Origin: Carcharhinus longimanus
Lineage: Eukaryota
Length of the DNA stretch: 64,000 nucleotides
NCBI GenBank assembly: GCA_030264375.1
Contig: JASCQW010000119.1
Span: 56,775,988 to 56,839,987 of the forward strand
Direction: 5' to 3'
The notes beneath the pieces are model-generated. The model saw nothing but the letters and a program-made list of their open reading frames with translations. It was not told where the DNA came from and made no database searches. Positions 1 to 64,000 of this stretch are shown one piece after another (the stretch's first letter is position 1; the number at the start of each line of letters is the position of its first letter). The translations under genes and the position numbers were made by a program.

Positions 1-380
1 GAAGAGGGAATCCCCTCGAAAGCTAGTGAATTTACTATCAAATAAATCGGTTGGACTAAAACCTGGTGTTGTCAGACCTTTTACTATGCTATCTGTAACC
101 CATACAACTTGCCTGGGTTTGCAAAATCTCACTAACTGTCCTGTCTGGAGACAATACGCATCTCTTTAACCTGTGCTTAACCCTCTGTCCAGTCACATTG
201 GATTACCTGTAAAGACTCGCAATCCAACCACATAAATTGAGTTTGTGTCTTCATATGTCCTACTTATGAACAGAACTCCCACCTACCTGACGAAGGGGCA
301 GTGCTCTGAAAGCTTATGGCTTTTGCTACCAAATAAACCTGTTGGACTTTAACCTGGTGTTGTGAGACTTCTTACTGTGT
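1..380 (+). mobile_element. Two tandem Penelope-like element 3' tails (pLTR) with minimal hammerhead motifs
   Basis: Repeated tail CAAATAAAyyNGTTGGACTwwAACCTGGTGTTGT at ~40-75 and ~330-365; CTGACGA...GAAAGCT at 287-314. Confidence 0.7.
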
Positions 381-1080
381 TGAGGGATCTCTCTGGGAGG
401 TGAAAAGAGCCAAATGAAATAATTACTTTTCTAAACTCCATCTCATCCCTTAATGAGTGTACACAGCTTCAATGAGAGAATTTTACCATGGGAATGAGCA
501 CAGCTTTTGTGTACCCTGTATGACAGTAATGGCAAACATTGTAAAACATAGATAAGAAGTATCTGATTTTATGCTGTTGTGGATATTGCAAAAGGGAGTA
601 TGGTGACATCAAGGCTGTAAATGTGATGTGACATGAGCTTGCAGCAACCAGTTTGAAGCAAGATTGTAACTATTGCACTTGCAAATGTTTCCAAGCCTAG
701 TGACATTTTTGGAAATTATGGCTGGCAATCGTGTGAGAAGTGTGATGTTGAATTGGCTGCTTGTCATACATCCTCTTGACTTTGCAATTGAGCGGTGTTT
801 ATAGCAGGTAACTGTTGCAATATTCTCTGCTTCACGACTGTATTGAAGTCATTGAAACTTCCAGTGAATGTTCTTCAACTTCTACCTTTTTCTGTGTGAC
901 GCTAATTCTGATAATTACATTGCTTGTTTGTATCTCTGCTTTCCTCCTTTTTATTCGGTTCTTTTTAATCAATGTCTGTTTTACTCAACTCTGCACCAAT
1001 TGCAAAAATGCACTTTTTGGGAGCAAAAATGTCAATTTTGACAATTGAAAGTTATTTAAATCTGCACTGACTCCTTGACA

Positions 1081-1365
1081 GAGCACCTTACCCAGGCCCT
1101 CTGCCCTGCCCTATCCCTGTAATCCCACATATCTCCCATGGCTAATCCATCTAACCTACACAGCTTGAGACACAAAGGGGCAATTTAGCATGGCCAATCC
1201 ACCTAATCGGCTCATCTTTGGACTGTGGGAGGAAACTGGAGTACCTGGAGGAAACCCACGCAGACACTAGAAGAACGTGCAAACTCAACAGTCACCCAAG
1301 ACGAGAATTGAACTCAGGTTTCTGGAGCTGTGAGGCAGCACTGCTAACCACACCACTGTACCACC
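1081..1365 (-). mobile_element. HE1-like (V-domain) tRNA-derived SINE
   Basis: Reverse complement of GTGGTTAGCA.TGCTGCCTCACAGC...GGGTTTCCTCC...TTTCCTCCCACAGTCCAAAGATG; many copies in the window. Confidence 0.85.
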
Positions 1366-2529
1366 TTCTCCAGGGCAATTAAGGATGGGTAATAAATGGT
1401 GGCCTAGCCTGTAATGCCTGCATCCTGTAAAATAATACATTAACAAAAATGCCAAAGTCTCATGGCCAGGACTCATTTATTTACAATGCCACAATCTGAC
1501 AAAATATCAGGGGAAAAAAAAGCTGTATATAGATTTGTTTCTTCTCGTTGAGGAAACGTGGATAATCTTTTGAAGGGTAATCAATTATTTCTTTAGCTGG
1601 ATCAAAGAACTAAAGTGCAAACTATGACTATGATTAACTCTCGAGGCCATTGTATCATGTCAGATTCCAACTGAACTGTTAAGGTGCATTTAAGATCCAC
1701 AGTGGTGCCACTTAATTATCGAAAAGATTAGAAATTAGAGTACAGGGATCAAATTGACTTAAATGGAGTGATTAAACTATCACCCTTCTGAAAAAAATCT
1801 ATATATAATGGGCCATTATTTCCTGTAGCCATGAGATAGATCTGTCCTTGCCCATTTAAATCTGACTATTTTCTGTGGTGTGTTGCTGGAAGTGAAAACT
1901 AAAAACAACTGAGGCAAATGGGGTGTCTGGGATCTGATCAAACAGGACAAGCAACTGTTTATCTTCGTCAATTAGAATGGAGGTTTGTGAGATAAACAGT
2001 CTGAATTGAGAAGAACATGTGAACTTGCCCATCAATTCAACGTCAAATCAGAAAGGGAAACAGATGGGGGGGAGGTAGTTGAAGACAGAAATGAGAAATA
2101 TTTTAAAATTTTACATTTGTAAGTACTCCAAACCTAATTCTGCACTTGTAATTGTTAAGTTTTGATGCTTAGGTTGATTGGCAGTAATTAACAATGAAAA
2201 CATTTATTAAAAGAATCTCTGACCAGTCAGTTGCTGCTTAACTCAACATGTACGGACCTCAAAAGACTCTGTAATAGGCTTCTTGGCTTTCTTTATTTTA
2301 AAGTGTGTTTTGAATGAGTTTAAAATCTTGCTTCATATATCACTTCAGACCAATATAACTTAGTGTGCAAAGTTTAGAATTTACTGTAAGTATACCAGTT
2401 TTGTGCTTCAGTGCCTTCCAATGGGGAGCCAGAGCAGGATGCTATTTTCAAAGCTAATGACCAGGTAGTCAACTTTTAGATTAGTGCTTTTTAATTGTGT
2501 CTGCCTCTGCAAGAAAGTACAGTAGCAAT

Positions 2530-3200
2530 AAATAAGTATAAAGAACAAAAATATGAAGGCATGCTCATCTTTATAATATGCTTTATAAAATATGAGCTGG
2601 AGTGTGGTGTTTAGTTCTGGCTATTATCCTTTTGGAAAGGTGTCAACTCCTTTGAGAAGATTTTATTAGGTTAATAACATTAGAAATGGGAGCTAGATAA
2701 TGTCATACAGTTTCCTGAGGAAGTATTACAATTCAGCAAGTTCAGGGATGATGTTTTGCACCAGCTCACATTGCTGCTCTATCCAATGACTTTTTGTTAC
2801 TAGGTATGAACAGATAGGTAGAAAAGCTGGCATTCTCCTTTCAACGGCAAAGGTTGTGAGAAGATTCAAGAAGAAGTGTTCAGTTTTGAAAGACTAAATA
2901 AGGAAAAACTGTCCCTAATGACAGATGGTTGATGACCAGATGAGACAGATTTAAGGAAATTTGTAAAAGAATCAAAGTTAGGCAAGGTTTATTCCATTGT
3001 GCTGTTATGACCTGATTTGTACTGTCTGAAGGGATGGCAGATGCAGATTGAATTGTGATGTTCAAAAGAGAATTGGATAAACACTTGAGGGGAAAACTTG
3101 AGGACTTTTGGGAAAGAGTAGAGGAACATGACTAACTGGATAGCTCTCTCAAAGAGCTGGCACAGAAGGCTAAATGGCTTCCCTGTGTGCCAAATCTATA
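2530..3200 (+). mobile_element. Degenerate CR1 LINE 3' fragment
   Basis: Decayed RT C-terminus (GAGCTGGAGTGTGGTGTTTAGTTCTGG) and CR1-type 3'UTR, similar to 31230-32190. Confidence 0.65.
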
Positions 3201-3602
3201 AATCCCTGTTGCTGAAATATCATTCTAAGTTAAGTATGCTTTTGAGCATAGCCTGATGTGCCTCTAGATTGCTTGTTCCTGTGGTGAAATGAGTAGCTTG
3301 GGATAAGCCTTGACGTTTGCGTTTCAGGCACCTGTTTGGTATAAAATGTACTACATTTTATTTTGCAGCCATGCACTGTTCATTGCTGCACATTTTATTT
3401 GGTATCAATAGCAGGATCATGCAACATGTTTGTTTGCAATCATCATGCAAGTTAAATTCCAAAAGATCACTATTTTGGTATTTAATGCCCTCCTTTCAGG
3501 TTGTGGTGAATAAACTCTAATTGGATATGACTACATTATTATATGATGCATTGTTATTACTGAGGAGAAACTAGTTTGATTTAAGTGCTCCCACATAAGT
3601 TA

Positions 3603-3898
3603 GGCTAAGATCAAGTGTAGTATTGATGTGCTGTGCTTTGTTGAAATCATTAGGTTACATCTTAGCTTCATTTGAAGCAATTTTTAAAAGTGGCATCTTG
3701 ACCTTTTGGGTAAGATGCAAATGAGATCAAACTTTGGAGGAGGAGTTATGCCTACTCCAAACAGCTTGGATTGTGTAGATCAAGCCCAGACAGGAGGTGA
3801 GAGCCCTATCTTGCCAGCTTGGATTGGGAATGCCTCAACTTGTTGAGACTCTGAATTGGACTTGATTTGATTGAATTGGAATAAAAAACAAAAAAAAA
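3603..3898 (+). repeat. U2 snRNA 5'-derived fragments and U2-headed repeat with A-rich tail
   Basis: 3603-3623 equals vertebrate U2 nt 19-39 (GGCTAAGATCAAGTGTAGTAT). 3693-3720 matches U2 nt 4-30 at 23/27 positions plus one insertion. Ends AATAAAAAACAAAAAAAAA. Confidence 0.75.
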
Positions 3899-4844
3899 GT
3901 TAGGCAATATGTGAACTCCTCTTCCAATGCCTATCAGAAAATCACTGCCATATATTCTTTAAAGCTTAGTGTAATCCAGTTGTGAAGGTCTGGTGCAGTA
4001 CCAAGGAGGATAGCTGATGTATGTAGGTGAGATGACATCCAAATAAGTATTTGTGTCACTGGAAGCACTCTGCAGGCCTTTGTCTAGGGAGAAACTGAAT
4101 TAACATTTCAGATTGAGCATTCATCAGAACTTTGTCACTCTTTTTTAGGTTGTGGACCTCAAACTCCCTTTTTAATTCTGTGATGCAAGATCTACTTTCC
4201 TTCCTTGAACTCTCCTCTTCCATCCATAAGTTGTACATCTGGAAAATGGTGTCACGAGCATGGAATTGGTTTTCAAACATGTGCCAGTAATACTGAGCTT
4301 TATATCTTTTTTTTCTGCTGTATCTTCCAGTTGCTGTCAGCATCATGTTTTGGATCTGCCAGCACTAAGACTAAAGCCATTATGTTCAGCCCATGCCAGA
4401 GACACCATATTGTAGGTCCTGATCTTGCCCCTTCCTTTCTATTGGACCAAATGGCATGCAATCTTGATGCTCAACTACTTCATCCTCGACTGTTCTTAAA
4501 GAACAGCACCTAGAATGAGAGTACCCGCTAGAGTGCAGAGGCTGTTCAGCCCATCAAGTCTGCACTGACTCTCCAGGAGCATCATACCTGACAGGAAAGG
4601 GAGGCATTAAAAAGTGATCTTGCATGACTTGTGCAAAAATAAACATGTATGATCCTGCTATTGACAGAAATAAAACATGTAGCTTCCAAAAGTCAAGAAC
4701 ACCACTTATGATCACAAATGTTATTTCTTCACTGGAGATTGGATTCCCACTATGCTGTGAGCCAACTGATATTTCAAAATCTTGCATGCTCAAACCTAAA
4801 TATATTCCCTATCAATCATTAAGTAGCAGCAAATATATATTAGC

Positions 4845-5200
4845 AACTTGCATTTACATAGCACCTTTTTTAATGTAGAAAGATACCCCAAGGTGCTTAA
4901 TGAGTATGTTTGTTAAAAATTTGCATTTATGTTGCTTTTCATGGCCACCACCCTTCACAAAGTGCTTAGCAATTAGCAATCTCTGTTACAATTTAGGAAA
5001 CTTGGTAGCTAATTGTCTTCTCTCTCATGTGGCTGACTTCAACATCCACCTGAGAGAGAGAAAGAATAACTTATCCAAAAGATGACATCTCTAGGCAGTG
5101 CTCCCTTTTTGTCCTGTCCTGGTGTGTCAGCTTAGATGATGTGGCCAAAATCACCATCTTCTGGCTAGAGTGCGATCAACAGAACCACAGCTATCATCTA
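4845..5200 (-). mobile_element. Deu-domain (SacSINE1/AmnSINE-like) SINE, degenerate
   Basis: Reverse complement of GCTGACAC...GGGAGCACTGC...ATGTCATCTTT with tail GCTATGTAAATGCAAGTTG. Confidence 0.55.
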
Positions 5201-5626
5201 AATTTGACACTGAGTCACACGAGATATCCAAAGGGATCACTAGAACACATATTGTACTGTGCACAATATAGAACAACTTGGACACAGCAGTTTAACATCT
5301 CATTAACCCTCTTCAAATCCAATATTGCTTAAGTTTAAAAAAAAAAGTCCAGGAAACAATCATGCCAGGAGAATTTTTTTCAGTCTGTTGTACGTGTTAT
5401 ATTTAATGCTGCTTGTGAATTACTTGTTTGAACAAGTTTTCAAAACCAAACATAGATTCTCTTGAGTGATAATTCCAATCAATAGTGATTAGATAAAGGT
5501 ACTATTTGACAAGTAATAGCATAAATTGTGTTTCTGTATCTTTTTTAAGATACAATGGCATGCTATTGAGAAACACTTTGAAATGGGTTGACATTCCAAA
5601 TGGTATCTATGATGCCTGCTGATATT

Positions 5627-5938
5627 CATAGAATCTCTACAGTACAGCAAAAGGCCATCTGGCCCATTGAGTCTGCACCAACTGCAATACTACCCAGGCC
5701 CTACTCGTATCCCTACACATTTACCTACTAATCCCACTAACCTACGCATCTCAGGAAACTAAGGGGCAATTTTAGCATAGCCAATCAACCTAACCGCACA
5801 TCTTTGGACTGTGGGAGGAAACCGGAGCACCCGAAGGAAACCCTCGCAGATACAAGGAGAATTGCAAACTGCACACAGTAACCCAAGCCAGGAATCGAAT
5901 CTAGGTCCCTGGCAACAATGCTAACCGCTGTGCCACCC
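5627..5938 (-). mobile_element. HE1-like SINE
   Basis: Near full-length reverse-complement copy of the element at 8141-8472. Confidence 0.85.
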
Positions 5939-6221
5939 TATTTTATAGTTGGGGTCCATAGACACCTGGGCATTTGTAGAGACTTTGCAGGGGATCGGCA
6001 ACATAATGTGAACTGCCCTTTTTTTTTTACTGTAGTGAAGGGGGTTGGGCATCCACCAATTCAATTGCTCAATGCCATATCCTTCTCAGTTTGCCACCCG
6101 CACTTTCTATACTCATGTTCTGTCTGTTCTTGATACTGTGATGTTGCTGCCAATTAGCTCTGGTTGAATCTATCCTGCGTTATTGGCCAGCACATGTTTC
6201 AAAACTCATCCTAAAACTCAC

Positions 6222-6451
6222 CAAAAGAGAAAATGCTGGGAAACCTCAGCAGATCTGGCAGCATCTTTGAGAGAAAAGAGCTGACGTTTCGAGTCCAGAT
6301 GACCCTTTGTCAAAGCTTTGACAAAGGGTCATCTGGACTTAAAACGTCAGCTCTTTTCTGCCCTTACAGATGCTGCTAGATCTGCTGAGATTTTCCAGTG
6401 GTTTCTCCTTTGATTTCAGATTCCAGCATCCGCAGTAATTTGCTTTTATCA
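6222..6451. mobile_element. Palindromic Penelope-derived element (loopless inverted repeat centred at 6315/6316)
   Basis: 44-bp inner arms with 2 mismatches, extending to about 95 bp per arm; tail CAGATGCTGC.AGA.CTGCTGAG...CAGCATCCGCAGT. Confidence 0.8.
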
Positions 6452-6889
6452 TTCCAATACTCTCTTGATTTGAAAACCTGTCTTGTTCGCCATTCTTATA
6501 ACCACTTAGCTTCAACCCAGCTTCTTATTTCTTTCCAAAATCATCTTTGAAAATTGATCCTTGCATTCCAGACTGAAAAATTAGTTGACTAGTGTTAGCT
6601 GTGGTAGGCTCCCACCCTGAATATCTAAAAGTTCTATCTCTTCCTCAAGTCATTTTCACCCAGCTTTCCCTTCCTTGAATTCTGATTTGGATGTATCCAT
6701 GAAGGAAAACGTGGTGTAAAAGTTTGTCTACTATGTAATGCCTTAGTATTCTCTGAAATTAATCAGTCTCGATCTCAAAAGTAGTGAATTAACTATTTGC
6801 ACAAATACATATGTAATGCTCAAAATTGTTTGCATATTGCAGCTAATGTGCTTTACTGGTCTCACGAGTATGAAAGTCACTGAAGTACC

Positions 6890-7080
6890 AGATGGCCATA
6901 GGTTGCTCTCCTTTTTGAGAGAGAGCTGACTGGTTGTCATATAACCTGAGGGTCACTAAACCTTAGTCGAGGGGCAAGGTTGAGGAGGCAGGGCCTTCAT
7001 GAATAACCTCAACTGGTATGGGAATAGAACCCACGTTGTTGGCATCACTGCATCATGAATCAGCCACCCAGTCAACTAAA
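6890..7080 (-). mobile_element. tRNA-headed SINE of a second family
   Basis: Minus strand reads TTAGTTGACTGGGTGGCTG...GTGGGTTCTATTCCC (A/B-box-like head). Confidence 0.5.
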
Positions 7081-7967
7081 TATAAATAACCTTTCCAAAT
7101 TGTTTTTTAGAATAGAAATGTACCGTTCTTAAATTTTGCAATTAACTGTCCTGCATCTTGTTTGCAAAAATAAATGCAATCAGTTTGTTCTATGTTTGCT
7201 TGCACCTGAAAACTAAAAGCAATTTCAGTATGTAATTTGACTTTTGGAGGAAGTACCCATTATGTGACCATTCCTAAGTTCTGGTTTAGTGATTAATGCA
7301 TAGACTGGCAATGTAGCCAAGCTGGAACGTGATTCGATACTTAAAATGTAACCAGGGAAGTATAAGAGGAACGTTTCTGCCCAAAATGAAACACAGACAT
7401 TGAAGATTAGCAAATTTTCTCAACCAGTAATCCTAAAACAGGGCAGTAACATCAAACATTGAGAAATGGAAACAAATAAATTTGCAGCTAAAGGGGAAAT
7501 ATTGTTTGTCCTTAACCTTGAATCACTGTTTTTCATCTGCTCTCCTGACTTTGAAAGATGTTTCTTGTATAGATCAGTTATCACCACCTTACAGTTTGTA
7601 ACCACCTCCACAGATGACCATAACCAGTTGTACCTTGAATTTCTCTTTCGATGGCCCTCTCTTTTATTTCTTTCCCCTTGGCTGGACATTTTTTTTTTGC
7701 TCCGCTCACTGAATAGACTCTGAATCATTTGTAGAGGATCTTTCCTGTGTACGTTTACGAAGAGGAAATTGTGGGCACTGAAATCCACATGATGAAAAAA
7801 AATTAGACTTTGTTACTACAGCTTAAAAAAGGAAACTGTATTGGAATGCAAAATGGAAACCAATAATTTGTTTTTATGGACACCTTCAATTTCGTTGTTC
7901 AGTTGTATATTTTATTTTGAATGCATATAAAATGGGTGAAGTCTGAACTCTTTGTATTTGCTTACAG

Positions 7968-32503
<24,536 letters not shown>

Positions 32504-35500
32504 AGCTGGATTTTTAAAAAAGGGAAATCTGAGGAGAAAAAATAAACTGTGATCACAAATCTATTCTCACCCCAAACCACTCTACTTTCATCACTTTCTA
32601 CCGATCAGAGTTGAGCAAAAAAGGTGATGGCTGAACCTGTTGAGAGGCTCTCCTTACAGTCTTATGAATGGGAGTGAGATTTGAAACACTAGTCTTGCTG
32701 TCCCGTACTGGTCAACTTTTGGAACAAATAGTAGATGCTCAGCTGAGGTACATGCCTGCAGTTTTTTTGCTCTTGTTAATTTGGATGGAGGCTTGAAGAC
32801 ACCTAAATGATGAAAAAATGGCTGTGGTACTTGGGGTGAGATAGAAATCAGCCAGTCGGATGCCTTTACCAAAGGCTGTTGTGGGCCCTGTTACCAGGGC
32901 AATAGGCATGAATTTTGTAGTTCCTAACAACGTGTTCAAAATTAAATATGAAGATTGTCTTATTACCTGGGGACTGGGCCTATCACAGCTACACTGATTT
33001 ATTCTTGCATTGTCTCTGCCCTGTCAAAGTGAGTCTTTTGTGATGCTTAAATAAATAACTACAAGAATTTTCCCCAGATCTACTTGTATGTGAGTACAAG
33101 TTCAAATGTAACATGTGACATAGCTCTTCATGCTGCATTTCCTAAAACTCCTGAAAACTTCACCCTGACTGGTGTGTGGCAGTCTCCATTGTTGCACTAA
33201 AGATACGTTGACTTGAATTAATCATTATGTCCCAGCAGATAACAATGGCACATAATTGGAGAGCTGTCCACACCGTAAATACAGGCTTTGGCTCCAATAT
33301 ATTTTTTGGTAGGTCGGTTAACTATGTAATTGATCTCTTGTTGTAGAGTTCCTACAGCCCAAACCATTGGGGGAGGATTATTTATTTGTTGTCCCCTCCC
33401 ACCCCTCCAGGATTGTTATGTGCATTTCTAGCCTGACTTTTATGTGGGGTTTTGTTTTACTCTTGTGACTTTTAGAGAAAATGTGTGTTTGTGTTTGACC
33501 TCCAACTTTTATCCCTCCCCCTTTATTCAAGTGTCCTTGATCTGAAATGTATAAAATGACGAGCCAAAAACAAACATGTTACAATTATACAGTAACACGG
33601 CAAAATGTTTCTTCAAGGGGAGGTTATTTCTTTTTAGATTTATGTTAAGTGAGAAAATTGGTCTGTTCCTGTCTGTGCGTTCTCAATCATTTTGGTTGCT
33701 TCAAGCCTAAGTCAGCCTAGTGCTTTGCCCATAGATGCATGATGGGGACTGTGCCTTAACTTTGACAAATGTTGTCTACTTCTGTAGTTTTAACATGAAA
33801 AGGTATCAGATTTTAATCATTTACGCCTAGTCCACTTCACTGATATTTTTCATCTCATCAGAAATGACTTTGGTGTTTTTAAACATTGTTTATTTTAATC
33901 AAAGAAGAAATTGTTTTGCTGTTCTAAGAAGTGGTTCTGGAACCAACCTGTCTTAATGACAATTGTCACCAATAGTATTTTACATGACAGTTAAATATTT
34001 TAAACCAGATTATCTTGTGCTTTATCCCCCATAATATTTCCTAAGAGGCAATTAAATGGTTTTGCAGGCTGATACTCTCTGGGCATTCTCCCAAGTTAGA
34101 TTCTTTCTTTAGGGGTATCTCATGGTGTTTCATAAATAGAGTTATTTACAGAATATGCTTTTGGGTGATAGCTCCTGTTCAATGTGCAGCATCAAATATT
34201 TCTTGAGACCAATTCCCCACTCTGTGACAAAGCTGTGCAATGGGATGATACCTCCTATTAGCTTGTACTTCGTTTCTACCATGTGCTCTAATCAAATTTT
34301 GGTCAAGCTAATCCCATTATGAAAAACGTTATACATCTGCTGAAGACCTATTGGCCTTTCTCAGAATCCCTTGTGTACATACATTTGAAAACCATAGTGT
34401 GTCAAATCTACCAAATAAGCAAGTAGACATACAGGCTTACTTTCCCGACTATCTGTACCAAATCACCATGTGTAAACATCCTCACATTGAATCGCCTTAT
34501 ACACAAGCCTGTGCTGATTTGTATTGAATCAGTGCATATACATTTTATATCATTTTATCAAACCACTTGGTGTCTACAGACGTGTTGACCATGTGCCATA
34601 TTACTGGGTATGTACAGAAACATACATACATGCACCAAGTAAACTTCTACACACTTCCGTCTATTGTTATTGAATCACCATGTACACAACCATTTATTTG
34701 TACAAAATCAACTTGTGTACACACTTGTACAATGAACCACTGAGTAGAATAAACATAGCTGTTTTGTCTTTCTGTGCAAATAGGAAGCTGTATGGTTCTT
34801 GTAAATTTCTATGAACAATTCCATGAATTGTTTCTTAAAACAAAATTTGAAGGTGAATCCCACTATTACATACTGATTAACACAATGTGTTGGTGCCTAA
34901 ATTGGAGCACAGTCTAAGCTTCTGTCATCCCTGCCTGCTGCTGTGAATGTTGCATGTAGAATCAACTTGGAGGGAGGTAAAATACTTGATAAAATACTGT
35001 TAGACTATCTCATGCTCTTGCATTTGGTGGAGGATAAAATTTCACATTCAGACGGTTATACCACTTTTTCAGCCGAATTGTAGTACCCCGGCTCTGTGAC
35101 AATGGATAGGGGCTATCTAATTGTTTGTTGCAACATTTGTACGCAGACATTTGTTGCGTTTAGACTGAAGGAAAAAAAAATTGACTGCTGTAGTGCTTAA
35201 TCAGTACTAAAAGGAGACAGGACATCCTGTGTGACTGACAGGATGGGCAGAGCTGACCAGAATATTGATCTTATCCATGAGGAAATACTGAAACTCCAAT
35301 GAGATATCAAAAAGCAGTCACTTCCCAGTCTATTTTCTTATAAGTATGTATAAATAAATTTGACTTTTTTTAAAGAGGGCACTATAGGTGAACAGCAGCT
35401 TAAACTTTATTATGTTATGACATGAGACGTGACCACTTAGCCGGTTACGGTTAAAATGAGAATAGTCCTGAATGTCAGAAGCCTTTCTAAACTCAAGTCA

Positions 35501-35890
35501 TGTAAATGTAGTTAATTTGTTTTTCTAATATTTTGTGAATCAATGTAACTGTAACAGCTTGTTCCCACTCCATTTGCTTTTGTGTTCTGATGAATTTGTG
35601 GTCAGGGCAGTGGGAGCCTTTTTTAAAATTCCTCTACTGGTACAACAGAAGATAGTTCAAGGTGATTTTTATTTAACTTTACATTTTGTCTTTATTATAT
35701 TCAGTTGTGGGTTGTAGAACACAGTACTGTTTTTTTCAGTTGCTACTCCAAACATACCTTCACTTGCCAAGCTCTTGTGTAAGTATATGTTTGGTAGGGT
35801 CTTGTAAGTTCAACATAAGTTTTGAATCTGATGTTATGAAACCACTATTTCTGTAATCTGGAAAATAAACTTGTTGCCTCATCTGTGACA
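32504..35890 (+). other. Long TRAM 3'UTR, probably ending after AATAAA at 35864-35869 (another candidate signal at 35353-35358)
   Basis: About 3.4 kb with no recognisable SINE or LINE directly after the stop codon. AATAAA is followed by GU/U-rich sequence. The end point is inferred. Confidence 0.6.
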
Positions 35891-36600
35891 TTTTAAATTG
35901 CTGATGGTCTTTGATGATTTGATATTTGAAATGCCAGATGTGCTGTGCTCTGTGTACTTTGCAGACTGGATAGTTCAGTTAAGTGATTTGTTTTGGAGGA
36001 AAACTTTCTTAGACAGATATAACAAACATTTACATTGATGTACAACACATACCAGTTATGTATAGACATATTCAATACACCTAATCTGCAGATAAAAGAA
36101 TGCAGATAAATGCAGCAATCCAATGGCTAGAGATGCATAGCCACTGATGGAAATACTGACAATTTGTGTAACCAGCTCTGAATTAGAATTGCATTGTCCT
36201 GTGCAAGAAATTTAGGCCAGGCATTAAATAGAATTTGGTTTTGCAACTGATGGGGTGCTCACAGTTTGCTTTGCTTGTTCCTGAAACCATTGTTTGAATG
36301 TTACAGTAGTGTCCAAAAGAGACAATTTGGCAGTTTCTCACTTCTGGTTACCTTAAATGGTAACCAAATTAACTTCAGCAATGGGTCAACAACAATGATA
36401 TGCATTTATTATTAATTGCTTTGCTTTGGAAATAACCTTGTCATAAGTTTTAACTGTTACATTGCTATGAAAATGTATCATGATAATTCTGAACCTAATT
36501 TTGAAAATACTCAAGCAGCTGTGAGGAGAAATAGTTGATATTGAGTCCAATGTGACTTTGAATAATTCTTTATCTGCAAAAGACTACTGCATGATATAAA

Positions 36601-36797
36601 GGGTGGCACAGTGGTTAGCATTGTTGCCAGAGACCCAGATTCTATTCTGGTCTTTGGTGACTGGAGCTTGCACATTCTCCCCGTGTCTGCACGGATTTCC
36701 TCCAGATGCTGTGGTTTCCTCCCATGGTCCAAAGGTGTGCTGGTTAAGTGGATTGCCCAGGTTAAATTGCCCCTTGGTGTCAGGGGGATTAGCAGGG
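36601..36797 (+). mobile_element. HE1-like SINE, 3' part in gap
   Basis: Head and V-core. Confidence 0.8.
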
Positions 36798-39700
36798 NNN
36801 NNNNNNNNNNNNNNNNNNNNNNNNNNNNNNNNNNNNNNNNNNNNNNNNNNNNNNNNNNNNNNNNNNNNNNNNNNNNNNNNNNNNNNNNNNNNNNNNNNNN
36901 NNNNNNNNNNNNNNNNNNNNNNNNNNNNNNNNNNNNNNNNNNNNNNNNNNNNNNNNNNNNNNNNNNNNNNNNNNNNNNNNNNNNNNNNNNNNNNNNNNNN
37001 NNNNNNNNNNNNNNTGGCTGTCTATGTGAAATTTTAAACACTGCACTGCGTTAAAAGGGCAAGATTGGTGGTGGTGGGGGTGGGGGGGGAGTGGTAGCCT
37101 TTGCAATGAAGATTTCCAATCCTCCTCCTACTATCCAATAAGGATATAATCTCAGCTGTCATTCTGAGGGGCCAGTGTGCTGTCGAAGATGCTATCTTGA
37201 TGGAAATAACTCTATCCGCGGCCTTAGGTGGATATAAAAGTTGTAGCACCAGTGGAGTTATTTTTATTTAATCCCTTAACCAATGTCACTAAACATTATC
37301 TAATAATTTTCTCACCTTGCTGTGCACGTATTAGCTGCCATTGTAACGGTGACTGCACTTCAAAAATGATTAATTTTCTGTAAAGTAATACATCCCAAAC
37401 TATAGTTGTGGTGATCCCAATATAAAAGCACCTTGTAAACCCAGTCCAGGTTGCTTAGTAGTCAATTGAAATTTGCAGAAACTGTGGAAGTTTTCTCTTT
37501 TGGCAATCCTGGATGCACACTGCAACAAAGCTGCAATTCTAGCAAAGCTACGATGAATGGCAGGTTCAGTGGCCATTCCAAAGAACAGTCACATTGCACT
37601 CGCAGTTAACTTTGTTTCCATAGATGTTGCTCCAGTATCTGCAGCATTTTGATTTTACATTATTAACTGGCAGGGACCAGCAAAGGATAAATTACAGGCT
37701 CCTTCTTGAAAGGGAAAGCCAGAAACCTCAGACTGTTCTCTTCCTCCATCTCTCTACGAGAGAGAAGGAACACTCATGACATTAAGCAGTTGCTAAAAGC
37801 AACACTCAGTGCCAGCTTCCTGCTCAGAAGAGAACACTGTAAATCCTCCTCGTGGTTTGTGAGACCACACACTTTAGAAACACATTTCTCTAGGAAAACA
37901 CTATAGAAATGATCCCTAAGTGTGAAGGAGGGACACATTCTTTGTGTATCAATTAAGACGGTGGGTACGGAAATTACAAACCCAGATCCCATAGGCAACT
38001 GAGACAGCCCATTTGCAAACTTCAGTAGGCAGCACTCTTCTCCCAGAGCCTAGGCATCAGTGTCCAGGACAAGAATTGGTAATTCCAGGGGTACCAAAAC
38101 AATCGGAGAGTGGGCAACCATATGAACGTAGAACTTGAGTAGGAGTAGACCATTCGTGATATATATGCAGTAATGGCTGGTGGGCAATGACGACATGTGG
38201 ATTAGAGGGAGTAAAGGTGGTGAACGTAGCAGAACTATTTTGGGGCTGCTTTTGGCCTGTTGGATCCTCCTTTATCCCTGTTGGAATTGCTAAGAATTGC
38301 ACCAGGCCACTCGGATTCAATGGACACCATCCAGTGGTTAGTGTTAAATATTACACAAACTCGTAAAAAGCATATCTGCAGCATTACTCTCTCGGTGCAA
38401 ATGTCATTTTTGACTCGGGGGTTGTGTGTGGAAGTGAGTAGGGGTATTTCCATTGAAATAATTTTGAAGAAACTTAATTTTTAAAAACTGAACAAGGTAA
38501 GTAAGTGGGACACAACTGTAAAATGTTTTTAAAATTCCGAACCGTGTGGAACATAAACACTTAGGAATGTTACCATAGACATTAGAAAGAAACATTTTAA
38601 ACAAATACCATACTGGATCCAGTGTCCTTTAATCCCAACAAGGGGTTTCTTGAGGTTCTGTTAATAATTTGAGGCAATTTGCAAAATAAAATCAAAACAG
38701 CATAAACAAATTCTAGACTGGGATCTACAATACTTTTAGGTTTCTGCAAGCCCGCCTCGTGGCAAATTATATCTCGAACTTCCTCAAATTAACCAGTGAT
38801 CAGGAACTTTAGTTTTCTCAGGATCGTTGAGGTGAGTTGCAGTGCATTTTGCTGTCATTGAAAGCCGAAATCTGAGATCAACTCGGGGACACTTCCGCTC
38901 TCTGATTCACAATAGGCGGTATTCTTGTGCCATTCTGATTACACACTGGTTATAGTTTAACTCTTAATGTTAGTATAATTCCAAATTTGTAACATGAAGT
39001 CGGGAGAGATGTGAAGGTACTGCTGAAACTAAATTTATTGCAGGATCTTACTGGAGCAGAGCATGCGCCATGTCGACGCAACTTTGCCCCATATCTTACT
39101 GAAAGTATAAGTCGATTATGGTTTGTTGAGGGAAACACGACATCTCGGATACCTCCGTGAACTGATCATAACCAGTGAGACTTGACAGAGAAAGTAATGA
39201 TGTGGAGTGAATTAGTCAAACTGGATCTTTTAAAAATAGAGGGAAAAAATATGGTTTAGGAGAGGATGGGGTCATTTAAATGTGCCTTTTTTTGAAAAAA
39301 AAACTTTGAACAAGAGTGACTGCATGCAGGAATGAGACTGAACTATATAAACTGTTCCATTTCGAGCCAGAGGTTGCACAAATCTAGCAAATTCTTGAAA
39401 GTAACGGGGGCAAATACAGGGGTGCGTTGTCGTTTGTTCAAATGGCAAGAATGCAAATCAACCAGCAGATTCTTAACATTTGCAACTCACCCTTTTATCA
39501 GCAAGATTCAATCTATTCACCTATGCAACAGTGCTAGCTGTACGAATAGTGCAAGTGCAGTTGTTACAAGCAAAGAGATATTAACACAGTAACAGGTGGT
39601 GGCACGTGCTCCNNNNNNNNNNNNNNNNNNNNNNNNNNNNNNNNNNNNNNNNNNNNNNNNNNNNNNNNNNNNNNNNNNNNNNNNNNNNNNNNNNNNNNNN

Positions 39701-40099
39701 NNNNNNNNNNNNTTTTCGAGTCTGTTCTGCAGTCCAATTACATCATGACTAACCTGGGGCCTACTTGCCCCCCGCGAACCCCCCCCCCCCCCAATCCTTT
39801 AATACCTTAGAAAGCAGAAATTTATTGATCTCGGATTTAAAACTAATAATTGGCTAAGCATCGTCGGCCCTTTGCAGAATAGTTCAGATTTTGTAACTAC
39901 ATTTCATGTAGAAGGATTTCCTAACTTTACTCCTCAAAGGCATGGTTCTAATTTTAGGATATGCTATGCCTTCCCCGACCCATATAAATAGTTTCTCTTT
40001 TCCTACCCTAGTTGTTGTTCTTCGTGATATCTTGACATTTGATTTGATACATGTGAGAATAATAAATCACATCAAAAAAGTGATTAAAATCACCCCATA

Positions 40100-40880
40100 A
40101 TCTTCCAAATTACATTTTAATCTGTATAGATGGTCACTGAAAGGCTTTGGGCTTTGCTGCTTTTATCTTTTTACCGTTTATAAAGTACTGTTATCCAGCC
40201 TTTTATGTCCAAAATGGATAACCTCACACTTGTTTATACAGTATTAAATTAACATCTGTTCTCATCTCCACTGTTTACTATGCTGCCTATCTTTGTGACA
40301 CCTGAAAACTTGAGTATATTTGGCTTTCGATCCTAAAATATTAGATAGGAAAAGTAGATACCCTTGTTGAGTACGTCACATCCTGTCATTTAGCATAGCT
40401 GCCCATTACTCTGTTGCCTTTGACCAGCCCAAGGGGTTGTCCTCAATTGCACGAGTTTCAAGTTTAACTATAACTCTTTGGGAGACTTTTATTAAATGCT
40501 TTCTGGAAGTTATATAAACGATAGCCAGAAATATTGGCCTATCCACTACCCCAAAAGATTCAATCAGGTTTGTCAGGCATGATCTGCCTGCCCGTCACAC
40601 ATTCCTGCTGGCATTATCTCATATGGGGGGAAAAAAAAAGCATATTCAGTCACGATTAATTATAGATTCTAACAATTTCCTGATAGCAGATGTTTGGCTA
40701 ACCAATTTTATAATTTCATGGATTTCTCTCCTCTTAAATAGTGAGGTGATATGCAAGTTTCCAATCTAAAAGGAATGGTTCCTGAATTGAGAGGACTTTG
40801 GAAGAATACATGGCACATTCTCACCTATTCCTTTTGATACCCTTAAATGAAAACCATCTGGTATTGGGCATTCTTTAGTG
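40100..40880 (-). mobile_element. Very degenerate CR1 RT fragment
   Basis: Reverse-complement remnants such as TTATTAAATGCTTTCTGGAAGT and TCCAAAATGGATAACCTCACACTT. Confidence 0.55.
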
Positions 40881-41636
40881 CCATTATTTTTAAAATTATT
40901 GTTAATGAAAATGGCATTAGTCTGGACTGGATTCATACTTGAGTATCAGTGTAATTCAGCAAGGGACCCTTTTAAATGCAGGGCTGAAAAAAGATTTGAC
41001 TGAAAGAACAGTAGGGAGGTGTTACCAGTACAAAGGGTTAAAATGTATTCTTTTATCTCTGATACTAAAGTTTGAATCAGTCCAGAATGAGGGCATGATC
41101 ATTTTTCCCCTCTGCTCAGTATAAAGATGCAACTTCTTTAATCTATTTCCCATCTCTGCTTCTACCTACCTCAATCCACCATTAAAAGCTTTACCTTTTT
41201 ATTCTTACTTCCAGACTTGGACTATTTCAACTCAGTCTTGGTTGGCTTCCCATCTCCCAACTTCAATACACGTAGGCACATCCAGAATGTTGCTCCAGTA
41301 TCCTAAATGGCACCATCCCATTCACTCACCATTTCTAGGTTTACTGACCTATATTGACTCCCTCTTTCTAAATACCTCAGTTTTTAAATTCTCATCCTTG
41401 TGCTCAATTCCCTTCACTTCTCGTGCCCCTCTGTCTCTGTAATCTTCTCCAATTCATAAGAACTCTGTTTCTCCAACTCTTTAACCCTAAATTATGGAAT
41501 TCCCCCCTCATCTCTTCCATAAAAACCTTTTCTCTTTGACTAAGCTTTTTGTCAGCTTTTTTTTTGTCTTGACGAAACACCTGTGAAACACTTCTGGATG
41601 TTTTTACTATGTAAAAGATGCTACAGAAATGTGAAC

Positions 41637-41895
41637 TAGTAAAGTTTATTCATTAGTCACAAACAAGGCTTACATTGACATTGCAATGATGTTACTGTGA
41701 AATTCTCCTAGTTGCCACACTCCAGCGCCTGTTTGGGTCAGGGCACCAAACCAACACATCTTTCAGACTGAGGGCGGAAACCCATGCAGACACAGAGCGA
41801 ACATGCAAACTCCATACAGACAGTGATCCAAGCCAGGAATTGAATTTGGGTCCCTGGTGCTGTGAAGCAGCAGTGCTAACCACTGTACCACAGTG
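41637..41895 (-). mobile_element. HE1-like SINE, variant tail
   Basis: Reverse complement of the 46602-46872 type. Confidence 0.82.
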
Positions 41896-44219
41896 ATCAA
41901 GTTAGGTTATACATTGCACTGATTTACTGATAGACAATTAAGTGGGTTGATGGTTTGAGAAAATGAAGAGGCGCTTCAAATCTCCAGATGCTAAAACTAT
42001 TCAAAATAATTCTGTAACATTCCTTCGCACTGGGTTGGAGTTGCAACAAGTGTAAAGCTAAATTGTGTTATATGATTTTAGCTCATTGAATAATCTCTGA
42101 TCTCTAGAGTATGTAGTTGTTTCTGTCAGACACATCCCAAACTGATTTGCACCAAAAGAAAAGGGTAAAATAGGAAAGGAACAATTTGCATTTACATAGC
42201 ATATTTCATGACCAGATTGTTTCCCAGAAAATGAAGTATTTTGGAAAAACTTGTCTGTGTTGTACAAAGGACATAATTGCAAGGTTAAGAGCTCTGAAAT
42301 GAAATGAGTTTGTAGTCTCAAACGCAGGGTAAGGTGTAAATTCATAACACGAGTATCTTAATTCCGTGCAAATTACACTAAAATATTGGTAAGTATGGTT
42401 GCTATGATGAATGGGAATATTTATATTGGTGCAATAGTTTTACTGTTGACTTCTCGGGGCTACCCAAATTACAGAAATATCATGGCCCTGGACATTATTC
42501 GCTTCGCCCCTCGCTTTAATGTGCAGCCCTTCGTCATACCTTCATACCTCTATTCTTAAATACTGTGAAGTGAACATTCTTAGTATTTTCCATTAGAGAA
42601 AAGCGAAGCAATAGATGTGAATGGCGGTAGTAGCGGGCTGAAATTCAGATTCACGTTCGGTTCCCGACTCTTTGTCTCCCATTGTTAAATAGCTGCGGAT
42701 TGCTTAGTAATGGATGCCAGGCTAGCCCATAGTGCTCAGCGGCTGGGAAACTGCTCTATCGTCGCGCTTGCCTTTGAAACAAGTTTCACTTTCACCGAGC
42801 ACTTAAGATGAGAATCCATTCGTGGGAGGGTCTCTTCTAACCCGCAGGACAACGAGTGGACACTGCATCATCGAGGTACAATAAATAGGAAAGAAAAAGT
42901 GTTTCACTTGCCAAGTGGCAAAAGTGACACACACTCTAATTTTAGAGTTCTCCTCGAAAGCAGTTCTTCTGCTGACTATCTCCCTTCGAGTGGAATGTAA
43001 TTTGAACATGTTTATCTTTCTTCCCCCTCCCCCATTGTATTAGTAGAGAAAAGTCAGTTTCTTACTGACGGTACATACGATGGTCTGGTCTCTCCAGCCC
43101 CTTGATTTCTCAAGAGTATAATGTATTTCGATGCTGGGAAGAGACTAAGAGGGGCGGAAACCTAAGCGGCGACTCAGGGCTGATTTTAAAAAAAAGCCTG
43201 GGGTTAAAAATCTTTGAAGAAAGCTATGAAAACCAGTCAATGCAGCAGAGGGCGTTTGTGTGTGTGGGTGTATATATGTGATCTTTAAATCCAGATCAAT
43301 GAACCCTCCCTCGCCCATTCCTTTGCCAGTAACTTGTGTGTGTTGTATTCGAATTAAGCATCGGTACCTGTGGTTTACACGCCCTTATAAAGGTAGTGCT
43401 GACACTTGGGTGTTCTCCGCACCTCCCCCAGCTGCAGACACCGCCGCCCACATTCTTCCAGAGCCCAATGCGCATTTTTACAAGGCGCTGCACGTACGCA
43501 CAAGCATTTTTTTCTCTTTAAAAAAATACAGGTTGTGAACTGCACGATGGGATATTACCATAACAAAATAATTGATACGAAATTAACCCTGTTAATATTG
43601 GTATTTCAATTGCAAACAGAAATGCACACAACTCTATTAAGAGTCGGTGTAGATTTAACGACACTGTCTTTAATCACAAGGTCAGATTTTTGTTTTATTT
43701 ACCGGAGAAGATTTAAGCACAACCTTAAATAAACTTCTGGCGTTCTGAGGGGAGCGCAAAATGATACTTCATTCAATGGTGCTGCAGATCAGAAAGGACA
43801 CGGCATGTGGGAGTGTACATTTCTTTCTTTAAAAAGTGAAAAGCCAATTGAATAATGCAGTGAACAAACTACCTTTTGAAATTTAGATGTATCTTTAGTT
43901 GAATGAAATAATTATACATGACATTCAGTTCTGAACCACACCACTTGCTTGCAATTAAAGTAGTCCCAATCGTTTAGCATTTGAAAATCCACGCATGGCA
44001 AGTGGGAACATTGTGAAAAGGAGGTTGCAGCGAAGCTAAAAATATGCCTGTTTGCATTCCCGAATCAGAGGCAGGAGGTTAATGGGCACGGTGAAGGCAG
44101 AAGAAGCAGGGGTGGTTCAGTAAAGGGAAGCAAGGAACTGACAGAAATAAAGGAAAATAGAGAAGCCTGTCCCTATTCTAAATTAAGTGAGACCTGTTTG
44201 CATAGAACTACATTTGCAT

Positions 44220-44480
44220 GGTGGTGCAGTGGCTAGCATCCCTGCCTCTGAGCTAGAAGCTCCGGATTCGAGTCCCAACAAGGACGGAGAGATCATAATG
44301 TAACCAAGCAGGTTATGTAGAAATCTGCAAATCCTCCCAACCTGTGCCAGTGGGGCGGAGAAATTTCTGTCAGCCATGTGATGGAAAGAAAATTGGTGCC
44401 TCTACTGTCACTATTCATAGCTCCAGACTACATTACAAAAAAGTGCACATTGCCACAGCAACGTGGACTCCCAGTGAACT
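44220..44480 (+). mobile_element. tRNA-headed SINE (not a tRNA gene)
   Basis: GGTGGTGCAGTGGCTAGCA...GGATTCGAGTCCC A/B boxes; no proper acceptor stem or Pol III terminator. Confidence 0.55.
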
Positions 44481-46224
44481 ACTGCCACCACACTTAATCG
44501 GTATGTATGTATAGGGCACATTAAATAAATTGCTTAAACTAGTCTAAACTAGGTCTGATTTTTTTTTCATCTTGGTGGTTCGGCTACTTTTTTTCTTTCA
44601 CGGGATATGGGCGTTGCAGGCTATGGCTTTCATTTTGTGTATCTTTTTTTGCTCTGTAATGCCTGAGGAATGCTGCATATTACACTCTTCAGTGGACAAC
44701 ATCGATTGTGCTGACTCACAACCTTCTTGCCACATGTCAGAAGTAAGCCATCTGACATTTGTGTTATCAGATAATCAACATAAATGTGCTGCAGATTTAA
44801 TTACTGAATTTCGACGACTACTACAGTAACATCAGGAAACAGCTGGCGATCCCACCAACAGAGTGGTCTCTGTCTCAGTTATTCCACCTAATAAATTTGA
44901 AAATTTTCTTAACAATGCACCAGAGATCACGAGAGATATTGGGGACTAATGCATTCCTTTTTAAAAAAAATCAACTTGGATATTAGCTTAAATGTAGTTC
45001 TGTTTTGAATTGATAGTATGTTTCATCAGTAAATTAGTGTTTGAGGTGAGGAGTGGGTTGGAAGCAAATGACACTCAACTCCATGAGTGAGATTTTAATC
45101 CATTCATTTTCAGAATTACAATCGGGGTCATATGGGATGAGTGAATGTTGAGGTTAGAAGTCAGTGAGTTGGTATGTTCTCATCTATAAAGTTCTCAAGG
45201 TGTGCATTTCATTAACACCAGACATATATTTATTTCCATGTAATTATTTTAATATTTATACTGTAATTATGTTGTTAGATTCATGATTCATTGAAGGAAA
45301 CCAGCAATATTAGGACTTCATGATTTGTTTACATACACTTATGTTCAGAAATATAATTTGAGCATTGCAAGATCAAAATAACAATGAATAGACAATCACA
45401 CATACGTCTTGACAGTAATGTATGTAATCAAACTAGACTCTGTTTTTGAAGTAATAGTTTTACTCCTGTTAGCTCCACAATGCTGCCTTGAAGTGAAAAT
45501 CATGATTAATGAATTCTTAATTTAGATTTGTTGAAATCTGTCCTTTTGTTATTGAATCATGAAGACAACAAATCAAACGCTAACTTGTAATCTTTATTTG
45601 ATTCAAATTCTTTTTTCTCAAATAGGTTATTTCTGACCTGGAGAGCAAAAGTTTGTTTGAAAATTCTTTTAATTATCTTTTGCAATCATATGGACTCTGA
45701 AATGTGTCCTGTGTGCATGATTATACTACTGCTTTGCTGAATAGCTTGTATCCATGATAACCTGATTATCTGTATGCCTGAACTTTTGATCTGTAGGATT
45801 GATGCCACTGTCACACTTACTAAGACTCTGTGATTATTCTCTGTCTGTAACTCTCCAGATAACTGATTGGATTATCCCAATTCTCAAAACCATATGTATT
45901 ATATATATTCTGTTAATAGAAACAGGTACACAAAACAAGCAATGTACTGAATACTTTATACCAAATTCCCTATACTGATTGCCAATGGAAGGTACATAGA
46001 GCAATGTCCTGAATTCCAGGTAAATTCTTTGTACTATCACTGCCTTGAATGTCTCATCTGCATAAATTTATTGTCCTAATTCCCTACCCAAAAAGCTATA
46101 AACATATCCAATATTTTGCCTTGAGCACATCCAACTCTTTTAAATAAACCCCCTTCCATAAATGAGGGAGAAGGGATTAGATGTATGGGAGTAGACTGAG
46201 AGAAAGAGAAGTCCATGTTATCAG

Positions 46225-46361
46225 CTCTGATGAAGTGTCATCCAGTGTCTCAAAATCAGCTCTATTCTGTCTCCACAGATGCTGTCAGACCTGCTGAGAT
46301 TTTCCAGCATTTTCTGTTTTTGTTCCAGATTTCAGCATCCGCAGTGATTTGTCTTTATCAT
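46225..46361 (+). mobile_element. Monomeric Penelope-derived tail with a CTGATGA hammerhead remnant
   Basis: CTGATGA at 46227-46233, then the same tail as the right arm of the 6222 palindrome. Confidence 0.7.
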
Positions 46362-46601
46362 AGACTCAATAATGTTCTTTATGAAATACTAACAATAAAT
46401 GCACCACATACTTAAGTTATCTATATTTAAAACTTTGCACATTTTGTCCTGCACACTTTAAATGTGAAAACCAGACTTTTCTCCAGATAGACGTTGGTTG
46501 CTTGTGATTCATTTCAAAGTGTATTGCTTTATTGCAGATTTGCAGTTTTATTTTCCCTGCTGGGGGTATGCAGCAGATTACTTGCCATTAAATGCAGTGC
46601 A

Positions 46602-46872
46602 GGGCAGCACAGTGGTTAGCATCCAGGGACCTGGATTTGATTCCCAGATGGGTTACTGTCTGCACCTTCTCCCTCATGTCTGTGTGCGTTTCCTCTGGGT
46701 GCTCTGGTTTCCTCCCACAGTCCGAAGGACGTGCTGGTTACTTGCATTGACCATGGTAAGTTCTCCCTCCATGTACCTGAGCAGGTGCTGGAGTGTGGTG
46801 ACAAGGGAATTTTCACAGTAACATCATTGCAATGTTAATATAAGCCTACTTGTGACTAATAAGTAAATAAAC
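46602..46872 (+). mobile_element. HE1-like SINE, variant tail, flanked by a ~155-bp direct repeat
   Basis: Head, V-core and tail TAAGCCTACTTGTGACTAATAAGTAAATAAAC. Confidence 0.85.
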
Positions 46873-47029
46873 CTTTTCACATTTTTGTCCTGCACACAAA
46901 ATATCGAAACCAGATTTTTCTCCAGTTGGACATTGGTAGCTTGTGATTCATTTTAAAGCATTTTGCTGAACTGCAAATTTGCAGTTTTATTTTGCCTGTT
47001 GGGGGATGCAGCAGATTACTTGCAATTAA

Positions 47030-47310
47030 GTGATTTGATTTATTATTGTCATATGTATTGGGATACAGTGAAAAGTACTGTTTCTTGCGACTTACACAGA
47101 CAAAACATATTGTTCATAGAGTACATAGTGGAGAAGGAAAGGAGGTGCAGAATGGAGTGTTACAGTCATAGCTAGGGTGTAGAGAAAGATCAACTTAATA
47201 TATGGTGGTCAGCTCAAAAATTTGATGGCAGCAAGGAAGAAGCTGTTCTTGAGTCAGATAGTACGTGATCTCAGACTTTTGTATCTTTTTCTTGACAGAA
47301 GAAAGATGAG
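47030..47310 (-). mobile_element. Rex1/Babar-like LINE 3' end
   Basis: Minus strand reads RLKNSFFLAAIKFL and ends in ACAATAATAAATCAAATCA. Confidence 0.6.
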
Positions 47311-47424
47311 CTTCATAGATGGTTGAACGAAACTGCAGTGCGGGTTACGTTCTTTCCCTTTACCGTGGTAAAACCAAACACTTTCGTGCCAGCCAGCCTG
47401 CCTAACTCGCTGTCAGCAGCAGCT

Positions 47425-48090
47425 ATGGGAGTTTCACAGTAACTTCATTGCAGTGTTAATGTCAGCCTACTTGGGCATCTCAAATAGTTTTCAATGTGCA
47501 TATTTCTGCACGTTCTATCTGTGTTTGCGTGGGTTTCCTCCAGGTGTTCCAGTTTCCTCTCACAGTCCAAGATATGTGCTAGTTAGATACACTGGCCCTG
47601 CTAAACTCTCCTTCTGGGTACCAGAACAGGCATCAGAGTGTGCAACTAGGGGATTTTCACAGGAATTTCAAATGCAGTGTTAATATAAGCCTATTTATGA
47701 CACTAATAAATAAACTTAAATGTTGTTAGGTGCATTGGCTATGCTAAATTCTCCCTCAGCGTGCCCAAACAGGAGCCGGACTGGGGGATTTTCACAGTAA
47801 CTTTATTGCAGTGTTAATGTGAGCCTGACTTGTCACGCATAGATGTAGAGATGCTGGCATTGGACTGGGGTAAACATAGTAAGAAATCTCACAACACCTG
47901 CTTGAATAGCAGGTTAGCCATAAAGACTTGCATTTCTAATCACTATTCTCTAAACTGTGCGTGACTTCATACGCCCTTCTCTGATCAGAACCTTCCACAG
48001 GCCTGACGAAGGGACGCCGTTTCTGAAAGCTTGTGGGATTACTGTCAAATAAACTGGTTGGACTCCAACCTGGTGTTGTGAGACTGCTGG
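47425..48090 (+). mobile_element. Stack of SINE tail fragments and inverted Penelope tails
   Basis: Three TTTCACAG.AA.TT...GCAGTGTTAAT tails; Penelope tail on minus (47845-47900) and plus (47920-48085). Confidence 0.7.
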
Positions 48091-48115
48091 CTGTTGGCAC
48101 ACACAGAGCAGGGAC

Positions 48116-48262
48116 AGGTCAGGGTCACCTGAGCAGCTCGATGGACTACAACTCCCAGCTGGCCCCGCGGCGGCGAGCATGCGCACTGAGGCCGGGCGCC
48201 CCCTTTCCCTCCCTCCCTGGGAGTGATCCGAGATTTAAATAAACAAGGAGCAACATGGCGGC
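48116..48262 (+). promoter_or_regulatory. CpG-rich housekeeping-type promoter: DR0, ZNF143, NRF1 and YY1 motifs
   Basis: AGGTCAGGGTCA 48116-48127; GGACTACAACTCCCAGC 48143-48159; GAGCATGCGCA 48175-48185; CAACATGGCGGC 48251-48262. Confidence 0.85.
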
Positions 48263-48334
48263 GCTTTTACTCGGCTTATTTAGGGAAACGAAGGTCAGGA
48301 TACTGGAATGTTCCTCCGAGTAACAGCCAGCGCG
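48220..48334 (+). other. First exon (probably 5'UTR) of a second gene, possibly NCOA family
   Basis: Directly follows the promoter motifs; strong donor GCG|gtgagt at 48334/48335. The ATG at 48255 opens only a 22-aa frame. The exon start is estimated. Confidence 0.7.
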
Positions 48335-48950
48335 GTGAGTGGCGGGCGGGGATGATTAAATAACCGGGAGAGGGGTGTGAGGTAAATTGTGTATGTTTGT
48401 TTATTTCTTTATGAAGTGATGTCTTTCTTATTATGTTAATTNNNNNNNNNNNNNNNNNNNNNNNNNNNNNNNNNNNNNNNNNNNNNNNNNNNNNNNNNNN
48501 NNNNNNNNNNNNNNNNNNNNNNNNNNNNNNNNNNNNNNNNNNNNNNNNNNNNNNNNNNNNNNNNNNNNNNNNNNNNNNNNNNNNNNNNNNNNNNNNNNNN
48601 NNNNNNNNNNNNNNNNNNNNNNNNNNNNNNNNNNNNNNNNNNNNNNNNNNNNNNNNNNNNNNNNNNNNNNNNNNNNNNNNNNNNNNNNNNNNNNNNNNNN
48701 NNNNNNNNNNNNNNNNNNNNNNNNNNNNNNNNNNNNNNNNNNNNNNNNNNNNNNNNNNNNNNNNNNNNNNNNNNNNNNNNNNNNNNNNNNNNNNNNNNNN
48801 NNNNNNNNNNNNNNNNNNNNNNNNNNNNNNNNNNNNNNNNNNNNNNNNNNNNNNNNNNNNNNNNNNNNNNNNNNNNNNNNNNNTTTTGGGGGTGGGGGGG
48901 GAGATGGATTTATTCAATCCCGGTCTCAGTTTTATTTTCTCCAAATGGTG

Positions 48951-49872
48951 TTTCTTCCTGTGCAAGAGATGCCTGGAATGTCATCCTCCTCTCTTGTCAG
49001 TCCTTCTGTATGCTTGTAATGCACACTTTATTTCTGTGCAAGATTCCTAATGACACTCATTCCTTTTGTCAGTCCTCCTGTATGCCTGTAATACACACTT
49101 TCTTCCTATGCAAGATTCCTAATGTCACCCTCCTCTCTTGTCAGTCCTTCTGTATGCCTCTAATACACTTTCTTTCTATGCGAGATGCCTAGTATGTCTT
49201 GTCACTTTCTTCTCATTCCTTCTGTATACCTGTAATGCACACTTTCTTCCAGTGCAAGATTCCTAATGCCACCCTTAACTCTTGTCCGTCTATATGCCTG
49301 TAATACATATTTTCTTCCTCCTGCAAGATTCCTAATGTCACCGTCTCCACTTGTCAGTCCGTCTAAGTTTTTTTCTACTGTGAAAATCCCCTAGTTGCTA
49401 CACTCCAGCGCCTGCTCAGGTATACTGAGGGAGAATTTAGCATGGCTGGTAGCACGTCTTTCAGTCTATGGGAGAAAACCCATGCAGACACAGGGAGAAT
49501 GTGCAAACTCCACAGAGGCAGTGACCCAAGCCAGAAATCGAATCTGCTATCCCTGGCACTGAGGCAGCAGTGCCAACTACTGTGCCACTGCAAATGCCTG
49601 TAATACATACATCCTTCTGCAAAATTACTATTGTCACCCCCTCCTCTTGTCAGTCCAGCTGTATGCCTGTATTACACACTTTTTCTATGCAAGATTCCTA
49701 ATATCACCCTCCCCTCTCTCCAGTATGCCTATAATGCACATTTCCTTCCTATGCAAGATAGCTAATGTCACTCCCCTCGTCAGTCCTCCTGTATGGCTGT
49801 AATACACACTTTCTTTATATGTGAGATTTCTAATGTCACCCTCTCTTATCAGTCTTCCTGTGATACACACAC
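48951..49872. repeat. ~70-bp minisatellite, about 10 diverged copies, interrupted by a minus-strand SINE (49367-49590)
   Basis: Unit TTTCTTCCTATGCAAGATTCCTAATGTCACCCTCCTCTCTTGTCAGTCCTTCTGTATGCCTGTAATACACAC. Confidence 0.92.
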
Positions 49873-52800
49873 TGGGGAAAAAATTGTGGGCAAGACTTCT
49901 TCATTAAATGCTTCGGCACCATAATTTAAAATCCATTTTTTAAAGATATTTGGATGCCTGCAACTGCCTTGTAAGTCGTTTTATGAATGCTTGTTAAAAT
50001 TGAAAGGCTATAACTAGTCAGCCTTTATTTCAGTACACTTGCCAGTTTTCACCTTTCTTTGCGATCTATTACTCATTTTTAAAGTCTAACATTAGCATGA
50101 TTTGTAGATGTGTTTTTTCCCCTGCTTTCTTTCTTTTTCCTTTTACCCCTCCCTGTCATAAATGTGACCCATGTTGGGTGTGATTCCAGTATCTTGTTGT
50201 CTTTATCCTGAAATGGTTATCCTTCGGGATACTTAGTGGGAGAGTGAGTTTTAAAGAGGAAGGGGTGGCATTGGTCTCCAAAGGTTAAAAAAAGTTCACA
50301 ACTGTTTCTCCTCTTCCCCCCCCCCTGTGCTTTTTGAATAGGATTGTTAGATAATGAGTGGGATGTCTGTTTTTATTAATTTTATTCATGCTATCCTGAC
50401 TCCCGTGCAGCAGAAGTTAACCACCTATTACCACTTCTGCCCCGGCTGAGATTGAATAAATCAGAAATTGAACCTAGGGTGTTCCTAATCAATAACAGTG
50501 TGGTTCACTTGCCCCGTTGCAGACTCAGGAAAACAGATGAGATGCGCTTTAAATATATTCCCATCAATGGAGTAAATCGTAGTGGAGCATAGGTTTTCAA
50601 ATTAGCCCCCACTGTCTGAGGGGATCCCACGAAATCTCCAAGGTCATCAATTTTCTAGCAATCGTTTCCAATTTCTGTATTTCTCTCTTTGTTGGTCTAC
50701 TAGCACCACATTTCCATTTTCTATATAATGCTTAGATCTTTTAATGTTTTCCTTTGGATCATTAGGATGAGCGTATGCCAATATTTGTTAGTGATCTTCC
50801 ACAAGGAAAAGTTTGAAAATTAGTTTTATGGTGGAATATTAACACGATCCAAAATATTGCATGTAATCATTTAGAATGGCTTGTGGTCGAAAATTGTATT
50901 TTCTGAATGTTTAGAATTGTTACCAAGCATGGAGCCTGAAAGCTGATGTGGAAAAAGAACAAATTCAATTTCAGTTCTTGCACTTTAAGTGGCTTTGTGC
51001 TAGCCAACAGAAAAAAAAATCTTGCATTAAATGATGCACATACGCTTAAAACACGTACGACATAACTTGATCACTATTTTTGGAAGACTTGCTCAGAAGG
51101 TCGCGAGTGTGAATTGCTATATGCTGTTGGTAATTTTTTTCAACCTGTGAATTCATTGCGTTCTGACGATTGGCTTCAGTTAATTTCTGGCGGTTGCGGG
51201 TTTATAAATATCACAGTGCCCGAATGTGTTTTTTAAAATTTAAATCGGTGATTATACCTGCAGTTTGTGCATTAGAAGAGCGCAACGTTGTTTGTTGAAC
51301 AGGATAATTCAATGTGACAGCTCCTTGATGGCTTGCTTCTAATTGTGGATGTGCAGGCAGCAGTCGGATAGGCTCGTGTGTTGTCGTCGAGTCTGGTGAC
51401 AGCGTGCAGGGGGATTTCTGCCATTGGCTTGTTTGCTGATAGCACTCGTAAGGCGCTATCATTGGTGTGTCTGCTGAGACCCTGTTGATAGACAGCTGCT
51501 AACGTACTGGTGGGTCTGACATCTACATCTTGTTTGGATGCCATTATTGGCAGGCCTGTTAGAGGAGCCTGGAGCTACTTTCCATAAAATACTAAAGCTA
51601 AATGTTTGATATTCTGGAGTGCACGGTATTTTCCGTGCACACTGTTTAAAATCCTTCTCTGGTATTAAGCATCCTCTCTGGTTTGGCCAGTTTATTTAAA
51701 GGTACTGAACTATTTTACACTTGGGATTAAAAGCCTTTTTAGATGACGATAGGGTCCGCGATGGCGTTCATTTGCACTGAGTACAATTTCTCTGGCTGTT
51801 TTCTTTATACTGAGAAGTGAAAGGGAAAAGGAGGTAGAAAACACAATGCGAGTTCAGACATCAGATGAATACCCGATTAAGACTTGATACGAATGTTTAT
51901 GAAATTTGCATGCCGAAGAGTGCCAAAATTTGGAATGCAGCACTTAACCTGTCCTTGATTGGAACCATTTGCTTTCCTTTCTGCAAGACACTTGCTGATT
52001 TTTCCATAGCTGACATTAAAGAAAAATGACATGTTGTAACATTTTTACTACTAGCAGGGGAAAAATCGTTTCCATGTCTCAGGTGTCAGCAGTGCATTTA
52101 TTAAACGTCTGAACAGAACTATAAAACACTTTTATTACAATTTTTGATACTTCCATGGCTGGTACTGCAGATGGCCTGGGTGTGTGTTTCTTTTTAATGG
52201 TGGCTGCTAAAACACTTTGCAGAAAGGCGTGCTCTCTCTCTTTCTCTTCCCCCAGCCCGACTTAGCTTCGTGTTTGGTTGTACATTTGTGCGCCAGGCTA
52301 AGGGGTCGGGTGTCGATTTTCCTATTTTCTTCAGATTGTGTTAAAGACTCTGGGTCAAACCACCAACTGACTGCAACTTCCATACAGTTTTTACGTCAGT
52401 CCGGAACAGCCAAGGATGTTGTTATAGCAACACCACCCGATGACCTCGCGTAGTGTTCAGTTTGACTGCGGTTACTATCAGAAGCGGTTAGAAAGAGCTA
52501 GCTGGGTTACAGTATCCATAGCCACGTGGGTGCTGGAAAAATATTTCTAATCAGCACTGACCTGTTTCTTTATTCTTCAGACTTGTATAAGTATATTCTA
52601 TTTATAAGATAGGATGTTCACATCGATGAATATTGGCGTCCTCCTGTAGTTTGGTTTCTAGGTACAGTTTTGCAAAACAAAGATGTTTAAAATAATGCAG
52701 CAATAAGGGTCATGTTTTTTCGAGAATATTTTTATTGCTGTTATATTTGAAAGATTTTACAAAACAATTTACGCCTAGGTCTGTCTGAGGTATTAAACCA

Positions 52801-55289
52801 ATGTTTAGCCTCTGACTGATGAATATTGCTTTTATTTTCCATGTGCAGTTTGTAGTCCCTATGCCATGACATTTAATTTAACCCTTTAAGGAATACAACA
52901 GTTCTTCACCAAAATAGAACCAGGTTCTAGTTTGTCAGAATTTAGTAAAATAAGCAATATTTGGTACATTTTAATATGACGGTAGGCATTTTAACATAAA
53001 AAACTTTGTGGCTGTTAAAACTTAATAAGCACCTGGTGACTTTACTCTTGTCTTTATTTCATCTCCCCCACCCCCACATTTTGCAGCCTTTTCTTATGTT
53101 TCCATTTTTGGGTTGCTTCGCTCTTGTGCACTGCCCATGGCATTCAAAATATAGCAAGCCTGTGAAATGGTTGATATGTACTCCACATATGCGCAAGTGT
53201 GGTTGAATTTCTGCAGTGGGTGACAGTCAATGTAGTAAGAGAGTTATTTTACTGAGTTGCTTATTTGTTATTGCTATTTATAACAAAATTCTTGTTTGAA
53301 AAGAAGAAGCAAAGTGTACATGGTAACTATACATTTGAATTTTGGAATGCATAAACAATAAGGTTTAAAAATGTAGAACCAAAAACCATGTTTTGTATCA
53401 GTTAAGCAGTTTGTGTGTTTTATAGGGCTGCTATGCTTTGGTTATGTGAATATGATGAAATATGTTAAAAACACATGTGTTTGAACACATTTCCTGAACA
53501 CTAAAGATCAGCTATTCAGTTTCTAAAATGATGGGGATTATTGGTTCTAAAATACTTGAAATCATAGAATCATATGGTGCAGGAGACCACTTGGCCCATT
53601 GTACCTGTGCCAGCTCATTGCAAGAACTATCCAGTTAGTCCCACTCCTCTGCACTTGCCCCATGGCCTTCCAAGTGTTTTCTTTTTTCTCAAACACTATA
53701 CGTATTCAATTTATTTTGCAAATTACTGTTGAATCTACTGTCACAACAACCTTTGAGATTATGTATTCCAGATTTTAACATTGTTTTCAATAATTTAGTT
53801 TATCTTGACTGTTTCTCCATCTCTATCCAAATTAGCAACTGAATAGCATTTTGAAGACATAAATATTTGTCATAAATTATGGTAAATTAATATTTTCAGA
53901 AAGAAGGGCATAAATTCTTAAATTTTAGTTGTATTTATACCAATTTAAACTGATGTCATTTAATAAATTGTAGTTCAATTAATCTAATTATGGTTTAATT
54001 TACTTTGGACTGAAGTTATAGGTGCAGTCCTCACATCCTGTGTTCACATTCATTAATCCATTTTTTTTCCTCTTCCTCCTCGTCACAGTTTCGTGACTGA
54101 AGGGGTGGGGAGGTGCCCGTAGCCTGCAGTAAATGTTGCTTCGTGACTATGTTACTTGCTGTCTCATTTTTGTTATTTTCCTCTATCAAAATACAAAGTG
54201 CTAACTAATTTAATAGATTTAAATGTATTATATCCTGAATTCCAAACTGTTAAAAATACAAGCTTGTATAATGAGAGAGTAATTTGAAGTATACAGATCA
54301 AATTTTTGGACTACGCTGCATGTTTCACAACACTAATGCAGGTCAAATACAATTTCAGTTAGTTTTTACAGGTGGCCAGAACTTTTGTAAAACGTGGAGG
54401 CATCTAATGACACTGAGCGCTGTTTGTACAAGAATTGCATTTCACTTTGCAGTCAGAGATCCTGAAAACACAACATGGAACTAGATGCCATGTTTTAGAT
54501 TGGGTAATGAGATGCATGCTGATGTTGGATATGTCTAGTTTTTTTTTCAGTATTTGAGTTTTGCCTTGGCCATTGTAGGTCTTGTTGAGAAATATTTAAT
54601 CTGCTTAGCTCTGTAAATAGCTGACAGTGTAGAGAAAACTGCATGGAAAAGTGCTGCTTCAGCAAAATTGGGCTTGAACATTTGCGATAGGATGATATGC
54701 ATTAAAAAAAACAAGAGTTGTCCTCATCTGCAAAATCTACTAAATGATCAAAACTACCATTAGCCAAGTGGCTAAAAGTAATTTACTTAATTTCTGTGAT
54801 TATCACTCAAGGTTGATCATTTTTGTAGTCCTTGCTGTTAATCTGAAGTGTAGGGTTTTTCTAACTGCAGTAAATCAGGAAGGTTTTTAAGGTTGGATTA
54901 AGTGTCCATTTTGAGGAAATTGCTAATTTATTTCATATGATGTCTGACGTTGGTCAGTTCTATTTTTCAAAGAAAACTTGTGAGGGAGGCAATGAATATN
55001 NNNNNNNNNNNNNNNNNNNNNNNNNNNNNNNNNNNNNNNNNNNNNNNNNNNNNNNNNNNNNNNNNNNNNNNNNNNNNNNNNNNNNNNNNNNNNNNNNNNT
55101 GAATATTCACCATTAAGTGCATGAAAACTCACCAGCTCAAGAGAATAGAGGCTAAATGCATAGTCAAAGTCAGCATCAGACCAATACAGGAAAGTTCCCT
55201 TTCTCGCACTCTTCCCCAAAAGAAATGTTACTGAATCATTGTAATATTTCACTTCCTCTTGAATAAGACTTCCTGACTAGCACTTCTGA

Positions 55290-56530
55290 ACGCATCTGTT
55301 CCGTGACATCATATATGACTGTGACAAGGTAAACTTTCCCTTCTCATCCTCCCTGACCTGCCTGCAGTTTTTGCCACGATTGATCACACCATCCTCCTCC
55401 AGTACCATGCCACTGTCATCTGGTTGGCTGTGACTGTTCCATTCTTATCTCCCTACTTATAGCCAGAAGGTCACTTGCAATGGCTTCTCTTCCCGCTCCT
55501 GCACCATTACCTCTGTGTCCCCCCAAGGATCCATTCATGGCCCTCTCTTGTTTCTGAATTACATGCTGCCCCTTGGCAACATCATCTGAAGGCTTAGTGT
55601 TAGTTTTAATGTGTTTGCTGACAACACCAACCTCCATTTCACCACCACCACCACTCTTTCCATTGTTACTAAATTAGACTTCTTAGTTAGCAGGTCGCTT
55701 TTCTGGCGTATAGTACGGAGAGGCAGACATTTCCTTCAATTAAATATTGGGGAAACCGAAACCATTGTTTTGGTCCAAACTCCATTCCCTAGCTACCAAT
55801 TCCATTCTTGTCCCTGGAACAATCTTGAAATTCAGCCAGTCTGTCTGCCATCTTGGTGACACATTTCAATCCTCTGATGAGCTTCCAACCTCACGCTTGT
55901 GTCATCACCAAGATCACCTATTTTCACCTCCATGAAGTCGCTTGATAACGTACCTGTCTTATCATCCATGCCTTTAGCTCTAGACTTGACTTTTCCAATA
56001 CGTTCCTGGCTGGTGTCTCACTTCTACCAAATGTAAACTTGAGGCCCTCCGAAGCACTGCTGTTCCTATCTGTACTTGCATCAAGTCTTGTTCACCTGAC
56101 TTCCATTGGGTCCTAGTGATGCAGTGTCTTGATTTTAGAATTTTCATCCTTAGTTTTACATCCCTCCACGGCCTTGCCCCTCCTTATCTTTTTAATCTCC
56201 TCCAGCCCAGTAGCCCTCGTGAGATACCTGTGCTCCTCTAATTCTGACCTCTTGTGCATTCCAGTTATAATTGTCCACNNNNNNNNNNTTTTGGTGGCCA
56301 TAACCTCAGTTACCTAGGACTCTAGCTTTGGAATTCCTTCCATACAACTCACTTTGTCGACTTTACTTTTCTCCTCTAATTCACTTCATAAAGCCCACCT
56401 CTTGGACCAAGCTTTTGGGCATTTCATTTAATACCTCTTGATGTAGTTTATGTCATAATGTTTCATGATACTCTGGTGAAAGACCATGAGATGTTTTGTT
56501 ATGTTACATTAGAAGTACTTGTACATTAAA
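55290..56530 (+). mobile_element. Degenerate L2-type LINE RT/3' end
   Basis: VPQGS...PLL..YMLPLGNII, FADNTNL and LQLNIGETETI remnants. Confidence 0.75.
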
Positions 56531-56949
56531 AAGCTATGTAAATATAGGTTGGCATTGGGTGTTCTCCATTCGCATTAAAGATGCAAAGTGGTCAATCCAT
56601 ACTTAGTATCAGTGTGAATCTATTTCAGTTTTACACCAACATTAAACTTGTGAATGCTAAATTGGCATTGATGCCCAAACTGACTGCCAACGTGGATTGA
56701 GATGACACTCCCTAAAGATTCTAATTATTCCTCTTTGTGGTGTCAGGCTGACACCTGAATGTGAATTTTAGAAAGAAGTTCTGGGCCATTTTTTAAATTT
56801 GTTAAAATATACATCTTTATTTGAAATATGCATTTCTGTTCTAACCCCAGCAATTAACACTGCTGTTATGTAAAAACACCATTCAGCACTGGTTTTGGCT
56901 CTCAGATGTGGGTTTAAATCTAGCCCAGATTAGTGGCATTGGAATCTTT

Positions 56950-57500
56950 TTCATTTGCTGGTTGTAAGGTCTCAGGATGCGGGTGATGCTGGCAAGATTG
57001 CATTTAACTGCTCAACTCTCACACCCTGAAACATAGTGGGCCATCTCCTTGAATTGTTGCAGTCCTCAGACTGACAGTACTTCCATAATGCTAATAAGCA
57101 TGAGAATTTGAGGTCATTTGCCCAGCAGCAATGAAGGAGTGACAGTATATGTCCAAATCAGGATAACTGTGTGACTTGACCGTTTAGAAGTATCTTTCTC
57201 TATGAAATTATTACCCTAGTTTTTCTCATTGCAGGGGAAAGGGGTGCTGTCGAAGTAATCTAAGTGAGTTCCTGCAGTGCATCCTGTTGATTTTTTGCAT
57301 ACAGCAGATGCAATGTGCATATAACGGAAGATGTAGGTATTGAAACCAATTGAGTGACTTGCTCTTGTTGACCCCTTTGAATGTTGTTATGATTGTACTC
57401 ACCCATGCAAAGGTAGCCTGGAAGATGAGTTTGTGGGACATTTACTTGGAGCAACATATTGTAGATCCAAATACAGCTAGGCCTGGTAATATGCAATGAA
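56950..57500 (-). mobile_element. Degenerate CR1-group LINE 3' end
   Basis: Reverse complement of the tail type also seen at 1370-1430 (GCCAGCATCACCCGCATCCTG). Confidence 0.5.
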
Positions 57501-57529
57501 CTTTGATTAATTAATGGCCTCATAGTGAA

Positions 57530-60500
57530 ATAGCCTTTAGGCAATGATCATAACTTGGTTGAATTTCACATTAAATTTTGAGGGTGAGGAGAGGGAGTCA
57601 ATGACTATTGTTTTAAAGGGTACGATGACAGCGGGCTAAAGTGAACTGCAAAATTAGGTTAAAGATTAAAGTAGAGATGCAGCGGTAGACTTTTGAGGAG
57701 ATATTCGATAACACTGAAAGATGCATTCTTGTGAGAAAGAAGGACTTTTGGAGAACAACACACCATCCGTACTTAACTAAGGAAGTTAGGAACTCAGGAA
57801 GATGGTATCAAATTGAAGGGAAAAAGCATATAATTCTGTAAAGATCAATGGTAGGTCAGAAAATTAGATATAATTTATAAAACCAGTAAACAATGAGTTA
57901 AAAATCAGGGAGAAATTACAAGATGAGAGAAAGCTAACTAAAAAATATTAAAACTGATTGTAAGAGTTTCTCCAAGTATTTAAAAGAAAAAGAGTCACTA
58001 AAGGGAGCATTGGTCATCTAGAGAGTGAGCCTGGGGATGGAATAATGGGAAATGAGGAAATGGCGAAGGCATGAGCAGATATTGTGGGCAAGTCATCACT
58101 GGAGAAGATGCAAATAAACCTCAGAAATGCTTGTAAATCAAGAAGTGAAAGGATAAGAGGACCCGATGGCCTGCAATCTAGGGTCTTAAAAGGAGTGTCA
58201 GCTGCAACAATAGAGATATTGGTTGGAATTTTCCAAAGTTCCCTGCGTTCTGCAAAAGTCCCATCAGAGTGGAAAGCTGTAAATGTAACTCTGCTATGCA
58301 AGAAAAGAAGAAAGCAGAGCCAGGTGGTTAAAAAATGGTAAGAGCAGAGTGCAACATTACATTCCCTAAAGAAATCTAAGCAGCTGTTTGGGTGAGTACA
58401 GTTGGATAGGTACCTACTACTAATATTGGTTATAATTGTTAAAATATTCTATGATTCGTTGTTTGTAAGAAATATATTCTGTAATAACAGTGGAGAAAAA
58501 AGGCCTTAGTTGATGTTGTTTAATATTAAAAGGACTTGAGTGGGAAGACATGGCAGGAGAGCTCCAATCTGTGGTCAGTTCTTACTCCATGTGGGAGACC
58601 AGGAACATTTCCAGTTCCCAGGACTAGTATGTGTGCATGAAGTGTTTGCAGCTGCAGCTCACGGCAGCCTAAGGTGTGGAGCTGGAACAGAGTCTGGAGA
58701 CACTGGAACATCTGCATGATGGAGAGTATCATGGATAGCTTGTGTACAGAGGTGGTCACACTGCAGGCTCAGACTCCACAGGCAGGAAGGAAATGGGTGA
58801 GCTCAAGGTGAACAGGAGGGCTGGACAGGCAGTGCAGGAATCTCCTGTGACTTTCTCCCTGCAAAACAGATGTACCATTTTGAGGGGAATGGCCTCTCTG
58901 TGGATAACAGCAGCAGCCAAATTCGCAGTACCATGGTTGGCTCTGCTGCACAGGAGAGAAGCAAAAGAAGTAGAAATGCAATAGTCGTTGGAGATTGTTG
59001 CGAGGGGAGTACATAGATGTTTCTGTAATTGCAAGCGACACTCCAGGATGGTATGTTGCCTCCCTGATGCTAAGGTCAAGCGTGTCTCAGCGGTTGCAGG
59101 ACATTCAGAAGAGGGAGGGTGAACAGTTGGTTGTCATGGTATACACTGGGACAAACAACATAGGTTCTAAAACAAAGGTTAAGGCTCTAAAAACAATATA
59201 GGGAGTTAGGAAGCAAGTTTTAAAAAGTAGGAACTCAAAGTTAGTTGTTTCAGGATTATTACCAGTGCCACGTGCTAGTCAGAGTACAAACAGCAGGATA
59301 TAACAGCAGGGAGAGAGTTTCAGATTCCTGGAATATTCAGACCAGTTCTGGGAAAGGCAGGACCTGTGCAAACTGGATGAGTTACACCTAGGCAAGACCA
59401 GGACTGATGCCTTTGGGTTGGGTTGGGGGACAAGGATGCTCAAATGGTTTTCTGAACCAATGCATTGAGGAACCAACAAGGGAACAGGCCATCTTGGACT
59501 GGGTATTGTGCAATGAGAAAGGATTATTTGGCAATCTAGTTGAGAGAACCCTTGGGGATGAGTAACCATGATGATATAGAAGGTGAATAGTGAGGTAGCT
59601 GATTCTGAGACCAGGGTTCTGACTCTCTCAGTAAAGGTAACTATGATGAATGATATGAGGCATGAGTTCGCTATGGTGGACTAGAAAACATTACTAAAAG
59701 TAAGGACAGTGAACAGTCTATGGCAGACATACAAGGAATGAATAGATGAACTCAAAATTGTATATTCCTGTTTGGCACTAGAGTAGCAAGGGAACTGTGG
59801 CCAAACTATGGCTTAAAAGGCAAATTAGTACTAGATTCAAAGAAATAGCACAAATTGGTGAGAAAAAACAATAGACCTGAGGATTGGGAGAAGTTAAAAA
59901 TTTGGCAAATGTGGACCAAGGGATTCATCAAAGGGAAAAATAGAGTATGAAAGTAAACATTAAAAACTGACTGCAAAAATTTCTATGGATATGCAAAAGG
60001 AAGAAGATAGACAGAAATGTTCATAGCCCCTTACAATCAAACGGGGGAATTCATAACAGGGAACAAAGAAATGGATGAGGAGCTAAATGCATACTTTGGT
60101 TCTGTCTTCACAAAAAGGAAGACACAAATGTAGCAGAAATATATAATGCACAGAGTGAAGGAATTAAATTGATTTCTAAATTTTGGTGATGAGAATAGGT
60201 TGTGAAGAGAGCATGAGGAGTCTGCAGATAGATAGCTATAGACAGGTTAAGTGAATAGGCAAAGATTTAGCGGATGGAGTATAATGTGGAAAAATGTGAA
60301 TTTTTTTGACAAGCGGAATAGGAAACAGCATGTTATTTAAATGGAGTGAGGTTGCAGAACTCAGTAGAACAGAAGGATTTGGGTGTCCTAGTACATGAAC
60401 TGCAAAAGGTTGGTGGTATACAGGGGCAGCAAATGATTATGAAGGCAAATGGAATATTGGCATTCATTGCAAGGGAATGGAATATAAAATAGCATAAGTT

Positions 60501-60975
60501 TTGTTACAGTTGGTGAGACCACACCTTGCGTCCTGTTGTGCTTTTGATCTCTCTACTTAAGAAATGATATAGTTGCATTTGAAGCAGTTCAGAGAATGTT
60601 CTCTCAACTAATGGGATGAAGGGTTAGACAGGTTGGGTCTATATCCATTGGAGTTTCGGAGAATGAGAGGTGATCCTATTGAAATATTTCTGATCCTGAA
60701 GGTACTTGTTTGGCTGAGGCTCTCCCATTTAAGATGGAGATGAAGAATATTTTCTGAGGGTCACAGCATGAAATTCTCTTGTGCAGAGAGCAGTGGGGGC
60801 AGGGTCAATGAATGTTTTGAAGACTGAGAAAGATCTTTGACTAACAAGGGAATCAAAGGGCATATGGGATAGACATTAAAGTGGAGTTGAGACCACAATT
60901 GGGAGCAACTATGATCTTCTCAAATAGCAGAGCAGGTGTGAGGGCTGAATGAGCTATTCCTCCTACTTTGTAAGT
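57530..60975 (+). mobile_element. CR1 LINE cluster: ORF2 fragment (57530-58310) plus a near full-span decayed CR1 (ORF1 from ~58549, ORF2 pieces, 3' tail)
   Basis: GPDGLQSRVLKGVSAATIEILVGIFQSSLRSAKVPSEWKAVNVTLL; ORF1 esterase-like VVMVYTGTNNIG; tail GAGCTATTCCTCCTACT. Confidence 0.85.
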
Positions 60976-62759
60976 TTGCGTCTCTACTGATATGTGAATG
61001 ACGCGTATGGCATTTGTACATGTATTCATGCAAGTGACAAGAATGGCATTATATGGATGCTAGAGAAATTTTGAGGGCTCAGAAGGTGTAATATACTGAT
61101 GAATTAGCGAGTGCCGTTTTAAGGTTTAGGTATTGTGCTTTACTAAACAAGAAAATTATGGAGGTATTTAACAGTGCTATGCTTGGCCATATTGTATCTG
61201 ATGCTGACACAAGATGCCTGAAGTGAAGTGTGTTTTGGTCCCTGCACAAAATCTAATGAGTTCAGAACAAAATGGGGGGAAAAAGCAAAACAAAAATCCA
61301 ACATTTTACATAAAATTCAATTCAGAAAATATTGTTCATGTGGCAGATTTTGTAGCTTTGCTTATAGTTATGTTGAATTGTTTCCTCTGGCTTCACTGTA
61401 ATGCTTCAGCTGCAATAAAGCTATTACCCAAGAAGCATTTTACAATACAGTGTTGCTAGATTCTGGGATTGCACGTGGCATAAAAAGCTTTTTAACTTGA
61501 AACCATAATGACTGAGTCGCCAAAGTACTGAAGGATGTATTTATTCTCGTCAGGCTGAGTTCACTTAGAGTTTGGTTTGCTTTCTAAGTTAATGTAAAGC
61601 AGATTAACATCTTCTATTCTGTCAGCCAGAATGATGATGCATGAACTATTCAGGATAGTTGATTAAAATGAAATTATTTAAAAGCCATTAAATAGAATTG
61701 AGAATAAATTCTAGTACTTTTGCGTACAGTTCAGTCAAGACTTTTCTAATGCCTCCCTTTATGTTGTGGATGGGCTACATGTAATGAAGCACTGATCAAG
61801 AGCCTGTGGCTGAGATGTACAAAGGTGATCATTGATCAACTTGCCCTTCAACTTTTCCCTCTTCTTCAGAAAGACTTTTTTGTTTTGAATCTATGTGACT
61901 ATCTTGTTTCTTCCATCATGTTCACTGGACTAAAATTGGAAACTAAATTATGCCTAGCTACATTTGGTACAAGCTTATAATACATACGCATGGTGACACT
62001 GGCTCTACAAAAGTGAACCACGTATGTTGATCACACTTTGAACCAACTTTGGGCTCTCCATAGTTGATCATATCAAGAGAAAACTTAAAATTGTTCAGTT
62101 TTAGAGTTGATATTTGGAGGTCCTGCATTTGTTTTATTCTTGACAGACAGAATGGAAATTTCCATTCATCTCCATAACTTCAGCCTACTCCATTTCACTG
62201 CTTGTATCTTAACTCACTCAAGGCTCATTCACCTTGTCTACATTGGCTCCCAATCAATCAATGTCTTGATTTTTAAAAATCCTCATGGCTTTGCATCCCC
62301 CTATCTATAGAAGCACTCCTTAACCTAATATATCCTTTATCGGTGGTGCAGTTTGTTTATAATGCTTCGTGAAGATTCTTGAAATGTTTTATGTTAAACA
62401 TGCTGTATAAATACATATTACTGAGGCATAGATTTTAAAAAAAAATACATATTGGTCTTTTAGCACATTCTTGTTGCTCTGTGAAATCATAGGAAGAAGA
62501 TAGAGAGTTGTTTTCTTATTTCTAATATACAAAAAAATTCTATCTGTACCATCTTATTATCTGGCATAGCTGTGTCAGAATTATACCGCTTGTGTTGCCA
62601 TGTTCATGTCCAACCAAAACCATAGAAAGTATTCTCTGTACACAAATTATTTACTCTTTGTAAATTTACTACTTCTTAAAATGTTTGACAGAACTAGTTT
62701 TCATAGTTTGTGGCTAGTTCTTCAGTAATGCAGATTTTTCAATATTTATACTGAACATC

Positions 62760-64000
62760 ATATCAGACTACCAAACCCTGTGGTGATCTGAAAGTGGTGA
62801 CGAGGACAATGAAAGATGCTGCTGGTGGCTGTGATGATGCTCACTTTCCACAGATTGGGGTAGAAGTGGAGCCTGTATCCACCTAAGACAACAGAGCACA
62901 CTTTTTAGTGTTGCTCACCCCTATCCAGGGAAGAAAAAAAAACAGGAACACCAAACACAGCCTGCCCTCCCTGCACCTGATTGGTCACCAATCACTGTAG
63001 CTGAAGCATAAATAAACTCAAAGAACAACTAACTACCAGATGACACTTGGCACGTGCAATGTCAAAATACTTCTAAATAATAATACAAGACCAGACCAGC
63101 ATTCATAGCCAGAACACTAAAAAGATACTAAATTGACAACCACTGTAAATGAAACAAAATTTCCAGATGAGTTTCATCTTGAGCAAGTAGATGCAAGCTA
63201 CACATTGTACCGGATTGGCAAATCCAAGGGTAGCTCGACAGTCAGGTGTGGGCTTTGCCATTCGTTGTGGATCGGCGTGTAAGCTCAACTCACTTCCCAA
63301 GGCTATCAACGACAGATTCATGGTACTTCATATTACTTTTTAGAAATCGGTATGTGATACTCATAAGTGTCCATGCACCAATAATAGCACAAATCGATGA
63401 GGTCTATGTTCTACAATCGGCAGGATCATCAGAGTACCACTGAACTCCTATCTTGGTGACTTCTATGCTCATGTTGGTACAGACTTTAATTTGTGGAGGG
63501 GAGTACTAGGACACAACAACATTGGTCATGATAAACTTCAGCAGCTAACTTGTTCTCTGTGCACAGCAAGTGTGATCTTCTCAACACAAATGCAATCATT
63601 CAACAAGCTTACAAACTGAAAACAACATGGACGCAGACTAGATTTAAACATTGGCACGTGTAGGACCACATTATTGTACAACAGAGAGACTTAATGCGTG
63701 TGCATTTTATCTGCTGCTTTGGAGGTTCTAAATGTTGGTCAGAACATCAGCTTAAGAGGAGCATCGTGTCCTTGGAAGATAACACCTAAAGCACTGTGAG
63801 ACATAGTCTAACCACAAAAGAAGCTTGATGTAATTAGCCTAAAAGATTTTATCAAGAAACATGGATTAAGACCAAAATTAGCTGTAGAGCTTGCTAGTGT
63901 CCCAGAAGATAAGACATTAAAGATTCCTAGAAGAAATTGTGGTGTCATTTCTGGTCGCAGCATCTGAACCCTTGAATTCATTAAACATGAGCACCAAGAT
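62760..64000 (+). mobile_element. Degenerate RTE-clade LINE 5' part (APE endonuclease), runs off the window
   Basis: TLGTCNVKILL, SGVGFAI, VILISVHAP, LGDFYAHVG and TTWTQTRFKHWHV.DHIIV remnants. Confidence 0.8.

Follow-up and report, generated by a model that had tools for sequence, protein, structure and literature searches.

Positions 3603 to 3898 of a 64,000-nt stretch of DNA from the shark Carcharhinus longimanus, hereafter the window, hold a truncated copy of a dispersed, U2-headed SINE, the sources of which probably lay in U2 snRNA genes at nt 38/39, were probably transcribed from the U2 promoter and were probably copied by a Keno-like LINE of the same genome. A further-reaching version of this reading, to which we give even chances, is that a LINE-SINE pair inhabits the U2 arrays at a one-base site, with the U2 promoter and the first ~38 nt of U2 supplying the 5' end of the SINE, and with an evolved antisense strand and hairpins disarming the splicing sequence thus acquired.

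The preliminary description of this DNA had reported an exact 21-nt U2 fragment, a second, decayed U2 head, two modules and an AATAAA with poly(A), all of which we found in place. The 21-mer at 3603-3623 was identical to nt 19-39 of a U2 gene of the same genome (L031), and the 18-nt U2 core matched once in the window, compared to 0.07 matches expected. For the second head, the family majority sequence aligned to U2 nt 4-33 with a score of 45 (0/1000 shuffles), and the two modules gave a global alignment score of 16, compared to a shuffle maximum of 7 (n = 2000). That description did not mention two further features, namely that the copy is 5'-truncated, as we call it because full family copies begin at U2 nt 1, and that it is flanked by a 9-nt target duplication, AAGTTAGGC. 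No ORF of 120 aa overlapped the copy, which is built as follows, all parts being on the + strand:

3597-3605 (+): left target-site duplication, AAGTTAGGC, with an identical 9-mer at 3897-3905; the final 3 nt are shared with head 1, as U2 nt 19-21
3603-3623 (+): head 1, exact U2 snRNA nt 19-39, a shortened form of the family's U2 1-40 head; contains GUAGUA, the bases that pair with the branch point
3624-3654 (+): masking strand; the core (3631-3642) is predicted, for intact copies, to form pairs with U2 nt 25-36, and the strand has decayed in the window copy
3665-3678 (+): small hairpin, then a T-rich stretch (fold prediction)
3693-3723 (+): head 2, U2 nt 4-33 remodelled to a longer closed hairpin, without GUAGUA
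3725-3772 (+): module 1 hairpin (alignment and fold)
3778-3825 (+): module 2 hairpin, with the outer stem of module 1 and an inner stem that differs in sequence; predicted fold alike
3826-3879 (+): 3' tail specific to the family, with short repeats of the GA(A/C)TTG type, unlike the LINE 3' end
3880-3898 (+): AATAAA (at 3880) fused to the A-rich tail, with the A-tract running until 3898
3897-3905 (+): right target-site duplication, AAGTTAGGC again

A search of the 2.68-Gb genome returned 2,362 candidates, and all 40 that were scored spanned ~300 nt, the 39 besides the window copy being 89-91% identical to it. An internal 27-mer, allowing at most 2 mismatches, had 2,889 matches in the genome and none for the reversed control, a figure that is a lower bound because many copies contain assembly gaps. 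A single-copy sequence or a chance match could thus be rejected on the 2,889 matches and the ~300-nt span, and the retroposon family proposed earlier proved to be real, being multi-copy with a U2 head in other copies. The family is ~313 nt long, A-tailed and non-coding. Full copies open at U2 +1 with U2 nt 1-40 (head 1) and carry U2 nt 4-33 as head 2 (0/1000 shuffles for each), and the start lay within the first 15 nt in 14 of the 19 position-sampled copies in which both ends were readable. A plain U2 pseudogene or gene was ruled out, the U2 match stopping at nt 40 and lacking stem II, the Sm site and the 3' stems. Recognition of U2 by Rfam, another point raised earlier, was borne out for one full-length copy (E 8e-8; 44.2 bits, slightly below the cut-off of 46), in which U1 or U4 pieces were absent from the scan, and failed for the truncated copy, for which a scan of window positions 1-12000 reported no U2.

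Target duplications, which the preliminary description had proposed looking for, were more frequent among copies than among controls: those scoring at least 9 (9-17 nt) flanked 11 of 67 copies, compared to 2 of 600 mismatched flank pairs, the sample comprising 67 of 89 loci after removal of 6 duplicate loci and of loci gapped at their ends. The other 56 of 67 copies had no target duplication at this threshold, and no common motif was seen by eye in the flanks of dispersed copies. Some SINEU-2 insertions are likewise reported without duplications in the available part of PMC4494074.

The 54 full copies fell into subfamily A (n = 47) and subfamily B (n = 7), with a fixed junction, as befits a family descended from master copies and not a set of chimeras formed independently. 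Subfamily A copies were on average 94.9% identical to their own majority sequence in this set, which is biased to top hits, and 90-95% in 7 position-sampled copies; the window copy stands at 92.9%. Subfamily B, at 90.3% to its majority, is older, and its head ends at U2 nt 37. In five copies (L178, L234, L136, L145, and L094), some of which have variant tails, the start lies at head 2 (nt ~108-120), possibly because truncation has a hot spot there or because these copies form a short subfamily. In a sequencing-run index, 8 rows from 5 studies contained 0.20-0.40 of the SINE words, four of them with distinct coded organisms, and a further 16 rows held small shares; no RNA run was among the listed holders.

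Both subfamilies were predicted to fold well, with whole-element z scores of -4.5 (A) and -4.9 (B), and -3.9 for one full copy; the window copy folded no better than its shuffles (z -1.4) and did not form the masking pairing. In the predicted structure, SINE nt 47-58 pair with U2 nt 25-36. The mean pairing probability of U2 nt 25-38 was 0.96 in subfamily A (0/300 body shuffles) and 0.86 in B (3/300), and of 40 copies whose head is intact, 38 had a masking probability above 0.5. Within the masking helix, A and B differ at 2 positions, with pairing retained at both. When all 23 differences between A and B were placed on the structure predicted from subfamily A, 15 were unpaired, 3 kept pairing and 5 broke a pair, compared to a null mean of 9.9 breaks (83/5000). 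In head 2, the changes lengthen the hairpin and GUAGUA is missing. The masking strand is predicted to hide the U2 bases that pair with introns, which would spare splicing from disturbance and suggests selection on the parasite RNA against interference with splicing.

A strong fold kept in both subfamilies would also be expected if the copies were retropseudogenes of a U2-derived functional host small RNA or polymerase III transcript, and the 9-mer at the start of each module does conform to a loose B-box pattern. This match, however, is one duplicated loose 9-mer, while four runs of T4+ precede nt 125 and an A-box match was not found. Furthermore, the two subfamilies, the tandem arrays and the residence inside U2 genes described below fit a parasite, and no separate gene locus was seen. 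We consider such a host RNA very unlikely, and treat the family as a SINE in what follows.

The preliminary description had suggested that the element could be the partner of a U2-targeting element, and the same genome indeed has a U2-targeting LINE that is tightly associated with the SINE. A search for zf-RVT found one dominant LINE family (145 matches), the copies of which are ~5 kb long, with an ORF1 carrying ZCCHC3-type RBDs and an ORF2 carrying APE-like, RT and zf-RVT domains; the APE-like domain, in a decayed copy, reached E 3.5e-4 against PF03372, which falls short of the curated cut-off. We take this LINE to be Tx1-type from its ORF and domain layout and its tail, and judged by its insertion site it is Keno-like. 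In 7 of 30 ORF1 loci the sequence extends to the start of the LINE 5' UTR, which part or all of U2 1-35 precedes. Many sampled LINE tails are 98-100% alike, so a young LINE subfamily exists. A protein search with ORF1 gave a single hit, labelled Mustelus asterias and 65% identical, and a search with a C-terminal fragment among longer proteins gave no match. In one shark PRDM7-like protein record (P0001), LINE ORF1 domains are fused to SET/KRAB-type domains, which reflects either the capture of an ORF1 or an artefact of the gene model. The possibility that the SINE is a deleted form of the LINE found no support: when SINE nt 41-303 were aligned to an entire LINE copy, 170 of 200 shuffles did as well.

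The two elements meet at one site. Ten junctions between poly(A) and U2 from nt 39 onward were found, five after the SINE, four after the LINE tail (L126, L128, L130, and L134; a further LINE-tail junction is in L275) and one after a short tail that by eye resembles a SINE variant; L103 is an additional SINE joined to U2 nt 39, making 6 SINE loci. Near-intact empty U2 sites numbered only 29. Keno and Utopia are both reported to be flanked on their 3' side by U2 nt 39 (PMC4640811, available part). The SINE and the LINE are also neighbors elsewhere, a same-strand SINE following the LINE poly(A) within ~25 nt at 3 of the 30 tails sampled by position and at 4 of 30 zf-RVT loci, and a SINE following the LINE in 3 of 5 long LINE copies with a readable 3' end; by simple arithmetic, the chance of a SINE after a LINE tail is ~6e-5 per locus even at 10,000 copies. 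In one locus (L203), a SINE/LINE array consists of five elements arranged head to tail. In three others (L202, L222, and L225) the spacer resembles the SINE 3' flank and therefore fits repeated use of one site. Against the association, when examined from the SINE side, a LINE tail lay just upstream at 0 of 89 SINE loci (some duplicates). A degenerate U2-derived sequence, covering about nt 5-170, lies between two LINE-type tails in L224 (G000:C1:100002378-100005403) and may be a sister U2-derived family.

The 3' ends of the two elements do not match. A comparison of the SINE tail with LINE 3' ends had been put forward in the preliminary description, and it gave no significant similarity (417/1000 shuffles equally good); the SINE and the LINE 5' UTR showed a weak, post hoc likeness (22-32/1000; first 100 nt, 311/1000). 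Without a common tail, the SINE might be mobilized by some other LINE (CR1/L2, another Tx1 family or Utopia), with the Keno-like LINE merely inserting beside U2-like heads; the insertion order in the tandem pairs is unreadable and the LINE survey was one of the Keno-like family. A LINE sharing the SINE tail was not found, as 29 of 29 other loci from a tail search were SINE copies, many of them gapped upstream. Against another LINE, 6 loci have the SINE A-tail directly next to U2 nt 39, and the enzyme of the SINE therefore has nt 39 specificity; in addition, the tail type and the duplication lengths of the SINE resemble those of the Keno-like LINE. Mobilization by another LINE thus seems to us very unlikely, and the Keno-like LINE is the preferred partner.

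U2 upstream DNA in the assembly is of three kinds. For two of these (4 and 2 hits), only unrelated pseudogenes or intact genes were recovered. The third, which comes from an array with short spacers, had 8 hits, of which 7 reached U2 +1 and none went on as intact U2. At these 7 sites we found a full subfamily-A SINE three times, a LINE 5' end twice (one being the query), U2 1-39 plus LINE tails once and U2 1-37 plus poly(A) once. We infer a putative working promoter in the third kind of flank, which has a 20-nt element in common with another U2 upstream region and for whose U2 variant retrocopies exist. The three SINE copies at +1 lie on separate contigs with 130-210 nt of flank, and in two of them an 8-nt duplication surrounds flank plus SINE (controls of at least 8 nt, 37/2000); they therefore resemble retroposed read-through RNAs of SINE-bearing U2 units. 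Such flank-bearing copies point to transcripts that began farther upstream and read through, instead of starting at +1. In L276 and L280, the carried U2 upstream flank begins at almost the same position, possibly a processing site or a cryptic start. A SINE with the U2 promoter before it and the rest of U2 after it was not seen.

Of 6 units in which the SINE is followed by U2 from nt 39 onward, 3 finish with a second A-tail after U2 nt ~113-147, compared to 2 of 27 U2 copies that are empty (Fisher p 0.03), and one unit includes the whole U2 3' extension. Many U2 retrocopies (L035-L045 and L247-L273) end near nt 57-65, in a search pattern that leaves out 3' ends before nt 58, or ~40 nt beyond the mature 3' end without an A-tail, and from the latter it follows that precursor U2 RNA has been retroposed in this genome. 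Use of the 3' ends of empty retrocopies to distinguish insertion from template switching was abandoned, the pattern itself admitting no ends before nt 58; a rough first count of 106,159 U2 candidates was likewise kept out of the analysis. In L214 and L032, U2 genes lie in a ~1-kb tandem unit with an interspersed second sequence, which we take to resemble U5 snRNA.

As to where the head comes from, the main competing explanation is an apparent second route, template jumping onto U2 RNA. In the model that Kojima set out for SINEU (PMC4494074, available part), the head arises by a template switch onto U2 RNA, transcription starts from any upstream promoter, and U2-gene insertions would be a by-product of a Keno-like enzyme. 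Apparent template jumping has added U2 fragments before four SINE copies (L003, L022, L254, and L263), and many 3'-truncated U2 retrocopies exist in the genome, in favor of this model. Against it, every head stops close to the nt 38/39 site, at U2 nt 35-40. In addition, three SINE copies begin at +1 directly after U2 upstream DNA, and most copies open within the first 15 nt. We therefore regard an origin of the family by template switching as unlikely, and favor insertion into U2 genes.

According to the favored scheme, insertion at nt 38/39 of a U2 gene would place U2 nt 1-38 before the element, so that RNA from the U2 promoter would begin with a U2 head, and SINE sources would in this way borrow the U2 promoter for their transcription. 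Priming on the SINE A-tract, the LINE reverse transcriptase would then insert most copies at unrelated sites, in which, left without a promoter, they would decay; the window copy would be one of these. Both the transcription of the SINE and the role of the LINE as its partner are, we infer, as this scheme has them. Since the SINE is found at U2 +1, joined to nt 39 and with the LINE beside it, promoter borrowing is directly testable.

SINEU-1, -2 and -3 are reported from crocodilians only in the papers searched, and their transcription is called open because the U1/U2 promoters lie outside the transcribed part (PMC4494074, available part). Compared by published description and not by body sequence, the shark family has the structural features of SINEU: a U2-derived head, a second internal U2 piece, a length below 500 nt, a poly(A) tail, internal T runs, no LINE-shared tail, tandem insertions, snRNA fragments added 5' and a probable Tx1 partner that is itself U2-headed. 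It differs in its host, a shark instead of crocodilians, and in its target, with U2 nt 38/39 preferred instead of Mariner-N4_AMi. It further differs in copies that carry U2 upstream or downstream DNA, unreported in the available part of PMC4494074, and in its predicted masking strand and twin hairpins, and it lacks a U1 piece. The finding would widen snRNA-headed SINEs from crocodilians to cartilaginous fishes. U2-promoter borrowing, if true, would answer how SINEU-type elements get transcribed, and a LINE-SINE pair of the U2 array, if true, would mean that snRNA-headed SINEs arose a second time, independently, and would point to a general way in which such elements are born and come to be transcribed.

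The partner LINE resembles Keno, as described in the available parts of PMC4494074 and PMC4640811, in its putative APE-like domain and its U2 nt 39 flank. Unlike Keno, it is mostly dispersed (676 tail matches in the genome; U2 nt 39 after 0 of 30 sampled tails), and its target specificity is therefore relaxed compared to Keno. Utopia (PMC4640811, available part) uses the same U2 site and has weakened specificity in reptiles; it has a single ORF and a C-terminal restriction-like endonuclease, in contrast to the two ORFs of the partner LINE, with a putative APE-like domain at the N-terminus and zf-RVT in the C-terminal part. We found no U2-headed SINE of cartilaginous fishes in the literature searched, Repbase and Dfam lying beyond this comparison, nor in the available parts of PMC5499810, PMC5786205, PMC5381603, and PMC10468316.

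A promoter-less element transcribed along with a multicopy host gene recalls R2, with the differences that the host gene here is a polymerase II snRNA gene and that most copies are outside it. R2 elements have non-autonomous partners in 28S rDNA. Co-transcription of R2 with its 28S rDNA host is cited in the available part of PMC4494074.

Elsewhere in the window, positions 6235-6399 form a long, near-perfect inverted repeat with Rfam microRNA matches under the cut-off; the sequence also occurs in L112, L134, L186 and others and is therefore likely a common shark repeat. Tandem arrays lie at 19193-19405 (41-nt units) and 48951-49843 (~70-nt units). Adjoining the 41-nt array, an open frame at 18728-19090 (+) has a PHD-finger-like Cys/His pattern and is possibly a DNA-transposon remnant.
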